A stretch of 64,000 bases of DNA, from positions 1 through 64,000 of IMG/VR virus record IMGVR_UViG_3300024336_000005. The stretch is one strand, 5' to 3'. The notes under the pieces are model-generated. The model worked only from the letters and a program-made list of their open reading frames with translations, made no database searches and had not been told where the DNA came from. The position numbers were made by a program, and so were the translations under genes. Shown in pieces: positions 1 to 64,000 of this stretch (position 1 is the first letter of the stretch; each line of letters starts with the position of its first letter).

Positions 1-895
1 TGAACTTCAACTTAATGACAACCTCAAGGCCAATCAAACGAGGAGCTCTTATCTGAATGTTCATGCCTACCGCAGACAGCCTAGAGATTTTGTCTTGCGC
101 TTGGATGAGTGTAGTGTTTGAGACCTCGCCGCTCACGGTGTCGATTATCATATCTGCTGTTCCTATCCCTCTGAAGAGGTCTAGTGTTACAACATCCGAA
201 ACGGAAGGGAGCTGAAGGATGCCCAATCTGATTGCGACAGCGTTTGCTGTCTCAGCTGAGAGAACTGCATTTTGGATTCTGAACCTATAGAAGTCATCCA
301 GCTCCTCTTCTGTGCCGCTATCAATTGCAGAAACATTCTCTACTACAAGCTCTAGCGATGGGTGGGCGGAGTATGCTGTGAAGTCTATCTCGGTAATGGT
401 GCCTGCTGAGACGTTGCCGTCGATGCCTGAGTCCAACGCCCTTGCGCCTACGAAGTCCTCTGTGTCCGTTGGGACCAGAGTCAGCGAGCCGCTTGTTGAG
501 TACTTGAACACGCCATCTGTGCTCTGTAGTATCGTTCCACTTGGAATTGTGATTGGGGTTCCATTGTTCAAGTCGCTGAATGAGGTGCCTGATGGGGATG
601 AGATCCTCATCGTTTGGCTGCCTGACGTGACCGCCGCTGAGGTGGATTGCTTTCTGGGAGCTCCTACAAGAGAGCCAAGAAAGTCTAGGTAGACTCCTTT
701 GGCTCCGCTCAACAGGCTTAGCACTACGTTAGCTGAGACTATGTCTTCTAGTCTCTCTGCTTCTGCGGCCATGACAGACAAGAGGGACCGGGTCTTTGAA
801 CCAGGGGAGAAGCGTGTTAGCTGCGAGCTGTTGTCCAGTTGGTCTAGCGCGCGCTCGAGAATGTCGGACGCTCGTTCTGTTGTTAGGTCTGCCAT
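1..895 (-). CDS. Baseplate J-like wedge protein (runs off the window's left end; absent from the ORF track)
   Basis: Manual translation from the ATG at 895: MADLTTERASDIL...FSPGSKTRSLL...GAKGVYLDFLG..VGAPR...GTEEELDDFYRFRI...GIGTAD. These are typical baseplate-J motifs, and the gene follows a gp25/XkdS-like gene. Confidence 0.85.
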   Translation of the reverse strand, partial: MADLTTERASDILERALDQLDNSSQLTRFSPGSKTRSLLSVMAAEAERLEDIVSANVVLSLLSGAKGVYLDFLGSLVGAPRKQSTSAAVTSGSQTMRISSPSGTSFSDLNNGTPITIPSGTILQSTDGVFKYSTSGSLTLVPTDTEDFVGARALDSGIDGNVSAGTITEIDFTAYSAHPSLELVVENVSAIDSGTEEELDDFYRFRIQNAVLSAETANAVAIRLGILQLPSVSDVVTLDLFRGIGTADMIIDTVSGEVSNTTLIQAQDKISRLSAVGMNIQIRAPRLIGLEVVIKLKF

Positions 896-1309
896 TTAGT
901 ATCCTATGAAGCGCTGGGTGTCAGAGTCATATCCAATCGTAACATCTAACTCACCTTCTGAAGTTGAAATGATTATTCTGAATAGGGCAATGCTCGTTCC
1001 TACTTGAATGGGAACGACTTCAAATTCGCCTGCCTGTAGCAGTCGGTCAAATGTTAGAGCGTCTTCTACTCGTCTTACGATCCTGTTTATGTGCTCTGCT
1101 GTTGCGGCGTCTCCTAAGAATGAAGCTAAGTTGGCTCCAATCGATGGAGCCAACTTCCAGTCACCTTGATCTGCCTTGAGCCTGTCTCTGATCTCTTGTA
1201 TCACAGCCCGCCCATAGGTGGGCTTGGTATCCCTCAGGTCCCCAGATGAATCTATATCAAGATCTCCGATGTCTGAGAACCATAGGTCTACTTCTGTGTA
1301 CTTGCTCAT
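896..1309 (-). CDS. Baseplate wedge/sheath initiator (gp25/XkdS-like)
   Basis: DLDIDSSGDL...QEIRDRLKADQGDWKLAPSIGANL motif; 137 aa; directly upstream of baseplate J. Confidence 0.75.
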   Translation of the reverse strand: MSKYTEVDLWFSDIGDLDIDSSGDLRDTKPTYGRAVIQEIRDRLKADQGDWKLAPSIGANLASFLGDAATAEHINRIVRRVEDALTFDRLLQAGEFEVVPIQVGTSIALFRIIISTSEGELDVTIGYDSDTQRFIGY

Positions 1310-1746
1310 AGTAGTCCAGCCATTGCAGCGACTACTGCTGTGGTCTTAACGTAGAGAGCGACAGCCTCAAGAGGGGGAGAGAATTGCATTACAGGGATGG
1401 GCGTCATGATTGTTGACGGTGCGGCCGAAAGTAGTAAATCATTGAGCACCCAGAGCCCTGCAATACGAATCGATGATGGTGAGTTTGTGAATCCTACTGG
1501 CCCTCTGAGTACGGTGCCAGTTCCTCCTACGACCGAGACGCCGAGTGGCTCTGCATCTTCAGCCTCTGGAGTTGAGATGTCCACGATGTTTGTGCCGATG
1601 GCAACGCATCCCGTTGCTCCACTCCCACCCTTTAGAAGTCTTGTCCTGCGCCCTCTGGGGCGATTGCGAATCTTCACAAGCACGGCTAGCTGGTCTTCTG
1701 TCTCAGCAGACCTGGCTCTTTCCTCAAGGTTTTCTAAGACTGCCAT
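1306..1746 (-). CDS. Hypothetical baseplate protein
   Basis: Overlaps both neighbours within the baseplate cluster. Confidence 0.55.
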   Translation of the reverse strand: MAVLENLEERARSAETEDQLAVLVKIRNRPRGRRTRLLKGGSGATGCVAIGTNIVDISTPEAEDAEPLGVSVVGGTGTVLRGPVGFTNSPSSIRIAGLWVLNDLLLSAAPSTIMTPIPVMQFSPPLEAVALYVKTTAVVAAMAGLL

Positions 1747-2114
1747 TAGCTTACTGCCCAGGAGCCTCTAATGGGAACATAAGACATGGCCTCATCGCCA
1801 CCCTCTTCGTGTCCCATCATTACGAACCCCTTTTTGTACTGTGATCCAATGAAGAAGATCATACCAGACTCTCCAGGCTGAGGGGCAATATCTTCCGCGC
1901 CTCTTCCTGGAAGCAGTAGGGGAAACTTTGTGTCCCCTACCTTTCCTTTTATGACCTCTCCTCCGTCGCCTATCGTATCCCCAGAGATAATGACCGTAAC
2001 CATATTCTCCTTGGGGAACCATTCTTTTATTCTTATAGGCTTTGGTAGCTGCATGACCTGTTGCATAACAGAGCCGATAAGAGACTCGAGTCTTTTAATA
2101 TGTCCCGCTATCAT
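1746..2114 (-). CDS. Putative baseplate spike/OB-fold protein
   Basis: The ATGA overlap with the hub gene suggests a start at 2114 (MIAG). The PQPGESGMIFF pattern resembles gpV/gp45 N-terminal OB folds. Confidence 0.45.
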   Translation of the reverse strand: MIAGHIKRLESLIGSVMQQVMQLPKPIRIKEWFPKENMVTVIISGDTIGDGGEVIKGKVGDTKFPLLLPGRGAEDIAPQPGESGMIFFIGSQYKKGFVMMGHEEGGDEAMSYVPIRGSWAVS

Positions 2115-5100
2115 CTTGCCACCCAGTTGGCCCAACCCTGATCAGCGACCTTAACCGCTTCAGAAAGGCCATCCCCAAAGTACTTCCACTTTCTCGTTAT
2201 AATTGCTCCAAGCGCCCTATCAGATGTCTCTTCGTCGGCGCTGAAGATGTCCTTCACAACAAGCCCATCGGACTCCATTCCCTCTACTCCTGCGATGAAG
2301 GGCTTTCCCTGCTTAATCAAAGGAACGATGATTATGGGTTCTCTTGTGAGGTTGTACTTCAAGAACTTGTATAGAAGTGAGCCAGCGACAATCCCAGAGA
2401 CTGCAACTGTGATGGGAAGGCCGGCTGTAGCAACTACTCCTAACCCTCCTGCAATAACACCACCCACTCCAGATGTGAGACCAACTCCAGCTACAGCGCC
2501 AGATGCTGCGGCTGCAGCACCCGTAGCCGTAGCCGACACTGTGGCTCCCGCTAGCGCAGACGTTGCAAGAGCCCCTCCTCCAATAGCAGCTGTTCCTGCT
2601 CCAGATATGGCGGAGTTTGTGAAGTCCTTAATAGTCTCAGTAAAGAAAGCGCCCATGGCGTCTGCCATGGTAACTGTAAGCCCCTCCTTTACTTCTACAA
2701 TCATATTAGGCACAACCTCTGTAATGAAGCCTACGTCTGAGGACAAGGTATGCACAACCTCCTCAATCTCCACAGGTCCAGCCATGTCTGAATAGTTATC
2801 ATAGATCCATACATAATCATACGGCTTCAGCTTTGGCTTCCCTACGATAATGATATCTCCCTTATAGGTTCTCTTTAGTGAGTTGGCCATAAGCTGAGAA
2901 GCATACCTTCTTGCGAGGTTGCTTGTTGAGCAGTTTGGCCAACTCTCGATGACCCTTCTTATGTGATGCTCTTTGATATTGTCATCAGCATTTACGATAA
3001 GTGACTCGGCTGAGCCGCCGTCGTCAAAGTCGGCTAGATTGACATTATTGTCTGAGTATCTAAGCTCGACGCTGTTGAACGTGTCTCGATGGTCGCACCT
3101 TATGTTGTTGCTGATTATATCATGCATGCTCGTAACAAGCTCGTAGTTCCTGAAAGACCTCATCCTTCCCTCTTGATGATACATTGTCGACTTCCAGAAC
3201 TTAGCATCAGGGATAGATTTTATGTCTCCCTCCTCTGTAAGGGCTGCCATCTCCTGGATTCTTTTGTACTGCTCCTTTGCATGAGGTTGATAAACTGCTA
3301 GGTCATCAACACTTTCGCCGAATCTGTTCCCGCTCGCAAGGACCCTTGTACCCTGAGAGAAGAGCTCTTTTCTAGACTGCTGGAGGAGGACGTCCTGCCC
3401 CTGGTCCGCCAGCTCCTGGCTGAGCGGACTCGACTGAGAAGAGAGGGCATCCAGTTGCCGCTTCTGGGTGTCGTATCCAAGGCCAACGATGCTTTCCCTC
3501 TTGTCAAAATCCATCTTGTTTCCGAGCGCCTCGGCTTCTCGTTCTTGTGATGTTTTTGCGGGACGATATAGATATTCCATTGATGGATGGCCGAAGAACA
3601 TTGTCATACGGGCGTCGATGCCGTCCCCATAGGGGACTGGATAAGCTATATAACCGGGGTGGCGGAGCTCTGCTTCCTTAAAAACATCCCACACCGTGGT
3701 GTCGAAGAAGACATACTCTAGGTCTCCCCAGAATCTTTCCCATCCAGATGAATAGGTTTCGAAGTCAGGTATGAAGATGTTGTCATCTTGAGCGCCTGGC
3801 TTCCATGTCCAGACTCTTTTAGTCTGGCCATCTGGCCGAAGCTTCTCTGTCCCAAAGAGTGGACCGAGCAGGTCAATGTCCTTGAGGTGCCATCTTCCGA
3901 AGTGGCGAACTTCCTCTCTGTCCATGCAGTCATGCAATAGATCTGATGTCTCTACGTTCCATTGGTCAGCATTCGCTGAGGGGTCTGTCCCAAAGCGATG
4001 CGAGACGAGCTCTGAGCCATAGCTCTGAGCAATAATCTCTACCAAGTGAGAGCCGGACCATGAGGCAATCTGGCCGACGAACATTGTCTCTAGTTGAGCT
4101 GGGTCATTGCTGTATCCAAACTTGACTACGACCTTCATTCCCTCTTTGATTACGGTATCCAAGAAAGGGTTTCTCGCTCCCTGAGACTTGGTCAGTCGAT
4201 TACCGAATGCATCTCCTTCCTTTAGGTACTTCCTATTATAAAGAACTCCGTCGAGGTCCATGATCTGCATGACACAAACGTCCGCTGCCATAGTCTTGCT
4301 CTTAATGATGCGGACTTCCTTGACAGAGTTGACTCCGTAGAAATCATCAAGGGCGTAGGATGTGAAGAGCTTGGCCTCGAGCTTGGTGTCCGAGTTGCGC
4401 GACTCCTCTCCGTTCTCTTCGACGAAGAATACCTTGAATGTGGGGAAGCATCTTCTCGCTGTGTAATGGTCTGATTCGTATGAGGTGGCGAACTTCTGAA
4501 AGATCTTCTTATACTCACCCTCTTCAAATATGTGCATTGTCTTGTTCAAGTTGAAGGAGTCTTCTGTGAAGTCGGCCTTTGCAGGGGAGTTCTGCATATG
4601 CATGTTCAAGGACTTCTTTCTCTTGTAAGTCTTCTTTCCCTCTCTGTTCTTAAATCTTCTGTCGATGCCTTGGGTGGTTCTGCTTACTCCAGGTTGCCCC
4701 AGCTTTCCTCTGGCTCCAGAGATCATTGCTCCCTGAAGGTCAGGTCCTACTGGACCACCCCCTATTGCTGCTGTTACAAAGTCTTCACGGAATTGCTTCT
4801 GTCCGTTCACATACCCCTTGAACTCCCCTCCATTCTGCTTAAGGTATGAGCCGTCTTGGCCTTCGTGGACGGGGCGAATGCCACCGTCCACTGCGGGGTC
4901 GACCCCGTAAGCGTGCCTGTGCCCTTGTACGGAATCGTCCATAGCTTTGAATGATTCCCTTATGCCTAGCTTCTTTGGCATTCCATTGACTGCTGATCCG
5001 TGCACAATCTCCAATAGGTTCGAGTTGCATAGCTTAACGTCAGACTCGTTGTACAAAAAGAAGTCTGGAGTCATGTCTATAGCAAGGCCTGTTATGGGGT

Positions 5101-8100
5101 TGGGCGGGAGGAGGAGGTCTGGGTACGCCTCGTGCTGTGGCTGGTATGCCCGCGCCTTTGTGATCTTCTTCAGGATCTTAGGGAAGGCTAGATCCCCAAG
5201 GCCGTCCTCTGCTGTTCCTGCGATTGTGATGACTCTTCTTACAAGGGCCTTTAGTGTAGTGTGGTCCGGTCCTTCTGGCGAAGCCATTCCCAGATCTAAG
5301 CCAAAGTAATCCTTTAAAGATCTGCGCTTCTTGGATCCAAATAGAATGATCCATACAGCCTCTGGAAAATCTATGGCAACATACTGAGGTGGGATGTTTT
5401 TGCCATATGCCTTTGAATACTCTTCTCCGGAGATTATACGGCGCCCTTCAAACGATCCGCTTAAGGAGATCCTTCTACTGGTGGCCACACTAGAGGATAG
5501 ATCTGCTATGTCCTGCAGAGTTTTCCCAACCACAGGAATCGAAGGATTGGCATTAAAAACGACAGCCCCTGCGCTGGCGTTGTTGGATGTCAACTGCTCA
5601 AAGAATTCTACTTTGTTCTGGGCTTCGAAGCGCAAAAGGTCCCAGCTCTTTTGCCCAATCCTAACGCCATTGTAGATGGCGTTAGGGCCCTTGGCTTCAA
5701 TCTCTTGCAGCGCTGCCTTGGCTAGTTCTAGCTTAGGGTCTACTGACTTATTAGATACCGCCCCTTTCTTTGCGTGGGGTACTATCCAACCGTTCTGAAG
5801 GATCCTTATGAGGCCTTCATGGAAGATGGTGTCTAGATCTAGGCTATCCGTTCCGGTTAACAAGGGGCGTAGGGCTGGGTTAGTCGTGGCGTCGATTACC
5901 GATAGGTTGACGATCAGACCATTGGGGTTCCCAGGGACCGTGTCTACTGTGAGGTTCTCTATCATCACCTCTCTGAGGTTCATGGAGTTGAGGAGGGCGT
6001 TCTTTATGCGAATGCCCCTCTTGTCGGAGAACTCTCTGAAGTAGATGGCCGCCTCTTCTGAAGAGTTAACTAGAGACTTCAGCTGAGAAAGGAACTCTCT
6101 GCCTGCCTCACCTTCGCATCTTAGTGAGATGGTCGCAGCTGTGTGCTGCCCTCCAGTGTACTGCACTGTCGGGAACCTGTGCCCCTCTAGTGGGATCATA
6201 GCTAGGTTGGTGGCAAAGCCAACGCTGATTGCCAAGGGGATCACTCCAACTGATTCGTCAGGAACTGCCAGTGTGATGCCCTTAATCATAGCAGGCTTCC
6301 CTGTGATGACATTCTTTCTTAAAAGCCATCCTGTTGAAGCTAGCTCGACTATGGCGTCGTAGACCTTTCTGGTTCCCTGGTCAATCTGAGGAGACTTGTT
6401 TAGTTGACGGCGGACCTCGGCGTTAAGAGCTGGTCCCTGAATGCCCTCCACGCCAAGGCCTTCGGCAATGATAGTTACAGCATCGTTCGGATCAATGTCT
6501 ACAACCTCTTCCATCTTGGTCTTACTGGTGCTGACGTTCCCCTTTAGAAGCCTCTCTGCCTGCTGCTGCACACGCTCCTCTGTTGAACCTTTACCCTGAC
6601 GATAGAACCTAACGGCACTAACGGCTTGTGTGATCCCAAGGACCGTTAGCCTATTGGCCCCTCCCTTCTCCCACTTTGATCCGACCCTATCTGCTGAGGC
6701 GATCCTGTCATCTCTGGTCTTACCCTTCATGCTCAGGGGATGGATAAAGCTTGTAACTCCCTGCAGTGACTCTCCAGTTCTTCTTATGTCAAGTACTGCC
6801 TTGACCTGCTCTATCCTTGTGTCCAGCGTGGCCGCCTTGGGAACCCTAGCGCTGGAATACTTTCTTCTGCCACCCTGCTTTCCTGTTACGTTGCCAGGAC
6901 CCACGGCATACCACCATACACTTCTGCCTTTTCTTAGGGCATTGTTGAATAGCGAATGGATGATGGCCTGCCTCTCTTCTAGAGATCCTCTAGGCTGCTC
7001 TGAGTTGAGAACAATAGCAGCAACAAGGATGTCCTCATGGACATTCAACTTCCTTGCCCAGGTGACTATGTCACCTTCCCTTAGGGTTCCCGAAGTGGTG
7101 CTAACGTCAAGACCCCTTGATCTTCTTTCTTTTCTCTCTTTCTCAAGCTGGACGTCTGCCTCAGCATCAGTGATCTTAATGATAGAATCTAGAACCTCTT
7201 TGGGAGGTGACTTTATTATGTCGAACCCAAAGGAGATATCCTTGTCAAAGGAGTCAAGAACATAGGGAGGGAACTGAAGAAGAGATGCAGCAGCTGAGGA
7301 CTGGACGCCTCCCATCTTATCCCCAATATTTGTTGACTCGTATCTATACGGCCATAGGTACTCATGCAGGGGCCTGGCTTTATGGATGTCCTCTGAGTTA
7401 GTTCTTGCTGCAGCGGCATTGAAGGCCACTGAAGGGTGGCCATAGTTCTCAATGAACTTGGCCCTGCCTGGGTGCTCAGCTCTGTCCTTCTCTGTGCTGC
7501 CGTCCCAATATCTATCAGACATCCCTTTTACAACACCCTTAGTTCCATCAGCCCACTCTGTCCTGAACTTTATCTTAGGCATGAAGGGGCGGTGGTTAAA
7601 CCACACAAATTGAAACTCTGCTGTTATGGCATTTGGCATGCCAGGTACAGTGCTGATGTTCACCGACTGAATGAAGGCTCCTATGTTCTCGCCTGTTAGC
7701 ACCTCATAATCTGCATCGCCAAGCTTAACGACCTTCTTGTAGGAAGCAATGGGAAGGTTTCTGCGCAGCAACTCGTTGTCCAGGAAGCACATGGGCATCT
7801 TCTTTAGACTGTAGAGGATAGGCATCAAGGTCTCGTTTAATGTTCTTAGAGCGCTTGCGCCACTTGTTGGCACTCGCGCTTCGCGCCCTGTGATGCCAGT
7901 AAAGATGGCTCTAACCGAGATGTTGATTCTGCTGTGGCCACTTCGTACCTTTGACGACTCTCTAGTTCTGAGAGTCTGATACTTGTGGTTAAAGTTCTCT
8001 TCTGAGATAGATATCCCCTGAGGATCTACTGGAAAGCGGATCCCATTGATTTCGAACTGACCGTGAAGCAGAGGTCCAGGCACAAGGGCTGTGCCATTCT

Positions 8101-8188
8101 GGTCTGTATGGTACACGACCCTTTGACTCTTCGAGACGCGGTTGAATTCTTCTGGGAGATTCCCAGCTTTAATCTGAAATTCTTTCAT
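2111..8188 (-). CDS. Large baseplate hub-like virion protein with a possible SleB/Hydrolase_2-like muralytic domain
   Basis: 2025 aa. Hub-like segments (IKEGMKVVVKFGYSND..LETMFVG; GKPKLKPYDYVWIYD..GPVEIEEVVH). Internal AAIVLNSEQ...AIIHSLFN...KYSS...TSFIHP segment. Gly/Ala hydrophobic C-terminus. Confidence 0.6.
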   Translation of the reverse strand: MKEFQIKAGNLPEEFNRVSKSQRVVYHTDQNGTALVPGPLLHGQFEINGIRFPVDPQGISISEENFNHKYQTLRTRESSKVRSGHSRINISVRAIFTGITGREARVPTSGASALRTLNETLMPILYSLKKMPMCFLDNELLRRNLPIASYKKVVKLGDADYEVLTGENIGAFIQSVNISTVPGMPNAITAEFQFVWFNHRPFMPKIKFRTEWADGTKGVVKGMSDRYWDGSTEKDRAEHPGRAKFIENYGHPSVAFNAAAARTNSEDIHKARPLHEYLWPYRYESTNIGDKMGGVQSSAAASLLQFPPYVLDSFDKDISFGFDIIKSPPKEVLDSIIKITDAEADVQLEKERKERRSRGLDVSTTSGTLREGDIVTWARKLNVHEDILVAAIVLNSEQPRGSLEERQAIIHSLFNNALRKGRSVWWYAVGPGNVTGKQGGRRKYSSARVPKAATLDTRIEQVKAVLDIRRTGESLQGVTSFIHPLSMKGKTRDDRIASADRVGSKWEKGGANRLTVLGITQAVSAVRFYRQGKGSTEERVQQQAERLLKGNVSTSKTKMEEVVDIDPNDAVTIIAEGLGVEGIQGPALNAEVRRQLNKSPQIDQGTRKVYDAIVELASTGWLLRKNVITGKPAMIKGITLAVPDESVGVIPLAISVGFATNLAMIPLEGHRFPTVQYTGGQHTAATISLRCEGEAGREFLSQLKSLVNSSEEAAIYFREFSDKRGIRIKNALLNSMNLREVMIENLTVDTVPGNPNGLIVNLSVIDATTNPALRPLLTGTDSLDLDTIFHEGLIRILQNGWIVPHAKKGAVSNKSVDPKLELAKAALQEIEAKGPNAIYNGVRIGQKSWDLLRFEAQNKVEFFEQLTSNNASAGAVVFNANPSIPVVGKTLQDIADLSSSVATSRRISLSGSFEGRRIISGEEYSKAYGKNIPPQYVAIDFPEAVWIILFGSKKRRSLKDYFGLDLGMASPEGPDHTTLKALVRRVITIAGTAEDGLGDLAFPKILKKITKARAYQPQHEAYPDLLLPPNPITGLAIDMTPDFFLYNESDVKLCNSNLLEIVHGSAVNGMPKKLGIRESFKAMDDSVQGHRHAYGVDPAVDGGIRPVHEGQDGSYLKQNGGEFKGYVNGQKQFREDFVTAAIGGGPVGPDLQGAMISGARGKLGQPGVSRTTQGIDRRFKNREGKKTYKRKKSLNMHMQNSPAKADFTEDSFNLNKTMHIFEEGEYKKIFQKFATSYESDHYTARRCFPTFKVFFVEENGEESRNSDTKLEAKLFTSYALDDFYGVNSVKEVRIIKSKTMAADVCVMQIMDLDGVLYNRKYLKEGDAFGNRLTKSQGARNPFLDTVIKEGMKVVVKFGYSNDPAQLETMFVGQIASWSGSHLVEIIAQSYGSELVSHRFGTDPSANADQWNVETSDLLHDCMDREEVRHFGRWHLKDIDLLGPLFGTEKLRPDGQTKRVWTWKPGAQDDNIFIPDFETYSSGWERFWGDLEYVFFDTTVWDVFKEAELRHPGYIAYPVPYGDGIDARMTMFFGHPSMEYLYRPAKTSQEREAEALGNKMDFDKRESIVGLGYDTQKRQLDALSSQSSPLSQELADQGQDVLLQQSRKELFSQGTRVLASGNRFGESVDDLAVYQPHAKEQYKRIQEMAALTEEGDIKSIPDAKFWKSTMYHQEGRMRSFRNYELVTSMHDIISNNIRCDHRDTFNSVELRYSDNNVNLADFDDGGSAESLIVNADDNIKEHHIRRVIESWPNCSTSNLARRYASQLMANSLKRTYKGDIIIVGKPKLKPYDYVWIYDNYSDMAGPVEIEEVVHTLSSDVGFITEVVPNMIVEVKEGLTVTMADAMGAFFTETIKDFTNSAISGAGTAAIGGGALATSALAGATVSATATGAAAAASGAVAGVGLTSGVGGVIAGGLGVVATAGLPITVAVSGIVAGSLLYKFLKYNLTREPIIIVPLIKQGKPFIAGVEGMESDGLVVKDIFSADEETSDRALGAIITRKWKYFGDGLSEAVKVADQGWANWVAR

Positions 8189-11100
8189 CGATTAAGCCTC
8201 TTCCTTAGGTACTCTTCATTGATTCGCTCTCTGTAGTCGTTCATTGTATATGAAACATTTGCTCCAGGGAAGCGTTCCTGCATCATTCTTGTTGCAGCAC
8301 TTGTGTCAATGTCACCATTAGTTCTACCGCTTATTCTGATGGACCTTCCAGGTCCTGCAGAAACTGGTGCTGATTCCCCAAAGCCTGGGCCATCTTCTGT
8401 TGGACGACCAGCGGAGTGACGAGCTCCGGCTTCATTGGCCATTTCTGCTGTTACATTACCAGGGGAGCTGAGTAGTAACGATGTGGCGACTGCCGCTGCC
8501 GCGCCTATGAGCGCTGGCCGCTTGTGCCTCTTGACCGCCGAAAGAAGATCCTTAAAGGTTCCTGCAGCTGTCTTCAGGTGTGACTTAGTGGCACCTGGTC
8601 CCTGAATGCCTATCTCTTCCATAGCCTTTCTGCCGAATGCAGAATGAGGAGAGGGGGTTGTAGCATCAAGAACTCTATCTGTCAGCCTCATCATGTCGAC
8701 CCCTTCCCTTTTCTTCAGGGTCTTAGTGATGATGTTCTCGTCTTCGTTTCCTGGGTTTGCAATTACAGCATCTATAACCTGTGGGATATACTCTAGCAGC
8801 TTTGGCACTAGCTTTGACGCCCCTCTTGGGTCGTGGATGTTCTTGAAGGCGTTGGTCATTGTGTCAATCTGTTCTTGCCTTGACAGCTTCCCAACTCCCC
8901 TTCCTGTCAAGATGTCATGCATCTGATCAATGGATTCTCCGATGGACTCTTTGAACTTCTCTCTGTATTCCATAAGTCCGCCAGCACCAGCCTGCTTTGC
9001 CTTAAGTGCTGTCTCCGGCATGATTCCCAAAAGCATTTCCGTGAAGAGCCTTCCCTCTGCCTTCTGTCCTGTTGTTGTAGCTCTGAGGTGCTCACGAACA
9101 AAGTCCGTTGCATTGGTCATGGAGCCGATGTATCCCTTCTCCATCTCTGCCATCATTGCCATGCCTGCTTGCTGCTTTTTCCAGGCAGGGGACCCTCTTG
9201 TGACATCCGCTCTAGTTAGAGCGGGGATGTCTCTATCCTTTAGGCCCTTGTATAGCTCCCTCTGTCTGATCTTATAGACATAGTCTTCTGCTGCAAGCTT
9301 TTGCTCAGTTGTTGTGGCGCGGGCTATGGCTTCTTCTGCTGTGGCTCCTTCCGTGAGCATCTCTCCCATGAAGCCTGCGCGCTCCCTAAGTCGGGAGACG
9401 CCGCTTCTATCCTTGCCTAAGATTAGGTCAAGCTGGTCGTCGTCGAAGTCGGCGCCCAAGATTTGTTCCATCTGCTTAGGCAGCCATAGGGCATGCTTAT
9501 CATACTGGCTAAGGAGACCTTCTGTGTACTGCCCCTTCCAGTAGTCCGCTGACCCCTTTAGTGTCTCAGCTTGGATGTTCGCCTGCTTAGCGGCCCAGCT
9601 GCCGTCGTCGATTGCTTTAATCTGCTTATGTATTCTGTTCCTCTCTTTGGTGATACTCTTACTGCTTCTTTTCTTCCCCCCTTTCCTTTTCCTTCCAGAT
9701 TCCTTAAGCGTTTTAAGGTCCTCCTCGAATCCGATTCTTCTTCCTCTTGCCTCTCTGATGGCCTGCTGATGGAACTCATCCCAGAGGTCTCCCCCCTCCA
9801 GCAATGCCTTTCTTGCTGTGTCATGCCTAGACTTATCGAGAGAGAAGAACTCTCTTGAAATCTCACTAGCTGAAAGGCCGCTCATGCGCTGAGACGTATA
9901 GCGTCTCATTGCCTCATCGACTGAGAACATCTCTACAGAAGAGATACGGTGTAACTCTGTGCCTGGCTGCCTTGCCACCACGCCCGCAGCCTTGCCTTGG
10001 CGGAGAGCTGTCATACGCTCATCAAGCTGGCCGCCCCCTACTGCACCCATCTCTCCTAAGATTCGCTCGAACTGAGACTCTCTAATTCCAACCTTATGGG
10101 TGAACTCTTTCCCCATGAACTCTAAGACATCATCTGCGATCTGAGCCCTCGCCTGCTGGCGGAGGGACCCCTGTAGTTTTCCTGAGTACATGGCAGAAGG
10201 GGCTTGCTTCTTCCCAAGGATGATGTCTTGAACCCCTTCGTCGTATGCCGCTACCCCCTTAGCTACATCATCCACCTTGTCGTCCCAATGAGCTTTGGCA
10301 ATATTCTTTGTAGCCTTATCTATTGGACTTGTGGTGATGTCCCCACCAGCAGTTCTGAATCCTCCTGTGTGTGTGCTTATCCCTTCGGGGTGGAAGATTT
10401 GCCTCCCGTCCCCTAGATCAAACAGGAGGTGGCCTGATGTGTTGACTCCAAACTTTTTTCTTACTACTTCGAAGGCATTGCTACGCTCTTTTTGGTTCCT
10501 CCCGAATAGAGAAGACAGGACGGTATCACCGGGCCCTCCAAAGGCCTTCCCAAAGGCCTTCATGTCTATGGTGGATTTGGCAGCGGATTCTCCGACCCCC
10601 TTATAGAACGCACCCATCCTCTTGTAGACATCCTTTGCCTCAGCCGTCTTGTCTCCTGTCAGTCTCCCTGCGAACTCAATCCCAAGGTCTGCCATTACCC
10701 CGCCCTGGGCTTGCATGTGCTTCATCATGGGGAGGTTGAAGGAGCCGGCCTTGCCTGAGCCTACGGTCAGGGTTGGGCTTTGGTTTGCCGAGAAGGACAT
10801 GTTCATAACGCCATACTGCATCTGACCTTGAAGGGAGGCTAACATCTTGTTCCTCATCCCCTCTTCACCGCGCAGCATCTTAAGCGCTTCGGCTCTTCTT
10901 TCTCCTGCGCTTAGATTGGCCTTAGCCTTAAACATTGCCCTGGACGCTTCGTCAAACATCTCCTCGTTGACGCTCATATCTGTGAAGAGCTGCTTGGCCG
11001 ACCAACGTCGCACCTTGTGGTGAGTGCCCTCATGCATTGTCTCTTCGAGCAGTTGCTCGAAGCTCTCTACAATGTTGGTCTTAGTTTCATCAACAACGAA

Positions 11101-13656
11101 CCTTCCATCTTGGAAGGTTACGCCACTCCTCGAGAGGGCGTCCTCAATGGCGGCACGCTCTGCCTGCCTTTTTATGACCTTGGTCCTTACCTTGTCTCTT
11201 CCTGGATACTCTGTCGCGCCTGGTGCAAATTCTTCCTCTCCTATGCTGGCCAGCTCCCTGGTTAGATTTGTATGCTCTGTTGCCAGCTCGCTGGCAAGGA
11301 CCTCTGCTGTTTTTGCAAGAGACTTTGATCCAATCTTCTTTAGTCCCTGAGTCTCAAGAGTTTGGACACCTCGAGCCTGCCTCAATGCGCTTTCCCAAGC
11401 TCCTCTCTTCACTCCCTTTGGCTTGAACTTGTGAAGTAAAGGCGCCCTTCCATCAGGGTTCTTCATCCATTCTTCCGCATGACCTATCCTAAACTCTTCT
11501 AGTGCCGCCGTGTACTTCTGGTGGCCTTCAGCGGTATCTTCCCATGGAGCTGCAATAGAGAGAGCTGCCATGAAGCGACCTTCTGACCTTCCTAGCTGTG
11601 CACCCGCGACTCTCTTCTGGTCAAACATCTTAGATCCGACGGTCAGTTCTTCTTCTGTGTGGCCCCTAAGAACAAGCTCTCCAACCCTGTCTTCCCCTGG
11701 ACCCCCTCTTCTTTTTACGTAGTCCATACGGTCAAGGTTAAAGGTGCCCACCTTTGATGCGTGCTGCAGTCCGCCCTCGGCGAGCTCTCCTACGATAACA
11801 TCTGGACCTATCTGCCTCCCCTCTCTTAATGCCTTTAGCTGCTCTTGGAGCCGGGTTCTAAGTCCATCTGGGAGATCCTCCGCCAACCTTGCTTCATGTC
11901 TGGCAATAGTCCCAGAGATTCCATCGGTTCTTGATGCCGATCTCCTCGCAAGCTCGCTCTCATCTCCTGTCAGAAGCTCTGACAAGAATTCCGTTACGGG
12001 AGAATCCCCTTGGATCCTTACTGTCTTGTGGGCCTTGATCCTGATGTTATCATCTATGAGAATATTGACGTCTTCATGCAGCCCTATATCAGGCCTGCTG
12101 GAACCTCTAAGCATTGCTCTCATAATGCCTTCAGGTGCAGCAGCTGTTCTGTTGTAGTTCCTTACATCTCCCATCTGCTCCTGGAGCATTCCCTGGATTG
12201 CTGTCACTCCTCTATTCCTGCTTGATACTACGGTTCCTCTTGTGGCCTGCGAAACGGTCTTGTTGTCGCCGACAAGGCCTCCAAATGCTCCTGTTCCTAT
12301 CGTCCTATCTGATGGAAGTATGCCTACACCCGCAACCTCCTGCGAAGGAGAGATGCCAGTTGTGAAGCTGAGACCAAGCTCATGGGCGCGCTCGTTTATT
12401 GCTTTGATTCCGGTATCCGTCAGGCTTTCTCCAAGAGGGCTTCCCTTGAATCTGAATTGAGATGCATGCTTCTTGTTGAGCATAGGGTTGGCCGAATCAG
12501 AGATGATTAGGCCTCCCACCTCATCATGGTAGCTTGTCTGTATGCCTCTCATGAATTCTCTATGAGATTCAGATGTAAGCTTGCCAGCGGATAGCTTCTC
12601 TTTCACGCCTCGAAGAAGAGCCACATCTAGAGATTCAGTAAGCGACTCGATCGGGACCCGCTCTCCTGCTGCAAACCTCGAGGCATTCTCAGTAAGAACT
12701 CGGCGAGCATAACCTCGGTCTTGTCCGTAGTAACCAAGACGAACGCTGCCGTTCTCCTGGACAAGAGGGACGTCTATTGGGGAGCTGTATGGTACGTTTG
12801 ACTTAATGCGGACTCCAGAGATTATCTCCCTTCCTCCTTGCTGTAGATACTGAAGTCTCATGCTCATGTTCATCTTTGAAGCTTCTTCAAAGAGCTCATG
12901 TGTCATGCTGACCAGGTCGCCCCGGTCGGCTCTATTTAGTCCACCCATCAGTTCTTGAATTTGATCAATGCCGGAGATCCTTACAGATCTGGATCTATTT
13001 GAAGCGCTTAGTGCGTTGTTTAATGCCTCGTCCGCCTTCATGAGTTCGCCTACAGTTTGTGTTGTCTTGAATGCTTCATTGGACCTGATGATTGAGGCGG
13101 CCGATGACTCTGCTCTCTGAGAGAGAGCTCGACTTGTTAGTGGGTCGGTTGTGTCAATGTTTGTCAGACTGAGCATTCCAAAGCTTCTGGCCACCTTCTC
13201 AACATGGCGAACGTGCTTTGGGCTTATGTCTAGCAGCTTTCTAAAGGATCCATCAGGGCCACCGGTGATGGTCGAAGGGTCGCTGGTTATGCCGAGTCTT
13301 CGAGCTGCGTCGTGCAGTCCAAAGTTTTTAATCAAACTTCTGGTAGCCCTGTCTCTTCCTGCTCCAAAGGCTTCTTTTACATCTGGATTGCTAAAGAAGG
13401 AGCTGGCCTCGGGGCTTGAGTATCTTCTTCCGGTGTCTAACCACATTTCTCTAGTAAGGTCAGCTGCAGTCATTTCATATCTGCCTTCCCTTGCTTCCTT
13501 TACTGCGGCGAGAAAAGTCTCTGTGGACTTCTGTGCGTCCCATCTTCTTGTGACAGTACCAGCTGCATTGATGTCGCGCAGAGCCCTGACACCAGACATG
13601 CCTACGCCAGTTGCTAGCATACCGGGAGCTACGTACTCTCCAAAAAAATCAGACAT
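8185..13656 (-). CDS. Putative single-chain two-barrel (DPBB) RNA polymerase, probably virion-associated
   Basis: Ordered motifs: GLHED (~aa 528), VGSKMFDQK (~aa 676-681), GKLQGSLR (~aa 1166), VVARQP (~aa 1229), ALWLPKQMEQILGADFDDD (Asp triad at nt 9436-9450), GYIGSMTN. Confidence 0.72.
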   Translation of the reverse strand: MSDFFGEYVAPGMLATGVGMSGVRALRDINAAGTVTRRWDAQKSTETFLAAVKEAREGRYEMTAADLTREMWLDTGRRYSSPEASSFFSNPDVKEAFGAGRDRATRSLIKNFGLHDAARRLGITSDPSTITGGPDGSFRKLLDISPKHVRHVEKVARSFGMLSLTNIDTTDPLTSRALSQRAESSAASIIRSNEAFKTTQTVGELMKADEALNNALSASNRSRSVRISGIDQIQELMGGLNRADRGDLVSMTHELFEEASKMNMSMRLQYLQQGGREIISGVRIKSNVPYSSPIDVPLVQENGSVRLGYYGQDRGYARRVLTENASRFAAGERVPIESLTESLDVALLRGVKEKLSAGKLTSESHREFMRGIQTSYHDEVGGLIISDSANPMLNKKHASQFRFKGSPLGESLTDTGIKAINERAHELGLSFTTGISPSQEVAGVGILPSDRTIGTGAFGGLVGDNKTVSQATRGTVVSSRNRGVTAIQGMLQEQMGDVRNYNRTAAAPEGIMRAMLRGSSRPDIGLHEDVNILIDDNIRIKAHKTVRIQGDSPVTEFLSELLTGDESELARRSASRTDGISGTIARHEARLAEDLPDGLRTRLQEQLKALREGRQIGPDVIVGELAEGGLQHASKVGTFNLDRMDYVKRRGGPGEDRVGELVLRGHTEEELTVGSKMFDQKRVAGAQLGRSEGRFMAALSIAAPWEDTAEGHQKYTAALEEFRIGHAEEWMKNPDGRAPLLHKFKPKGVKRGAWESALRQARGVQTLETQGLKKIGSKSLAKTAEVLASELATEHTNLTRELASIGEEEFAPGATEYPGRDKVRTKVIKRQAERAAIEDALSRSGVTFQDGRFVVDETKTNIVESFEQLLEETMHEGTHHKVRRWSAKQLFTDMSVNEEMFDEASRAMFKAKANLSAGERRAEALKMLRGEEGMRNKMLASLQGQMQYGVMNMSFSANQSPTLTVGSGKAGSFNLPMMKHMQAQGGVMADLGIEFAGRLTGDKTAEAKDVYKRMGAFYKGVGESAAKSTIDMKAFGKAFGGPGDTVLSSLFGRNQKERSNAFEVVRKKFGVNTSGHLLFDLGDGRQIFHPEGISTHTGGFRTAGGDITTSPIDKATKNIAKAHWDDKVDDVAKGVAAYDEGVQDIILGKKQAPSAMYSGKLQGSLRQQARAQIADDVLEFMGKEFTHKVGIRESQFERILGEMGAVGGGQLDERMTALRQGKAAGVVARQPGTELHRISSVEMFSVDEAMRRYTSQRMSGLSASEISREFFSLDKSRHDTARKALLEGGDLWDEFHQQAIREARGRRIGFEEDLKTLKESGRKRKGGKKRSSKSITKERNRIHKQIKAIDDGSWAAKQANIQAETLKGSADYWKGQYTEGLLSQYDKHALWLPKQMEQILGADFDDDQLDLILGKDRSGVSRLRERAGFMGEMLTEGATAEEAIARATTTEQKLAAEDYVYKIRQRELYKGLKDRDIPALTRADVTRGSPAWKKQQAGMAMMAEMEKGYIGSMTNATDFVREHLRATTTGQKAEGRLFTEMLLGIMPETALKAKQAGAGGLMEYREKFKESIGESIDQMHDILTGRGVGKLSRQEQIDTMTNAFKNIHDPRGASKLVPKLLEYIPQVIDAVIANPGNEDENIITKTLKKREGVDMMRLTDRVLDATTPSPHSAFGRKAMEEIGIQGPGATKSHLKTAAGTFKDLLSAVKRHKRPALIGAAAAVATSLLLSSPGNVTAEMANEAGARHSAGRPTEDGPGFGESAPVSAGPGRSIRISGRTNGDIDTSAATRMMQERFPGANVSYTMNDYRERINEEYLRKRLNR

Positions 13657-16600
13657 TATGTACCATACCTAACGCCGGCCCGTTCAAGGGCTGAGGCGAG
13701 TTGACCAGATCTATCTGCGTCAATGTCAAAAACAATTCTTGTTTCATTACCACCAGTTGCGACTATTTGAACATCTAAGTTATGCAATTCCATTTGTTGC
13801 AAGGACTTTGTAATATAGTCTCTTTCTTCTGCCTTGCCTTGGAGCAGCTCTTCAGCAGCTACATCCAAGTAGGGCTTTCTTCTCGCCATAGCTACATCAT
13901 CTTCCCAGATGTTGAAGTCATGATGGTCCAATCCTAGATTCTCTACGACTCTAAGCTTTACATCATCCATTGCAATGGCAGGGTCATATCCAAGCCAGTC
14001 AGTTGGAGGCGCATCCAGTGGAGACTCATCGTCAAAGTATCCCCCTAGTCTCTTGCCTCTTATGAAGTCTGGGAATGTATTCGCACGAACTGACCCACTT
14101 GCTACTTCAGATTGATACTCTCCCCAAGTTGATCTGGAAGAACTCTCTCCCTCTAGTGCTCGAGCTGCTTCAATCTGCTGAACCATTGAGACTTCATCAC
14201 TACTTAGGTCTCCCTTTGCAGCTAAGGATGCATGAATCTGCTTTTGCCACTGGCCAAGGTAGAACTTCTTTGTATACTCTGGAACAAGTTCTAGTATCCT
14301 ACCCTTCTCTTCAGATGTTTCTGCGGCTATGAAGTCCTTAAAGAAAGGCTTCTCCTCTCTGGGCAGGGACTTCATGATGGAGTCTACTGTCCCATAGGGG
14401 TCGGCTCCATACATTGTGTACTCAGCTTTTCTGGCATATGCGAAAGCAGCGGAGCCATCGTCCTGCGCCCTCGCAGCTCCCTCAAGCTTCTTATACTTCA
14501 TAAACTCGAGCTTATCGAAGTATCCAGTCAGCTCTCTCCGCTGAGACTCTGCCTGAGGAATGCCATCGTAGCCAAACATCCGGGCTGCATTCGTAACAGC
14601 CGGGGCGACGAAGTCGTCAAGTGGGTCTCCCCAGGAGGGGGATGCTACTGAATAGACGTTCTTCGACTCGTACTCAGAGATTGGATCCAGGGCTCCAGCA
14701 AACTTGTGTACTGGAGATAAGGGAATTAAATGCTCAACAGGATTGGCCCTACCAACCTTCTTAAGCATTTCCCAATAACCGCCAATGATCCCTTTGTGCT
14801 CTCCGAATGGAACCTTGCGGCTCTTCTCCTCTGTCTCGGCTCTTGTGGCACGGTACAGCATTTCATCTTGATCTGACAGCTGATTAGAATCAGCCATTGA
14901 ATCCATTCTTTGACTTACGTCTTTAAACTGCTTGGAGTATGGAGCGACATCAGCAAGAATCCTGTACTTGTGGATGTCAGGATAGTCTTCTAATGAAGTG
15001 CCCTCTAGTTCAGGGAACCTGCTTTCATACCCTGAGCCTGGGAGTCTATACTCACCTTCTTGGATTGATGCGTATGGGTCTCCATGCTGGAAGTCGTTGA
15101 AGTACTCAGCGCCCGGCATCCAGTCTGGCATTTCATTTGCAATTGGGTTGACCTTCTGTAGTTGGAATCTTTCATTTGGAAAGATTCTTCTGAAGGCCTC
15201 TGTCGTTCCAAATCCACCACCAATGTTGAGGTCCCAATAGTTGTCTCCGACTGACCCCATCTGTGAGAAGGATTCCAATACTGGGTCTTCAGTTCCGAAG
15301 TCCTGTTCACCTGTTATCGCCTTTTTGATAGCAGTGAACACGAAGCCCGGCAGACCTGCCGCTTCTGTGGCCTTGTAGGCCGCCTCACCGCCCAGGAAGG
15401 AGGCAGAGTAGGGTGATGCAGCGGGTGTGGGTCCAAGGCCGCCTAAGGTACCTTCAGGCGCATCTGAGACGGATGTCCCATATTGGATAACTTCGCCATC
15501 GTCAGCTCCTTCGGTCCCACCTGAGCCAAGCTCATCTGTGTGCATGTATGCGGGGTTCTTTAGAACCCTTCCTACAGTGGCCCCCCATAGTGTACCAAGG
15601 GGGCCGAAGCCTGATGTCTCTGGTCCTGTTACTGGATAGGGTCTCTCATAGTAGAACTTCTTTTCTCTCCAGTATGGATCGATGAGCCCCTTAATGAATC
15701 TAGAGAACGGCCTGTCGGCGTACTCGTCATGTTGCAGGTCACCGAAGGCGTCATCTTTGGCGCGGGCGAACCAGCCTGGACGATAGTAATCTATCCCCTC
15801 TCCCTCTATGTCTGTCCTGCCCATTTCCCAATAGGCACCCTTACGTACTGCTACCTCAGTTTCACCAGACTGTTCTGCAAGGGTTTCATCGTAGCTCTTA
15901 GAAGAACCAAGTGAGCCCAATGCGAATGGGGCGGCTAGTAGGCCGCCCACTACTGCACCTATTGCTCCAAACCTTCCTCCTCTAGTCTTTGCTCCCTTAA
16001 ACATATTGCCTATGAGAGGGGTATCCTCTAGGCGCTTAAGGGCTGAAGGTAGTTCATGGATCTCTTCTCTTGCGGCTCTCCAACCGAACTCCCCTGCTTC
16101 TTTTACTAGGGGCGCCGTAGCAGAAGCTACCATGTGGCCAGTCAGGAAGCCAGATAGGCCAAAGCCTATGTGAGCCATCATCCTGCTAGAGCCGGGAGCT
16201 TGCTCCTCTTGATACTGTCCGAGAGCGGTTAGACCTGTCAGGTCAGAGGTTGCGGCGTATGTTCTTTGTGCGGCGCCTACAACTTCTGCTCCTACTTGAG
16301 CAACATTCTTGTCAAGGAAGAGATTCGTTATAGCAGAGCCTGCCTCATAGCCTAAGGCCAGACCACCAGCCACTAGGCCTATCCTGCCAGCATGACGAGC
16401 CCAGAGGTCTATTACACTTCCAGAGTAGTCTCCTCCTGTCCCAAGGAGGTTCTTAAAGAAGCCATACGCAGAGGAGCTCTGAGCCTTCTTAAGCAACCCG
16501 CCTTCTGCTCCTGGCCCTCCATGAATTAACTCTTCATAGAACTCTAGAGGAGCGTCAAGGATGCGCATGTATCTTTCAGACATGCGCTTTGCAAATACAT

Positions 16601-17468
16601 GTGCATCCCTAATGCCCTTATGAGCACCTTCAGGCAGGTTGGCTGAGAGCCTCTCTTCCATCTTTGTGACATCGCCAAAGGGCTCTAAGAATTCTCTTGT
16701 GATGCCTGTTATCTTTAAGTCGCCGCTTGCCTTGGAAACCATGAACCTAGCGGGGTTAGACTCTCCTATCTCTGCCCCACGAATCTTCGTTCCGCCCATG
16801 AACTCAGTGACAATATCTGCATCTCTGATTCTATGGTTGAATCTATCTGGTGCGCCTTCTGGAGACCACCTTCTAACCTGGACATCCACATCACTTACTA
16901 ATGGAGACGCCTCCAGTTCGCCGCTTGCTGTCTTTCCGAATAGCCCGAGCTTGCCTTGGTGCGGAGCAACCTCTAGTCCCCTTAGCATATCAGACGGCTT
17001 TAGCTTTTCTCCTGCATTCTCCATTAGAGCACGATAGTGCGGCTCTGCCCCTAGAAGATCATCAGGGGAGATGGATAGGCGGGTCGCGGGGGAAGTAAAT
17101 ACATCTCGCGATGCATAGCCAAAGACCCCAAAGGTTCTGGGGATGCCGCCCAGAGTTTCCTCTGTTCGCTTAACCCCCTCGAGGAAGAAGTCCTTAAGGC
17201 GGACAGGGGCCTTGCCGTCTGAGTCTAGCTCAAGCCCGGCAACCTTCCACCACTCATTCCCTGGAGTTGATAGCCCCTCGTGAAGATAGCTAAGCTTGGA
17301 GGGATCGATCTTTATGTGTACGTTCTGCGCTGCGAACTGTACGCCCCTGAGTCCTAAAAAGCTAAGGGCCGCGTATGCTGCGGCCTTAGCAATCTTAGAT
17401 TCAGTCTCCTGGTAGTTCTCAACTTCTACATAGGGCCTTCTATCAATCCCTCTGATTAGACTACCCAT
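13656..17468 (-). CDS. Tape measure-like / ejected tail protein
   Basis: 1270 aa, Gly/Ala-rich helical and hydrophobic segments; follows the tube and chaperone genes. Confidence 0.55.
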   Translation of the reverse strand: MGSLIRGIDRRPYVEVENYQETESKIAKAAAYAALSFLGLRGVQFAAQNVHIKIDPSKLSYLHEGLSTPGNEWWKVAGLELDSDGKAPVRLKDFFLEGVKRTEETLGGIPRTFGVFGYASRDVFTSPATRLSISPDDLLGAEPHYRALMENAGEKLKPSDMLRGLEVAPHQGKLGLFGKTASGELEASPLVSDVDVQVRRWSPEGAPDRFNHRIRDADIVTEFMGGTKIRGAEIGESNPARFMVSKASGDLKITGITREFLEPFGDVTKMEERLSANLPEGAHKGIRDAHVFAKRMSERYMRILDAPLEFYEELIHGGPGAEGGLLKKAQSSSAYGFFKNLLGTGGDYSGSVIDLWARHAGRIGLVAGGLALGYEAGSAITNLFLDKNVAQVGAEVVGAAQRTYAATSDLTGLTALGQYQEEQAPGSSRMMAHIGFGLSGFLTGHMVASATAPLVKEAGEFGWRAAREEIHELPSALKRLEDTPLIGNMFKGAKTRGGRFGAIGAVVGGLLAAPFALGSLGSSKSYDETLAEQSGETEVAVRKGAYWEMGRTDIEGEGIDYYRPGWFARAKDDAFGDLQHDEYADRPFSRFIKGLIDPYWREKKFYYERPYPVTGPETSGFGPLGTLWGATVGRVLKNPAYMHTDELGSGGTEGADDGEVIQYGTSVSDAPEGTLGGLGPTPAASPYSASFLGGEAAYKATEAAGLPGFVFTAIKKAITGEQDFGTEDPVLESFSQMGSVGDNYWDLNIGGGFGTTEAFRRIFPNERFQLQKVNPIANEMPDWMPGAEYFNDFQHGDPYASIQEGEYRLPGSGYESRFPELEGTSLEDYPDIHKYRILADVAPYSKQFKDVSQRMDSMADSNQLSDQDEMLYRATRAETEEKSRKVPFGEHKGIIGGYWEMLKKVGRANPVEHLIPLSPVHKFAGALDPISEYESKNVYSVASPSWGDPLDDFVAPAVTNAARMFGYDGIPQAESQRRELTGYFDKLEFMKYKKLEGAARAQDDGSAAFAYARKAEYTMYGADPYGTVDSIMKSLPREEKPFFKDFIAAETSEEKGRILELVPEYTKKFYLGQWQKQIHASLAAKGDLSSDEVSMVQQIEAARALEGESSSRSTWGEYQSEVASGSVRANTFPDFIRGKRLGGYFDDESPLDAPPTDWLGYDPAIAMDDVKLRVVENLGLDHHDFNIWEDDVAMARRKPYLDVAAEELLQGKAEERDYITKSLQQMELHNLDVQIVATGGNETRIVFDIDADRSGQLASALERAGVRYGT

Positions 17469-18171
17469 TGCCCCTGCTCCTAAGATACTCTTCCCTTAGC
17501 TTTCCCATCTCTGCTCTTCTCTCTGCTCCGGCTTCCGCCCTCTCCTGAGCCAATCTCTTTGTGCCTGTTATCTTCGTCTGCTCTCGGATCTCCTTCTCTA
17601 GGTTAAACTTCTGATCAGCTATTCGCTTCCTCTCTTCTGCCTCATGGTCGACAATCTCAAATCTGGTCCCCAAGATATTCTCAGCTTGTGCTGCCCTCTT
17701 CAGCAGCAGCTGCCAATCCATGGCCTCCACCTGTTCTGGAGTATATGCAGGGAAGGCCCTGCATATTGCAACGACAAGTTGGTCTTCAATGTTCTCTGCG
17801 TTGGGGCGGTGCTGGTCTAGTTGCTGTAATATGGTGGGGCCATTGGTGGCCCCACTCGCGTACATGATGAGCTTAACTACAGTCGATATAACACCGGCTG
17901 GTTGCTCTTCTCTAGACTTCTCTTGCCAGAACGGCGCGAGATCTTCTTCTAAATCAGGGGGTGGTGAGTCGTCGAATGAGGAGAAGATTACACAGCTGTT
18001 GAAAACTGACTCCTCTATCTCTAGGTCAACCTTAGAACCGAGGATGCCTCGGGCATCCCTGTACTTCCTATAGTCCCTCCACTGGAGGCACTTCCACACG
18101 ACATAGCCGTCATCAAAGTCGGTTCTAAAAAGAGCTGTCTTTGATTCCAGCTTGTGGTCTAGGTAGTTCAT
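17461..18171 (-). CDS. Tail assembly chaperone-like protein (long paralog)
   Basis: N-terminal half resembles 18574..19056 (SCVI..PAGVISTVVKLIMYAS vs ACIL..PAGLFRTLFNLIMEHS); has a YTPEQVEAMDW T-like tail; sits directly before the tape-measure candidate. Confidence 0.6.
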   Translation of the reverse strand: MNYLDHKLESKTALFRTDFDDGYVVWKCLQWRDYRKYRDARGILGSKVDLEIEESVFNSCVIFSSFDDSPPPDLEEDLAPFWQEKSREEQPAGVISTVVKLIMYASGATNGPTILQQLDQHRPNAENIEDQLVVAICRAFPAYTPEQVEAMDWQLLLKRAAQAENILGTRFEIVDHEAEERKRIADQKFNLEKEIREQTKITGTKRLAQERAEAGAERRAEMGKLREEYLRSRGNG

Positions 18172-18174
18172 TGA

Positions 18175-18252
18175 TTACTTCTTTGGTATGATTGGGGTCC
18201 CTCTGTCGGGCTTGGGGATGCTTCCGTTGACGGGGATGGTTGCCTTAGGCAT
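18175..18252 (-). CDS. Possible 25-aa Pro/Lys-rich peptide (MPKATIPVNGSIPKPDRGTPIIPKK)
   Basis: Fills the gap between two genes and overlaps the upstream stop codon; too short for the ORF track. Confidence 0.35.
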   Translation of the reverse strand: MPKATIPVNGSIPKPDRGTPIIPKK

Positions 18253-18565
18253 CGTCGATTGGCAAGGCGCCGACAAGATGCAGCCTAAACTCCGGAACAA
18301 TGTCATCAGCTCTCAGACGGAGGTCAAACCCTGTGACGCTCTTTAGCGGCACCCATTCGTCTCCAGCCTTAACAAAGGCTCTGATGTCACCTGGGTTCTC
18401 GCCTTCGCCTACCAGCTTAAGGTCTGCGGTCTCCCAGTGAAACTTGAAGACAGGCCTATCCTCCATGGCCCTCTTCAGGCTGTCCAGGCCGCTCCCCTCC
18501 AGCCTTCCCGTTTCGGGATTGATGCTAATCGATCCCTTAGCTACTTCAACTGTGTCTCTTTTCAT
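18245..18565 (-). CDS. Hypothetical protein (106 aa, start MKRDTVE)
   Basis: AAGGA RBS before the ATG at 18565; the longer track start overlaps the previous gene. Confidence 0.6.
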   Translation of the reverse strand: MKRDTVEVAKGSISINPETGRLEGSGLDSLKRAMEDRPVFKFHWETADLKLVGEGENPGDIRAFVKAGDEWVPLKSVTGFDLRLRADDIVPEFRLHLVGALPIDDA

Positions 18566-18573
18566 ATTGTTCC

Positions 18574-19056
18574 TTATAGTCGGATGCAAGAAGCGAGGGC
18601 GCGTTCTGGTGCAACGAAGTGTGAGTGCTCCATGATTAGGTTGAACAGAGTCCTGAACAGCCCGGCGGGTGCGTTGTTTAGCCTGTCGGCAGACATCAGA
18701 TCTGAAGGAAGCAGAATGCAAGCCTGAACGACTCTCTCGTGAAGCTGGTCTTCTACGATTGTAGGATCCTGCTCAGCTGATGCTGACTCCTGTAGCCTCT
18801 GCATGTCTCTGCTGATGTTTCGATGCTCCAGCCTCTTGAGCGAACGGAACATAAAGAACTCGTCTGCTGAGGGGATGTAGCAATTGACTCCACCGTACAT
18901 TGCCTTCCATCCTTCAATTATGGATCTCTCGGGAATCAAATCTCCGAAGTCAAGCCTTAGAAGGTCCAGAGCATCCTGCTCCTCCTCGGGGGTCTCTACT
19001 TCTTCTACTGCTTCTTCTAGGGAACCCTTTGCGTTGGGGTTTAACAAGTTGCTCAT
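18574..19056 (-). CDS. Tail assembly chaperone-like protein
   Basis: 160 aa, acidic, follows the tube genes; AGGAG RBS. Confidence 0.6.
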   Translation of the reverse strand: MSNLLNPNAKGSLEEAVEEVETPEEEQDALDLLRLDFGDLIPERSIIEGWKAMYGGVNCYIPSADEFFMFRSLKRLEHRNISRDMQRLQESASAEQDPTIVEDQLHERVVQACILLPSDLMSADRLNNAPAGLFRTLFNLIMEHSHFVAPERALASCIRL

Positions 19057-19074
19057 ATCTTACTCCTAATTTAT

Positions 19075-19824
19075 CTATTCTATGTCTCTAGCGATAAAGC
19101 TGAATTGCTCTTGTATCACTTCACCACTAGAGTTTACCACTTGTGCCTGTGCAGTTAAATAGACATCTATAATTTTTCTTAACGTATGGTTAGCGTTCGG
19201 GTCTGTTTCATCACCAAAGACAGCAAAGACATCGAATGGTGGGATGTCGTAGAACATATCATGTTCTACTTCTATCACATTTAGTTCTTGTATTGCTGAC
19301 TGTAGCTCTCTAAATTCTTTGTTGCCCAGCCCTCTTATCTGATTTAAAGCCTGAGTCAACTCGAAGGGGCTTAGGGCGCTGGGGTTGTTTGCTGCTTGGA
19401 CTAGTGTTTGATCGCCTGCTGGGCGGAGCCGGCCGGCCCTTGACCTTTCTAACTCTGCCTTGTTGCCTTGAAGGTACTTTGAAAGGATGCTCATGTAGTT
19501 CGCATTAACAAAGTTTACAGTAAAGGAGCCTGTCACTAGAAGGTTGCCGTCAGCAACCGTATCGAATCTCTTTGAAGAGTATCCGTAGATGGGGGTCTTG
19601 TTTGTTACCGTCGAGAACTGCAAGGCAAAGAGTTCATCTATGAAGATGTCCTCCATGTAGATCTGAGCCTGACCTCCAGAGTAGTAGTATGTCTTATACT
19701 GGGAGACTGTCGGAGAAGGGGCTGGCCGGAAGTTGGCTACTTCATTTACTGTTGTGGCATCAACCAGCCTTTGTACAGCCCTAGTCTCTTCTCTTGTGAA
19801 TCTAACTACGTCTTCGGTTGCCAT
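19075..19824 (-). CDS. Tail tube-like paralog 3 (tube initiator?)
   Basis: YYSGGQ..IY...KTPIYGYSS..FDTVADG...VTGSFTVN...IPPFDV...FIARDI is similar to the two upstream tube-like genes. Confidence 0.65.
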   Translation of the reverse strand: MATEDVVRFTREETRAVQRLVDATTVNEVANFRPAPSPTVSQYKTYYYSGGQAQIYMEDIFIDELFALQFSTVTNKTPIYGYSSKRFDTVADGNLLVTGSFTVNFVNANYMSILSKYLQGNKAELERSRAGRLRPAGDQTLVQAANNPSALSPFELTQALNQIRGLGNKEFRELQSAIQELNVIEVEHDMFYDIPPFDVFAVFGDETDPNANHTLRKIIDVYLTAQAQVVNSSGEVIQEQFSFIARDIE

Positions 19825-19827
19825 GTC

Positions 19828-20514
19828 TTACCTAAATGGGTTATGAGACTTTTCTACAAGAGTCTGAAGGTCGCCACTGTGCTTGCTTCTCATGATGCTT
19901 TCAAATGTCTTCTTGGAAGATCTTCCTGCAGGGGTCTCCACATAGGCCTCTAGGAATCCACCTGGTCTCATGATAGCAACATGTCTTGCTGTGTACTGCA
20001 TGACATTCTCTGTGAGCATGTCCTGCACTGAGTGGACCTGGCCCTCTGAAGAGAACTCAACTCCAAAGAGCACGAGCTCTGAGAGACTTCCATACTCATT
20101 AGCAAAGTGGATGATGATATCAAAGGGAGGGAGCTGGTCGGGGTGGACGTAGGAAAGGTTGGCTAACCCGGTGGGGGTTACCGCATCTGCGGGAGCATCA
20201 TTTGGGTGCAGTCTCATAAGGTCAAACATTGGATGCCTGTCGAAGACTGTAAAGACAATAGAACCAGCAATGGTTCTAGTCCCTCTTGCTCTTCCCTTCT
20301 CTCCAACGAAGCCCAATGAGCGGGCGGCGGACTTCTCTCTGAACACTGAGTATGACAGCGTCTGCACGTTGGTCATCACTCTTGTAATCGGAGGGGGATT
20401 CTCATTTTGTGATGTAGGGGCGGAGGGCATTGCAAACAGGATATTAACATCAGCTCCCGAGAAGGAGTTGTACTGCTTCAACAACGCTGCGGCCGTCTGG
20501 GGTTGGGATGCCAT
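19828..20514 (-). CDS. Tail tube-like paralog 2
   Basis: YNSFSGAD...VQTLSYSVFREK...RGTRTIAGSIVFTVFDRH...DQLPPFDI...ANEYG; start MASQP at 20514, downstream of the terminator. Confidence 0.75.
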   Translation of the reverse strand: MASQPQTAAALLKQYNSFSGADVNILFAMPSAPTSQNENPPPITRVMTNVQTLSYSVFREKSAARSLGFVGEKGRARGTRTIAGSIVFTVFDRHPMFDLMRLHPNDAPADAVTPTGLANLSYVHPDQLPPFDIIIHFANEYGSLSELVLFGVEFSSEGQVHSVQDMLTENVMQYTARHVAIMRPGGFLEAYVETPAGRSSKKTFESIMRSKHSGDLQTLVEKSHNPFR

Positions 20515-20527
20515 AATTTCCTTGGAT

Positions 20528-20575
20528 AAAATAAAAAAGGGAGGGCCCAGTCTACCATGACTGAGCTCTCCCTTC
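20528..20575 (-). terminator. Intrinsic terminator after the major tube gene
   Basis: Minus strand GGGAGAGCTCAGTC-ATGGTA-GACTGGGCCCTCCC followed by TTTTTTATTT. Confidence 0.8.
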
Positions 20576-20611
20576 AATTACTCCAATTCAATTAGAACTG
20601 AAACCGTTGGA

Positions 20612-21238
20612 TCACGTGGCCTGTTCGAAGCCCTGTGAGTGCCAAGGTGTGATTGTTCGACAGACATAAGTCATCTGATGCTCGATTACGATGTCGTCAA
20701 TGCTTACGCCTGATCCCTCGTTCAAGATTTCAACACCATAGATTCTCATGATAGCCGCCGCTCCGTACTCATTTGCAGCATGGAGGGTGATATCGAAAGG
20801 AGGAAGCTGATCCACAAACCAAGCATCAGAGGAGATCTGATCGTCTCGAGGGTCTGTTACATTGCCAGAGAATGTCTCCTGTGTGAAGGCGGTGCTTGCT
20901 GTGGTCCGGTCGGATCTTCCGGCAGTGATAATATTGCCTGTTGAATCCTTGTCTGGACGAAGGGAATCCTTGTCTGACCAGAAGCGGGCATCGGCCATCT
21001 CTTGAGCGAGCGCGTGGCGGTCGAACTGGATGAAGACCATCGACCCTGCAATTCCTCTCTTTCCTCTTGCGAAGGCTCGAGGGTCGGGGTCGCCCATTGT
21101 ATAAATAGGTGCCTTCTCACGGGTAACGCTCCAGGAGATGCCCTGGAGCGTTCCAACAACGCGGTCACCGAAGACCGCTCTGATGTCACACCCTGAGAAG
21201 GAGTTGTACGACTGAATGAATTCACTACTTAGTGCCAT
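20612..21238 (-). CDS. Major tail tube protein
   Basis: Directly follows the sheath and is followed by a terminator; YNSFSGCD...ISWSVTREKAPIY...RGKRGIAGS...DQLPPFDI. Confidence 0.8.
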   Translation of the reverse strand: MALSSEFIQSYNSFSGCDIRAVFGDRVVGTLQGISWSVTREKAPIYTMGDPDPRAFARGKRGIAGSMVFIQFDRHALAQEMADARFWSDKDSLRPDKDSTGNIITAGRSDRTTASTAFTQETFSGNVTDPRDDQISSDAWFVDQLPPFDITLHAANEYGAAAIMRIYGVEILNEGSGVSIDDIVIEHQMTYVCRTITPWHSQGFEQAT

Positions 21239-21252
21239 CTTTCAAATACTCC

Positions 21253-24216
21253 TTATAGTGTCAATGCAACATCAAAGGTTAGCTTGCGCAACTCGTTGAT
21301 GATTGACATGGAAACAGTCACCTTTGCGGTCCCTCTGACTCTGTCAAGAGGCGACTGTGTGACCCCAAGATTGAAGCTCTCAAGAGCCCCTCCCGAGGAT
21401 CGTTGTAGTTCGTTAAGCTCAAACTTAAGCTTTGTTTCAAGAGCCGACTTGCGGATGGCATCAAGCGGGTCACCCAAGAACGGTCGTCCAGCATCACGCA
21501 ATCTTGTGATTGCTTCTGCAACTAGACGCATGGTCATGTTGCGTGTGTAATCTGAGTCCGAGAGCGCTGCTGAAGGTCCATCTACAACTGTCACCTGACC
21601 TAGAGTCTCAGTGAAGAGTACGTAGTTGATGCCAGTCAGTGAGTTCAAGTGACGCTTGGCCAGTCTTGTGGGCAGACGAACATTCGATCCACCAATCGGC
21701 TTCGCTGTGGTGCCTCTCCAGGGCTCGAGTCCAGCTAGCAGACCAGAGTAAAGAGCAGCACCGGAAGCAATGTAACCAACACCAGATGAGTCACTTGCGT
21801 TTGTCATCGTCGGCCATGAGGCTACGAGGCTCAAGTACTTACCAAGATCCTTCTGGAATCCGTTGGTATCAAGCTCAGCGTCTACGTCATCAAGCTCTCC
21901 GCTTACAGTCGCCAGGAAGCCCGGGTCAAACTGGTTTGCAGCAAGGTAGATGTTGTTGAGGCCGCGTCCTGCAAGGAACTTGTTTCCAAGTAGTCCTGAA
22001 CCGTTTAGGGTAACATCGCCATCTTCATCGTATGAAGGGCTCTTGCCAATCCAAGTGGCAACTGCCGCTGGGTTGAAGTGGTTCGACGGAGGTCTCACCC
22101 CAATGCTACCAATAACAGTAGTTTCATTTTCTGTAAGATCGTGGCAGAGCTGACCAAGCTTGTAAGCAAAGTTTACTTCGCTGAAGGCATTCCCTTCCGG
22201 GTCGCTCTTAGCCGAGTACCAGAAGTGAGTAAGCTCTCCCTCGATCTCTTTCTCCCTGTGGAAGAAGAGAAGGTCGCTTGTGAAGACCTGGAATGCAGGC
22301 GCCTGAGCGACAACAATGGCACCGCCAACACCGTCCAGTGAGAAGCCGATGTCACGGTCGAAGTAAAGTGTCTGAGTAGTGCCGGCAGAACCTTCGGGGT
22401 TAACAACCACACCCCAGCCAGCTGGGATGGTTCCTATAAGTGGATTTGTTACATCCCCTCCGTCTCTCATTGTTAGAGTCGTGCTAGTCGCCTGAGCGGT
22501 CGCAATGACCCTTGCTGGGCTGGCATTAATGGCCGAAGTTGTGAGGATTGCAATGTCGGCAAGAATGTCTCCTGTATCGTAATCCACTTGAATTTCTGAG
22601 AATCCAGCTGGGGCAGGATCTACTCCTGTGCCAAGAGTTACATCATTGTGCCAAACATACCAATCTGTGGTTCCATCGCTGAATGTCCAATATTTGTTAA
22701 GAAGATCGTTTGGACCGGCCGCGTCTGGCATGAGTGTAACTACAGCTACCTCTGGCGCAGTGTTTTCCCAGTTGAGGACTCTCGCCATGCGGACGATCTC
22801 ATCCTTCTCTCTGTTGTTGCCAAAGGCTGCTGCCTGTGGAGTGCTGAAGCGAATCCATGAGGAGCCTCTTCCCGCTGCTGAGAGTAGTGATGTCGCTAGA
22901 GTCCTGTGCGCCGCGTCTGCATACGTCAAGTCCAGGCGGTTGCCAACACTTGCGATTGTAGCAGGCGCAATGACCTTTGCTCCGTCTCCGGCAAGTGCGT
23001 TAGAAGCTGAGTCCAACATAAGACCCTGAGCGGCAGTTGTCGGAAGAAGAGTCTCTCCAGAGGTCTGACCGTCTAGGGCAGGGTCATCCATGTAGGCGTC
23101 CATCATGACTAGAACGTCAATGTCCGAAGCCTCTAGAATCAGAGCTGCATCCGATAGCCCCTCGAAGAGGTTCATCTTGTGAGGCTCTACCTCTTCTAGG
23201 GCTGCGTCAGCGACGTTGCCTGCCTCGGCCAAGACCAAAGGAAGACCGTTGAAGCTTGATCCAGGAGTCGCAAGGATCTCCGGCTGCAAACGAGGATGCG
23301 CTGCTGCAGCCAATCTGTTCAGGTTGATCTCATCCATTCTCGCCCCTGCTGAGAGAGATACGAAGCGGATACGGTGGTGCGCGGGAGTGGCAACATTAAT
23401 CGCTACTGAATACTTTATGGCCGCCCCAGCGGAGTTCGCGGTAAAGTAACCAGCGGCAACTGCTGCCGATAGAGTAACAGTCCCAGCCCCTACGTCGACA
23501 GATGCAACAGTCTCCTCAAACAATGTGGTTCCATCGTTTGCACGAATCTGGCACATGATCGGAGTGCTGGTTGCATCAACAAATCCAAGCTTCCCAAGGT
23601 TAAGGCCAGTGCCTGCAACCATTGTGAAGACTGCAGTCTCTGCGCTTGTGCAGAGCTGTAGTGACTCGTCGTCCTGAACGGGAAGTGCCTTTCCAACTGA
23701 ACCAAAGATCTGGTCAGTTACGGACTCATCATTGACAGCCGAGCCAGTTACAGTAACGAGGCCGAGGTCTGTTGCTACGGTCGCACCAGTTGCGTCGTAG
23801 ACAACTACGCCGCTGGCTACGTCATATACCTTTAGCTGATCTGTCTGCTGGTTGTAGAGTACGCTGTAAAGCTCCAGTGCATCCTCGCCTTCAACTACAG
23901 TCTCGATTGTGTACCCTGCTGCGCCTGTGGCGTCAGCAATGTGCTCGACCTTTCCTGTAGTTGTGAATAGACGAAGGCCCACTGCCTGTCGCGCTCCACC
24001 CTGGAATGCCTCTGCTAGGCCACGGCCTAGCGATCCATCCGCTCCATACTTTGTAATAGCTGACGCGCCACTGAGGACGGCCGACTCATTTGTCGGACCC
24101 TTTTTAGCACTACCAAGTACTGCTACGATGTTTCCCGCCGGAGCAGCTTCTCTTAGCAATCTGCTCTCGTTGATAACAGCGGGCTGGCTTGGTAGATTGG
24201 AGAACTTATCTGCCAT
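21253..24216 (-). CDS. Tail sheath protein (987 aa, with inserted domains)
   Basis: N-terminal VAVLGSAKKGPTNE; C-terminal sheath-like region (LNSLTGINYV...YTRNMTMRLV...PFLGDP...INELRKL). Confidence 0.85.
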   Translation of the reverse strand: MADKFSNLPSQPAVINESRLLREAAPAGNIVAVLGSAKKGPTNESAVLSGASAITKYGADGSLGRGLAEAFQGGARQAVGLRLFTTTGKVEHIADATGAAGYTIETVVEGEDALELYSVLYNQQTDQLKVYDVASGVVVYDATGATVATDLGLVTVTGSAVNDESVTDQIFGSVGKALPVQDDESLQLCTSAETAVFTMVAGTGLNLGKLGFVDATSTPIMCQIRANDGTTLFEETVASVDVGAGTVTLSAAVAAGYFTANSAGAAIKYSVAINVATPAHHRIRFVSLSAGARMDEINLNRLAAAAHPRLQPEILATPGSSFNGLPLVLAEAGNVADAALEEVEPHKMNLFEGLSDAALILEASDIDVLVMMDAYMDDPALDGQTSGETLLPTTAAQGLMLDSASNALAGDGAKVIAPATIASVGNRLDLTYADAAHRTLATSLLSAAGRGSSWIRFSTPQAAAFGNNREKDEIVRMARVLNWENTAPEVAVVTLMPDAAGPNDLLNKYWTFSDGTTDWYVWHNDVTLGTGVDPAPAGFSEIQVDYDTGDILADIAILTTSAINASPARVIATAQATSTTLTMRDGGDVTNPLIGTIPAGWGVVVNPEGSAGTTQTLYFDRDIGFSLDGVGGAIVVAQAPAFQVFTSDLLFFHREKEIEGELTHFWYSAKSDPEGNAFSEVNFAYKLGQLCHDLTENETTVIGSIGVRPPSNHFNPAAVATWIGKSPSYDEDGDVTLNGSGLLGNKFLAGRGLNNIYLAANQFDPGFLATVSGELDDVDAELDTNGFQKDLGKYLSLVASWPTMTNASDSSGVGYIASGAALYSGLLAGLEPWRGTTAKPIGGSNVRLPTRLAKRHLNSLTGINYVLFTETLGQVTVVDGPSAALSDSDYTRNMTMRLVAEAITRLRDAGRPFLGDPLDAIRKSALETKLKFELNELQRSSGGALESFNLGVTQSPLDRVRGTAKVTVSMSIINELRKLTFDVALTL

Positions 24217-24229
24217 TTTGTGACTCCTA

Positions 24230-24928
24230 TTAAGTCGACGAATCGACCACTAGACTTCGTAGAGAATACTCTCTAACTGTTGATACTTTTTCGGTCCTCA
24301 CGTAGAAAGAAAGCGGTCGACAGACAAGCTTTCTATTTTCTGGGGAGAGGTGCATGTCTTCACCTCGTTCCTCAAAGTACACGTGCTTTACGCCACTTGC
24401 TTGAAAGAACCATCTCCATTCTTCAATGAGGCTCTCGAACCAAATGGCCCGCCTGTTGGCGGTCTTGTTTGTTTTAGCCCAGATCTTGAATAGGACAATA
24501 TTGTCGTACTCTTGACCGTAGGTATAAATCTTCATCCCCGCGTTGTCTGGATCATCAAGAGCCTCTCGGAACATCTTGACTCTAGCTCTTGAACGACGCG
24601 GACTCATTGCCTGGGAGACAGGAACTTGTTCAAATACCCCTGGCTTCCTTTGCTTTACACAGTATGTAATTACTTCCCCTTCGATGTTATCATCCTTTTC
24701 GGGGAAGTCTTCTGAGTAAGTTAAAGGTTTTGTCACTCCTTCTACTTCTTGCTGCTTCTGAATGACCTGTCCAACTAGTCGGAAGAAGCCATCTATATCT
24801 GTTGCTGGCCTCGGCGATCGAAGCCTTGGACTTGTCTCAGCTTCCGTGGCATTAATAGCTAGCTCTTCTAGGTACTTACCAATGGCTGCCGTTATGAGTT
24901 CTTTGTCCATCTTTTCTACCAATAACAT
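24230..24928 (-). CDS. Putative tail terminator/neck protein
   Basis: Immediately upstream of the sheath; alpha/beta composition. Confidence 0.5.
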   Translation of the reverse strand: MLLVEKMDKELITAAIGKYLEELAINATEAETSPRLRSPRPATDIDGFFRLVGQVIQKQQEVEGVTKPLTYSEDFPEKDDNIEGEVITYCVKQRKPGVFEQVPVSQAMSPRRSRARVKMFREALDDPDNAGMKIYTYGQEYDNIVLFKIWAKTNKTANRRAIWFESLIEEWRWFFQASGVKHVYFEERGEDMHLSPENRKLVCRPLSFYVRTEKVSTVREYSLRSLVVDSST

Positions 24929-24962
24929 TTGAAGTGGGAGTGGTCAGGGTATTGAATTCTGA

Positions 24963-25511
24963 TTAGTCGGTCCAGCAACTGAGGCGCCAATACTCGACTC
25001 TTGAGTTGTCTGCCCTGAAGGCTTCGGCCATATGAATGTTGTGCCTATGGAGGAGCTTAACAGGGGTGGTGATGTGGCCGTCGAGGTCGATTACAGGTTC
25101 AAGAATCTTGTCGAACCTAGAGATGGACTCATGGTACTCCACATAGAAGAAGGACATTGCAACAGTGTTCTTCCCCCATGCGTGGTACTTCTCTACATCT
25201 TGGTACTCATATCTGTTTGTCTTGTATGCTGCTACTATCTCGTCATCGAAGAGATAGCCCTCTCCTTCACATATGTCACAGGGGTAGTCTTTGTCGGGTT
25301 CGTTCTCGAACCCGTTTGTTCTACACTCGCATTCCTGTAGGTCCTCAGACCTTACAGGATAGATGATGCCATCTTGTAATCTCATGCGGCGAAGGATGTT
25401 GAACGCACCCTTTGGAATCTCATCTGCAGCCCCAAAGAATGTTCTGTTCAACTCCTTTCTTAGGTCCAACTCTTTAAGGCCAGACACTGGATAGGGCTTG
25501 AATGATTTCAT
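24963..25511 (-). CDS. Putative neck/head-closure protein with CxC...CxxC motif
   Basis: ECEC...PCDICEGEGY; start coupled to the upstream stop codon. Confidence 0.55.
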   Translation of the reverse strand: MKSFKPYPVSGLKELDLRKELNRTFFGAADEIPKGAFNILRRMRLQDGIIYPVRSEDLQECECRTNGFENEPDKDYPCDICEGEGYLFDDEIVAAYKTNRYEYQDVEKYHAWGKNTVAMSFFYVEYHESISRFDKILEPVIDLDGHITTPVKLLHRHNIHMAEAFRADNSRVEYWRLSCWTD

Positions 25512-26206
25512 TAGGATCTGCCCCAGGTCTTCTTCCACCTCTTCTGAGATCTGCCGTCAGAGGTTCGGTAGAATGGAGATCTGATGTTTGCTCCAGGGAT
25601 GTTCCTGCTTGCGTGGGTGTCAGCTCTTGCAAAGAGCCGTCCGATGATAGGTGCATCGGGATGTCCTGAGCCCTTCGAAGTGGTCAGAGGAGAGCGTCCA
25701 TAGTAGCCGCCATCCTCGAGCACTCCACAGAGCCATCCTAATTCGTCTCTCATGCTGTCTAGAAGGTCCCGTGCGGCTCCGTTACGCTTAACAGATAGGT
25801 CACCTAGCCTTTTGGACATGTCGGAGTTTATGGACGTGCCAGAGAGCAGCGTTACTATAGCAGCTGCTGTCACATATCGAGCCTTATAGTTGGTGTATGT
25901 GGTGGGGTTGACTGCCGAAGCATCGGGCACATAGTTCTTGAGGTCGGCTTCTTTTGAATAATACCAGACCAGTTGATTTATTGTATCGTCTGGAACCTCT
26001 GTAAGGAACTCTCCCGCTATCAATCTCACTCTCATTGCGCTGGAATAGAATGGATTGAAGGAGGTTGTGTAGAAGGAAGTGATTGGGCCAGCCATAGTAG
26101 AGCCATCGACTGCGACGATGCCCTCTACGGTAATATGAATGATCCTGTTCTCCACCGGACGGGCGGGAAGCATGATTGCATTTAGTCCGTGCTCATTAGT
26201 CGGCAT
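25511..26206 (-). CDS. Putative head-tail adaptor
   Basis: FYSSAMRVR...VPDDTI...SKRLGDLSV pattern; position in the neck cluster. Confidence 0.5.
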   Translation of the reverse strand: MPTNEHGLNAIMLPARPVENRIIHITVEGIVAVDGSTMAGPITSFYTTSFNPFYSSAMRVRLIAGEFLTEVPDDTINQLVWYYSKEADLKNYVPDASAVNPTTYTNYKARYVTAAAIVTLLSGTSINSDMSKRLGDLSVKRNGAARDLLDSMRDELGWLCGVLEDGGYYGRSPLTTSKGSGHPDAPIIGRLFARADTHASRNIPGANIRSPFYRTSDGRSQKRWKKTWGRS

Positions 26207-26594
26207 CTGGCCACTCCTCTCTGTGGTACTTTAGGTCTTCTGTGATTATGTATTCATCATGGAAAGCAAAGAGATACTTTGTCTGGCCATCAATCAGAAA
26301 TTCTAAAGCAGGGACAACCCTTGTGTTCCCTCTCAATAACTCTTGCTCTGTTCTCCTGAACTGCCTAACCAATCTTGGCCTCTTTGAGAACTGAACGAAG
26401 TGAACTATTGATTCCATCTGCTGAGACTCTGTGTCCATCAAGCTGAACTTCTGTCGATCTATTAGAGTCACAGACTCTACTACTATTCCCTCAATGTCTC
26501 TTATCTCTTTGAACTCAGGATGGGTTTCATTTAGCGTGAGGGACTCATCTCCCAATGAGAACGTTACATGCCACTCATAGAGGAGTTGGTGCAT
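26196..26594 (-). CDS. Hypothetical protein
   Basis: Translationally coupled to both neighbours. Confidence 0.55.
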   Translation of the reverse strand: MHQLLYEWHVTFSLGDESLTLNETHPEFKEIRDIEGIVVESVTLIDRQKFSLMDTESQQMESIVHFVQFSKRPRLVRQFRRTEQELLRGNTRVVPALEFLIDGQTKYLFAFHDEYIITEDLKYHREEWPDAD

Positions 26595-27133
26595 TAGGTT
26601 GTCTCGTCGTAACGGAGAACCATATTGAAGCTTGAGGAGGCCCCGGTACTAGCGGTGGGATACACTTCCATCTGTAAGACCAGGTGGTCGCCAACGTCGC
26701 CTGCGATAACGTAAGGCGTTGCACCATCGTCTAGAGATAGAGGTGCAGCCGAAGTATAGGTAAAGAGGTCTACCTTTGGCCCAACCATTGCACCGCCAGC
26801 ATCATACCCTCCTGCTAGTGGAGGGGTATAAGCTGCCTCCTTCTTGGCATAGATGGCCGTTCCATCATCTGGAGCAGATCCGCTAATGAAGACCTCAATG
26901 TTTCGGATGTCGACAGAGGGAAGGGCAATGGCGTTGAGTCGCGTCTTAAGGTACTTCTCGTATGATCTAAAGACTCCAGCGTTAGGCTTTGTTAGGCCTT
27001 CTGTAACTACCGGCCAAACCTCAACTGCAGGATTGTCTGCGCTCTTGAATTGGATAGTCTGCCCACCATTCTTTGCGGTGGGCGCACCCGCTCCCGGCCC
27101 ATTCCATTCTTGTAAATAAACTGTAACTGCCAT
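26594..27133 (-). CDS. Putative virion structural protein (beta-rich)
   Basis: Gly/Ala/Thr-rich; lies in the structural operon. Confidence 0.5.
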   Translation of the reverse strand: MAVTVYLQEWNGPGAGAPTAKNGGQTIQFKSADNPAVEVWPVVTEGLTKPNAGVFRSYEKYLKTRLNAIALPSVDIRNIEVFISGSAPDDGTAIYAKKEAAYTPPLAGGYDAGGAMVGPKVDLFTYTSAAPLSLDDGATPYVIAGDVGDHLVLQMEVYPTASTGASSSFNMVLRYDETT

Positions 27134-27135
27134 GA

Positions 27136-28143
27136 TTATCCAGTAAAGGTTAAGGTTAGGGTTGACCCACTTACTGTGGGTGTGACCCTAAGAGCTGTTG
27201 AGGTTCTCTGACTCTCGTCCAGAGGAAGGCTTTCCATTAGGACTTCAATTGTTGCTGTCGTTAGACTTGCTGCATCAATAGGCTTATTGAAGGTCAGTAT
27301 GATTGTGCGCCTGGAGGTAGGAACATTTGAATCCTGTACGTCAGGTTCAATTGATACCAATGCCAATGTGCTGCTATCTACTGCCGGGACTTGATCGATC
27401 CTAAGGATCCCTTCTACTTCCCTCTCTTGTATTCTTAGAGATGGAGTGTCCTCTGAGACTTCAACATGGGAGGATGATCCTGTGGCGAAAGAGAACTCGG
27501 TTATCGCGGCGAGGGCGGTCCCCGGCTGTGATACAAACACCCACTGATCTGCAACTACGAAGGTTCCAGCAGTGAAGTTAAGGAATACGCCATCCTCTAG
27601 TTCTACTGATCTATCTGTGGGGATAGCTTCTGAAGTAAGGCCTGTCGACGTTCTCGTATATGTGAACGTCGCTGTACCAAGTAGGCCGCCAGAGGCAATG
27701 TCTATTGTCCAGGTGTCTGGGTCAGCTGCTCCCGTGTAGGGGCCGACTGTAGTAAAGCTTCCCGTAGAGGTGTTACCACCATCAGGTGCGATTGCATTAA
27801 TCGTCCTGCTGGTTAGCTTCGTTCCGAGGATTACTCTATATGTCTTGTTTGGTTCTAGGTCTACGGTCGGAGTGAAGACAAATGTTAGCGAGTCACTTGT
27901 TGTGATCTCGCCTTCTATGAATCCAGTAAAGACTTGAGAGTCTAGTAGGTCGTCGTCTGTTGGAGACCAGTCTTCAAATCCTGGGCCGCGAGAGGTGAGC
28001 TTATCGGCAGAAGAGACAACGACAAAGTTGCCGGCAGTAAGGATTGTATCTAAGTCAACCTCTTCATCGAAGACCACCGAAATGGTCTGCTCAAGAGGAA
28101 TCCCCACATCGCCGTTGTCTGGAGTGGTATCGTTTATAACCAT
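27136..28143 (-). CDS. Ig-like (Big_5-type) domain virion protein
   Basis: TTPDNGDVGIPLEQTISVVFDEEVD and IEPDVQDSNVPTSRRTIILTFNKPID are Big_5-like signatures. Confidence 0.7.
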   Translation of the reverse strand: MVINDTTPDNGDVGIPLEQTISVVFDEEVDLDTILTAGNFVVVSSADKLTSRGPGFEDWSPTDDDLLDSQVFTGFIEGEITTSDSLTFVFTPTVDLEPNKTYRVILGTKLTSRTINAIAPDGGNTSTGSFTTVGPYTGAADPDTWTIDIASGGLLGTATFTYTRTSTGLTSEAIPTDRSVELEDGVFLNFTAGTFVVADQWVFVSQPGTALAAITEFSFATGSSSHVEVSEDTPSLRIQEREVEGILRIDQVPAVDSSTLALVSIEPDVQDSNVPTSRRTIILTFNKPIDAASLTTATIEVLMESLPLDESQRTSTALRVTPTVSGSTLTLTFTG

Positions 28144-28149
28144 GTGTTA

Positions 28150-28470
28150 TCACTGATGCTTTTTGCGGATCTCCTCTACAACTTCATCTGGAGACTTCTC
28201 TTCTTCCCCCTCTCCTTTGACTCGAATGAATGCCCAATCTTCTTGGCTTAGTCGCCAGTTTTCTGGATCTTCAATTCCAAGTCGTGCAGCGAGGCCCTTA
28301 AAGAGGTTCTCCAATTCCGAGTTGAGGGATTCCATTTTGTTAAGAATTGCACCCTCAGCATGCAAATACTGCAGGCGCACCCTCGAGTGTGCCTGCACAT
28401 ATTGATCGCGCTGTAAGAGTACTGCTTGGACCAATTTACGGTCCGCTTCTGTTAATTGCTTCTCAGCCAT
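28150..28470 (-). CDS. Small coiled-coil protein
   Basis: GGAGG RBS before MAEKQ. Confidence 0.6.
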   Translation of the reverse strand: MAEKQLTEADRKLVQAVLLQRDQYVQAHSRVRLQYLHAEGAILNKMESLNSELENLFKGLAARLGIEDPENWRLSQEDWAFIRVKGEGEEEKSPDEVVEEIRKKHQ

Positions 28471-28520
28471 CTGTTCCTCCAATTACATAGAAAAGTAAAT
28501 GTGTAGGTAGATTCTACAAT

Positions 28521-28553
28521 AAGAAAAGCCCAGGCACAAGGCCTGGGCTTCTT
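28521..28553 (-). terminator. Intrinsic terminator (possibly bidirectional)
   Basis: AAGCCCAGGC-ACAAG-GCCTGGGCTT flanked by A-rich and T-rich runs. Confidence 0.75.
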
Positions 28554-28571
28554 AAATGAATAGATTGACTG

Positions 28572-29189
28572 TTAGATCTCTACAGTAAGTCCTGTGAATC
28601 TTTCACTCACTAACATCCGCTTGGTGTTGTGGACTGAAATCTCTACCGCTCCGACGGCTGCATTCTTTGCCCCCCACTTTCTGGGCATGACTATCGTTGC
28701 TGTGATGGAAGCATTTCCAGGAGGTGCCGCATCATCCAGGTTTGCAGATGCAGTGATGACCGTCGCAACTGGCATTCTGTTGTCGGCGATTCGCTTTCGG
28801 TTGTATGGAGCCGGACCATTAGCTGTGTCAGCTGGAAGGACGTGAGCAATAACCTGAATGTCACCTACGGCTGCACCGAAGGTGTTTCCAAGGATTGTTA
28901 GCGTAGTAGTTCCTGTAAGTCTGATCTCAGTATTTGTTGGCTGGTCTGTGGTGATGGCAGTAATGGTGGGATCGTTTGTCAACTCCCAGGCATCCACTCT
29001 CACTAATTCCCCAGCTGCATCGAATCCTCGCCCACCGGTAAAGATTACGTCTGTGTCAGCGTCCGTTGGATCTCGAAGGAAAGTCTTAGTATCTACTACT
29101 GCAACCGCCTCCACTCCAAAGCCTGTTACGGCTAGAGCTGGCTCCTTAAGAAGAGATCCCATTTGTATGGTTTCATTAATTAGTGGCAT
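28572..29189 (-). CDS. Putative head/virion structural protein (IPT/TIG-like C-terminal half)
   Basis: DPTITAIT...LTILGNTFG...ITATI pattern. Confidence 0.45.
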   Translation of the reverse strand: MPLINETIQMGSLLKEPALAVTGFGVEAVAVVDTKTFLRDPTDADTDVIFTGGRGFDAAGELVRVDAWELTNDPTITAITTDQPTNTEIRLTGTTTLTILGNTFGAAVGDIQVIAHVLPADTANGPAPYNRKRIADNRMPVATVITASANLDDAAPPGNASITATIVMPRKWGAKNAAVGAVEISVHNTKRMLVSERFTGLTVEI

Positions 29190-29198
29190 TTGCTTTCC

Positions 29199-29732
29199 TT
29201 AGTTTAATCTAGAGACTCTAGTCCTAGCGTTTCCGGCAGGTCGAGTTGTTGGCTCAACCTCTACCTCCAGTTCCAACTCTAGCTTCCCGCCATCATCATC
29301 TTCGATCTCTTGAATCGCATTATAGAATCTCTCTTCATCTGAAGATGAGATCTGGCGCAAGGCATATTCAATCATTTGAATAACAGAAGCTCGAGGGCGA
29401 TCCTTCGCACCCTCTGCATCTCTTAGTGACTTAAGTCCCTTTCCGTCCTTAGCCATGATCATCTTTGAAACATAGCGCTTCTGAATTTCTGAAGCCGGGC
29501 GGGTTACGATGTAATCAACGCCGGCCTTTCCAAAGTTCTTCGGCACAAAGCCTGAGCTCACCTCGGTGATAACACCAGATTCCTTTCCAGCATTAAAGAT
29601 CGCCATCTGCTCTGGTGAGAGATCCTTTAGCTCCTCTTCTTCCAATTCATAGAATGGGTGCGATCGAGTCAGAAGGATATCTGTGTCGGGAATAGCCCAA
29701 AATGGGCGAGGCGGATTTAGAAAAATGAACAT
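29199..29732 (-). CDS. Hypothetical protein
   Basis: AGGAG RBS; acidic C-terminus. Confidence 0.55.
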   Translation of the reverse strand: MFIFLNPPRPFWAIPDTDILLTRSHPFYELEEEELKDLSPEQMAIFNAGKESGVITEVSSGFVPKNFGKAGVDYIVTRPASEIQKRYVSKMIMAKDGKGLKSLRDAEGAKDRPRASVIQMIEYALRQISSSDEERFYNAIQEIEDDDGGKLELELEVEVEPTTRPAGNARTRVSRLN

Positions 29733-29846
29733 AACCTATACTCCTAGTCAATTGACAATGTAAGTATAGGTAGAAATAACCGAAATGTCTAGACTATTTA
29801 ACTTCTGCTATGCACTCGCTCGATAAAAGTCACACGAATTCCAAAC

Positions 29847-30557
29847 TTAGGCTACGCCGTATAACGTCTTGAGTCCAGCTTCTACCAGAGCGCGGTTGAA
29901 GTCTGATAGAGCCTCGCCGAAAACAACACAGTGGCCAATCTTGCCGTCAAACTGCTTGACGCTCACATTACCAGAGAGTCCAATGGCGAAGTTCTGCGAG
30001 CTTGGGGTGGCGTTGCCCGTGTTGGCAGTAGGGTTCGTAGTGGCTTGCACTACCCCATCGATCCAAATGTCAACGTCGGTGTCACCAGAAGTGTGCCTTA
30101 CAGTGATGATGTACCACTGCCCTGCCACGGGTGCCCACGCGCTTGTCTGTGTGACGCTCCAGACCGCCGAATTGCCAAACTGAACCTCAAGGTAATCAGC
30201 CGCGCCCCCGTTAACCTCGATTTTGCACACCAGTAGGCTGTTGGCCGACCCGGAGACGTAGCTCCCCACGAAGAACTGGTCGTTAGCTGCGGAGAAGGCG
30301 TCGAACTTCACAGCAATCATCATCGTGTGACTGTCTGTGATGGCGACCTGGGCAGGGAGGTTGTGATACTCACCAACCGCGTAGTTGTAGACCCACTGCC
30401 CGCCAGCGTCTAGCTCGGCGTCAGGCGTGCCAACCGCAGTAGCCAGAGTCTCAAACGGTACAACCTGTCGCTGGTTGTAGAGCCTGCCGATGGGCGGCTC
30501 CCAGAACAGAAGTGGCACCTTGGGAAGTAGGGGTAGAGGTAGGGGTGTATAGCTCAT
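29847..30557 (-). CDS. ConA/LamG-like beta-sandwich protein
   Basis: GQWYIITVRH...DIWIDGV...FAIG...FDGKIGHCVVFGEALS signature. Confidence 0.75.
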   Translation of the reverse strand: MSYTPLPLPLLPKVPLLFWEPPIGRLYNQRQVVPFETLATAVGTPDAELDAGGQWVYNYAVGEYHNLPAQVAITDSHTMMIAVKFDAFSAANDQFFVGSYVSGSANSLLVCKIEVNGGAADYLEVQFGNSAVWSVTQTSAWAPVAGQWYIITVRHTSGDTDVDIWIDGVVQATTNPTANTGNATPSSQNFAIGLSGNVSVKQFDGKIGHCVVFGEALSDFNRALVEAGLKTLYGVA

Positions 30558-30559
30558 GG

Positions 30560-31264
30560 TTAACTCACAGGGTAGAAGCGTGCGCAGGCGGTTTCAAAGG
30601 CGAGGCGCTCTGCATCGGACAGCGGGCGATCCCACACTGCCAAACGGTACACGTCTCCGATCCAACGAAGACTGTTGTAAGCCCCGTCAGCACCAACAGA
30701 CCAAGTGCCACCTGCGGGCGTGGACACGACCGGCTTGGTGCCGGTAGGACTTGGCGTGTTCGTTGTGACCTTCTTCGCGCCGTTCACCCACATATCACAG
30801 AAGTTGTCGCCTGTGGTGTACCGCGTTGTCAGGCAGTAGACGTTGTTCAGCGTGAAGTTGAAAGTCCCGGTGGTGATACATAGCACGCCATTCGTTCCGT
30901 CACCTACCTGCGACCCGTAGTTTGGCGGCGAGTTGTTGGTGGTTCGGATTGTCGCCCACTGATCCCGGTTGTTGGCACCAGAGTTGCAGTTACCACACAA
31001 GTAACGATTTTGTGTCGTCGCCTCGGCCACGGCGATGACCGTCCATTCGGCCGGAACGCCCAGCCCGGTCCCGTATCTCAAAGCAGCCCCGCCACCGAAG
31101 GTGACGTAGGGGATACCCCCACCGTTGCGAACGAAGGTAGGGGTGCTGATGACCTCCGGAACCAGTGACACGCTCCCACTGTTGAACAGCGTGTTGACCA
31201 TCGGGTTGAGGTCAAAGATCGGAGTCGCAGGTGCTATCGGCCATGGATCTGGTGTATAGCCCAT
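30560..31264 (-). CDS. ConA/LamG-like beta-sandwich protein (paralog of 29847..30557)
   Basis: VYCLTTRY...DMWVNG...WSVG...WIGDVYRLAVWDRPLSDAE. Confidence 0.75.
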   Translation of the reverse strand: MGYTPDPWPIAPATPIFDLNPMVNTLFNSGSVSLVPEVISTPTFVRNGGGIPYVTFGGGAALRYGTGLGVPAEWTVIAVAEATTQNRYLCGNCNSGANNRDQWATIRTTNNSPPNYGSQVGDGTNGVLCITTGTFNFTLNNVYCLTTRYTTGDNFCDMWVNGAKKVTTNTPSPTGTKPVVSTPAGGTWSVGADGAYNSLRWIGDVYRLAVWDRPLSDAERLAFETACARFYPVS

Positions 31265-32538
31265 TACACCAGCCCCCAGTTCCCGTCCGCCTTCTTCCGC
31301 AGGGTAATCGACTGCCAGTTCTCGGTGAGCGTGTAACTCGCCGCCCCGTTGATCGTCTCCGCAGCGACTTGCTGTACGGTGATGTTCGCTGTGGTGGCAG
31401 ATCCAGTCGAGTCCGCAACCTTGACCTCGTAGCCCGTGGGGGCAGCGGCATCGAGGGTGATGGTGATCACCCCGAGCAGGGCGTCACACCAGAACATTCC
31501 GTCCGTGGTCGAGTCGATTGTGTCGGTGGTCGGCCCGGTCAGGATCGTGTCGCCGTTTGGGGCTCCTCCGCCTGCGGCTGCAACATTTTCCCAGCGACTG
31601 TTAGCTGTGACATACGTTAAGACCTCTCCATCAAGAGGGGTGTCGATGTTGGCGTCATGAAGATCTTGGAGATGCCCTTGGTCATTGATATTGACCAATA
31701 GAATTCCCTGGGTAGCGTGGGCGTTTAGGACCCACCCTACAGCTGTGCCATGCGTGGGAGCGACTGGCAGAACGTTTGTTAAGACTCCCGGAGTAGACGA
31801 AAGGTAAAGCCTTTCTCCAGCAGCCCAGACTTCCCCTCCTCCTGTTGTATCCAGGCCCCTAACAAGGCCAATGTGAGTGATGAACCCCTCTTGGTTGTTC
31901 GCAATATCGGCCGTTGCTATGCCAATTGTTCCCTCGGAGGTTGATTCTAAGTCGGCGTCGGCGAGTTCAACTGTTGGTCTATTTCCTTGCGCGCCACTAG
32001 TATAAACTACCTGTCCGTCATTAATTTGAACACCAGTCTTATTTAGGACTCTGATCACCACCTCTTGTCCGACTGAAATTGTTGACCCATCTGAAACGTC
32101 TACAGACAGCGCCTTCTCGGTGCTATCGTAGTAGACCTGACCCTCTGTGTGACCAGGGGCCGCTCCGGGTGTGAAGGTGGCGAGTGTCTGAGCGTTGCTT
32201 CCGTCTACGCGGACAATGTCCGTTTCGTCCAGTAGGGTTGCGTCACTTACCTTAGCATTAAGGTTGGCTAGCGTATCAGCTGTGTGAGTTGCACTGCCTA
32301 GAAGGTGTGCACCACCTCCACCTTGAGCTACTCCTCCGAGTGTTACTCCATCTCCGATCCAGAATGAATCTAGATCGGTATCGTAATACTGAGCTCCCTG
32401 AGCAGGAGTGAGTGTGAGGCGGACTGCTGTGGTGACATTAGTTGAGCCTCCTCCAGCTCCCTCTACGACAGTAACCCTGGCTTCTGTTGAGTCAAGAAGA
32501 TCTCTGATCCCCTTGCTGCTTAGGTCTAGCTGTGCCAT
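31264..32538 (-). CDS. Head/tail fibre-like mosaic protein
   Basis: Cement-like domain (NKTG..I..GQVVY...GIATADI...GERLYLS), an LQDLHD..GEVLTY...WEN fibre motif and a C-terminal ITITL...ETING module. Confidence 0.6.
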   Translation of the reverse strand: MAQLDLSSKGIRDLLDSTEARVTVVEGAGGGSTNVTTAVRLTLTPAQGAQYYDTDLDSFWIGDGVTLGGVAQGGGGAHLLGSATHTADTLANLNAKVSDATLLDETDIVRVDGSNAQTLATFTPGAAPGHTEGQVYYDSTEKALSVDVSDGSTISVGQEVVIRVLNKTGVQINDGQVVYTSGAQGNRPTVELADADLESTSEGTIGIATADIANNQEGFITHIGLVRGLDTTGGGEVWAAGERLYLSSTPGVLTNVLPVAPTHGTAVGWVLNAHATQGILLVNINDQGHLQDLHDANIDTPLDGEVLTYVTANSRWENVAAAGGGAPNGDTILTGPTTDTIDSTTDGMFWCDALLGVITITLDAAAPTGYEVKVADSTGSATTANITVQQVAAETINGAASYTLTENWQSITLRKKADGNWGLV

Positions 32539-32552
32539 TTGTTTTACTCCTT

Positions 32553-32583
32553 AAAATAGAAAAGGGGACTAAAAAGCCCCCTC
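32553..32583 (-). terminator. Intrinsic terminator
   Basis: Minus strand AGGGGGCT-TTTT-AGTCCCCT followed by TTTCTATTTT. Confidence 0.6.
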
Positions 32584-32610
32584 CTCCACTTGATCAAAAT
32601 ACAGCGTGGC

Positions 32611-33063
32611 TTATACCACTATGCTAAAGTCAAGTACTGCTACTGCAGGTAGAGCCCCATTTGTGAGAAGCTCAAGTGTATAGACGTCGTCTTGGACTGG
32701 GCCCTGTTCGGTGAACGTTAGGACTAGTGCTCCGTTGACATCAGAGGTCGCGATACCCTCGTTGCTGATTATGCCAGCAACAATAGTGCCAGTTGTGGCA
32801 GCGGCTACAACTTCAGTCGAAGTGCTCAGCCCGCCCGCATCTGTGAATAGTCGCCAAGTGAAATTTGCTGTTCCAGCTACTGGAGCCGCAAGATAATCGC
32901 TTACCTGACAGGTCACAATAATCTCTTCAGCAAGACCTGCTCCTTCGATGCCAACCGCAACAGCAATGCTGTTGGGCATCGAGGCTGCAAGGTTTGTTGA
33001 GGCGGTCGACGCTGCGTCCGCAACGTCAGCAATACCTGTCTTACTTAGGTCTCTTTGTGCCAT
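32611..33063 (-). CDS. Putative capsid decoration protein (Ig-like)
   Basis: Directly after the MCP; Ala/Thr/Val-rich. Confidence 0.5.
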   Translation of the reverse strand: MAQRDLSKTGIADVADAASTASTNLAASMPNSIAVAVGIEGAGLAEEIIVTCQVSDYLAAPVAGTANFTWRLFTDAGGLSTSTEVVAAATTGTIVAGIISNEGIATSDVNGALVLTFTEQGPVQDDVYTLELLTNGALPAVAVLDFSIVV

Positions 33064-33087
33064 TATATTCTCCTATTGGAAGATGGC

Positions 33088-33111
33088 GGGGAGGGGGTTT
33101 AGCCCCTCCCC
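33088..33111 (-). promoter_or_regulatory. GC stem-loop after the major capsid gene (stabiliser or weak terminator)
   Basis: GGGGAGGGG-GTTTAG-CCCCTCCCC, with no U-tract. Confidence 0.5.
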
Positions 33112-33119
33112 TTACCTAA

Positions 33120-34484
33120 TTAAGGTGTAGGTACGACCTGGTTACGGTCTAGGGCGCCAATGCTACCACCAACATCAATTGTGCTCTGAGCAGGCAGGAT
33201 GATCTGGTTTGCACCAACTACGACGTTCTTCGCTACTGCAATTCCCATTCCTCTGTTCTTCTCACGAAGGGTGAACCTCTCCTTCAACTTAATCTTGAGG
33301 ATATCAGTCTCGGGGTCCGTCCACTCAGAAGTCATGATCGGGTGATCCTCTACGTAGAAGCCAAGCTCGTTGGAGTCTGCCATGAGGATTGTAGTAGTGT
33401 TGTTCAGCGCATCATAAGGCACGAAGGGGCTTACGATTACGCGGAACGGAATTCCCAGATAGTTAGGCAACACAGGCGCAGAATTTAGGTTCTGGCTGAA
33501 GTCCAACGGGTTCTGGGTGATGACGTTACCATGTCCATCCTGAGGCTCTTGGGCACCAGGAGCAGCCGGAACTGCCGGAACAGGCTGATGAGCAGGGTGC
33601 GAGCGATGGATACCACCGGCAACACCTTCACCACCAAACGATGAAGCAAAGTCATTCTTCGCAGGCGATCCAGTCCACTGACTTCCGAAGAAGGCTCCCT
33701 GGTTCATCTGGGCGAAAGCGCGGAGCTGAGCGTCCTGAACGAACATTAGCCAGGTCAACGGGTGGAGCAGGAGCATGTCGGGAATGAATCCGTTGTGCAT
33801 GATCGAGGCAAACATCTCGAAGATGTCGTCCATTGTCAGGGTACCGTTCTGGGCACCTAGAAGATCACGTCCTGTAGTCGTACCGAAGTTCGAGGCAAGC
33901 GGGGTCTGGTTGTCGTGTGTGGTGTTCGCTACGCTATACCACATGTTGAAGATCTTCTCTTCCTTGTTACGAGCCATTGCTCGGCCGGCCTGACGGACTG
34001 CCATTGTAACAACATCGAAAGTGGAGTAACGAAGTACTTCCTCGGTGAACTTTACAGCCACACCCTGCTTTCCGATCTTGCCAATCTCAGAACCCGGTCC
34101 GTACGCAACACGTAGCTCAGGAAGGGACTCTTCCTCGCCGACGTCGAAGTCGCCGTCAACGGCACCCATTACTGGGAGGTCAACCATTGTTCCAGGCTGA
34201 TACGGGATTTTTTGTAGAAGAGAGGTCGCAATCAACAGAGGCTCAACTGCTTCCTGTACGGCGTTGTTTACGACCTTGGGGATGAATAGCGGGGATTCCC
34301 ACATTGCGAGCGCATCGCTAATTCTTCCTTCTTTGCCGAGCAACCTGCCGTCGGGGCGGACACCGCTGTTCTTCCAGGCGTACTCAAAGTCTCTAAACTT
34401 CTCTCCTGGCGCAGCAGAGGCATCAACCTCGCGGAAATCAGCGAACTTGAGCTGGCGTCTATTCTTTGAACGAATATCACTCAT
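33120..34484 (-). CDS. Major capsid protein (HK97 fold)
   Basis: LFIPKVV...VGEEESLPE...KQGVAVKFTEE...AGRAMARNKEEKIF...PDMLLLHP...VIVSPFVP...LKERF; follows the protease/scaffold gene. Confidence 0.9.
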   Translation of the reverse strand: MSDIRSKNRRQLKFADFREVDASAAPGEKFRDFEYAWKNSGVRPDGRLLGKEGRISDALAMWESPLFIPKVVNNAVQEAVEPLLIATSLLQKIPYQPGTMVDLPVMGAVDGDFDVGEEESLPELRVAYGPGSEIGKIGKQGVAVKFTEEVLRYSTFDVVTMAVRQAGRAMARNKEEKIFNMWYSVANTTHDNQTPLASNFGTTTGRDLLGAQNGTLTMDDIFEMFASIMHNGFIPDMLLLHPLTWLMFVQDAQLRAFAQMNQGAFFGSQWTGSPAKNDFASSFGGEGVAGGIHRSHPAHQPVPAVPAAPGAQEPQDGHGNVITQNPLDFSQNLNSAPVLPNYLGIPFRVIVSPFVPYDALNNTTTILMADSNELGFYVEDHPIMTSEWTDPETDILKIKLKERFTLREKNRGMGIAVAKNVVVGANQIILPAQSTIDVGGSIGALDRNQVVPTP

Positions 34485-34496
34485 TACTATAGCTCC

Positions 34497-35672
34497 TTAT
34501 CGCATTAGTGGGGAGATCTGGACAGTACCCAGAGTCGATCCCGCTGTGTGCATGTGCCAAGGGTATCCTGAGGTAGCTGTACCAGGCATACGATCTAGGC
34601 CATCAAATCCTTGAATTGAGGTCTCCCAACGAGTTCTTACCTTATCAAGGTATGAGCTTGGGTAGCGAGTACTCTTGCGAACAACCTGACCGACGATTCG
34701 GTTCATTAGGTCTAGCATTGCAATGCTTGCAAGGGCATCAGCGGCAGCGCCAACGGCTGACCAGTCAGGAGTTCCCTGCGATACAGCAAGGCAAGTGTTC
34801 GTAACCGGTACGATGTCTGACTCATGGTCAAAGGTAACATAGCCACCGTTTACAAAGTCTGCCATTGCACCAATCGCAATTACCTGACCTTCTAGTAGAA
34901 CGCCTGTTCTGTCAGCTGCTACAGGGTATTCCATGCACTCATTTGCAACGAGGACGGTGACCTTGTTCTGTAGCTCCCATGCGAGGTTACGCAACTGTGT
35001 GGGGCTGTAAGGCTTAAGGGCCTCAGGGCCACTTGCTGCGGCTGGGTGAAGCTCGTTCTCATTTAGAGCACGCTCCATAACATCCGAAGCTGCACGAAGC
35101 ATGCTGTAGGGGGCGAAGCCAATGTGACGACCAATGTCGAAGGTGCGAACTGGTGTTGGCGGGTTGTCGAGAGGAATCGCTGTTGAGGCTGCGCCAAGGG
35201 CGACAGACTCATCGTACTGGACTCTCTGCTGGACCGCACCTGATAGCCATGTTATGAATGACAGGACTACTGGCTCATTTAGGGTGGCCACTTCACCGCG
35301 AGCATTTACCACACCATTGGCAACGTCTGTTGCATCATAGCGCCAAAGAAGATCAAGCTCCGGTGTGCGAGCTGTAGAAAGATCCATGGTAGCGCCAAGG
35401 CCTGCTTGGACCGCCATGTCATCTTCTAGGATCTGCAGCTGATAAGCAAGTCCAGCGGGGACAATAAAGCCACGGTCGTCAAGGGCGACTACCTTACCTG
35501 TTAGGATAACGTAGAACTCATCATGCCGATCGTTCTCAAACTGGAGAGGCAAGTAAGGAGCCGGTCCAGTGTCGAGGCGCGGGCGCTCTGAGGGGCAAAT
35601 TCGTACGTTAGGAATGACTCTTCCGAGATCTCTATCGTACTTCTTTACTGGGATATTTGCATCGTAGGACAT
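34497..35672 (-). CDS. Minor capsid/decoration protein
   Basis: Lies between scaffold and MCP; VILTGKVVALD..GFIVPA motif. Confidence 0.55.
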   Translation of the reverse strand: MSYDANIPVKKYDRDLGRVIPNVRICPSERPRLDTGPAPYLPLQFENDRHDEFYVILTGKVVALDDRGFIVPAGLAYQLQILEDDMAVQAGLGATMDLSTARTPELDLLWRYDATDVANGVVNARGEVATLNEPVVLSFITWLSGAVQQRVQYDESVALGAASTAIPLDNPPTPVRTFDIGRHIGFAPYSMLRAASDVMERALNENELHPAAASGPEALKPYSPTQLRNLAWELQNKVTVLVANECMEYPVAADRTGVLLEGQVIAIGAMADFVNGGYVTFDHESDIVPVTNTCLAVSQGTPDWSAVGAAADALASIAMLDLMNRIVGQVVRKSTRYPSSYLDKVRTRWETSIQGFDGLDRMPGTATSGYPWHMHTAGSTLGTVQISPLMR

Positions 35673-35690
35673 TTCCTAAAATTCCTCCAA

Positions 35691-37640
35691 TTATGGGTTG
35701 ATGTGGGCCGGCAGATAACCTCTGCGCTTCTGCTCTACCAAGAACATGTCTGCCGCACGCTGGCCACCAGGGCCAATGGATTTTTCGTAGTAACGGTCAA
35801 GGATAGCAGCATACGCTGAGGTATCCACTTCTTCTCTTTCAGGTGCTGCGCTATCTTGCTCGGCCCCTAGACCATCAAGCTTCTCGCCATCAGGCTTTCT
35901 AGCCATCCCATTCTCAGGCTCACTTTCAAGATCTGAAAGTGAATCTCTTAGAGACTGGATGCTTCTTGTTGAGAGCTCGGTTAGCTTCTCTGTTCTATCA
36001 GTAACTCTAAGCCCCTTCTTGATCTGCGCATCTACAAGAGTTTCTGCCAACATCTGCTTCTGATCTTTCATCAGCTCGATGTTTGCTGCTTCTAGCTGTG
36101 AGATCTCATCCTTTAGGGATGTGACTCTTAGCTTAAGCATGTCTCTTGTTGCTGTCAGGTCATCAGTCTTAGCAGCCTTTTCTTTGAGGGCAGTTAGCTC
36201 CTCTTCTGAAATTTCTACCTTGTCTGAGACCTTCTCTTCCTCCGCAGCCGCTTCGGGCTCGGGAACTGCAGCGCTATCCGCTTCGGGCTCTTCTGGAGTA
36301 GGAGCTAGCTTGACTAGCTTCTCATCAAGGATCTCAAGTAGAGTGGCCTTGGCGTCAGAATCTTCAACTGTCTCAAGCAGTCCCTTAATGGCTTCGCAGT
36401 GAGCGATGTCCTTAGCAGGGAAAGTCTTGTTAGGACCGATGAAAACACTATCTTCCAAACCAGTCAGCAAGTCACCTGTAAGGCGCGCTGCGTCTGACGG
36501 GAGGAACTTGAGAATCTCCTGGTAGTTGGACTCTGTGTCCTTAGTTAGATCGGCGAAATTCATGGTATTTCCTTGCGAGGAGACTTCCTCACGTTGTTCA
36601 TTTCTTCCAATTACTGCATCGGCCTTTTCCTCTGCGGGATTTTCGGGCGGTACAGAGGGGCTAGACTGTTGATTTTTTGAATCTTCTTGAAGAGCGTCTT
36701 GCTCTTTGCCTTCGCCCTTAGCATTAAGTGAAGTAGGAATCTCTACTTCTGTGGCATCGCTGATTCTATAACCCTTACTTGTTCCATCTTCAGACTTCTT
36801 TACCAGCACATGGCCTGAGAAGATTTGATGTGTCATAAGAGTCTGCAGACCTGAGGATGCATCTGCGAATGATAGGTTCTCTCCGAACTCTAAAATCTGT
36901 GCATGTGGGGCTGCGGGGTTGTTTACTGGAGATACTTCTTCATAGTCGAATCCGAAAGGAACTGCAACGCATTCCTTTCCGTCATAGAAGCGACCTCTAT
37001 CGTGACCGCAGTCCTCGTTACGCCAGTCTACTAGCTCTCCATCTAAAGCGCAAGTGGAACAGTGTGCACCCTTTGGCATAAATGAAGTTGATACTGTTAG
37101 GTATCTTCCATCTAGTACCTTCTGAATTGCATCAGGGTCTGTGATGTTCCACAGTCCCTGGATGTGTCCTACTCCTCTGTAGCCATCTGTGCTGGATAGC
37201 TCCTGAAACAGGGGGACTGATTTGAGGCGGTTTTTCTTTGTGGTCTTTGCGTCCCTGAAGGGCGACATGGCGCTTTGCACTCGAGAGTCAACAAGGATCG
37301 CTTGGTTGGTTGTATCGATATAGCGAACGTCGATTACTCTTCCTATTGGATCCTTGCCCTCATCGTGGTGCTTGAGGACGGGCTTGTTGAATGGGCTGAC
37401 GAAGGATCGCGCCCCTCTAAACATCTCATCTGGCAGATAGATTGCCTTGTTCTTTGTGGTTAGCCCTGAGAAGGTCATTCGGACCTTCGCTCGGAGAGAG
37501 TGTCCTGTCAGTGATACTGAGTCTTTCGTCTCGAGCATCAGTCTCTTTCCGGGCTCTACAGCAATTGGTTCCGCGACCATGTGTGCATAGTCGCTTCTTG
37601 CAATTGGCTTTACCCAGTCTGCAAAACTATTATCGGCCAT
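35691..37640 (-). CDS. Prohead protease fused to an acidic coiled-coil scaffold
   Basis: KPVLKHHD..PIGRV...YLTVSTS...EEVSPVNNPA protease motifs; acidic coiled-coil C-terminus. Confidence 0.85.
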   Translation of the reverse strand: MADNSFADWVKPIARSDYAHMVAEPIAVEPGKRLMLETKDSVSLTGHSLRAKVRMTFSGLTTKNKAIYLPDEMFRGARSFVSPFNKPVLKHHDEGKDPIGRVIDVRYIDTTNQAILVDSRVQSAMSPFRDAKTTKKNRLKSVPLFQELSSTDGYRGVGHIQGLWNITDPDAIQKVLDGRYLTVSTSFMPKGAHCSTCALDGELVDWRNEDCGHDRGRFYDGKECVAVPFGFDYEEVSPVNNPAAPHAQILEFGENLSFADASSGLQTLMTHQIFSGHVLVKKSEDGTSKGYRISDATEVEIPTSLNAKGEGKEQDALQEDSKNQQSSPSVPPENPAEEKADAVIGRNEQREEVSSQGNTMNFADLTKDTESNYQEILKFLPSDAARLTGDLLTGLEDSVFIGPNKTFPAKDIAHCEAIKGLLETVEDSDAKATLLEILDEKLVKLAPTPEEPEADSAAVPEPEAAAEEEKVSDKVEISEEELTALKEKAAKTDDLTATRDMLKLRVTSLKDEISQLEAANIELMKDQKQMLAETLVDAQIKKGLRVTDRTEKLTELSTRSIQSLRDSLSDLESEPENGMARKPDGEKLDGLGAEQDSAAPEREEVDTSAYAAILDRYYEKSIGPGGQRAADMFLVEQKRRGYLPAHINP

Positions 37641-39702
37641 TCTGAATTTCTCCTATGGGCTCTAGCTCACATCTGCAATTTGGATGGAACGGAGGAAGGT
37701 CTTCTTGTGTAACACTGTCTAATTCAATAACAATGTTGTTCCATACGTCGAAGTCTTCTCCACCTGGAGTAGCCTTAATTACAGCTGTATCGAACCCACT
37801 GGCCTTCATTGCAGCAACCTTTGATAAGATTCTTGCTCTGTGTGTTAGAGTTCTCTCTATAAAGCGGATCCTATACTCTAGTCTGTCGATAGTCAAGTTA
37901 TCTCTTCTGCCAACTGCCAGCTCTGCTGCAGTTCTTCCCGCAGTAGCTCTGAAGAGTCTTGTGACGTCTGTCTCAAACTGTCCATGAATTCTATCTGAAA
38001 TATTACGGACTCTCTGCAACAGGGCACTGCTTGCGGAAAACCCTTGCAGGCCTGAGATGGATGCTCTGTCAATCGTTGTCTTGAAGCGCCTCTTTATCTG
38101 TCCTTCTGCAGCCATGAAGATTTGGCGGATGAAACCTAGGTTTATCTCCCCGCTTCTAACCTCCTTGAGGTCTCTCGCAAGAGAGCCATATATCTCTGCG
38201 GCCACACCGTCCTGAACTGAGCTCCTGGCCTTTGTAGGGCCGGTAGATGTGCCGTGCTGGTTAGAGGGTTGCTGCTTAGCTGTAGCGGCCCTGTTGGCCG
38301 CCTGAGCCCTACTGGTGGCCTCTGTCTTCTCCACCTCCAGTTCCCCTTGCTTCTCCATCTTAGGAATCTCAACTACACACAAGGCACAGTCCTCTGATTC
38401 CTCTTCAGTCATAGCTTCCCAGCCGGATAGACTTCTAGCTTCTGTCCTTGAGATTAGGTTGGATGTGAAGAGCAGCATGTAGTGGTTCTGCAGTTTGATC
38501 TGTGCTTCGTGATCAATCTCTGTAAAGCGGAGTTCTACATTGTTCTCTTCTGACAATGGGTCAAAGCCGAAGGTGCTCTCAAGTAAGAGCTCCCTTAGGA
38601 TTTCAAAGTTGAATGAGTCTGCAAGACACTGCTGGTAGAACTTAACGTTACCGTGAGCCAGCTTAGACATTGAGTCTGCTGTTGCTCGGTTGGCCGTGTC
38701 TCCGTCGCCGAAGTCGAGCTGAGACATTCCTGAACCTGTGATGACCCTCTTCTTGAAGTGCTCAATGAAAGGCTCTGGTCTGATAGAACGACTCTCCGCG
38801 CCAAGTCCAGAAATCTCATGTCTCTCTGGGGTTACAAGCATTCCATCGGAAGGCATGTCTCTTACCATTGCCCTGACGATATCTACCTCTGTTACGCCGT
38901 CCTCATACCTTTGCATCGGTGCGCTTTCTGTTCCAACCTTATATTGAAACAGGGGGTATATGTGCTGGTAGACAAGGTTCTCTACATGCTCCTCTATCCT
39001 TCGTAGAGCTGTAACATCTTCTATAACTGGGTGCCACGGTGGGGTTGCAGTTAGGAAGTGAGGCTTCTTGTTCACAGAGATGAAGATTACATCTTCAGGT
39101 CTATAAATCTTAAACCTTCCATCTGGCATGATGTGCTTGTAGGAAATGATTCTGTTGTTTGTGCCGGGCTTAACTCTCATAGTGTCTGGTGACACTACAA
39201 AGTATCCGGCGACGGGCTTCAACTTCCTCGTCCCAGCAGTCCTAACCTTACCCCCTGATTTATCCACACTCCTTGCTTTGATTATATAGCAGTTGTGGTA
39301 TCTAAGTAGAGTTCCCATGATCTCGATTAAGAAGGACCTTAGTGTCTGGTCCTGTGCAACTTCAATCTGGCGGAAGCGTTCCTTGATGTACTTAATTGTT
39401 TCCTTGTTCTTTCCGACGAGGGTATGCCCTTCCTTCATGGCAAGAGCAAGCTTCTTTAGGTTCGCTTGGAAAATGTATGAGTCAGTATCCTCTGCCGCCC
39501 CGATGTCAATCAAAGGGTACTCAGACTCATGGTATCCATGGTCGTCTGCCCTAGCATTTGGAACGGGAGCGATGTATGTCATCGACTCCCTCTTAATTGT
39601 TCCAGGGATTCTCTTAATCAATCCTATTGAAGGAGGATTGGCGTCCTGCTCAGACTCCGGCATCTCTTCCGCAGAAAAGATTTTAATGTTTGTCTCTGTC
39701 AT
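37630..39702 (-). CDS. Portal protein with a C-terminal MuF-like motif
   Basis: Portal-like core (YHNCYIIK...PEDVIFI...ANRATA...ISRTEAR); terminal LPPFHPNCRC. Confidence 0.85.
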   Translation of the reverse strand: MTETNIKIFSAEEMPESEQDANPPSIGLIKRIPGTIKRESMTYIAPVPNARADDHGYHESEYPLIDIGAAEDTDSYIFQANLKKLALAMKEGHTLVGKNKETIKYIKERFRQIEVAQDQTLRSFLIEIMGTLLRYHNCYIIKARSVDKSGGKVRTAGTRKLKPVAGYFVVSPDTMRVKPGTNNRIISYKHIMPDGRFKIYRPEDVIFISVNKKPHFLTATPPWHPVIEDVTALRRIEEHVENLVYQHIYPLFQYKVGTESAPMQRYEDGVTEVDIVRAMVRDMPSDGMLVTPERHEISGLGAESRSIRPEPFIEHFKKRVITGSGMSQLDFGDGDTANRATADSMSKLAHGNVKFYQQCLADSFNFEILRELLLESTFGFDPLSEENNVELRFTEIDHEAQIKLQNHYMLLFTSNLISRTEARSLSGWEAMTEEESEDCALCVVEIPKMEKQGELEVEKTEATSRAQAANRAATAKQQPSNQHGTSTGPTKARSSVQDGVAAEIYGSLARDLKEVRSGEINLGFIRQIFMAAEGQIKRRFKTTIDRASISGLQGFSASSALLQRVRNISDRIHGQFETDVTRLFRATAGRTAAELAVGRRDNLTIDRLEYRIRFIERTLTHRARILSKVAAMKASGFDTAVIKATPGGEDFDVWNNIVIELDSVTQEDLPPFHPNCRCELEPIGEIQNGR

Positions 39703-41141
39703 TAACTTAGCTCACTCATCCATTGGCGAAGCTGATCTTCGCTCACACCGCTGGAGCGCTGGAGACACTGCGATAGAGAAATAGGAATCCTAACTCTAGC
39801 ATTGCTTGCAGTGCGGTCCGCTGCTGTGCCACCGGGGGTGGGTTGTTGGTTAGCTACCGGAGCCAACGGTCTATCATTGGCGTTCGGTGGAAGAGGGTCG
39901 GGGTCACCGTCTCCGCCTCCTGTATCAGAATCCTCTTCAATTACAATATCATCTGGGAATCTATCATTGGCCTCATCGACTACTCTTCTGACATTGTCTT
40001 CACTACAGAGTTCATCGATGTCACCTAGTGACACTATGATCTTCAAGATCTGAATTATTGTTAAAACGCTTCTCATCTGCTGAATGAAGGATATGTTCTT
40101 ACTTGTAAGAAGCCACTCTCCTCCTAATAGATCCATAACAGCATCTTGTGTTTTAATTACCTGAAGCTCAATCCAGTCTGTGACCTCTCTGATAATGCTA
40201 ACCAAGTAGGCGGGGATATCATTGGCAATGAAGCTGGTCGCTTTCCTTGGTTCCTCTCTGATGGTCTTTCTTACCTTCTTGGTTAGGCCGGCGGTCTTAT
40301 CAAGGAATTTATCTCCCCTGCCTGTGATTACATCAGCTTCGAAGTGAAGGATGTCCGGACCTAATGTATTTGATACCTTCATGTCCCTCAGCCCCTCGGC
40401 GGAAACAATGATTGCATTCATTATACACTCTATCTGATCTACATAGAACTGTATGTACATATTAAGGAAGTCTTCAAGCCCTGCGATGTAGGGCTTGAGT
40501 ATCATACCTAGGATATCCTTTAGGATGCCTGATGCATTAAACTTTATGCTCTCTATGGTCTTAACTAGCCAAGCAGTAAGTGCTGCTATTAGCACCAACA
40601 GGTCCTGTGGACATAGGTTTCTAAACATGTGGAGGAAGGCACAGAGTTGTTCTATTACTTCGTTTCCTATCAACATGTCTTCAATCTTTGTGAGCCATCC
40701 AAAGCGAGCCATTAGGTCTGCATTAAGAATATCTTTTAGTCTGTCCCAATCAAAGTCCTTCCACTCCCAACTCTTATTGCAGGGGATACAATCTTCCAGG
40801 TTCTTAAAGAGGGAGTCACTATCTCCCCCTGTTCTTTCTGACGGCTGGAGGGCTGACCCTATGCGGCCGCCCTCTGCGAATAGAGGAGCTGTTGTAGATG
40901 AGACGACTGCATCCTGGGCGGGGTCGTGTGCATCCTTCTGGGGGTCCTTTGTGACTCTGTCTGCTCGAGTTCTTCCTACTTCACTCATCCCTATTGTGCG
41001 GACAACATCTCTTGCGACAAACCCTTCTATTGCAAGGATTGAGTTATCTCCATTGAGCATCTGCCCCTGAAGATAATCCTCGTACCCCTTAATGATGGAG
41101 CCGAGGTTCTGCCTCATCTCTAATGCTAGGTCTCTATTCAT
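39702..41141 (-). CDS. Hypothetical helical virion protein
   Basis: 479 aa, translationally coupled, between terminase and portal. Confidence 0.5.
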   Translation of the reverse strand: MNRDLALEMRQNLGSIIKGYEDYLQGQMLNGDNSILAIEGFVARDVVRTIGMSEVGRTRADRVTKDPQKDAHDPAQDAVVSSTTAPLFAEGGRIGSALQPSERTGGDSDSLFKNLEDCIPCNKSWEWKDFDWDRLKDILNADLMARFGWLTKIEDMLIGNEVIEQLCAFLHMFRNLCPQDLLVLIAALTAWLVKTIESIKFNASGILKDILGMILKPYIAGLEDFLNMYIQFYVDQIECIMNAIIVSAEGLRDMKVSNTLGPDILHFEADVITGRGDKFLDKTAGLTKKVRKTIREEPRKATSFIANDIPAYLVSIIREVTDWIELQVIKTQDAVMDLLGGEWLLTSKNISFIQQMRSVLTIIQILKIIVSLGDIDELCSEDNVRRVVDEANDRFPDDIVIEEDSDTGGGDGDPDPLPPNANDRPLAPVANQQPTPGGTAADRTASNARVRIPISLSQCLQRSSGVSEDQLRQWMSELS

Positions 41142-41548
41142 ACTGAGGGATCCAAAGGATTGATGGGAGGAATAGCAAGAGGGTTAGGGTCTATGCGACT
41201 CTCCTGGAAAGAGATACCGGCGCCAGTCGGTTGAGGTACACCTCCTCGTACAATAAGACTTTCTCCTATTGTCGGAGTTGGCTTAACTGTGGGAGATACC
41301 GGGAAGACGGGGAATGCAGAGGGTCCGGTAGATACACCTGTAACCGGGTGGATGTGAAGCTGTAGGATTGCCTTAGTTTCTTGGAGCTCCGCAAGGACGG
41401 TGGCCATTGCTGCGTCCATGTCGCCCTTATGATAGAAGTCTCCCACTATGTAGGGGTATAGCCTTAGGTACAACTTTTTAAATTGTTCCTTAGCTACATC
41501 CCCTGGAGATCTCGTTAGAGACGAGATCAGACTATCTAATAATGCCAT
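41138..41548 (-). CDS. Hypothetical protein with an HxH spike-tip-like motif
   Basis: LQLHIHPVTGVSTGP. Confidence 0.45.
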   Translation of the reverse strand: MALLDSLISSLTRSPGDVAKEQFKKLYLRLYPYIVGDFYHKGDMDAAMATVLAELQETKAILQLHIHPVTGVSTGPSAFPVFPVSPTVKPTPTIGESLIVRGGVPQPTGAGISFQESRIDPNPLAIPPINPLDPSV

Positions 41549-41978
41549 TCTCTGCCTCTCCTATTTGGACTGCAATATCCTTGTCTAACTTTAGGGCGGC
41601 GACATACATCTTATAGTCGATGCGGTCGTTAACGCCCTGGAAGATGGCAGCAACAGATTCAGAGAGTGCTGGGAATTCATTTGGGTCAAACTCAAACACA
41701 AGCTTATCATTTCTTTCAACGAGCTTATCTAGAATGCTATCGGCTCTGTCTATTAGTTCTGTATATCCCTCTGAGAGTTCGACTAAGGATAGGCTAACAT
41801 CCTCTTCTTCTGCCACTGCGCTCTGTGCTGTCCCAACTGCTCCGGCTTCCTTAGACTTAGACTTGTCTACCTTAGGCTTGCGAAAGAGCGCTCCTCTATT
41901 GTCCTCGGATAGGCCCTTGGCTACTGCAGGAGAAGATACTGTTACCGCAATGTCAAACCTGGTAGTAATGATAGCCAT
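41532..41978 (-). CDS. Hypothetical protein
   Basis: Translationally coupled ORF. Confidence 0.5.
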   Translation of the reverse strand: MAIITTRFDIAVTVSSPAVAKGLSEDNRGALFRKPKVDKSKSKEAGAVGTAQSAVAEEEDVSLSLVELSEGYTELIDRADSILDKLVERNDKLVFEFDPNEFPALSESVAAIFQGVNDRIDYKMYVAALKLDKDIAVQIGEAENGIIR

Positions 41979-42448
41979 TAGACATTGCTCTCAGTGTGCG
42001 TCACCTGCAAGGAGAACTGCGACGTACCTATTGGGGCGGCCTTAGACATTGATACATAGATCCAGAAGGGGTAGTAAATCCTATCAGGGGATCCTACTGC
42101 TCCTAGCTCTGGTACGGTTGAGGTGTCCCCGTTGATCAGGGGAGATGCGAGCGTGGCTAGGGCGTTGCTTGGTGCGGCAGCCCACTCTGCATCGGTCGGC
42201 TTATTGTCTCCAGACAGGAGCTTGATGGAGACTGTCCCATCGACAATGTCCGCGCCAGCGGTAGAGGTTGGCTTAATCTCAATGGCATCATACCACTTTG
42301 CCGCATCGTCATTCCTGAGGAATAGCTTCTTTACGAAGCCCGTTCCTCCTGGACGAATCCCAACTGCTATCGGATCTCCAAAGGTTGTAGCCGTAACCTC
42401 TGTAAATAGGAGAGTAGACTCATCAAGCCTATAGATCTTTACTGCCAT
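41978..42448 (-). CDS. Hypothetical beta-rich virion protein
   Basis: Coupled to the terminase gene. Confidence 0.5.
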   Translation of the reverse strand: MAVKIYRLDESTLLFTEVTATTFGDPIAVGIRPGGTGFVKKLFLRNDDAAKWYDAIEIKPTSTAGADIVDGTVSIKLLSGDNKPTDAEWAAAPSNALATLASPLINGDTSTVPELGAVGSPDRIYYPFWIYVSMSKAAPIGTSQFSLQVTHTESNV

Positions 42449-44412
42449 TATCTTCTGCCTCTAAGTAAGTTTGATCTTCTAATCGGACCACGGCCTCCGG
42501 GCTTTGATCCATTTCTTCTCGCTATCTGTCCTCTTACGTGATCCACTGCTTCCTTTGTTGGCATGGCTCCACCGGAGGTTCGAATGTGAGAAGGAGGTAT
42601 GTAACCCTTATCTGCTTCGGCCATCTCTTCTTTCTTATTGCTCATCGCTAGCTTATGGATAGCTCTAGATCTAGGCCTACTTGATTCAGGTACAGAGCTG
42701 ATTGTATCGCTTCCTGGGTGTCCTGTAAATCTAACAATAGGAATAATCTCAGGATTCCCCATCTTTGTGAACTTCATAGCAAATGCAAAGAGGGCAAGAA
42801 TGAACGCATCAAGGGCGTGGTCCGGCAAATCGTCTGAGACCATCTTGTAGGATGGTCTTCCGTTCATTCCAATCTTGTCGATTACATAACCTCTAAGCTG
42901 CCTCTCCAGGTCTGCGTCATACTTACTTAGCTGTATGTTCATCTCTTCGAAGGCTCTGATTGCATTCTCTACAATGGCAGGCTTTGCATAGACCTTATGC
43001 GTCTGCCCTGTGGTTGGGTGGCGGATTTCAATCTTGCTGCCAAAGTCAATTGCCTCGACAATTGACTCTAGTCTCTTGTCTGCTGTATTGGGAGCTGCTG
43101 CTCTGCCGAACTCATTTAGATATTCGATCTGCATTGAGCCTGCGCCGCGATCAACATAAATTGCGACAGGGTTCCACTTCCTGTTTAGCCTTATGAGCTC
43201 TTGGATAGCCTGATACTGCGTGTTGCCTTCTCTGAAGACCTGCCCCTTATCGACAACCTTCCACTGCTTAAAGTCTGCAGAGGGGTCTACTCCTATCACA
43301 TAGCACTCTGTACCGTTGACTGGGTTCCAGTCAACTCCCATTGCATAGATCCACCCTGGAGTGAATACCTGATCACTGTAGAAGTAGTCTCCGTCATCAA
43401 TGGCCACATCAATATGGCCATGCTGGAATACGCCCTCATTAAGCTCGCCGTACTCAGCAAGAATCTCATGAATGTACTTAACGCCTAAGTTCTCTCTCTT
43501 CTGTTCTATCTCCATGTCCTCATCCCAATTGGGACGACACATAGAAGGATAGTGGAAGGATCTAAACTTGGGGTTTAGGTCCCACTTCCAGAACTGCTCT
43601 CTCGCTCCTGAGGGAGTAGAGGACACGCACATTACTGTGTCCTTGTGCTCTGAGAGGATTGCTACGATAGCAGAGAGGTCGCTTGTGGTTAGGTAGTCGC
43701 CCTCGTCGATAACAATCATATCTGCCGACTGGCCACGAATTGTTTCATTTCCCGATACGAAGCCTCTCATGAAGGATCCGTTGGCTAGCTTAAGAAACCT
43801 TTGGGGTGTCTTAACAAAGCGGTTACCAGGGGAGTCTAATGTGGAGGAGGTCTTGATGAACTCCATAGCGATGCTAAAGATGATGTCCAGCTGTGCGATG
43901 TTAGGAGTGATGACAAGGATTCTATATCCTTCCTCTGTGAACATCCGGTGGAGCATCTTCATTACAAGAGTCCAGGTCTTTCCACTTCGCCGGCCAATCC
44001 TATAGATCTGTCTACGGGCAGTGCATTTAACCATCATCTCCTGATAGTAGATAGACGACGGATCTAGGTCATACCTTTCAACATTCTCACCCGAGGCTCC
44101 CTGAGGGAGCCAAGGGCCTCTTATCTTTGTCTCCATATCAGGGACAGTAATATTGTCCTCAGCCCAGAGCACTGGATCCTTAGTCCTGGCGTAGGTCTCC
44201 ATTCCCCGCTGGCCAAGGGCCTGCTGAATAATAGGGTCTGTAATCTGAACGACATGAGTCATAGGATCTGCTGGGATGCCGTCGCACTTAATCGCGAACT
44301 CACCCTTAGCAACTATGGTCTTGCCGCTCTCCTCATCAATTATATCAGAGGTAGCCTTATTTCTTTGGATGCACATTACACATCCGGGATGGAGATCTTT
44401 AGCTTCTATCAT
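42448..44412 (-). CDS. terL: Terminase large subunit
   Basis: Walker A IGRRSGKT, Walker B MIVIDE, SSTP coupling motif, nuclease motifs MGVDW and DHALDA. Confidence 0.93.
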   Translation of the reverse strand: MIEAKDLHPGCVMCIQRNKATSDIIDEESGKTIVAKGEFAIKCDGIPADPMTHVVQITDPIIQQALGQRGMETYARTKDPVLWAEDNITVPDMETKIRGPWLPQGASGENVERYDLDPSSIYYQEMMVKCTARRQIYRIGRRSGKTWTLVMKMLHRMFTEEGYRILVITPNIAQLDIIFSIAMEFIKTSSTLDSPGNRFVKTPQRFLKLANGSFMRGFVSGNETIRGQSADMIVIDEGDYLTTSDLSAIVAILSEHKDTVMCVSSTPSGAREQFWKWDLNPKFRSFHYPSMCRPNWDEDMEIEQKRENLGVKYIHEILAEYGELNEGVFQHGHIDVAIDDGDYFYSDQVFTPGWIYAMGVDWNPVNGTECYVIGVDPSADFKQWKVVDKGQVFREGNTQYQAIQELIRLNRKWNPVAIYVDRGAGSMQIEYLNEFGRAAAPNTADKRLESIVEAIDFGSKIEIRHPTTGQTHKVYAKPAIVENAIRAFEEMNIQLSKYDADLERQLRGYVIDKIGMNGRPSYKMVSDDLPDHALDAFILALFAFAMKFTKMGNPEIIPIVRFTGHPGSDTISSVPESSRPRSRAIHKLAMSNKKEEMAEADKGYIPPSHIRTSGGAMPTKEAVDHVRGQIARRNGSKPGGRGPIRRSNLLRGRR

Positions 44413-44420
44413 TTAATTCC

Positions 44421-45089
44421 TTAGATCAAGCCAGTCGGGATAGTTCCAAATGGACTGCGTCTTGCGCCGGCCTGATAGGACAACGTCCCCGGATCAGCTC
44501 GCACTGGCTTCCGCCTGTTTACAAAGCTTGATGTGCCAGTTGACATGTCCGCTCTCGTTGGGAGTCGACTCCGCACATGACTTGGAGGTATATTCGCAGC
44601 CGACTGAAAGGGGTCTGCTGCTCTTATCATGCCATCTCCTGCATGTCTCTTGGCTGGTGGCGATCCGATGTTTCTTGATCTCTGAAAGGGATCTAAGGCT
44701 TGAAGGTCCGCCATTGGCCTGGGGGGAGCGCCTACGGCGCGAGCTGTCCGCCTGGAGTGATCCCTATACTTTGAGGTCTTGAATTTATTGCGTTGCACAG
44801 GTCCAATAAATGGCTGAGGTCCCATTGGCCCCTGGCCTCTGGCCCCTGCCATAAACTCGTCTCGAGCTGACCTAATTCCTGCGCCAGCACGGTGAGCCCT
44901 ACGACGCGCAGCTGCGCCCTGTGCTCTTACTGCAGTCTTGCCTCTTGCGGCAGCCTTTGAAAAGCCTCTCATCCCCATTCTCATCATGCCAACGGCCATG
45001 ACTGAGCCTGCACCATATGCTGCAATCTTTCCCCAGTTGACCCCAGGCTGCTCGTTGTACGAGCCGTTCATTTGATTATAGCCGCCCAT
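44421..45089 (-). CDS. Arg/Gly-rich protein with an N-terminal hydrophobic segment
   Basis: Composition; internal repeats DPFQRSRNI / DPFQSAANI. Confidence 0.5.
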   Translation of the reverse strand: MGGYNQMNGSYNEQPGVNWGKIAAYGAGSVMAVGMMRMGMRGFSKAAARGKTAVRAQGAAARRRAHRAGAGIRSARDEFMAGARGQGPMGPQPFIGPVQRNKFKTSKYRDHSRRTARAVGAPPRPMADLQALDPFQRSRNIGSPPAKRHAGDGMIRAADPFQSAANIPPSHVRSRLPTRADMSTGTSSFVNRRKPVRADPGTLSYQAGARRSPFGTIPTGLI

Positions 45090-45091
45090 CG

Positions 45092-45547
45092 CTAGCTCCT
45101 TGAGTTCAATGCAACCATACGATCGAATATAAAGTAGAACTTAGATTCATGTCGTGTGACCCTATCTTGATGACAGGACTTGCATAATGTTATACCATTT
45201 TTTACATCCAAAGTCTTCTCTGGAAATAAATACTTCGGCCTAATGTGATGCACCTCTAGTTTCCCACCAAGGCGTCCACACATTTGACACTGGAAGCAAT
45301 CTCTTTTCAGAATATACTCCCTCCAATCTGCATACCAAGGTGTACCATACAAGGCTTTCGCCTCATCATAGTTTCTTGGAATCTTTCGTAGAGTCGCTGA
45401 AGCTGTCGAAGTCCTTGAGGTCCTTCTCTTCCTGCGAGGCTTCCTTGGAGAAGATTTAACAATCTTCGTACTCCTAGCCTTTCTTTTCTCTCGCTCTCTC
45501 TTCTTCCTCTCGAGCTCCTTTAGCTTCTTCTCTACTGCGTTACTCAT
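45092..45547 (-). CDS. HNH endonuclease with a basic N-terminus
   Basis: RDCFQCQMCG...LEVHHIRP...NGITLCKSCH. Confidence 0.9.
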   Translation of the reverse strand: MSNAVEKKLKELERKKREREKRKARSTKIVKSSPRKPRRKRRTSRTSTASATLRKIPRNYDEAKALYGTPWYADWREYILKRDCFQCQMCGRLGGKLEVHHIRPKYLFPEKTLDVKNGITLCKSCHQDRVTRHESKFYFIFDRMVALNSRS

Positions 45548-46127
45548 ACTTAACATGAGACAAAAACTTCAAATCCTCTGTGGCGGTCGCGTAAGCGATC
45601 ATAGTTCCCTTACTTGCCTTAACAAAAAAGAGTGCGGCCTCCTCCATTGAGGAGTAGTCCTTCTTAAGGCCCCAATTACAGAGCGTCCCGTACCTCTTCT
45701 CCTGATCTTCATTCATGTAGGAAAAGACACAGGTGTTGTGGCCTGACAAATCGCCAAAGGCGTCAACCCACCTAAGGGTCAAAACCTTAACGTCAAAGAC
45801 GCCAGGAACGAACTGAAGCATCTTGGCCGCATAGATGGCAAACTCATCGCAATCAGTCTGAAATTTCAATCCTGTCCTAATCTTTCTTTCTACCCATTCT
45901 GCTGATCTCATCCAGCCGTGCTTAATCTTTAGGCCAAAGGCCTCCACGACGTCCGCAGACCAAACCAGGAGGTTGAGGCGCTGGACTGCCTGGATGACAG
46001 TGCCGTAGCGAGGGACCGGCAGGCCTGGCCAGAGCGTATCGTGGACCTTATTCGCGACCCTGCTAACAAAATAAGTCAACCAAAAGCTAAGCTTGGTCGC
46101 CGACCACCATATGATAATCTTCTTCAT
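45540..46127 (-). CDS. Transglutaminase-like cysteine peptidase
   Basis: TDCDEFA (GDCDDFA-like) plus a downstream GHNTCVF. Confidence 0.55.
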   Translation of the reverse strand: MKKIIIWWSATKLSFWLTYFVSRVANKVHDTLWPGLPVPRYGTVIQAVQRLNLLVWSADVVEAFGLKIKHGWMRSAEWVERKIRTGLKFQTDCDEFAIYAAKMLQFVPGVFDVKVLTLRWVDAFGDLSGHNTCVFSYMNEDQEKRYGTLCNWGLKKDYSSMEEAALFFVKASKGTMIAYATATEDLKFLSHVKYE

Positions 46128-46551
46128 TGCAAACGTCCCTCCCTTTGCAGAACCTCACGACCTTTCTCATAACACCTGGCAGTTGTGTAATGGTATAGCT
46201 GCTGTAGTTCTCCATAAAGCTGTTACGTATCTCATTAATCCCGATAACATATGCACCAGAATTCTTTAAATCTAAAATTAGACAGTGTGTCTCACTGTAC
46301 TCTTCTTCAAATCCTACGGCGATGACAAGATCTGTCTGATCTATTAGCAGTTCCCTCTCTTTCTTGGAGAGTGAGGCTATGTCTGCGCTACTTATTGACC
46401 TAATCTTTGAAGAATATGACAATCCTTTAGCCAATCCCAACGCTCTTGCGTGGTCATATGCCTCAGAGTTGGAAATTATTACAATACTTACTGCATGTTT
46501 GATACGACTATAGATTATCTTGGAGATCTGTTCGTCGTTTATTGATTTCAT
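46087..46551 (-). CDS. Hypothetical alpha/beta protein (SIS-like?)
   Basis: TDLVIAVG...LKNSGAYVIGI pattern; AT-rich. Confidence 0.4.
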   Translation of the reverse strand: MKSINDEQISKIIYSRIKHAVSIVIISNSEAYDHARALGLAKGLSYSSKIRSISSADIASLSKKERELLIDQTDLVIAVGFEEEYSETHCLILDLKNSGAYVIGINEIRNSFMENYSSYTITQLPGVMRKVVRFCKGRDVCNEEDYHMVVGDQA

Positions 46552-47429
46552 GCGTGGTAAGCCAATGCCTCCTGGCCAAAGGCAGATCTTGCATTCATTT
46601 GGCTCCTTCTAATGGACTGCATCGCCCTCTGCCTCATTGTGGCAGCATAATCAGAGTCAATGAACTGACTCTTTCTGTTTACGGACCTGCGTCCATGTCT
46701 ATTCCCGAACTCTGAGATCTTCCATACCCCTTCAGCGGCCATCATGCCAACTTCAGCTCCTATAAGGCCACCAGCCACAAGGCCGATGCCTCCTACAAGC
46801 ATCCCACCCTTAGGAACCATCTTAATGGCGGCTGCGGCTCCAAGCCCAGCGCCAGTAATCGCTCCAGCCTCGGCACCAAGGTTGCTTGCAAGCTGCCTGG
46901 GCATCCCGTTTATGGGATCAAAGATATTATCATCAGTCATCATGGCCGACAGACCTGCCGTGGCGCCAAGGCTGACCATGCTTTTCATCTGCCAAAGGTT
47001 ATGTCCGACTCTGCCTAGGTGCTCTCCTGCTGATCTGGCTCCGAATCGCCTAACAGCTTGACCTGTCTTGGGGTTAATCTGCTTCCCGTACTGCTTAACA
47101 AACTCTTCTGGCTCGTAGCCCATTGCTCTTGCATAGTTTTGAGCTCCCATCCTATTGGGACCCATCTCTGCCATGGTGTCAGCAGTAGCCCTGAAGGCAT
47201 TCATTTGGGACTGCTCGAACCTTCTGTGAGCTCGATAGCCCCCCACTCCGCTCCGTAGCCCTCCGCTTATTCCTGCAACGCCATGATAGCCAGCCTTGGC
47301 AATCGTGCTGGCACCAAGGAAGGCAGCAGTCCCTCCGAAGGCGGCACCGCGATAAACCGCATTCCCCATCTTCCCAACAATATTTCTTTGGGCCTCACTA
47401 TGTGCTTTAAGCTTATCCCACCAATTCAT
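46548..47429 (-). CDS. Gly/Ala-rich hydrophobic protein (possible ejected/internal virion protein)
   Basis: GxxxG-rich transmembrane-like segments. Confidence 0.45.
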   Translation of the reverse strand: MNWWDKLKAHSEAQRNIVGKMGNAVYRGAAFGGTAAFLGASTIAKAGYHGVAGISGGLRSGVGGYRAHRRFEQSQMNAFRATADTMAEMGPNRMGAQNYARAMGYEPEEFVKQYGKQINPKTGQAVRRFGARSAGEHLGRVGHNLWQMKSMVSLGATAGLSAMMTDDNIFDPINGMPRQLASNLGAEAGAITGAGLGAAAAIKMVPKGGMLVGGIGLVAGGLIGAEVGMMAAEGVWKISEFGNRHGRRSVNRKSQFIDSDYAATMRQRAMQSIRRSQMNARSAFGQEALAYHA

Positions 47430-48031
47430 TAGTCATTCCAACCAAAGCCAAATGGGTTTACAAAGTCAGCTGCGGCCATGCCTCCATAGACCATGGCGCC
47501 TCTAGCGCCTACGGCTCCAGCACGAGCCCAACCTCCTGGGCCGTTTGCCTTAGCTCCTAGCTCCGCTGCTGAGCCCCAATTCCAGGCACTTCTTGCCATC
47601 ATCTTAGCCTCACCCCAGGCTTGTCCAGCCGCTCGACCTCCAGGACCGACTTCTTTCTGTCCGGATATCGCGAGGAGTGAGCTGGAGGGACCATGGGCAG
47701 ACATAATATTCTCACGTGCCTTCCCGAACCTTCCTGGAGCAGCCTTAACCTGCCCAAGCCCAAACAAACTGCTCATGCCACCCTCGCCTTGAAATGGCTC
47801 TTTCATGGCCGTGAATCTGGTTGAGGCGGCGGTCCTTGTGGCGCCGGCTGCCCTTCTGGCGCGATCCCTTGCTTCTGCCGCCTTCCTCTTAACGGTTGGC
47901 CCGTGCGCCGCGCGTGCTTTCCTGGCCCTATTAAGCCCAGATCTACCACCTCTTCTGAGGCGCCGACCCTCGCGTACGGTCACCTCAGCGACATTGCCTA
48001 CTAGATTCCCTGCCTTATTTGCTAGTCCCAT
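47429..48031 (-). CDS. Arg/Ala/Gly-rich protein (possible internal virion protein)
   Basis: Composition; translationally coupled. Confidence 0.45.
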   Translation of the reverse strand: MGLANKAGNLVGNVAEVTVREGRRLRRGGRSGLNRARKARAAHGPTVKRKAAEARDRARRAAGATRTAASTRFTAMKEPFQGEGGMSSLFGLGQVKAAPGRFGKARENIMSAHGPSSSLLAISGQKEVGPGGRAAGQAWGEAKMMARSAWNWGSAAELGAKANGPGGWARAGAVGARGAMVYGGMAAADFVNPFGFGWND

Positions 48032-48032
48032 G

Positions 48033-51000
48033 TTAATTCCCTATATGGTGTTGAGTCCAATTTTCTGAATTCATCATCCTCTTACTCCAGCCGCGTGCAA
48101 TCCTATTGCCTTCCATAAGGCCTCGCCTTGTGCGCGTGCTGCGCTTCACTGTATTAATAACCCCGTCTATTCGGTATCCAGACCCAAAGTCTCCAATGTT
48201 TGCTTGCCTGTTGGCTTGGGCCCATCCGTGTCTGAGTCCCTCCTGAATTGTGGAATCATCACGTCCTCCCGCAGCCTGCATTGCAGAAAGCTCAGTATCT
48301 GGATTCCGAATTCTGTGGACAATGCTCGAGGCCCTAAAATTTCCAAATAGTCTTTCCAGATCTGTAAACGCATTGTGCGTAATCTTTCTTTTCGCTCCCT
48401 TCTGGATATTGTGAGCCGCGCGCCAACCAGCATCTGACCACATTCCAGTCTCAGATTCGACTGCTTCCTCCTGAGCTCTGTTAAAAGCACGCGCATCGAA
48501 TATTCTGTCTGAAGCCTTTCCAAAAGGTAGACTCGCCGCTGCCCCTTGGCGGACGAGCTGCAAGTTGAGGTTAACATTGTCATCGCCAAACAAAAGAGCG
48601 GGAGTACGACCATATGTAGATCCTGCGTTGGGATCGAAGACGGCAGTCATCGAGCTCTGTGAGGCCATTAGCTCTTCGAGCATCTCCGTTGCTCTCTCAC
48701 CATATGGCTGATCTTGGAATACTTTATTAGATGCATACGCATCACCATGGGAGACCTCGGGAGCATCAATGCCGGCTAGACGTAAGGACATAGTATTCCC
48801 ACCGCTAAGCATAAGCTTTACGGTGTCTGCATCTTCTATCTCATAGTCTGTGACCTTCTGCTGCCCTATCTGACCTTCATACCTCCTGTTCAAAGCATGG
48901 TCTAGCCCCTGCCAAGGGGAACCGAAGTCGGTCTTTTTGCTTCTGGTGGCGTCGGCAACACCCCCTCCGTGAGCCATGCCCTCCTCTGGATTTAGAGCGC
49001 GGTTGGAGCGGACCTGTCTCTCATAGAGAGTGCTAACAACCTGCTTGTCGCGCTTCAGTGCAGCCTCTTCTGATATCGCTCTGATCTGACGGCCGCCGCC
49101 CTCCTTCCTTACGATCTCACCATGACGCTTTCCTTTGCCTGTCCATTGTCCCAATGGACTCCCGTAGTCAATAATGCCAATGCGCTTGGCGCCTCTCTGG
49201 TCCGCAGTTAAGACAATGTTGCCAAAGTTGAGATCTCCATGACGCATCTGCTCGTGTAGTGTTGATACAGCTTCGTTTATGCGACCCAAGCCAACCTCTC
49301 TTAGCTCAGAAGGGGACAGGTCCTTCAAGGGAGACCCTTCAAAGTATTCCATGTCCATCTGTCCCTGGCGACCAGGACGGGCGGCATAAACATCTGGCCC
49401 AACTGAGGAGCTAGCCTTGCTTGTCAAGGCAACCTCTGATTTAGGAATTCTCCCGGCCTTACGAACAAAATTGAATGACTGGCCTCTGAAATAGCCCTCC
49501 ATGAGGTGAGCTTCGCCACTTGCTCCGGCACCAAGCCTCTTTACGCGAGTAGCAAGGGCGATGGCATCTTGGAAGCCAGGAGATCCTGTCATCTCAGCAA
49601 AGGTCTCTGCAGCTCTAGTCAATCCCCTGAGGGCATTCCAGCCAGAACCAAAGTCAGCAGTCTTCTTTCTTGCTGGCCCCTTAAAGCCTTCGTGCCTAAG
49701 TCCTTCGATGACGTTATAGGCATCATCCTTCCCAGAAATCTTTCCTGGCTCTATCTGCATCCCGGGATAATAGCCCTGAAACTTAGACATGCGCTGGTGA
49801 GCACGACCGGCGTCGGACATGTCAAGATATCTAACTTTTCCTGCAACAATATCATCTGCAGCAGCCTGTGTGTGCAATAGCCTCCCAGAGGATGCTTCTA
49901 TGACCGCTTGGTTGGCAGTCATGTCTGTCCCCTTGAAGAATGAGGGAAGGTCCTTTTGTATTTGCACATCAAAGAAGCTTTGATGCTTGGCCATTGCCCC
50001 ATATACCTTATCTAAGCCGATGTCTCCTGTAACAAGAAGGTCAATGTCCTTAGACTGTCTTGTCCATTCGGGACGAAGACTTGACACCAGATGCTCTCTG
50101 GCCACCCCTCCCTTAACATATAGATTGCCCCCCATTCCTGCAATCTCATCTGCCAATGCACCAACGCCAGCAATAGCAGCAGGGTTGTTCGGGTCTGATA
50201 GGCCCGCAGCCTCTGCGTTTGAGAATGCTGCAGATATGCCACCTTCTTCCTTTACAATCTTTGTTGGTCGTCCAATGTGCGACGGGTTATAATCCTCCGT
50301 CGAAACTCCTTTCAGAACTCTTACTTCAACTTCTCCCCTTAACCGGCGCGTTCCGCGCCGCAAGCCCTCAACCTTCTTTTGATGGAAAAAGTCTCTTAGA
50401 ACTCCGGTCGCGGAAAAGCCCTCCAACTCTCTCCTTTCTATGAAATCAGTTCGACTCAGGGTCACGGCGTCAGTCTTTGGATCGTAACTTCTGACAGCGT
50501 GCGGCTTGTCTGCGTGTCCGATTCTCGGCATCCGAAAATCTCTCGGCTTCATATCAGTCCGCAGAATCTTTTTTTCTGTGCTTTCGAATCGGATGCTTTG
50601 GTTACGAGTGTAGAGGTGTGCGCCCTCAGACATATCTAATTTAGAGAGCTCTTTTTCAGGTATAAAGAAGAAGGTGCTATCAGATACAGAGCTGTTTCCA
50701 GTAGCGGAACTTTTCGCGTACGCAGACAGAAGCTCCTCACGGCTCCCCTTTTGCATTCGGCTTCCGTAAACGCCAACACTCCCTGCTTCATTCAAAGCAT
50801 TGGAGCCTCCTGGAAGGAGTCGCTGCGTCTCGAGAATTGAATCGTGGGCGTAATTTGGAGCACCATGAGAGAACCCCGCTCCTAAATCTAAAGTGCTTTT
50901 TGGCGTCCATGTTTTTTCAGGCCCTGCGGCTCGTATATTAATCTTTTCTGCGGCTGCTTCGTATCGTTCAATTTCCGGTCTTGACTTCTTAAAGGCCGCC

Positions 51001-51869
51001 AGATTCTTTCTATAATTCCGCCCCCCTTTGCCCAAGAGCCCCTTTGCCGCCTTTAGCCCAAGACCTATCCCGGCTCCGCCGAGTGCAGCTGTAAGGGACG
51101 GGGTTATACTGCTATAGGCCGCCATTCCGCCGACCGCCGCGCCCCATCCAGCTCCTCCGCTGCCAATATATGAGAAAGCCCTGTCAAGATCTAGGAGGGG
51201 GATCTCTCTCCTTAGTTCTCCATATCCATATTTTTTGGTTCTTGACCAAAGGTCCTTAGCCTTGGTTAAGGCCCCCCTCCAACCAGAACCAAAGTCAGTA
51301 TTGTGCTTACGGGTTTGCCCAGCAAAACCCGCATGCTTCATTCCCTCTATATAGTTATATTCATCATCAGAACCAGAAAAGAGTAGCCCAACGCCAGCAA
51401 TAGCAGCTGCTCCTCCAGCTAGAAGTCTCCAGTTGCTTTTGATCCCACGCATGGCACGTGCGCTAGTGCCCTCTGGAGCCTCCTTAGCGGCTGTTGCAAC
51501 CGAGGCGGTAGGGTTGGATGGATTAGGGGCAGAAGCCCCCACAGAGGGGGCTGTAGGGGCAGCAAGGGCCATATCATCGGGGTGCCATGGCAGACTTGTC
51601 TCAGCGGTTGGAACATGAGGAACATGAGCCCATCCTCCTGGAGCTCTAGGGGCGTATACCTTGTGCTCTGGGGTGCCCCAAGCAGGAGCAGTTCCAGTGG
51701 TCTTATATATACTGTCTAGAACATCCCAAGCGGCCTGACCTCTTGCACCCTTTAGCTCGTCTGCAGAGAGTCCCCCCATGAGCTTAGAGACTCGCTTCGC
51801 ATGAGCGCCCAGATCATTAGAGGCATCCCAATTGGTTTTACCTGCTGCGAAGTCGTCTATGGCTGACAA
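48033..51869 (-). CDS. Multi-domain polyprotein: nucleotidyltransferase + Ser/Thr kinase + SNase nuclease, separated by repeated linkers
   Basis: NTase YVKGGVARE..KDIDLLV..DMTANQ; kinase LGAGASGEA..VRK..MEY..HGDLNFGNI..IIDYG; SNase DADTV..LRLAGIDAPE..QPYG..YGR..LVRQG..GMW; four EGxxH...DFGS repeats. Confidence 0.85.
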   Translation of the reverse strand: MSAIDDFAAGKTNWDASNDLGAHAKRVSKLMGGLSADELKGARGQAAWDVLDSIYKTTGTAPAWGTPEHKVYAPRAPGGWAHVPHVPTAETSLPWHPDDMALAAPTAPSVGASAPNPSNPTASVATAAKEAPEGTSARAMRGIKSNWRLLAGGAAAIAGVGLLFSGSDDEYNYIEGMKHAGFAGQTRKHNTDFGSGWRGALTKAKDLWSRTKKYGYGELRREIPLLDLDRAFSYIGSGGAGWGAAVGGMAAYSSITPSLTAALGGAGIGLGLKAAKGLLGKGGRNYRKNLAAFKKSRPEIERYEAAAEKINIRAAGPEKTWTPKSTLDLGAGFSHGAPNYAHDSILETQRLLPGGSNALNEAGSVGVYGSRMQKGSREELLSAYAKSSATGNSSVSDSTFFFIPEKELSKLDMSEGAHLYTRNQSIRFESTEKKILRTDMKPRDFRMPRIGHADKPHAVRSYDPKTDAVTLSRTDFIERRELEGFSATGVLRDFFHQKKVEGLRRGTRRLRGEVEVRVLKGVSTEDYNPSHIGRPTKIVKEEGGISAAFSNAEAAGLSDPNNPAAIAGVGALADEIAGMGGNLYVKGGVAREHLVSSLRPEWTRQSKDIDLLVTGDIGLDKVYGAMAKHQSFFDVQIQKDLPSFFKGTDMTANQAVIEASSGRLLHTQAAADDIVAGKVRYLDMSDAGRAHQRMSKFQGYYPGMQIEPGKISGKDDAYNVIEGLRHEGFKGPARKKTADFGSGWNALRGLTRAAETFAEMTGSPGFQDAIALATRVKRLGAGASGEAHLMEGYFRGQSFNFVRKAGRIPKSEVALTSKASSSVGPDVYAARPGRQGQMDMEYFEGSPLKDLSPSELREVGLGRINEAVSTLHEQMRHGDLNFGNIVLTADQRGAKRIGIIDYGSPLGQWTGKGKRHGEIVRKEGGGRQIRAISEEAALKRDKQVVSTLYERQVRSNRALNPEEGMAHGGGVADATRSKKTDFGSPWQGLDHALNRRYEGQIGQQKVTDYEIEDADTVKLMLSGGNTMSLRLAGIDAPEVSHGDAYASNKVFQDQPYGERATEMLEELMASQSSMTAVFDPNAGSTYGRTPALLFGDDNVNLNLQLVRQGAAASLPFGKASDRIFDARAFNRAQEEAVESETGMWSDAGWRAAHNIQKGAKRKITHNAFTDLERLFGNFRASSIVHRIRNPDTELSAMQAAGGRDDSTIQEGLRHGWAQANRQANIGDFGSGYRIDGVINTVKRSTRTRRGLMEGNRIARGWSKRMMNSENWTQHHIGN

Positions 51870-51872
51870 GTG

Positions 51873-52733
51873 CTACTCCTTTTCCTCAGTAATCTGTGCC
51901 TGTAGTTGCTTAACTCTCTTCATTAGTTCAGACATGTGCACAGAAGCGTCCTTAACATTCTCACCCTCTCGAGCGGTCATGACTCTTTGTTCTCTTCTGG
52001 TCCCTACTAGTTCCTTACGAAGACGATCCTTCCGCGCCCACAACTTCTCCTTAATCTTCATAAGGTCAGCTACATCCTTTACATAGTTGTCTACAATGTC
52101 TCCCGCCTTAGTAGTTGTAGTACTAACAAGCTTCTCTTCTGTAAGTCCTTGCAGTTCAGGCTCCGACGCAAGCTTTGCGTTGACCCTGCTCTCTAATAGT
52201 TCTATCTCTGCAAGTTCTAGTATGAACCTTTGGTCTGTATACTCTTCCTCTCTTCCGGTCACATCAAACTCTATGGAAAGCTTTTGTACTGCATCATGTA
52301 GGATGTCTGTCTCTATTGGGCATGCCCTTCCTATTGGAACAACCCGACGACTCTCCCCTGATCTATCTATCTCCTCTTGGAGGCTTACATAAGGACAGGT
52401 GCGGGCACGGGGACAAACCTCTGGGCCCCAGCAGGTCATGATCTGCTGTATAGAAGCACCAGTCTTCATACGCTGGTGAGCGGTCCTTAGGCCGCGAGCT
52501 TCTTCAGCTGTGAGTTGAATATCAGTATAGGCGCCAGAGGCAAGCTTCATCCCGTCGAACCAGTTGTGCCTTACAACATCCCCGCCTTCAGTTATCGCTG
52601 TCCCATTAAATGAGACAAGTGCCATCTTATCTCCTTTGGGAACCTTCTCTAGTATAGGGAGCTTCTTAGGAGAAGGCTTCTCTTGGTCTACTATAGGAAG
52701 ACCATCTTCGTATTCTGGGATCCATTCATCCAT
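51873..52733 (-). CDS. Cys-motif + coiled-coil protein (possible terminase small subunit)
   Basis: CWGPEVCPRARTCP..CPIE; helical C-terminus; near the head of the operon containing terL. Confidence 0.35.
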   Translation of the reverse strand: MDEWIPEYEDGLPIVDQEKPSPKKLPILEKVPKGDKMALVSFNGTAITEGGDVVRHNWFDGMKLASGAYTDIQLTAEEARGLRTAHQRMKTGASIQQIMTCWGPEVCPRARTCPYVSLQEEIDRSGESRRVVPIGRACPIETDILHDAVQKLSIEFDVTGREEEYTDQRFILELAEIELLESRVNAKLASEPELQGLTEEKLVSTTTTKAGDIVDNYVKDVADLMKIKEKLWARKDRLRKELVGTRREQRVMTAREGENVKDASVHMSELMKRVKQLQAQITEEKE

Positions 52734-52999
52734 TACAACTTCTCCGCTAGCATCTTAACTAGTTCCTTAAACCTTTGATATTCTTCAGGTTGCTTCAACC
52801 AATCAATTACACACCTTCTTACGTAGGTGCAATCCATGGGGTCCTCTTTGGTCGTAGCTCGGAGCATGCCAGCGAACCTCTCTGCATAGAGAGGGCCTTC
52901 CATGAGTTTCTGTAGCTCGTGAATCAGGAGGATGTTGTTTAGTATGTCTTGGAGGGAGGAGCCGAGTTCGGCTCTGCATCTGGCATCTAGTGCGCTCAT
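52733..52999 (-). CDS. Hypothetical protein
   Basis: GAGG RBS; coupled to the next gene. Confidence 0.55.
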   Translation of the reverse strand: MSALDARCRAELGSSLQDILNNILLIHELQKLMEGPLYAERFAGMLRATTKEDPMDCTYVRRCVIDWLKQPEEYQRFKELVKMLAEKL

Positions 53000-53031
53000 A
53001 AGTGCCTCATAGGTTTTGTAAGGGATTACAA

Positions 53032-53061
53032 ATTATACCTTATTGCGGCGTTAGGAGGCAA
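53032..53061 (-). promoter_or_regulatory. Possible sigma70-type promoter
   Basis: Minus strand TTGCCT-N18-TATAAT upstream of the ORF starting at 52999. Confidence 0.4.
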
Positions 53062-53482
53062 CTGTGCGGAGGGATCCTTGCTTTAATTCTTCTAGTTGCG
53101 CGGGTGAGAGATTCATCTCAATGATAGAAGAAGTCTTCTTGTCACCAGACTCTGGCGGGTCTGGTGCTATCCACTTAAAGGCCATGGAGACAAGTGCGGC
53201 GGCGATGAGAGAAGCGACAATAGATATGACCGCCCACTTCCCACTAAAGGTCGCGCCGGTGGTCTCTAGCTCCCTCAACCTCTTCTCTTGATCTACGTCC
53301 TTCGATTCCAATACGTTGACCTTTACTTTTAGTTTGGTCAACTCCTCGGGATGATAGCCTATCATCCTGCCCTTAAGTTCTTGTACGTCCCCGCTTATCT
53401 TTTCATAGTTATCATTTAATCTTTCTAGTTCTTTTAGCACATGGCGGGACCACTCATTCCACCCATTTTGATCATTGCTCAT
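53051..53482 (-). CDS. Coiled-coil + single transmembrane protein (holin/XhlA-like)
   Basis: Coiled coil ending EKRLRELE, then WAVISIVASLIAAALVSMAF. Confidence 0.45.
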   Translation of the reverse strand: MSNDQNGWNEWSRHVLKELERLNDNYEKISGDVQELKGRMIGYHPEELTKLKVKVNVLESKDVDQEKRLRELETTGATFSGKWAVISIVASLIAAALVSMAFKWIAPDPPESGDKKTSSIIEMNLSPAQLEELKQGSLRTVAS

Positions 53483-53946
53483 TGTAGATCTCCCCGCTGT
53501 TTTTTGCTATTAGGGCAAATTTGACAAGGAGAGGGCCAGAGGCGACCAAAGGTATAGGTCTCACTCTCGTCATGCCTGGACCAGCTAGTCCAAAGAACTG
53601 TAACGTACTCCCCTTCTTTAGTCCTCAGCCGATTAGAAGTCACAAAGTACCCCAACTCTTGTGGACTTCTTGCATGCATAACCCTTTCGATTTTTTCCCT
53701 ATCCTCAGGATGAATGATATCGGAGATAGACCTCCCTTTAATTTCACTCTTTGAATACCCCAGTTCACGCAAGGCCCTGGGGTTGCAGTCTTCTATGATC
53801 AAATCGTTGAAGATAAAGATCATGTCAGGACAAGAGTTGTAGAAGTCCTCGAGCTGAGAATTCCTCTTTGCCAACTCATCGTCCCTTCTGTTCAAAGCTA
53901 TCGTTAGCTTCTTCAGTTCGGTCAGTGTTTTCATGATTACATCCAA
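53479..53946 (-). CDS. Stand-alone PAS-domain protein
   Basis: FYNSCPDMIFIF..IEDCNPRALRELGYSKSEIKGRSISDIIHPEDR...NRLRTKEGEY. Confidence 0.85.
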   Translation of the reverse strand: MDVIMKTLTELKKLTIALNRRDDELAKRNSQLEDFYNSCPDMIFIFNDLIIEDCNPRALRELGYSKSEIKGRSISDIIHPEDREKIERVMHARSPQELGYFVTSNRLRTKEGEYVTVLWTSWSRHDESETYTFGRLWPSPCQICPNSKKQRGDLQ

Positions 53947-54009
53947 TAGGCGGGAGTACGGTTCAATAACAATAGAAAGCCCTTCCGGTGCGGGACGAGA
54001 ATGGGTTCT

Positions 54010-54113
54010 AAAAAAATATGGGAAAGGGAGGGAAATATAGGGGAAAAATAAGGGAAGGCTGAAGGATTGAATATAGAGGAAAATAGGGAAAACATAGGAA
54101 AAATAAGGGAGGA
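54010..54113 (+). repeat. Purine-rich degenerate tandem repeat at the strand switch
   Basis: GGAAAAATAAGGGA exact at 54042-54055 and 54097-54110, with related units around them; G4-type motif at 54020-54043. Confidence 0.7.
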
Positions 54114-54274
54114 CCTAGTGTAAGTGTTGGGAGTAGTAGGGTACCTATCGGTGCGAGCCCCTACCCCGACGACTTGGATAGCATGTTGCTATCACACTGG
54201 GCATAACGTCCAACAACCAGAGAAGTAGCAGGCATATCGTCTGTCTTCTCTATGCATGACTTAGGAGTTATATC

Positions 54275-55081
54275 ATGCAGTCCATCATCACCTCCATCAT
54301 CGCCCTGTCCGATCACCTGTACCACGCCCTCATCAACGCGATCGACACGCAGGATGCTGTGGCGCGCTGCTACGATGCGATCTGGTACTACCACGCACAG
54401 GTCCGCATCGACAACGGGCACAAGACCGAGACCTTCACCCGTGAGGGTGACAGCGTCATGCGTGAGGTGGTGTACAACGCCTCCATCATGGGCAAGGCCA
54501 GTCGCAAGCTGGCTGTCACCGGTCACGCGCAGGTGCTCATGGATGTGAGCAAGCTGTCCTTCACCCACACCTATGCTCGTGAGCCCCAGGCACACACGAG
54601 TCAGGTGAAGGTCACCATCGTGTACCCTGCGGCCAAGGCTGAGCCCACTGACCTCGAGGTGCGCCTCGCCTACGAGGAGTGGATGAACATCCAGGGCCAC
54701 CTGGAGCCCAAGGAGGAGGCCAAGGCTGAGGCTGATGCTGAGGTGGTGGAGGATGAGCACGTGGTGGAGGACTACTGGTACCTCATGGAGGACTACACCA
54801 AGGAGGATGCCCTCCACCTGGAGCGCAGCACGATGGGCAAGGACCGTAAGGCGTGGGATAGGCCCAACCGGGTGCTGGAGGTGGCCATGGAGGCACAGGC
54901 CAAGGCCCGTGAGGAGGAGGCAGAGGCCCTGTACCAGAGGGAGATGGCTGAGGCCAAGGCCCTCTGGGAGGCCAAGGTTGAGCTCTTCAAGAAGGTGAAG
55001 GGTGGCATGCCCAAGTACCCCCGAACCCACTATGGTAAGCCCATGCCTCGGGCCTACTGGAAGGAGGTGTTCGGGGGCTAG
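54275..55081 (+). CDS. Hypothetical early protein
   Basis: AGGAG RBS, strong GC3 bias. Confidence 0.8.
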   Translation: MQSIITSIIALSDHLYHALINAIDTQDAVARCYDAIWYYHAQVRIDNGHKTETFTREGDSVMREVVYNASIMGKASRKLAVTGHAQVLMDVSKLSFTHTYAREPQAHTSQVKVTIVYPAAKAEPTDLEVRLAYEEWMNIQGHLEPKEEAKAEADAEVVEDEHVVEDYWYLMEDYTKEDALHLERSTMGKDRKAWDRPNRVLEVAMEAQAKAREEEAEALYQREMAEAKALWEAKVELFKKVKGGMPKYPRTHYGKPMPRAYWKEVFGG

Positions 55082-55311
55082 GTAGCATAGGTATGGTGAC
55101 CCCTCTTCGGAGGGGGCTCCATATGGGTACATGTGGGGTGTATGGTGTATGCCATATGCTACTACGTGTACCCATATGGGGTACTGTATAGGTAGTAGGG
55201 TATAGCCCTGCTACTGGTACCACTGGGCATACCACATGGGGTGGTGTGCTATAGCAGGGGGGTGTATAGCCCGAGCCCCCCTCTGTGTATAGTAGGGCAT
55301 AGGGGTACTAT
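55082..55311 (+). other. Highly structured intergenic region
   Basis: CCCCTC-TTCG-GAGGGG; long stem CCATATGGGTAC..GTACCCATATGG; GTAGTAGGG..CCCTGCTAC. Confidence 0.55.
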
Positions 55312-55515
55312 ATGTACGTCATCAAGACCGAGTGGGCCCGCTACGTGCGAGGGACGTTGAGGGACGTTGAGGTGCGCCTCAGCGTCGTGACCCACGAGGA
55401 GGCCAAGCGGCTTCTCCGCACTGAGGTCCCCCTCGTGGGGAGGTCCCTCCAGGGGATCTCCTCCCATGTGGGGGACCGACTGAGCGTCCCCACCTGGACG
55501 CTGGTCAGCGAGTAA
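55312..55515 (+). CDS. Hypothetical early protein
   Basis: GC3 bias; AGGGG RBS. Confidence 0.65.
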   Translation: MYVIKTEWARYVRGTLRDVEVRLSVVTHEEAKRLLRTEVPLVGRSLQGISSHVGDRLSVPTWTLVSE

Positions 55516-55615
55516 GGTGATGGGGCACACGACTGTCGTGAGACAGCCGTGTGTTTAAACCACAGGACCGGTCCAAAGTCCGGTCCAAGCAGCCCCAAGG
55601 GGCATAGGAGTAGTC

Positions 55616-55801
55616 ATGATTGATTCCACCAAGCGGGTCACCCTCGATGAGGTGTTGGAGTTGTCGGGTGTGGAGGACCAGAGGGTCTTCGCCTGGGAGC
55701 AGTGGGTCGTCAAGGGCAAGGGGGTCCAGGTGACCCTGGACGTCGACTTCGACGAGAAGACCCACAAGTACAAGGAGATCCACATCTTCATCGGGCGTTA
55801 G
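55616..55801 (+). CDS. Hypothetical early protein
   Basis: AGGAG RBS, GC3 bias. Confidence 0.75.
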   Translation: MIDSTKRVTLDEVLELSGVEDQRVFAWEQWVVKGKGVQVTLDVDFDEKTHKYKEIHIFIGR

Positions 55802-55810
55802 CGCCCGATG

Positions 55811-55951
55811 AGCCCTTCCCCACCGGGCTAAAGGTGGGTGTTCCACATAGGCGCATCAGGGGTAACACCTTGGATGCGTCTTATATGGGGCATAGGCACA
55901 TGTTGTGCCACCCCTTGGTGCAGGTACGCACCATACACGCCCTATTGGGCA
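55811..55951 (+). ncRNA. Structured element family 2, copy 1 (pseudoknot plus conserved stems)
   Basis: Shares its architecture and 20-nt/16-nt blocks with 56270-56406. Confidence 0.55.
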
Positions 55952-55971
55952 CATTAGATAGGAGCTCACCC

Positions 55972-56247
55972 ATGAGCAAGTCCAACGTCGGCAACGAGAG
56001 CCAGTTCATCAACTTCGTTAATGGTTTGTGCGCGGGAAGCCTGTTGCAGTTCGCCATCATCGGCCTCCACACGGCCGCCTGGAAGAAGGACCAGCTGGGG
56101 ACTGCCAGGCTCCGGCAGTTGGGCCAGTACCACGATGACACCACCAGCCGGTTGATCCTCTCCAACGGCGTCGTCGTGGACGTGGATTGGGGCTTCCAAA
56201 AGGGGCAGTCCGCCCATCGCCTCTGGTGGCGCGTGCGCTCTAACTAG
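55972..56247 (+). CDS. Hypothetical early protein (start MSKSN)
   Basis: AGGAG RBS; the codon bias begins here rather than at 55702. Confidence 0.7.
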   Translation: MSKSNVGNESQFINFVNGLCAGSLLQFAIIGLHTAAWKKDQLGTARLRQLGQYHDDTTSRLILSNGVVVDVDWGFQKGQSAHRLWWRVRSN

Positions 56248-56269
56248 AGCAGCGCAGGCCGCCTGAATA

Positions 56270-56406
56270 AGCCCTCTCCCCCGTCGGGCTACAATAGACG
56301 GGGGATCACATGAGGACATCAGGGGTAGCACCTTGGCGTTCTGATGTGGTTTCTAGGGACATGCCGTCCCCATTGGGCAGTTTCGCCCATCACGCCCTAT
56401 TGGGCA
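56270..56406 (+). ncRNA. Structured element family 2, copy 2
   Basis: Covarying pseudoknot and conserved blocks. Confidence 0.55.
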
Positions 56407-56424
56407 TACATGAAAGGCCATACC

Positions 56425-57012
56425 ATGGCTACCTTCATTCGTTCCTCCCTCCTCCTCGCCCTCCTGTTCATCTGTGCCGGTTGCGGCACCAACCCGATGG
56501 CCTTCGGGCCGTTGGGGTGTTTCGTTTTCTCGTTCATCTTCCTCTTGGCGGGGCTGATGCCCACTAAGGCGGTGATCAAGGACGACGACGAGGAGACCGA
56601 GACGATGTCCTCCCCTGAGTGGGAGGTCCAGGAGTTCCCCGCTCTGGAGATCAAGGGGGAGGTGTGCTGGCCCGAGTGGCTGGAGATCTGCGAGGAGGCC
56701 TGGACCGAGCAGGCCAAGGCTGATGAGAACGCCCGTTTGGCGGCGTGGATCGAGCAGAGCAAGGCCACCATCAGGACCCGACAGGCCGAGTCCAAGCGGA
56801 TCGGCAACTGGATTGAGCAGCAGCGCATCAAGCGGTGGGTCGCGGCCCAGGAGGAGAAGGCCGCCAAGAAGGCGTGGAAGGACGCTGAGTACGCCCGCCG
56901 CTGCAAGGCGGCGCGTCAGGCCTGCGTGCTCGCCGAGCAGGAGGCGCAGGATGAACCCCTCCTGGAAGAGAGGATCGAGGAGTTCCGAAAGGAGATCCTC
57001 TCCTCCCTCTAG
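56425..57012 (+). CDS. Membrane protein with a lipoprotein-like/TM N-terminus and coiled-coil C-terminus (start MATFIR)
   Basis: GAAAGG RBS; LLLALLFICAGC and a second hydrophobic stretch. Confidence 0.7.
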   Translation: MATFIRSSLLLALLFICAGCGTNPMAFGPLGCFVFSFIFLLAGLMPTKAVIKDDDEETETMSSPEWEVQEFPALEIKGEVCWPEWLEICEEAWTEQAKADENARLAAWIEQSKATIRTRQAESKRIGNWIEQQRIKRWVAAQEEKAAKKAWKDAEYARRCKAARQACVLAEQEAQDEPLLEERIEEFRKEILSSL

Positions 57013-57147
57013 TTTAGAATCACGATTCGATAGTCGTCCTGAGAGCTGGGACGTTAAACTGCTCACATTAGCAGCAACCCATGGTGGGAAGCTGCTTAAC
57101 TGGGGTAGCCAATCCCCAAGCCCCGTGATGGGGTAAAGGAGTATACC

Positions 57148-58197
57148 GTGAAGAACATTGCCAAGAAGATTGGTTTCGTCTTGGGTGCCGCGATCGGCAT
57201 CATCATGTTGGCCGTGATCGCGAAGTTCGTGCTGGGCATCGTCCAGCACCTGGTCACCATGGCCCTCCTGGCCGGACCCCTCCTGTTCGCCTTCCCCGCC
57301 GCTCGGCGGCGGGTGTTGGTGCTGCTGAACAAGAAGGGCCAGAAGCTCAAGGAGGCCATCGAGGGGACGCCCGCCTGGAAGGGGCGGCAGGGCGTCAAGG
57401 ACGCCATCCAGGCGGGGCTTGAGAAGCAGTGGGAGTCGTTCAAGTCGGCCGCCAAGGCCGACGTGGAGGGGGAGGAGACCCAGGAGTTGTGCGACGGGTG
57501 CGGGAACATCCCGTTCTCCTGCTCCTGCGCGACGATGTCGCCGGAAGATGTGGCTGAGGCCGTCTGGCAGATGGAGGGGGAGCCTGCGCCCTGGCAGCCC
57601 ACCCTAATCGAGGGTGGGCTGGGGGAGGCCGTGGAGCTGTGCCCGGTCTTCGGGGTGGCCAAGCACTCGTGCGCCGGTTGTGACAACGGGCAGCACGAGG
57701 ACCCCAACTTCGTGGACGAGATGGTGGATGATGACGGCATCCCCGCACCGAAGGACGGTCAAGTGGCGTGCTCCACCTGTGGGTGGCCCCATGGGCCGAA
57801 TGGGTGTCGCAACTGTGACGACCCCATCTGCCTTGGCCGGGACGATGATATGTACGAGTACTGCGGCGGGTGTGGCGAGACTTTCGAGAGCTGCCACTGT
57901 TGTGGCGAGCATGAGGCGGTGAAGGTGGAGGTCAAGGTGGAGGAGAGGCAGTGCTCCTGTTGTGCCATCGAGGGCAACGCGAGGACGGAGGCGTACTGTT
58001 GGTTCCACTCCGAGCAGGAGCGGGAGGGGGCGCTCCTGTCGGTGGCGGAGGCCGAGGAGTTGGCCATCTGCGTGAAGGCCGCGCAGGACGCCGTGCGACT
58101 CCTGGACGACCGCTTGGAGTGGGCCGCCAAGGCCCACGCAGGGACCGACTTCGACGCCTGGTGGGCCTGCCGTCAGGGTTGGAAGGGGGAGAAGTGA
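57148..58197 (+). CDS. Membrane-anchored Cys-rich (multi zinc-finger-like) protein
   Basis: Two N-terminal TM segments; CDGC..CSC, CSTC..CRNC, CGGC..CHCC and other Cys clusters. Confidence 0.75.
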   Translation: MKNIAKKIGFVLGAAIGIIMLAVIAKFVLGIVQHLVTMALLAGPLLFAFPAARRRVLVLLNKKGQKLKEAIEGTPAWKGRQGVKDAIQAGLEKQWESFKSAAKADVEGEETQELCDGCGNIPFSCSCATMSPEDVAEAVWQMEGEPAPWQPTLIEGGLGEAVELCPVFGVAKHSCAGCDNGQHEDPNFVDEMVDDDGIPAPKDGQVACSTCGWPHGPNGCRNCDDPICLGRDDDMYEYCGGCGETFESCHCCGEHEAVKVEVKVEERQCSCCAIEGNARTEAYCWFHSEQEREGALLSVAEAEELAICVKAAQDAVRLLDDRLEWAAKAHAGTDFDAWWACRQGWKGEK

Positions 58198-58385
58198 GGA
58201 AGCTGAGCTGCGAGAAGGCGGTCAGGCTTTTGGCCTGTGCCTCCACGGTGGCTGGCTACTACGGGCCTATCCCGCCGGTCAAGCGGGATGAACTGGTTCA
58301 GGCCCTCGGGGTGACGCCCGAGGAGATCGATGCCTGGTGGAACAACCAGATGAGCATCGAGTGGGACGGCGCCTCCAAGCACTAG
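58194..58385 (+). CDS. Small HTH/homeodomain-like protein
   Basis: GTGA overlap start; KRDELVQALGVTPEEIDAWWNNQ. Confidence 0.55.
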   Translation: MRKLSCEKAVRLLACASTVAGYYGPIPPVKRDELVQALGVTPEEIDAWWNNQMSIEWDGASKH

Positions 58386-58668
58386 TCCCACAGCCGTACC
58401 TAGTCCGGCATTATAATAGACTAGGACTCCCTCCTGTTATCACGATCTCCTATCGTGGTATGAGAAGGGTGCTGAACAAGTGCCCTTACAATCTGTTCTC
58501 CATGGGTCATGGAGGGTCTAGTGTGTACCCAACACACTCCCTGGCTCTAGGGTTACCAAGAGCTAGTATGCACAACCCCGGCCAAAAACAGGGGGAGGAT
58601 AATGGCGTGTAACCGACGCTGCAAGTCCCGTATGGGACTGTTGCCCGAAAGGGCAGAAAGGCTCCAAC

Positions 58669-59649
58669 ATGAGCACCAAGAACTTCGACCTCGCTCAGAT
58701 CCTCGCCGATGTCACCAGCATCAACTTGGAGGCGCTGGTCGCCTCCAAGAAGGCCAAGGAGGAGGCCGAGAAGGTCGCCTCGAAGGAGGCCAAGAAGGCC
58801 AGGGAGGAGGCCGCCGCTTGGGCGGCGGCCAAGGCCGAGGAGAAGGCCAAGGAGGAGGCCGAGAAGCGGGCCGACCTGGCCCGCCTCAACCGGGAGGAGG
58901 CGGCCAGGAAGGAGGCCGCCAAGAAGGAGGCCATGAAGGCCCGCGCGCGGCTGGAGCACAGCTCCTACAGGCTCGGGCTGCTGGAGGGCCGGGTGGCCCT
59001 CCTGAGTCAGATCCAGGAGAACCTGGGGCGCAAGCTCCAGGGTATGCTGGAGGGGACGGCGGCCCAGCTGGCCGCCAAGGCCGAGGAGTTCCAGGCGGCG
59101 CGGGAGGACCTGATGGAGGCGACCAAGCGCCTCCAGGAGGAGAAGGACCTGGTGGAGGATCAGCGGATCTCCTTCGGGGAGGTGCTCCCCTTGCCCCGCC
59201 ACCAGGAGGCCGGCCGTCGGGCCGCGCGGGTCGAAGGGGGCGGGGCCCTGAAGGAGATCCAGGAGGAGGCCTTCTTCGCGGCCATCGAGGCCAAGAAGGA
59301 GGCCAAGGTGGCGCAGGCCATCGAGGCCTCCGAGGAGCTGGAGGGGCTGCTGGCTCAGCTGTCCAGCCGGCCCCGGCGCTCCATCACCCGCGCCCTGAGC
59401 CGGGGGGACATCTCCCCCGCCAAGGCCGTGGAGGAGGCGAAGGCCGCCATCGAGGCGGCCAAGCGGGTCCACCAGTTCGAAAAGGTGGAGGTGGTGACGA
59501 CCAAGGTCGGCAGGGCCTCCACCTTGAGGGACCAGGACGCGGCCATCCGGATGGCCGCAAAGGGTAAGAAGCTCTCCAAGGAGGAGGGCAAGAGCTCCAA
59601 CCCGAAGAAGATTGCGAAGCTGCGCCGTAAGGCCGCGCAGAAGAAGTAA
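58669..59649 (+). CDS. Ala/Glu/Lys-rich coiled-coil protein with a basic tail
   Basis: GAAAGG RBS, GC3 bias. Confidence 0.8.
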   Translation: MSTKNFDLAQILADVTSINLEALVASKKAKEEAEKVASKEAKKAREEAAAWAAAKAEEKAKEEAEKRADLARLNREEAARKEAAKKEAMKARARLEHSSYRLGLLEGRVALLSQIQENLGRKLQGMLEGTAAQLAAKAEEFQAAREDLMEATKRLQEEKDLVEDQRISFGEVLPLPRHQEAGRRAARVEGGGALKEIQEEAFFAAIEAKKEAKVAQAIEASEELEGLLAQLSSRPRRSITRALSRGDISPAKAVEEAKAAIEAAKRVHQFEKVEVVTTKVGRASTLRDQDAAIRMAAKGKKLSKEEGKSSNPKKIAKLRRKAAQKK

Positions 59650-59658
59650 TCTTCTCTC

Positions 59659-59827
59659 TTGCCCCGCTGAATAAGCGGGGCGGTCCCCCTCGTGGGATCT
59701 AGGCTCATCACATAGGTGGTGGTCCTAGACGTCACGAGGGTAGCCGAATAGGTTGCCTCATGACAGGTGGCGCTGAACAAGCGCCGCCGCTTAGCTTTGT
59801 GCTGAATAAGCGCAGAGCTTTACATTT
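59659..59827 (+). ncRNA. Structured element family 1, copy A (four boxB-like hairpins and one long stem)
   Basis: Aligns with 60791-60964 with compensatory and G-U changes. Confidence 0.65.
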
Positions 59828-59985
59828 GGAAGCGCCCACCACCGGGGCGCATTAGTAAAATACCGGGGTTAGCGTTGCTAGAGCGCTAATTAAATGGCTT
59901 GCGTTGTGAGCCGCTGGCAAGGGGATACTCCCCACAACGGAGCAATCATGCTCCACTTTGGTCGCAAGACCTGAAAGGCCACATC

Positions 59986-60783
59986 ATGGCCATCTTCAAC
60001 ACCATCAAGTCCTCCGCCTCCGCCACCGCCGAGAAGGGCTTGCTCGCCCTCGGGCGGGCCAGCTGCAGCCTCAACCTCCGGAGCCCCATGCTCCGGAAGT
60101 TGAACGCAGCGCCCTTGATGGCGGTGGCGCCCTCGCACATGCGGGGGGCGTGTGAGGAGCACATGGAGCGCATGAACAAGCGCTCCATGGAGGCCTGGGA
60201 GCAGGACTCCCTCGTGGGTATGGCGACTTACATCGCCGAGAACCCGGAGCCCCGGAAGGAGCTGGAGGACTGGATGGCCTTCGCCTGCCGGGTGGCCGCC
60301 TACCGGGCGGCCCAGGTGGGCGACGTCACCCAGGCGCTCGCCGGGATGGCTTCCCGTGCAGGGCTGAGCCGCACGACGGCCAACCTCTGGGGCAAGACGC
60401 GGGGTCTTGATGACTTCGCCGATGCCCTGGAGGCCCACGCAACCGTGGGCGACTGCAAGTGGTGCCAGCCGCACCCCTGTGGTTGCCACGCCAAGGCGGG
60501 CACGTGCCGCACTTGCGACATCACCATCTTCAGCGACAACCGGGGGTACGACCGGTCCATCTGCGTGCACTGCGATGAGGACCGCGTCCGCATCGAGGCC
60601 GACGTCGAGGCGTGGCTGGAGATGGCCCAGGAGAGGTTCAGCTCCTCCTCGGCCCTGAGCGTGGGGGAGCAGCGGGAGTGGATGGAGATGATGGTGAACA
60701 CCTTCATCCCCGGCCAGGTGGTGTTCACCTGGAGCGAGACGGTGGAGACGGGGGACGTCTACGAGGGTCCCATCCCCTTCTGA
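59986..60783 (+). CDS. Hypothetical protein with Cys clusters (start MAIFN)
   Basis: GAAAGG RBS; CKWC..CGC, CRTC, CVHC; acidic C-terminus ending IPF. Confidence 0.75.
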   Translation: MAIFNTIKSSASATAEKGLLALGRASCSLNLRSPMLRKLNAAPLMAVAPSHMRGACEEHMERMNKRSMEAWEQDSLVGMATYIAENPEPRKELEDWMAFACRVAAYRAAQVGDVTQALAGMASRAGLSRTTANLWGKTRGLDDFADALEAHATVGDCKWCQPHPCGCHAKAGTCRTCDITIFSDNRGYDRSICVHCDEDRVRIEADVEAWLEMAQERFSSSSALSVGEQREWMEMMVNTFIPGQVVFTWSETVETGDVYEGPIPF

Positions 60784-60790
60784 TAGTATT

Positions 60791-60964
60791 TTGCCCCGCT
60801 GAATAAGCGGGGCGGGCTTAGCTCTTGCTGAGCTCTAGACTCATCCCTACGGGGGTGGCTCTAGACATTAGCAAGAGCCGCTGTGTAAGCGGTAGTAGCT
60901 GATGGTTGTGGCGCTGAGCAAGCGCCACTTTGGAGCCTTGCTGAATAAGCAGGGCTTTACATTT
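60791..60964 (+). ncRNA. Structured element family 1, copy B
   Basis: Same order of stems as copy A; both end in GCTTTACATTT. Confidence 0.65.
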
Positions 60965-61157
60965 TGTGCCATGGGTCATGGCCGGCTTGGACTACCGTTT
61001 AGTCCAGGGCTTTGGTGGAGTAGCCCTAAACACTCCACCCTCATGATACTGAGGTAGTATCAAACCTCTAACCGTAGGTAACGGTAAGTTGGTATTTATT
61101 ATGTCCCCCGCTTGGTAAGCGGGTGCCAACGGACACAATCCTCGAAAGGGATTTACC

Positions 61158-64000
61158 ATGAGCAACAAGAACTTCGACTTCAACGCCAGCATCGTCAACC
61201 TCGCCAACCAGGAGGGTCTCCAGCCGGAGGCGTTGCTGGCCTTCGCCAACGGGGAGGGTCGCGACCTCTCCCGGATCAACGGGGGCAACTTCGCTCCCTA
61301 CAGCCGGGCGCTGTTGGTGCGCTTCCAGAAGGCCCAGGAGGAGGCCAAGGTGAACCAGGAGAAGGAGGACGGGGCGCTCAGCGTCATCCTGGCCAGCTGC
61401 CTGGAGCTCCCGGTGGGCGAGACCGTCGGTGAGAAGGCCTTGGCCTACGTCCGCAAGGAGGTGGGTGAGACCTGGACCAAGGCGTCCGTGATGGAGGCCT
61501 TGAAGAAGAAGGAGGCGGAACTCCACGCGGCCCAGAAGGAGCAGGAGGAGCTGTTGTGGGACCTCCACCGCAAGGCCCTGAAGGCGCACGTCGCCGAGAT
61601 CAAGGTCGATGCGAAGGATGGCCTGATCGATTGGCGCCACCTGTCGAAGGCCCTCGGTCGGATGATCGGCGACCGCGTGGTGAGCGAAGACTACGCCGCT
61701 GAGCTGGACCTCGCGGCCAACGTAGACATCGATGCCTTCAACAACTTGATCGATGCCATGAATGTCCTGCTGAAGGGACAGAAGATCTCCGAGGGGGAAG
61801 GGAAGGAGATCATCATGGCCGTCCGAAAGGGCACCGATCTGGCCGTCGCGGTGGGTCGGGTGTTGGAGAAGTGCAAGAACAAGGAGGAGGTCACTGAGGA
61901 GGAGGCCGTCATCGTGGAGGGGCTGGGTGCCAAGATCGACGCCCAGCGGGAGCAGGAGAAGAACCTGCAGCTCGACAAGGAGCTGGCGCCCAAGTGGTTC
62001 GACGCCTTGACCGACGAGGAGTGGAAGGCGATGAAGCACGCCCGCTTCGCGGCCATCCAGGAGACGGAGGAAGAGCTGGTCACCCGGATGCGGGCGCAGG
62101 AGTACGCCTTCGGGACGAGCGTGAAGATGGCCAAGATCATCTTCAACCTGGAGGTGACCGGGGTGGAGAGCTGGAAGCAGCTGATGCCCTACTACACCGA
62201 CGAGAACTTCGATGCTCAAATGGTGAGCATCGACGAGGGGCTGACCAAGTGGGACGCCCTGGAGACCACGAAGAAGGCCGCCAAGAAGGCCCAGAAGGAG
62301 CAGGACGTGAAGACCGACATCGAGACCCAGGTGGAGACGGCGATCAACGAGGGAAGCACCCTCACGGCGGAGGAGAAGGCGGAGGTCATGGAGAGCGAGC
62401 ACGACGAGAACAATCGGCTCCAGGTGGAGCTGTTCGAGAAGGAGCAGGCCGCCGAGAAGGCGGAGGCGCGGGAGAAGCTCGCCCGCATGCTGCGGGCGGC
62501 GTTGGGCCAGGGGTACATCACGAAGGAGGAGATGGCCGGGACGCTGAAGATGGCGGATGAGAAGGCGGTCGCCGAAGAGGTGGTCGAAGTCATGAAGAAG
62601 GCGGTCGACCGCCTCAACGAGTTGGCCAACGAGCGCAAGGCGCTCAAGGCCACCAAGACCGACGAGGAGACCTCCATGGAGGAGCAGATGCGCTGCATCC
62701 CCCGAGACCAGAAGAAGAACTTCTGGCACGCCGTGTGGACGGCGCTGCCGGAGGGCAGCGCGAAGGAGCAGGCCAAGAGGGTCCGCTCCGGGGTGAAGCG
62801 GAACGGCAGCCTGGGCGTCAAGCCCACCGCTGCCACCATGGTGGAGATCCAGAAGCTGGGGGCCGATTGGGTCACCAGCACCATCAAGAACCTGGGCGTC
62901 AAGACGACGCCCGTGAAGAAGGAGGCCCCCGTGGCCAAGCCCATCGAGACCGAGACCGTGACCACCCCCGTGATGGAGGAGAAGAAGATGAAGACGGCGA
63001 TCGAAAAGGCGATGGAGAAGACGGAGATGAAGGAAGAGGCCCCCACCGTGGAGGTGGCGATCAAGGAGGAGGCGGGCAGCACCGCCCGGCTGAACCAGAT
63101 GCTGGCCGAAAAGGTGGAGACGCTGGAGGAGCTCAGGGAGCTGGCCAAGGAGGCCGGACACGGCCGCATCGAGGCCAAGGCCTCGGCGGCGCTGCTGGCG
63201 GCGGAGCTCAAGATCGCCAAGGAGGCGCTCAACGAGGAGGGCACCGTGGGTGAGCCCACGGTCGAGTGCAAGGCGGGTCCCACCGTCGAGGCGGGTGAGC
63301 CCTGCCCGGTGGAGCCCAAGACCGATGAGCCCGAGATGGGCCGCATCGAGAAGGTCAGGCTGTGGTGGAAGGAGGCCGACTTCCTCGCCATGGCCAAGGA
63401 CTACAAGGAGCGGGCCATGAAGAAGGCCATGTGCCACCGGGAGCGGGTGGCGACGACCATGAAGCAGGACCGCAAGACCTACGAGGTCGCGGTGATGGGC
63501 TTCGAGCAGGCGCGCATCGCGGTTCACGCGGACAAGCACGTCCTGCTGCTGGGCCTGCTGGTCCGCAAGGGGAAGGCCGGCAAGCTGGCCCTCAAGTACA
63601 ACGAGGGCGACCTCGCCCTCAACATCACCGATGAGGAGAAGGCCGCACTGGCCAAGACCCTCTTGGGGATGACGAAGGACGACGCCAACGGCGCCTCCCA
63701 CGCCCTGCCGGGCATCAGCCTCTCCAAGGTGAACCGCGAGGAGATCGCGGCCAAGTGGGTGGAGAAGGCCATCGCGGGCTGGGAGAAGCTCGACATCGGC
63801 AAGAAGGCGTACATCCTCTGCCAGATGGAGGGGCGCACCAGCGTCTCCGTGGGGATGTTCAAGCCCGTGCGGACCGTGTACAACGCCCTGCGTGGTGGAG
63901 CGGTGTGGACCTGGGACCACTCGGGTGGTTGGGTGCTCTCCAAGGTGGACACGATCCGCCTGAAGCGGATCGTCAAGGGGCAGACCAGCCTGGCCAAGAA
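61158..64000 (+). CDS. Large early protein, >940 aa, runs off the window (absent from the ORF track)
   Basis: MSNKNFDFNASIVNLANQEG... is open to the window end, with strong GC3 bias; E/K/A-rich and helical. Confidence 0.85.
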   Translation, partial: MSNKNFDFNASIVNLANQEGLQPEALLAFANGEGRDLSRINGGNFAPYSRALLVRFQKAQEEAKVNQEKEDGALSVILASCLELPVGETVGEKALAYVRKEVGETWTKASVMEALKKKEAELHAAQKEQEELLWDLHRKALKAHVAEIKVDAKDGLIDWRHLSKALGRMIGDRVVSEDYAAELDLAANVDIDAFNNLIDAMNVLLKGQKISEGEGKEIIMAVRKGTDLAVAVGRVLEKCKNKEEVTEEEAVIVEGLGAKIDAQREQEKNLQLDKELAPKWFDALTDEEWKAMKHARFAAIQETEEELVTRMRAQEYAFGTSVKMAKIIFNLEVTGVESWKQLMPYYTDENFDAQMVSIDEGLTKWDALETTKKAAKKAQKEQDVKTDIETQVETAINEGSTLTAEEKAEVMESEHDENNRLQVELFEKEQAAEKAEAREKLARMLRAALGQGYITKEEMAGTLKMADEKAVAEEVVEVMKKAVDRLNELANERKALKATKTDEETSMEEQMRCIPRDQKKNFWHAVWTALPEGSAKEQAKRVRSGVKRNGSLGVKPTAATMVEIQKLGADWVTSTIKNLGVKTTPVKKEAPVAKPIETETVTTPVMEEKKMKTAIEKAMEKTEMKEEAPTVEVAIKEEAGSTARLNQMLAEKVETLEELRELAKEAGHGRIEAKASAALLAAELKIAKEALNEEGTVGEPTVECKAGPTVEAGEPCPVEPKTDEPEMGRIEKVRLWWKEADFLAMAKDYKERAMKKAMCHRERVATTMKQDRKTYEVAVMGFEQARIAVHADKHVLLLGLLVRKGKAGKLALKYNEGDLALNITDEEKAALAKTLLGMTKDDANGASHALPGISLSKVNREEIAAKWVEKAIAGWEKLDIGKKAYILCQMEGRTSVSVGMFKPVRTVYNALRGGAVWTWDHSGGWVLSKVDTIRLKRIVKGQTSLAK

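What the first reader, a model, noticed from the sequence alone, without database searches (positions are those of the whole stretch)
55811..56406. Second duplicated structured leader family
The leaders of 55972 and 56425 share the order: pseudoknot, CACAT, CATCAGGGGTA(A/G)CACCTTGG (55854-55873; 56317-56336), covarying hairpins (TGGTGC-AGGTAC-GCACCA vs TGGGC-AGTTTC-GCCCA), CACGCCCTATTGGGCA (55936-55951; 56391-56406), RBS. The adjacent genes are unrelated. Inference: a reusable expression cassette or regulatory RNA that may also promote shuffling of early genes.
Basis: partly seen in the sequence, partly recalled or inferred. Interest (0 to 1): 0.62.

Follow-up and report, generated by a model that had tools for sequence, protein, structure and literature searches.

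The report
Duplicated structured phage leader RNA
Two neighbouring, unrelated genes of an uncultured marine jumbo phage are each preceded by a diverged copy of the same ~150-170-base, five-hairpin RNA leader whose fold has been kept by compensating mutations; it is a real RNA element in no known family, and its function is untested.

Summary
Both shared blocks sit exactly where stated and occur nowhere else in the 204-kb phage genome. The whole stop-to-start spacers (55802-55971 and 56248-56424) are paralogous at about 68% identity. Both fold on the + strand into the same order: stop-codon hairpin, possible H-type pseudoknot, 19-bp interrupted hairpin H2, three small hairpins, Shine-Dalgarno, AUG.

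Selection has kept the structure. 96% of pair cells are paired and 7 pairs changed on both sides. A neutral simulation never reached this (p < 1e-5), so a neutral duplication is rejected.

The flanking proteins are unrelated ORFans, so one leader serves different genes. No Rfam family matches. There is no sigma-70-type promoter or intrinsic terminator. No homologue turned up in viral, metagenome, genome or cultured-phage collections; only identical copies of this phage were found. No RNA data exist.

A weak third member lies at 55093-55236. A Twister-P5 ribozyme (55516-55583) occupies the spacer between that member and leader A.

Best reading (about 0.4): an intercistronic mRNA punctuation module for processing, stability and translation start, comparable to T7 RNase III sites. 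Rivals are a protein operator, an antitermination RNA, a new ribozyme and a DNA-level recombination cassette. The shuffling idea is plausible but has no evidence.

The parts
55789..55810 (+). Leader A, hairpin H0 (9 bp). The UAG stop codon of gene 55616-55801 lies in its loop.
   Evidence: MFE fold; sequence
55811..55838 (+). Leader A, candidate H-type pseudoknot. S1 is 55811-15 with 55825-29. S2 is 55819-24 with 55833-38. Loops are 3, 0 and 3 nt.
   Evidence: S2 forms in folds 12 and 31; S1 forms in fold 55 and in RNAalifold. S2 covaries with copy B; S1 is invariant.
55843..55888 (+). Leader A, long hairpin H2 with basal (7 bp), middle (6 bp) and apical (6 bp) stems. The apex is the conserved 20-mer 55854-55873.
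55895..55909 (+). Leader A, hairpin H3 (5 bp). One C-G to G-C swap relative to B.
55916..55933 (+). Leader A, hairpin H4 (6 bp).
55936..55951 (+). Leader A, identical 16-mer that contains hairpin H5 (55939-42 with 55947-50, loop UAUU).
55960..55974 (+). Shine-Dalgarno AGGAG (55960-64) and the AUG (55972-74) of the 91-aa ORFan gene 55972-56247.
   Evidence: sequence; translation; GC3 0.89
56225..56263 (+). Leader B, compound hairpin H0 enclosing the UAG stop (56245-47) of gene 55972-56247.
56270..56304 (+). Leader B, candidate H-type pseudoknot. S1 is 56270-74 with 56286-90. S2 is 56278-85 with 56297-304. Loops are 3, 0 and 6 nt.
56305..56350 (+). Leader B, long hairpin H2. The apex is the conserved 20-mer 56317-56336.
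56356..56370 (+). Leader B, hairpin H3.
56374..56389 (+). Leader B, hairpin H4 (5 bp).
56391..56406 (+). Leader B, identical 16-mer with hairpin H5 (56394-97 with 56402-05).
56412..56427 (+). Shine-Dalgarno-like GAAAGG and the AUG (56425-27) of the 195-aa ORFan gene 56425-57012.
55093..55236 (+). Tentative third, much more diverged member (leader Z, before gene 55312-55515). Same order of GC hairpin, very long hairpin, hairpin and the UGGGCAUA end.
   Evidence: Covariance model R2: 20.2 bits, E about 0.003 genome-wide, full-length match. Fold z-score -5.4.

Best explanation
Leaders A and B are paralogous copies of one cis-acting structured RNA; Z is a possible third. They are read from the + strand as intercistronic spacers of a long operon in the GC-rich ORFan island of a marine jumbo phage.

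Shown: the whole stop-to-start spacer was copied and now serves unrelated genes, and its five-helix fold is kept by selection.

Inferred mechanism: the module punctuates the polycistronic mRNA.
- The 19-bp interrupted hairpin H2, with its sequence-conserved apex, is the recognition or cleavage site for a double-strand-specific endonuclease. This would be host RNase III or a phage factor.
- The GC-rich H0 plus pseudoknot then caps the 3' end of the upstream message.
- H3-H5 form a protected 5' end that leaves the Shine-Dalgarno free 10-15 nt downstream.

This is the logic of the RNase III signals between T7 early genes. It also matches the Twister-P5 self-cleaving ribozyme that punctuates the preceding spacer.
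For: Paralogy and uniqueness.

Same fold in both copies, with z-scores from -3.3 to -4.4.

Compensatory change: 7 pairs changed on both sides and 96% of cells paired, against 32-53% in slid controls. The neutral simulation gave p < 1e-5.

Strand: the + strand is 4.5 and 7.6 kcal/mol more stable than the - strand, and the conserved apex has G-U pairs.

Non-coding status: the spacers show no GC3 periodicity (0.63-0.68), whereas the genes reach 0.86-0.95.

Shine-Dalgarno: it is unpaired in the local folds.

Context: a long hairpin is also the main feature of leader Z (about 31 bp). A bona fide Twister-P5 lies in the spacer between Z and A (50.7 bits against a gathering score of 37.6). No promoter or terminator consensus lies in A or B, which fits read-through transcription.
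Against: No RNA data exist for this phage, so transcription, polycistrony and cleavage are all unobserved. The host and its RNases are unknown, and the phage encodes no recognisable RNase III. H2 is at the lower length limit for RNase III substrates and is interrupted. The strict sequence conservation of the H2 apex, S1 and H5, stems included, goes beyond what a plain processing hairpin needs; it could instead mark a protein site, tertiary contacts or alternative pairings. The comparison rests on only two paralogues, and the alignment used for counting was fitted to the model.
Confidence: 0.4

Rival explanations
1. Operator for an RNA-binding protein. The invariant H2 apex (6-bp stem plus GUARCA loop) and the invariant H5 hairpin next to the Shine-Dalgarno would be binding sites for a phage or host protein. 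That protein would co-regulate translation or stability of both genes, as in the T4 gene 32 pseudoknot or coat-protein operators.
For: Sequence, not just pairing, is conserved in the H2 apex, S1 and H5, while the other stems covary. H5 sits 9-10 nt upstream of the Shine-Dalgarno. A degenerate second copy of the H5 unit lies at the H3/H4 junction (56364).
Against: No candidate binding protein was identified; all neighbouring proteins are ORFans without domains. Conservation of two short blocks between two paralogues is only marginally beyond chance clustering (16-mer).
Confidence: 0.2
2. Cis-acting transcription antitermination RNA, acting like HK022 put or as part of a nut-like system. It would let RNA polymerase read through the many hairpins of this operon.
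For: It is a duplicated structured RNA in the leader region of one operon. Seven boxB-like hairpins (stem, CUGA-R-Y-AAG, stem) cluster 2-5 kb downstream at 58472-60941, some followed by U-rich tails. Leader B carries the same 9-mer at 56263, without a stem.
Against: The copies sit in tandem, 460 nt apart, in one transcription unit rather than one per operon. No terminator-like hairpin with a U-run lies directly downstream of A or B. There is no sequence resemblance to known put or nut elements, and no Rfam hit.
Confidence: 0.08
3. A new class of self-cleaving ribozyme. A pseudoknot plus multi-helix core would cut the polycistronic RNA, as the twister does one spacer upstream.
For: It lies within 230 nt of a Twister-P5. 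Genes for self-cleaving ribozymes are reported to cluster with phage genes and with other ribozymes (PMC4604425). The element has a pseudoknot and invariant segments typical of catalytic cores.
Against: No similarity to hammerhead, twister, twister-sister, pistol, hatchet or HDV-like models even at E <= 10. The family has 2-3 members in a single genome, so no conserved core can be defined. Much of the invariant sequence is ordinary helix.
Confidence: 0.08
4. DNA-level element. The repeats would serve mainly as recombination substrates or promoter cassettes that move ORFan genes, like the PeSL cassettes of T4-type phages, with RNA structure incidental.
For: Direct repeats flank a 91-aa ORFan. 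The leaders precede unrelated ORFans. This is the layout described for PeSLs (PMC2839356).
Against: No sigma-70-like promoter. The longest identical run is only 16 nt, and overall identity is 68%. G-U pairs and the + over - stability difference point to RNA. No deletion joint or presence/absence variant appears in 4 laid runs. There are only 2-3 copies against about 50 PeSLs per genome. No single-subunit RNA polymerase or sigma factor was detected (the PF00940 control did not ring, so that absence is weak).
Confidence: 0.1
5. Metabolite- or ion-sensing riboswitch, or a thermosensor, that uses alternative pairings of the four invariant GCCC/GGGC segments (S1 5', pseudoknot loop, H5 5', H5 3').
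For: All four mutually complementary segments are invariant while other stems covary. The full-length MFE folds pair the 5' AGCCC region with the Shine-Dalgarno region.
Against: No Rfam riboswitch hit. The downstream genes are unrelated ORFans with no metabolic theme. The Shine-Dalgarno pairing differs between A and B and is weak in B.
Confidence: 0.04
6. A neutral remnant of a recent duplication with no function.
For: Only two clear copies exist, and they are adjacent.
Against: With 21 substitutions in stem columns, 36 of 38 pairs are kept and 7 pairs are doubly changed. The simulated neutral mean is about 23.5 and the maximum 33 in 100,000 trials. Slid and shuffled controls give the same answer. 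The genes between and after the copies share no similarity, although unpaired leader columns are still 61% identical.
Confidence: 0.03

Closest known systems
PeSL (promoter-early stem-loop) cassettes of T4-type phages (PMC2839356, PMC4122927)
   Same: A repeated intergenic module running from the stop codon of one gene to the Shine-Dalgarno and start codon of the next. It sits in front of unrelated ORFans in a plastic genome region and contains stem-loops with G-U pairs.
   Different: PeSLs are defined by a strong sigma-70-like promoter plus one terminator stem-loop, occur about 50 times per genome, and have demonstrated recombination products. Here there is no promoter consensus. The element has five helices with a possible pseudoknot and 2-3 copies, and no recombinant was seen.
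RNase III processing signals between the early genes of phage T7 (R0.3-R1.3; established knowledge, not re-read here)
   Same: A family of related, irregular hairpins of about 20 bp, placed between consecutive cistrons of one early operon. They cut the polycistronic RNA and leave stabilising hairpins at the new ends.
   Different: T7 sites are single hairpins. This module adds a pseudoknot and three more hairpins. Cleavage is untested and the host is unknown.
Twister-P5 self-cleaving ribozyme (Rfam RF02684), present one spacer upstream
   Same: A structured, pseudoknotted RNA in an intercistronic spacer of the same operon. It probably has the same role of punctuating the transcript.
   Different: The leaders give no score against any twister or other ribozyme model. 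Their architecture is different.
HK022 put RNAs and lambda/P22 nut (boxB) sites (established knowledge)
   Same: Paralogous structured RNA elements in phage early leaders that act in cis on their own transcript.
   Different: put and nut elements occur one per divergent operon and consist of two stem-loops or boxA plus boxB. A and B are tandem and five-helix, and they lack a formed boxB hairpin.
T4 gene 32 leader pseudoknot (translational operator; established knowledge)
   Same: An H-type pseudoknot at the 5' edge of a phage mRNA leader, upstream of the ribosome-binding site.
   Different: The gene 32 operator is followed by an unstructured A/U-rich tract and regulates its own gene. Here four hairpins follow, and two unrelated genes are served.

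Membership tests
Any Rfam 15 family (including twister, twister-sister, pistol, hatchet, hammerhead, HDV-like, riboswitches) | Covariance-model score at or above the gathering threshold | tested here: not met
   Nothing lies inside the body of either leader even at E <= 10. The only overlap is a noise hit on the H0 hairpin at the 5' edge of leader A (CRISPR-DR29, 55785-55823, E 1.4).
PeSL cassette | Sigma-70-like -35/-10 promoter inside the repeat | tested here: not met
   no promoter-like site on the + strand anywhere in 53500-62000.
PeSL cassette | Stem-loop acting as a terminator or attenuator | tested here: inconclusive
   GC-rich hairpins are present (H0, S2), but no U-run follows them, and the consensus terminator scan finds none in A or B. 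Function was not assayed.
PeSL cassette | Many copies, upstream of ORFans in a plastic region, ending in a Shine-Dalgarno and start codon | tested here: inconclusive
   The ORFan association and the Shine-Dalgarno/start end are met. Only 2-3 copies exist.
PeSL cassette | Recombination between copies (indels, mini-circles) | tested here: not met
   no joints in the contigs of 4 runs. This is a weak test, because contigs drop rare variants.
RNase III processing signal | About two helical turns of mostly double-stranded RNA in an intercistronic hairpin | tested here: inconclusive
   H2 has 19 bp in three segments separated by 1-nt bulges or mismatches. Leader Z has about 31 bp.
RNase III processing signal | Cleavage by RNase III | not testable with these tools
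   No RNA runs are available.
H-type pseudoknot | Two stems, with the loop of one pairing outside it, both supported by covariation | tested here: inconclusive
   S2 has 2 doubly changed pairs and a length change. S1 (5 bp) is identical in A and B, so it is untestable. In A, the 3-nt loop 3 is short for crossing a 5-bp stem.
lambda/P22-type nut site | boxB hairpin with a GNRNA-type pentaloop | tested here: not met
   Leader B has the loop 9-mer at 56263 but fewer than 2 flanking stem pairs. Leader A lacks it.
Self-cleaving ribozyme (new class) | Site-specific self-scission | not testable with these tools
   Needs an in-vitro transcription and cleavage assay.

The most novel reading that the evidence does not exclude
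Leaders A and B (with Z) are members of an undescribed catalytic or polymerase-modifying RNA class: either a new self-cleaving ribozyme or a put-like antitermination RNA. On this reading they work alongside the twister ribozyme and the boxB-like hairpins, and the phage runs a long ORFan operon almost entirely through RNA-encoded punctuation.
Probability: 0.12. Interest if true: 0.8.

Novelty: new variant of a known kind. Interest (0 to 1): 0.42.

Why it matters
If the module is a processing or stability cassette, this 7-kb stretch (54.2-61.2 kb) is an unusually dense natural set of RNA 'punctuation marks' in a phage operon. It holds a twister ribozyme, two or three copies of this five-helix leader, a second duplicated leader family and seven boxB-like hairpins. 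That makes it a good place to look for new ribozymes or antitermination RNAs. It would also be a source of portable, insulated 5' leaders for synthetic operons.

It further shows that a complex RNA fold, and not only a promoter-terminator pair as in PeSLs, can be the reusable unit placed in front of new ORFan genes.

The finding rests on a single uncultured genome, so its generality is unknown.

Tried and rejected
1. Known RNA families. Rfam at gathering threshold and at E <= 10 gave nothing on the leaders.

2. Homologues elsewhere.
- Exact-pattern scans of viral contigs, metagenome contigs and GTDB genomes, screened with covariance models R1 and R2.
- blastn against cultured phages.
- Only identical copies of this phage were found.
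- One 19.6-bit hit (L016) is the EHALLG motif in what looks, from my reading of the sequence, like a DnaB-type helicase gene.

3. Relatives through proteins. The 91-aa and 195-aa proteins and the 1278-aa neighbour have no relatives. Pfam gave nothing for the nine island proteins. PHROGs gave only one weak hit, for the 195-aa protein, to a 'toxin' family (E 0.0013).

4. Expression and natural variants. No RNA run holds the stretch. Contigs of 4 further seawater runs are identical, with no joints.

5. Phage-polymerase promoter idea. A remembered resemblance of the H5 block to the cyanophage Syn5 promoter was only a lead. No single-subunit RNA polymerase was detected (control silent). The Syn5-like 15-mer has no good match, and the block has just two copies. 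Dropped.

6. Recoding.
- Reading through the UAG adds only 9 codons in A and 21 in B before the next stop (sequence).
- The frame that is open across leader A (ORF 55702-56247) is the -1 frame of the upstream gene. No slippery heptamer precedes the pseudoknot, and B has no equivalent.

7. Leader peptides. The two conserved blocks are read in different relative frames in A and B, and the indels are not multiples of three.

8. Phage-encoded helpers. RNase III, RtcB and sigma factor were all not detected.

Full report
**Source and setting**

The window is bases 1-64000 of a 204,008-bp virus record rated complete. It is a tailed phage with capsid, cement and T4-type terminase domains. Its large terminase is only about 30% identical to that of any cultured phage. 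It carries 28 Rfam tRNA matches and a tmRNA. It is found only in seawater and marine metagenomes.

Bases 1-54000 have about 50% G+C. The long ORFs there (at least 350 aa) lie on the - strand. From about 54.2 kb the genes run on the + strand, and up to about 82 kb G+C rises to 0.55-0.64. The genes in this island have GC3 of 0.86-0.95, are ORFans, and are separated by spacers of 100-470 nt.

**Checking the observation**

The similarity is not limited to the blocks. The complete spacers 55802-55971 (A) and 56248-56424 (B) align from just after the upstream stop codon to the start codon. Identity is 68% over 142 aligned columns.

Each is preceded by a Shine-Dalgarno-like purine run. The spacers lack the strong third-position G+C bias of the flanking genes, so they are non-coding.

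The sequence is reproduced in independent assemblies and in contigs of at least 14 runs, so it is not an assembly artefact.

**Structure**

Folded alone, each leader gives the same series of elements:
- H0, a hairpin that encloses the upstream UAG.
- A GC-rich hairpin (S2) whose loop can pair with the five bases just upstream (S1). Together they would make an H-type pseudoknot with loops of 3/0/3 nt in A and 3/0/6 nt in B.
- H2, a 46-nt hairpin of three stacked stems (7+6+6 bp in A; 7+5+6 bp in B, where the middle stem is AGGAC/GUUCU) with single-base interruptions. Its apical stem and hexaloop are the conserved 20-mer.
- H3, H4 and H5.
- A free Shine-Dalgarno 9-10 nt after H5 in both leaders.

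Fold z-scores are -3.3 to -4.4 on the + strand and -2.4 to -2.8 on the - strand. The + strand is 4.5 and 7.6 kcal/mol more stable. The conserved apex holds two G-U pairs that would be mismatches on the other strand. The element is therefore an RNA (or single-stranded) feature of the + strand, which is the coding strand.

**Is the structure selected?**

I built a covariance model from copy A with a hand-checked structure of 40 pairs. It finds B at 71 bits (E about 3e-19) and nothing else in the genome.

On the resulting alignment:
- 96% of pair cells are standard pairs.
- 7 pairs are changed on both sides and 2 on one side.
- With the 3' partners slid by 1-3 columns, only 32-53% of cells pair, and 0-2 pairs are doubly changed.

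In a simulation that places the observed 21 stem substitutions at random, a mean of about 23.5 of 38 pairs survive. The maximum was 33 in 100,000 trials. The observed value is 36, with 7 compensatory pairs.

RNAalifold on a structure-blind MAFFT alignment independently recovers S1, H2 and H5.

Two caveats apply. There are only two sequences, and the counting alignment was fitted to the model.

S1, the H2 apex and H5 are invariant, so they carry no covariation information. The pseudoknot therefore remains a plausible inference, not a demonstrated feature.

**Reuse before unrelated genes**

The proteins downstream of the leaders (91 aa and 195 aa) share no similarity with each other. Nor do the proteins upstream of them (61 aa and 91 aa). 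Neither the 91-aa nor the 195-aa protein has a relative among 5.8 billion proteins.

Unpaired leader columns are still 61% identical. Duplicated genes of the same age should still be recognisable, so the leader was copied or recombined independently of its genes. All three genes have the same extreme GC3, so none looks recently imported.

**A possible third member and the neighbourhood**

A model built from A plus B (R2) gives a full-length match of 20.2 bits at 55093-55236, with E about 0.003 for the genome. This is the spacer before gene 55312. That leader (Z) is very strongly structured (z -5.4). It has the same order: a GC hairpin, a very long hairpin of about 31 bp, further hairpins and a UGGGCAUA end. 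I treat it as tentative.

The spacer between Z and A holds a Twister-P5 ribozyme at 55516-55583 (50.7 bits; gathering score 37.6). So three or four consecutive spacers each carry an elaborate RNA element, and one of them is a known self-cleaver.

The 7-mer GGGCATA occurs six times in these first spacers, out of 12 + strand copies in the genome by the k-mer count. It usually forms the 3' side of a small GC hairpin shortly before the Shine-Dalgarno.

Further downstream lie a second duplicated leader pair (59650-59898 and 60784-61157) and seven hairpins with CUGA-R-Y-AAG loops. Those loops resemble lambda/P22 boxB.

**What it is not**

- No Rfam family matches at any threshold used.
- No sigma-70-type promoter or intrinsic terminator lies in A or B.
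- No single-subunit RNA polymerase, sigma factor, RNase III or RtcB was detected in the phage. The polymerase control was silent, so that absence is weak.
- Recoding is unlikely. Read-through frames close after 9 and 21 codons. No slippery site precedes the pseudoknot. The open -1 frame across A has no counterpart in B.
- No conserved leader peptide exists.

**Comparative data**

Pattern scans of IMG/VR, JGI metagenomes and GTDB genomes, screened with the models, and blastn against cultured phages returned only identical copies of this phage or chance 16-18-mers. Contigs from four further seawater runs show no substitution, indel or joint across 54000-58200. So A against B (plus Z) is all the comparative evidence there is. 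The shuffling idea cannot be tested.

**Mechanism**

Shown: a paralogous, + strand, structure-constrained, non-coding leader is reused before unrelated genes.

Inferred (about 0.4): an intercistronic punctuation module.
- H2 would be a double-strand endonuclease or protein recognition site.
- H0 plus the pseudoknot would protect the 3' end of the upstream message.
- H3-H5 would form the stable 5' end that presents the Shine-Dalgarno.

Three things support this reading:
- The analogy with T7 early RNase III signals (established knowledge).
- The long hairpins common to Z, A and B.
- The twister in the preceding spacer.

The strict sequence conservation of the H2 apex, S1 and H5 fits a protein operator equally well (0.2). 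It also leaves room for an antitermination RNA (0.08), a new ribozyme (0.08) or a switch using the four invariant GCCC/GGGC segments (0.04). Ribozyme genes are reported to cluster with phage genes and with each other (PMC4604425). A DNA-level PeSL-like recombination cassette (PMC2839356, PMC4122927) matches the layout but fails the promoter criterion and has no recombinants (0.1). A neutral duplication is rejected (0.03).

**Verdict**

This is a real, unclassified structured leader family with 2-3 members, confined so far to one uncultured marine jumbo phage. It is a new variant of a known kind of phage feature, the repeated intercistronic regulatory cassette. Its interest is moderate: the function is unknown and there is no phylogenetic breadth. 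It does sit in a notably RNA-rich operon beside a twister ribozyme, and simple in-vitro tests would be worthwhile.

Noticed in passing
window 55516-55583 (+): Twister-P5 self-cleaving ribozyme (RF02684, 50.7 bits against a gathering score of 37.6). It fills the spacer between genes 55312-55515 and 55616-55801. It is the only non-tRNA/tmRNA Rfam hit in the 204-kb genome.
   Followed up: partly
window 58472, 59667, 59773, 59802, 60799, 60914, 60941 (+): Seven hairpins with 6-10-bp stems closing a CUGA-R-Y-AAG loop. In form they resemble lambda/P22 boxB, and some are followed by U-rich tails. They are clustered in the spacers of 58.4-61 kb. Leader B carries the same 9-mer at 56263, without a stem.
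   Followed up: partly
They include an identical 25-mer at 59659 and 60791.
   Followed up: no
window 55082-55311 (+): Leader Z is extremely structured (MFE -126.5 kcal/mol, z -5.4), with a near-perfect hairpin of about 31 bp. It is a weak full-length match to the A/B model at 55093-55236.
   Followed up: partly
window 54199, 55225, 55295, 55600, 55888, 56402 (+): GGGCATA is about 45-fold enriched in the first spacers of the operon (6 of the 12 + strand genome copies counted). It is usually the 3' side of a small GC hairpin 10-20 nt before the Shine-Dalgarno. It may be a common processing or translation-start signal.
   Followed up: partly
G000 about 54-82 kb (window 54000-64000 and L003): A G+C-rich island (0.55-0.64 against 0.44-0.52 elsewhere) of + strand ORFans with GC3 of 0.86-0.95. 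Many are low-complexity and rich in Glu, Ala and Lys. It begins at the strand-switch point.
   Followed up: no
window 54031-54110: Three purine-rich direct repeats of about 25 nt (GGAAA-ATA-GGGA type) in the divergent region between the - strand genes and the + strand operon. This may be a promoter, regulator or origin region.
   Followed up: no
window 58657-58692 and 61146-61181: The ribosome-binding regions and first codons of genes 58669 and 61158 are 81% identical (MSTKNFDL and MSNKNFDF). These two large repeat-rich proteins may therefore be paralogues.
   Followed up: no
L004 2069-2690 (G000 about 85.9-86.5 kb) and L004-L006: An Rfam tmRNA hit (83.5 bits) spans 622 nt, so it is probably interrupted or permuted. 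ARAGORN did not call it. There are also 28 Rfam tRNA matches spread over about 84-132 kb.
   Followed up: no
window 55702-56247 (+): The reading frame of gene 55972 stays open backwards through the whole of leader A, and public gene calls start it at 55870 (125 aa). The GC3 profile and the Shine-Dalgarno indicate that the true start is 55972.
   Followed up: yes

What the first reader, a model, noticed from the sequence alone, without database searches (positions are those of the whole stretch)
59659..60964. Duplicated ~170-nt covarying RNA structure with arrays of boxB-like GNRNA pentaloop hairpins
Two intergenic regions (59659-59827 and 60791-60964) share one layout. First an identical GCCCCGCT-GAATA-AGCGGGGC hairpin. 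Then a long stem whose outer helix is completely swapped (CCCTCGTG/CACGAGGG vs GCTCTTGCTG/TAGCAAGAGC) around TCTAG/CTAGA and CATCnC-loop-GnGGTG; one loop is cUACGg. Then three more hairpins and GCTTTACATTT. Loops are GAATA, GAACA, GAGCA and GTGTA, all G-N-R-N-A and mostly closed by CU/AG. Established knowledge: lambda boxB (GCCCU-GAAAA-AGGGC) and P22 boxB (GCGCU-GACAA-AGCGC) have this form. G-U wobbles favour a + strand RNA structure. Inference: a multivalent antitermination or protein-binding element, or an unknown ncRNA. An alternative is hairpin DNA promoters for the virion RNAP, as in N4.
Basis: partly seen in the sequence, partly recalled or inferred. Interest (0 to 1): 0.82.

Follow-up and report, generated by a model that had tools for sequence, protein, structure and literature searches.

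The report
Duplicated boxB-like hairpin module between phage genes
Two spacers between genes of an uncultured 204-kb phage carry the same five-hairpin RNA module, four hairpins capped like lambda boxB; it probably marks where the transcript ends, is cut or is read through, but no relative or experiment confirms this.

Summary
Copy A (59659-59827) and copy B (60791-60964) share one layout:
- a hairpin lying in a 25-nt stretch that is identical in both copies;
- a 22-bp interrupted helix with a conserved core and an unalignable but still complementary outer helix;
- three more hairpins;
- an unpaired GCUUUACAUUU.

Of 59 aligned pairs, 35 are identical, 10 change on one side, 12 change on both sides and 2 break. 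The + strand folds 18-27 kcal/mol better than the - strand, so this is an RNA structure in the sense transcript.

Nine hairpins in three adjacent spacers carry GNRNA pentaloops. Seven have the apex GCU-GARYA-AG, which matches the form lambda N prefers.

Nothing else of a nut site is present: no boxA and no arginine-rich N-like protein. No sigma-70 promoter and no N4-type RNA polymerase were found either.

The module occurs only in this phage. All flanking proteins are ORFans. A related phage has the same GC3-rich ORFan arm with long, predicted-structured spacers, but different modules.

My best reading (about 0.4) is a punctuation module that ends or cuts the transcript and that a protein recognising the capped hairpins controls. 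The main rival (about 0.3) is passive processing and stabilisation with no specific binder. It is a new variant of a known kind, of moderate interest.

The parts
59659..59827 (+). Copy A of the module. It starts 11 nt after the stop codon of the 326-aa gene (58669-59649).
   Evidence: -95.0 kcal/mol, z -7.85
60791..60964 (+). Copy B of the module. It starts 9 nt after the stop codon of the 265-aa gene (59986-60783).
   Evidence: -102.9 kcal/mol, z -9.81
59661..59681 (+). h1A: 8-bp stem with a U-GAAUA-A cap. It lies in a 25-nt stretch identical to copy B.
60793..60813 (+). h1B: identical to h1A.
59687..59740 (+). H2A: long interrupted helix. Outer helix 59687-59695/59732-59740, middle UCUAGG/CCUAGA, inner UCAUCAC/GUGGUGG, loop AUAG.
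60822..60877 (+). H2B: same core as H2A with two compensatory pair changes, an outer helix of unrelated sequence and a UACG loop. A competing local fold is 3 kcal/mol lower.
59739..59757 (+). h3A: GGUAGCC-GAAUA-GGUUGCC, with two G-U pairs.
60877..60893 (+). h3B: GCCGCU-GUGUA-AGCGGU.
59766..59788 (+). h4A: 9-bp stem with a U-GAACA-A cap.
60908..60928 (+). h4B: 8-bp stem with a U-GAGCA-A cap.
59793..59819 (+). h5A: 11-bp stem with a U-GAAUA-A cap. The consensus scan flags it as terminator-like.
60931..60959 (+). h5B: 12-bp stem with a U-GAAUA-A cap. The consensus scan flags it as terminator-like.
59817..59827 (+). Conserved GCUUUACAUUU. Its 3' part is the only U-rich unpaired stretch of copy A. 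Similarity between A and B ends here.
60954..60964 (+). The same 11-mer in copy B.
58465..58514 (+). Partial third copy in the preceding spacer. It has an h5-like hairpin (U-GAACA-A cap), CUUACAAU, then a CCAUGGGUCAUGG hairpin that recurs after copy B at 60968-60982.
61107..61123 (+). A further hairpin with the same GCU/AGC apex pairs but a UGGUA loop, in the 5' leader of the 1188-aa gene.

Best explanation
The two copies are cis-acting RNA modules in the sense transcript of a co-directional operon of ORFan genes. Each begins about 10 nt after a stop codon. Each has five hairpins and ends at the only U-rich unpaired stretch, UUUACAUUU, directly after the last hairpin. About 160-190 nt of unrelated, hairpin-rich leader follow before the next start codon.

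I read the module as transcript punctuation. The RNA is ended or cut here, through one or more of three routes:
- the terminator-like hairpin h5 with its U-rich tail;
- an RNase III-type cut in the 22-bp helix H2;
- an RNase E-type cut in the AU-rich stretch.

The four hairpins with the invariant U-GNRNA-A cap would be handles for a sequence-specific RNA-binding protein. As N does at boxB, that protein would decide whether RNA polymerase or the transcript goes on to the next gene. This would give delayed expression of the three distal genes (326, 265 and 1188 aa).

Shown here: the sequence, the fold, the co-variation, the strand, the position and the restricted distribution. Inferred: termination or cleavage at this point, protein binding, and any coupling between the two.
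For: - **Strand and structure.** The + strand folds 18-27 kcal/mol better than the - strand, with z-scores of -7.9 and -9.8. There are 12 compensatory and 10 one-sided pair changes in 59 pairs.
- **Selection on the apex.** The apex GCU-GNRNA-AG(C) is nearly invariant over ten hairpins while their stems are swapped. That points to selection on the loop, not only on pairing.
- **Fit to boxB.** The loop form and the U-A closure are what lambda N prefers (PMC12027372). They belong to a solved GNRA-like pentaloop class (PMC9830547).
- **Distribution.** Long-stem GNRNA hairpins cluster in three consecutive spacers. Nine lie in 58465-60959, against a scatter of short-stem matches elsewhere in 71 kb.
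- **A boundary.** h5A and h5B are flagged terminator-like. Similarity between A and B stops exactly at the conserved 11-mer. The partial third copy keeps just h5 plus UUACAAU.
- **Need for read-through.** No sigma-70-type promoter lies on the + strand anywhere in the arm. Distal genes therefore need read-through or processing of a long transcript.
- **Cleavage in the same operon.** A Twister-P5 ribozyme (50.7 bits, threshold 37.6) sits directly after a stop codon in another spacer. Cleavage between cistrons is therefore likely part of this operon's expression.
Against: - Only two full copies exist, both in one genome. There are no homologues, so the statistics rest on paralogues.
- No boxA-like sequence lies near the hairpins.
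- No neighbouring protein has a clear arginine-rich motif.
- The U-tract is interrupted and weak. In the third copy it is hardly U-rich at all.
- The exact h1 hairpin occurs in 15 unrelated bacterial genomes, about two thirds of them with a T-run directly or 1-2 nt after it, i.e. as ordinary terminators. This cap may simply be a favoured stable cap that needs no dedicated binder.
- The related phage has an equivalent arm without any such hairpins.
Confidence: 0.4

Rival explanations
1. Passive processing and stabilisation. H2 is an RNase III substrate, as between the early genes of T7. The AU-rich stretch is an RNase E site. The other hairpins only block exonucleases and protect the new ends. 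No specific binder of the loops exists; the shared cap is just a very stable cap inherited by duplication.
For: - H2 is about 22 bp with internal loops.
- Most other spacers of the arm also hold one long irregular hairpin, up to about 30 bp in 55116-55186.
- One spacer holds a twister ribozyme instead.
- All spacers fold far better than shuffled sequence.
- The same h1 hairpin serves as a plain terminator stem in many bacteria.
- The related phage has structured spacers without the cap.
Against: - The apex is invariant while the stems diverged completely.
- Other hairpins in the same spacers use many other loops, so stability alone does not explain four identical caps per module.
- RNase III and RNase E cleavage cannot be predicted from sequence.
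Confidence: 0.3
2. A stand-alone or 3'-UTR-derived small RNA. Its repeated identical loops would titrate or recruit a protein, by analogy with multi-hairpin sponge RNAs. It would not control its own transcript.
For: - It is a discrete ~170-nt unit with sharp borders. It begins just after a stop codon and ends with a terminator-like hairpin.
- It has four identical caps per unit.
Against: - There is no promoter of its own.
- It matches no Rfam family.
- There are only two copies and no conservation beyond this phage.
Confidence: 0.12
3. DNA-level regulatory cassettes like the PeSL terminator/promoter units of T4-type phages. A stem-loop plus a promoter (TTTACA as -35 or TACATT as -10) would precede each ORFan gene and would also serve as recombination points for gene shuffling.
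For: - The arm consists of ORFans and is hyperplastic. A 2.2-kb, two-gene indel separates otherwise 99.9% identical strains of the related phage.
- Modules are repeated between different genes.
- PeSLs of the PST/T4 pair use TTTACW as their -35 element (PMC4122927).
Against: - The scan finds no sigma-70 promoter on the + strand in the arm.
- By direct reading, neither TTTACA as -35 nor TACATT as -10 has a partner hexamer at 16-18 nt in all copies.
- The distance from the loop to TTACA varies from 5 to 9 nt and tracks stem length.
- The G-U asymmetry points to RNA.
- The strain indel junction lies inside coding sequence, not at a spacer module.
Confidence: 0.1
4. N4-type hairpin DNA promoters for a virion RNA polymerase.
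For: The only support is the general idea of hairpins upstream of genes in a large phage.
Against: - N4 promoters need a 5-7 bp stem and a 3-nt loop on the template strand (PMC4496689).
- Here the loops are 5 nt and the stems 6-12 bp. The template strand carries A-C mismatches and folds 18-27 kcal/mol worse.
- No RNA polymerase-like protein was detected in the window.
Confidence: 0.03

Closest known systems
Lambda and P22 nut sites (boxB hairpin bound by N protein; processive antitermination)
   Same: - A hairpin with a GNRNA pentaloop closed by U-A then C-G. CUGAAUAAG here compares with CUGAA(A/G)AAG in lambda (lambda sequence from my own knowledge).
- h4A differs from P22 boxB, as recalled, only at loop positions 3-4.
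- It lies in the sense transcript of an early-type operon, between genes and upstream of a terminator-like hairpin.
   Different: - There are four capped hairpins per site instead of one.
- There is no boxA.
- No N-like arginine-rich protein was found nearby.
- The last capped hairpin is itself the terminator-like one.
- The phage is an uncultured 204-kb contractile-tailed phage, not a lambdoid.
RNase III processing sites between the early genes of T7
   Same: - A family of paralogous, interrupted helices of about 20-25 bp lies between cistrons of one long transcript.
- The neighbouring hairpins would be left at the new 3' ends.
   Different: - Cleavage is untested.
- The module carries four extra capped hairpins and a conserved single-stranded 11-mer, which T7 sites lack.
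PeSL promoter/terminator cassettes of T4-type phages (PMC2839356, PMC4122927)
   Same: - Short repeated regulatory modules sit between ORFan genes in a hyperplastic genome region.
- They contain a stem-loop and a TTTAC-like motif.
   Different: - PeSLs are about 50-70 bp DNA-level units with a recognisable sigma-70 promoter.
- Here there is no such promoter. The unit is 170 nt and shows RNA-strand asymmetry with compensatory changes.
Intrinsic terminators and REP-like extragenic hairpin clusters of bacteria
   Same: - The exact h1 hairpin is found in bacteria, about two thirds of the time with a T-run directly or 1-2 nt after it and sometimes an A-run before it.
- A cluster of similar hairpins occurs between convergent genes in metagenome locus L018.
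   Different: - h1, h3 and h4 have no U-tract.
- The hairpins form a fixed, ordered five-part module.

Membership tests
Lambda-type nut site | boxB: a short hairpin with a GNRNA pentaloop closed by U-A | tested here: met
   There are nine GNRNA hairpins, and seven have the apex GCU-GARYA-AG. The criteria come from PMC12027372.
Lambda-type nut site | boxA (CGCUCUUA-like) close to boxB on the same RNA | tested here: not met
   YGCTCTTW with up to 1 mismatch has no + strand match in 59650-59985 or 60784-61157, and window-wide counts are at chance level. AGCUCUUG in copy B has 2 mismatches and is absent from copy A.
Lambda-type nut site | A cognate N-like protein with an arginine-rich motif | tested here: inconclusive
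   No Pfam or PHROGs hit for any protein of the arm. The densest arginine stretch is 5 R in 18 aa, internal to the 326-aa protein. About 133 kb of the genome was not examined.
Lambda-type nut site | Read-through of downstream terminators depends on the site | not testable with these tools
   Only a weak terminator-like h5 with a UUACAUUU tail was found.
RNase III processing site (T7 early type) | An interrupted helix of about 20 bp or more between cistrons | tested here: met
   H2 has 9+6+7 bp in copy A and 10+6+7 bp in copy B, with 2x2 and 1x1 internal loops.
RNase III processing site (T7 early type) | Cleavage by RNase III | not testable with these tools
   No tool here can test cleavage.
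N4 virion-RNAP hairpin promoter | A 5-7 bp stem with a 3-nt loop formed on the template strand | tested here: not met
   The loops are 5 nt and the stems 6-12 bp. The template strand folds 18-27 kcal/mol worse. The criteria come from PMC4496689.
N4 virion-RNAP hairpin promoter | A giant virion RNA polymerase gene | tested here: not met
   The 2025-, 1823- and 1270-aa ORFs have no Pfam or PDB RNA polymerase match and give only weak tail-protein leads. This covers the window only.
PeSL cassette | A stem-loop joined to a sigma-70-type early promoter | tested here: not met
   The scan finds no promoter-like site on the + strand in 53900-64000.
Intrinsic terminator | A GC-rich hairpin directly followed by a U-tract | tested here: inconclusive
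   h5A and h5B pass a lenient scan, with 5-6 U in the tail. h1, h3 and h4 have no U-tract.
Any Rfam family | A score at or above the gathering threshold | tested here: not met
   The only hit in the window is Twister-P5 at 55516-55583. Nothing matches in the two modules even at E<=1.

The most novel reading that the evidence does not exclude
The module would be a new class of multivalent, boxB-like RNA control site. It would belong to a conserved expression platform in one lineage of large phages: a divergently transcribed arm with extreme GC3 that carries fast-turnover ORFan cargo genes. The genes are separated by long spacers predicted to fold stably, which hold lineage-specific duplicated RNA modules or a self-cleaving ribozyme. 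An undiscovered phage RNA-binding protein would read the four capped hairpins to time expression of the distal cargo genes.
Probability: 0.2. Interest if true: 0.8.

Novelty: new variant of a known kind. Interest (0 to 1): 0.55.

Why it matters
If the capped hairpins are read by a protein, this would be the first boxB-type system outside lambdoid phages, to my knowledge. It would also be multivalent, in a large uncultured phage. Such a system would offer a new orthogonal RNA-protein pair and a model for timing gene expression along a long operon.

Even on the passive reading, the arm is unusual. It has about 95% GC at third codon positions next to a 50% GC genome. It contains only ORFan genes. 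Every spacer is 100-370 nt long and predicted to fold stably. One spacer holds a twister ribozyme.

A second phage shares this design but none of the arm's proteins or modules. That suggests a conserved platform for expressing hypervariable genes.

Tried and rejected
**Search for relatives of the module: all negative**
- The window is bases 1-64000 of IMG/VR contig 3300024336_000005. A second IMG/VR contig and two ENA contigs are identical over this region, so they add no variation.
- GenBank phages by blastn gave only a low-complexity coding match.
- IMG/VR scans for the h1 21-mer, the H2 core and h5 plus the 11-mer found only this phage.
- A two-hairpin pattern in IMG/VR and in metagenomes returned only coding repeats, tandem palindromes or a REP-like cluster.
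- A covariance model built from A and B found nothing else in 124 kb of this phage and its relative.

**Protein routes to relatives**
- The 265-, 326- and 1188-aa proteins match only themselves in the 5.8-billion and 1.84-billion protein libraries.
- The 1278-aa SNase-domain protein led to a related phage. Its arm has no homologous protein and no A/B-like module.

**Ideas tested and dropped**
- Sigma-70 promoter reading of TTTACA or TACATT: rejected. There is no partner hexamer and the scan is negative.
- Bacteroidota -7 box reading (TAnnTTTG): it fits copy A exactly. I rejected it because copy B and the third copy do not fit, and because genes on both arms have clear Shine-Dalgarno sites.
- CRISPR-repeat mimic: no Rfam CRISPR-DR hit in the modules.
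- Small ORFs starting at 59760 and 60902: not followed up. They have no ribosome-binding site, the two copies are read in different frames, and there is no GC3 signal.
- CTAG enrichment in the spacers is only about 2-fold, so I did not pursue it.
- A crude G-T versus A-C count over all weak hairpins was not significant (36 against 25). The asymmetry is clear only in the strong hairpins and in the fold energies.

Full report
**Setting**

The window is bases 1-64000 of a 204-kb uncultured phage contig, IMG/VR 3300024336_000005. Contigs identical over this region occur in a second IMG/VR record and in two ENA assemblies.

Bases 1-53950 carry minus-strand structural genes at about 50% GC. These include large terminase, portal, tail sheath and three giant ORFs with tail-like leads.

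From 54275 a divergent plus-strand arm runs to window-equivalent 64724. It has ten genes, 62-66% GC and 80-100% GC at third codon positions. None of its proteins has a Pfam hit. One has a marginal PHROGs hit at E=0.0013. The three I searched match only themselves in the protein libraries.

The spacers of this arm are 100-374 nt long at 51-59% GC. Predicted fold energies run from -0.33 to -0.54 kcal/mol per nt. The three I compared with shuffled sequence gave z-scores of -5 to -10. One spacer, directly after a stop codon, is a Twister-P5 ribozyme (55516-55583; 50.7 bits against a threshold of 37.6).

**The observation**

Copy A begins 11 nt after the stop codon of the 326-aa gene. Copy B begins 9 nt after the stop codon of the 265-aa gene. 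Each copy contains, in order:

- **h1.** An 8-bp stem with a U-GAAUA-A cap, lying in 25 nt that are identical between the copies.
- **H2.** An interrupted helix of about 22 bp. Its middle (UCUAG/CUAGA) and inner (UCAUCNC/GNGGUGG) parts are conserved apart from two compensatory pair changes. Its outer 9-10 bp are unrelated in sequence yet complementary in both copies.
- **h3, h4, h5.** Three further hairpins with loops GAAUA/GUGUA, GAACA/GAGCA and GAAUA/GAAUA.
- **The 11-mer.** GCUUUACAUUU, which occurs nowhere else in the window. Alignable similarity ends there.

Pair by pair, 35 of 59 pairs are unchanged, 10 change on one side, 12 change on both sides and 2 are lost at helix ends.

The modules fold at -95.0 and -102.9 kcal/mol (z -7.85 and -9.81). 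Their reverse complements fold at -76.8 and -75.8 kcal/mol. The helices contain about 15 G-U pairs and essentially no A-C mismatches. The structure therefore belongs to the + strand, which is the mRNA sense.

In copy B a competing local fold is 3 kcal/mol more stable than the fold homologous to copy A. I treat this as within model error, but it is a caveat.

**The hairpin family**

A scan of 71 kb for GNRNA loops on stems of at least 5 bp finds about what chance gives overall: 49 against 31 +/- 6. The long-stem cases, however, are concentrated. Nine lie in 58465-60959.

I aligned ten hairpins on their loops. Among the nine distinct sequences, the apical pair C-G is invariant, G-C is kept apart from G-U in two, and U-A is kept in all but one. 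G1 of the loop is kept in nine of the ten hairpins and its last A in all ten. Seven of the nine stem pairs show changes on both sides. Since I chose these hairpins for being hairpins, the informative point is the contrast between the fixed apex and the free stem.

The apex fits published boxB criteria. Lambda N prefers GNRNA with a closing U-A pair. U7 and G8 are most critical, and loop position 3 must be a purine (PMC12027372). U-GARYA-A is also a solved GNRA-like pentaloop class with the fourth base flipped out (PMC9830547).

A partial third copy lies one spacer upstream, at 58465-58514. It has an h5-like hairpin, CUUACAAU, then a CCAUGGGUCAUGG hairpin that recurs right after copy B. A stemless CUGAAUAAG sits in the spacer at 56263.

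**What it is not**

- *Not a sigma-70 promoter.* The scan finds none on the + strand in the arm. By reading, TTTACA and TACATT lack partner hexamers at the right spacing in all copies.
- *Not an N4-type promoter.* The loop size, stem length and strand are all wrong. No RNA polymerase-like protein was seen.
- *No boxA*.
- *No obvious arginine-rich N-like protein* among the neighbours.
- *No Rfam match*.

**Relatives**

The module is confined to this phage.

The exact h1 hairpin does occur in 15 unrelated bacterial genomes, about two thirds of them with a T-run directly or 1-2 nt after it, i.e. as plain intrinsic terminators. This cap on a GC stem is therefore a commonly used stable hairpin. That weakens the argument that the cap must have a dedicated binder.

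Through the 1278-aa SNase-domain protein I found a related phage, with 47% identity over part of that protein and a 49%-identical neighbouring protein. It has the same design: a divergent arm with GC3 of 0.66-0.90 beside a gene with GC3 of 0.41, and spacers of 120-330 nt predicted to fold at -0.28 to -0.41 kcal/mol per nt. None of its arm proteins matches ours. It has no twister and no A/B-like module.

It does have its own duplicated module with swapped stems. It also shares three short co-linear motifs with the window's spacer at 57013-57147. Two strains of it differ by a 2.2-kb, two-gene indel. Duplicated structured spacer modules thus look like a recurrent, fast-evolving feature of this type of arm.

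**Mechanism**

The data fix an RNA-level, sense-strand, cis-located element with a sharp 3' border at the only U-rich single-stranded stretch. I favour transcript punctuation under protein control, at about 0.4. Four points support it:

- h5 plus UUACAUUU is terminator-like.
- H2 has the size and shape of an RNase III site.
- The same operon uses a ribozyme between two other cistrons.
- The invariant boxB-type caps suggest a reader protein that would decide read-through to the three distal genes.

The main rival, at about 0.3, is the same processing and stabilisation without any specific reader. The bacterial terminator matches and the cap-free related phage support this rival. A 3'-UTR-derived RNA or protein sponge (0.12), PeSL-like DNA cassettes (0.10) and N4-like promoters (0.03) follow.

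**Verdict**

The structural part of the interpretation (RNA, boxB-like form) holds. The functional part (antitermination) is untested and lacks the other defining parts of a nut site. It is a new variant of known kinds of phage RNA control or processing sites. Interest is moderate because everything rests on two paralogues in one uncultured genome.

Noticed in passing
window 55516-55583 (+): A Twister-P5 self-cleaving ribozyme (50.7 bits against a threshold of 37.6) starts on the base after the stop codon of a 67-aa gene, 33 nt before the next start codon.
   Followed up: partly
window 54275-64000, continuing to L008:14553: A 10.4-kb plus-strand arm has 62-66% GC and 80-100% GC3, next to a 50% GC genome. 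All ten proteins are ORFans, and the spacers are only 51-59% GC. A related phage (L249:1-7646) shows the same contrast (GC3 0.66-0.90 against 0.41) with entirely different proteins.
   Followed up: partly
window 54199, 55225, 55295, 55600, 55888, 56402 (+): GGGCATA occurs six times on the + strand of the window. All six lie in the first five spacers of the arm, and two of them sit 16-17 nt before start codons as GGGCATAGG. This could be a second spacer motif class, a promoter or a processing signal.
   Followed up: no
window 55116-55186 (+): A near-perfect hairpin of about 30 bp with many G-U pairs. The spacer folds at -124.5 kcal/mol on the + strand and -79.1 on the - strand. It looks like an ideal double-strand-specific RNase substrate.
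   Followed up: no
window 55854-55873 / 56317-56336 and 55936-55951 / 56391-56406: Two adjacent spacers share two other modules, CATCAGGGGTARCACCTTGG and CACGCCCTATTGGGCA. This is a second family of duplicated spacer elements.
   Followed up: no
window 56281-56305 and 58399-58425: Two hairpins have similar loops (GGCTACAATA and CGGCATTATAATA) on swapped stems (CCCCCGTC/GACGGGGG and CCTAGTC/GACTAGG). The loops contain TACAAT or TATAAT.
   Followed up: no
window 54014-54103: Purine-rich repeats with an 11-nt period (AAATATAGGG / AGGGAAAAATA) lie in the divergent region between the two arms. This could be a promoter, bending or origin region.
   Followed up: no
window 57013-57147 vs L249 3909-3898, 3367-3356, 3309-3299: This spacer shares three co-linear 11-12-mers with spacers of the related phage. 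They include a hairpin plus UUAAAC, and a GCCCC-loop-GGGGUAAAG hairpin just before the ribosome-binding site of a membrane-protein gene. This is the only spacer similarity seen between the two phages.
   Followed up: partly
L249:6051-6185 (-) and L252:993-1125 (-): The related phage has its own duplicated leader module: a conserved CGGUACAUGCCUC, a stem swapped between the copies around a fixed 14-nt loop GCAGGCUGAAAUAG, and a long-range GCGGG/CCCCGC helix.
   Followed up: partly
L249:3784-5995 vs L252: A 2.2-kb, two-gene indel separates otherwise 99.9% identical strains. Its junction is an 11-bp repeat inside the 5' ends of two genes, so the arm is hyperplastic.
   Followed up: partly
window 57148-58197 and 59986-60783: Two arm proteins (349 and 265 aa) are rich in CxxC pairs, which suggests zinc-ribbon-like domains. 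The 349-aa protein also has an N-terminal membrane segment.
   Followed up: no
window 58669 and 61158: The genes after the third copy and after copy B begin alike, MSTKNFDL and MSNKNFDF. The similarity is weak (14 of 28 residues, E=0.13).
   Followed up: partly
window 53479-53946 (-) and 48033-51869 (-): The phage encodes a PAS-domain protein (155 aa) and a 1278-aa protein with a staphylococcal-nuclease domain. In the related phage the homologue also carries weak protein-kinase hits.
   Followed up: no
L234-L248: The exact 21-nt h1 hairpin occurs in 15 bacterial genomes from many phyla. In about two thirds of them a T-run follows directly or after 1-2 nt, as in intrinsic terminators, some bidirectional.
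   Followed up: yes
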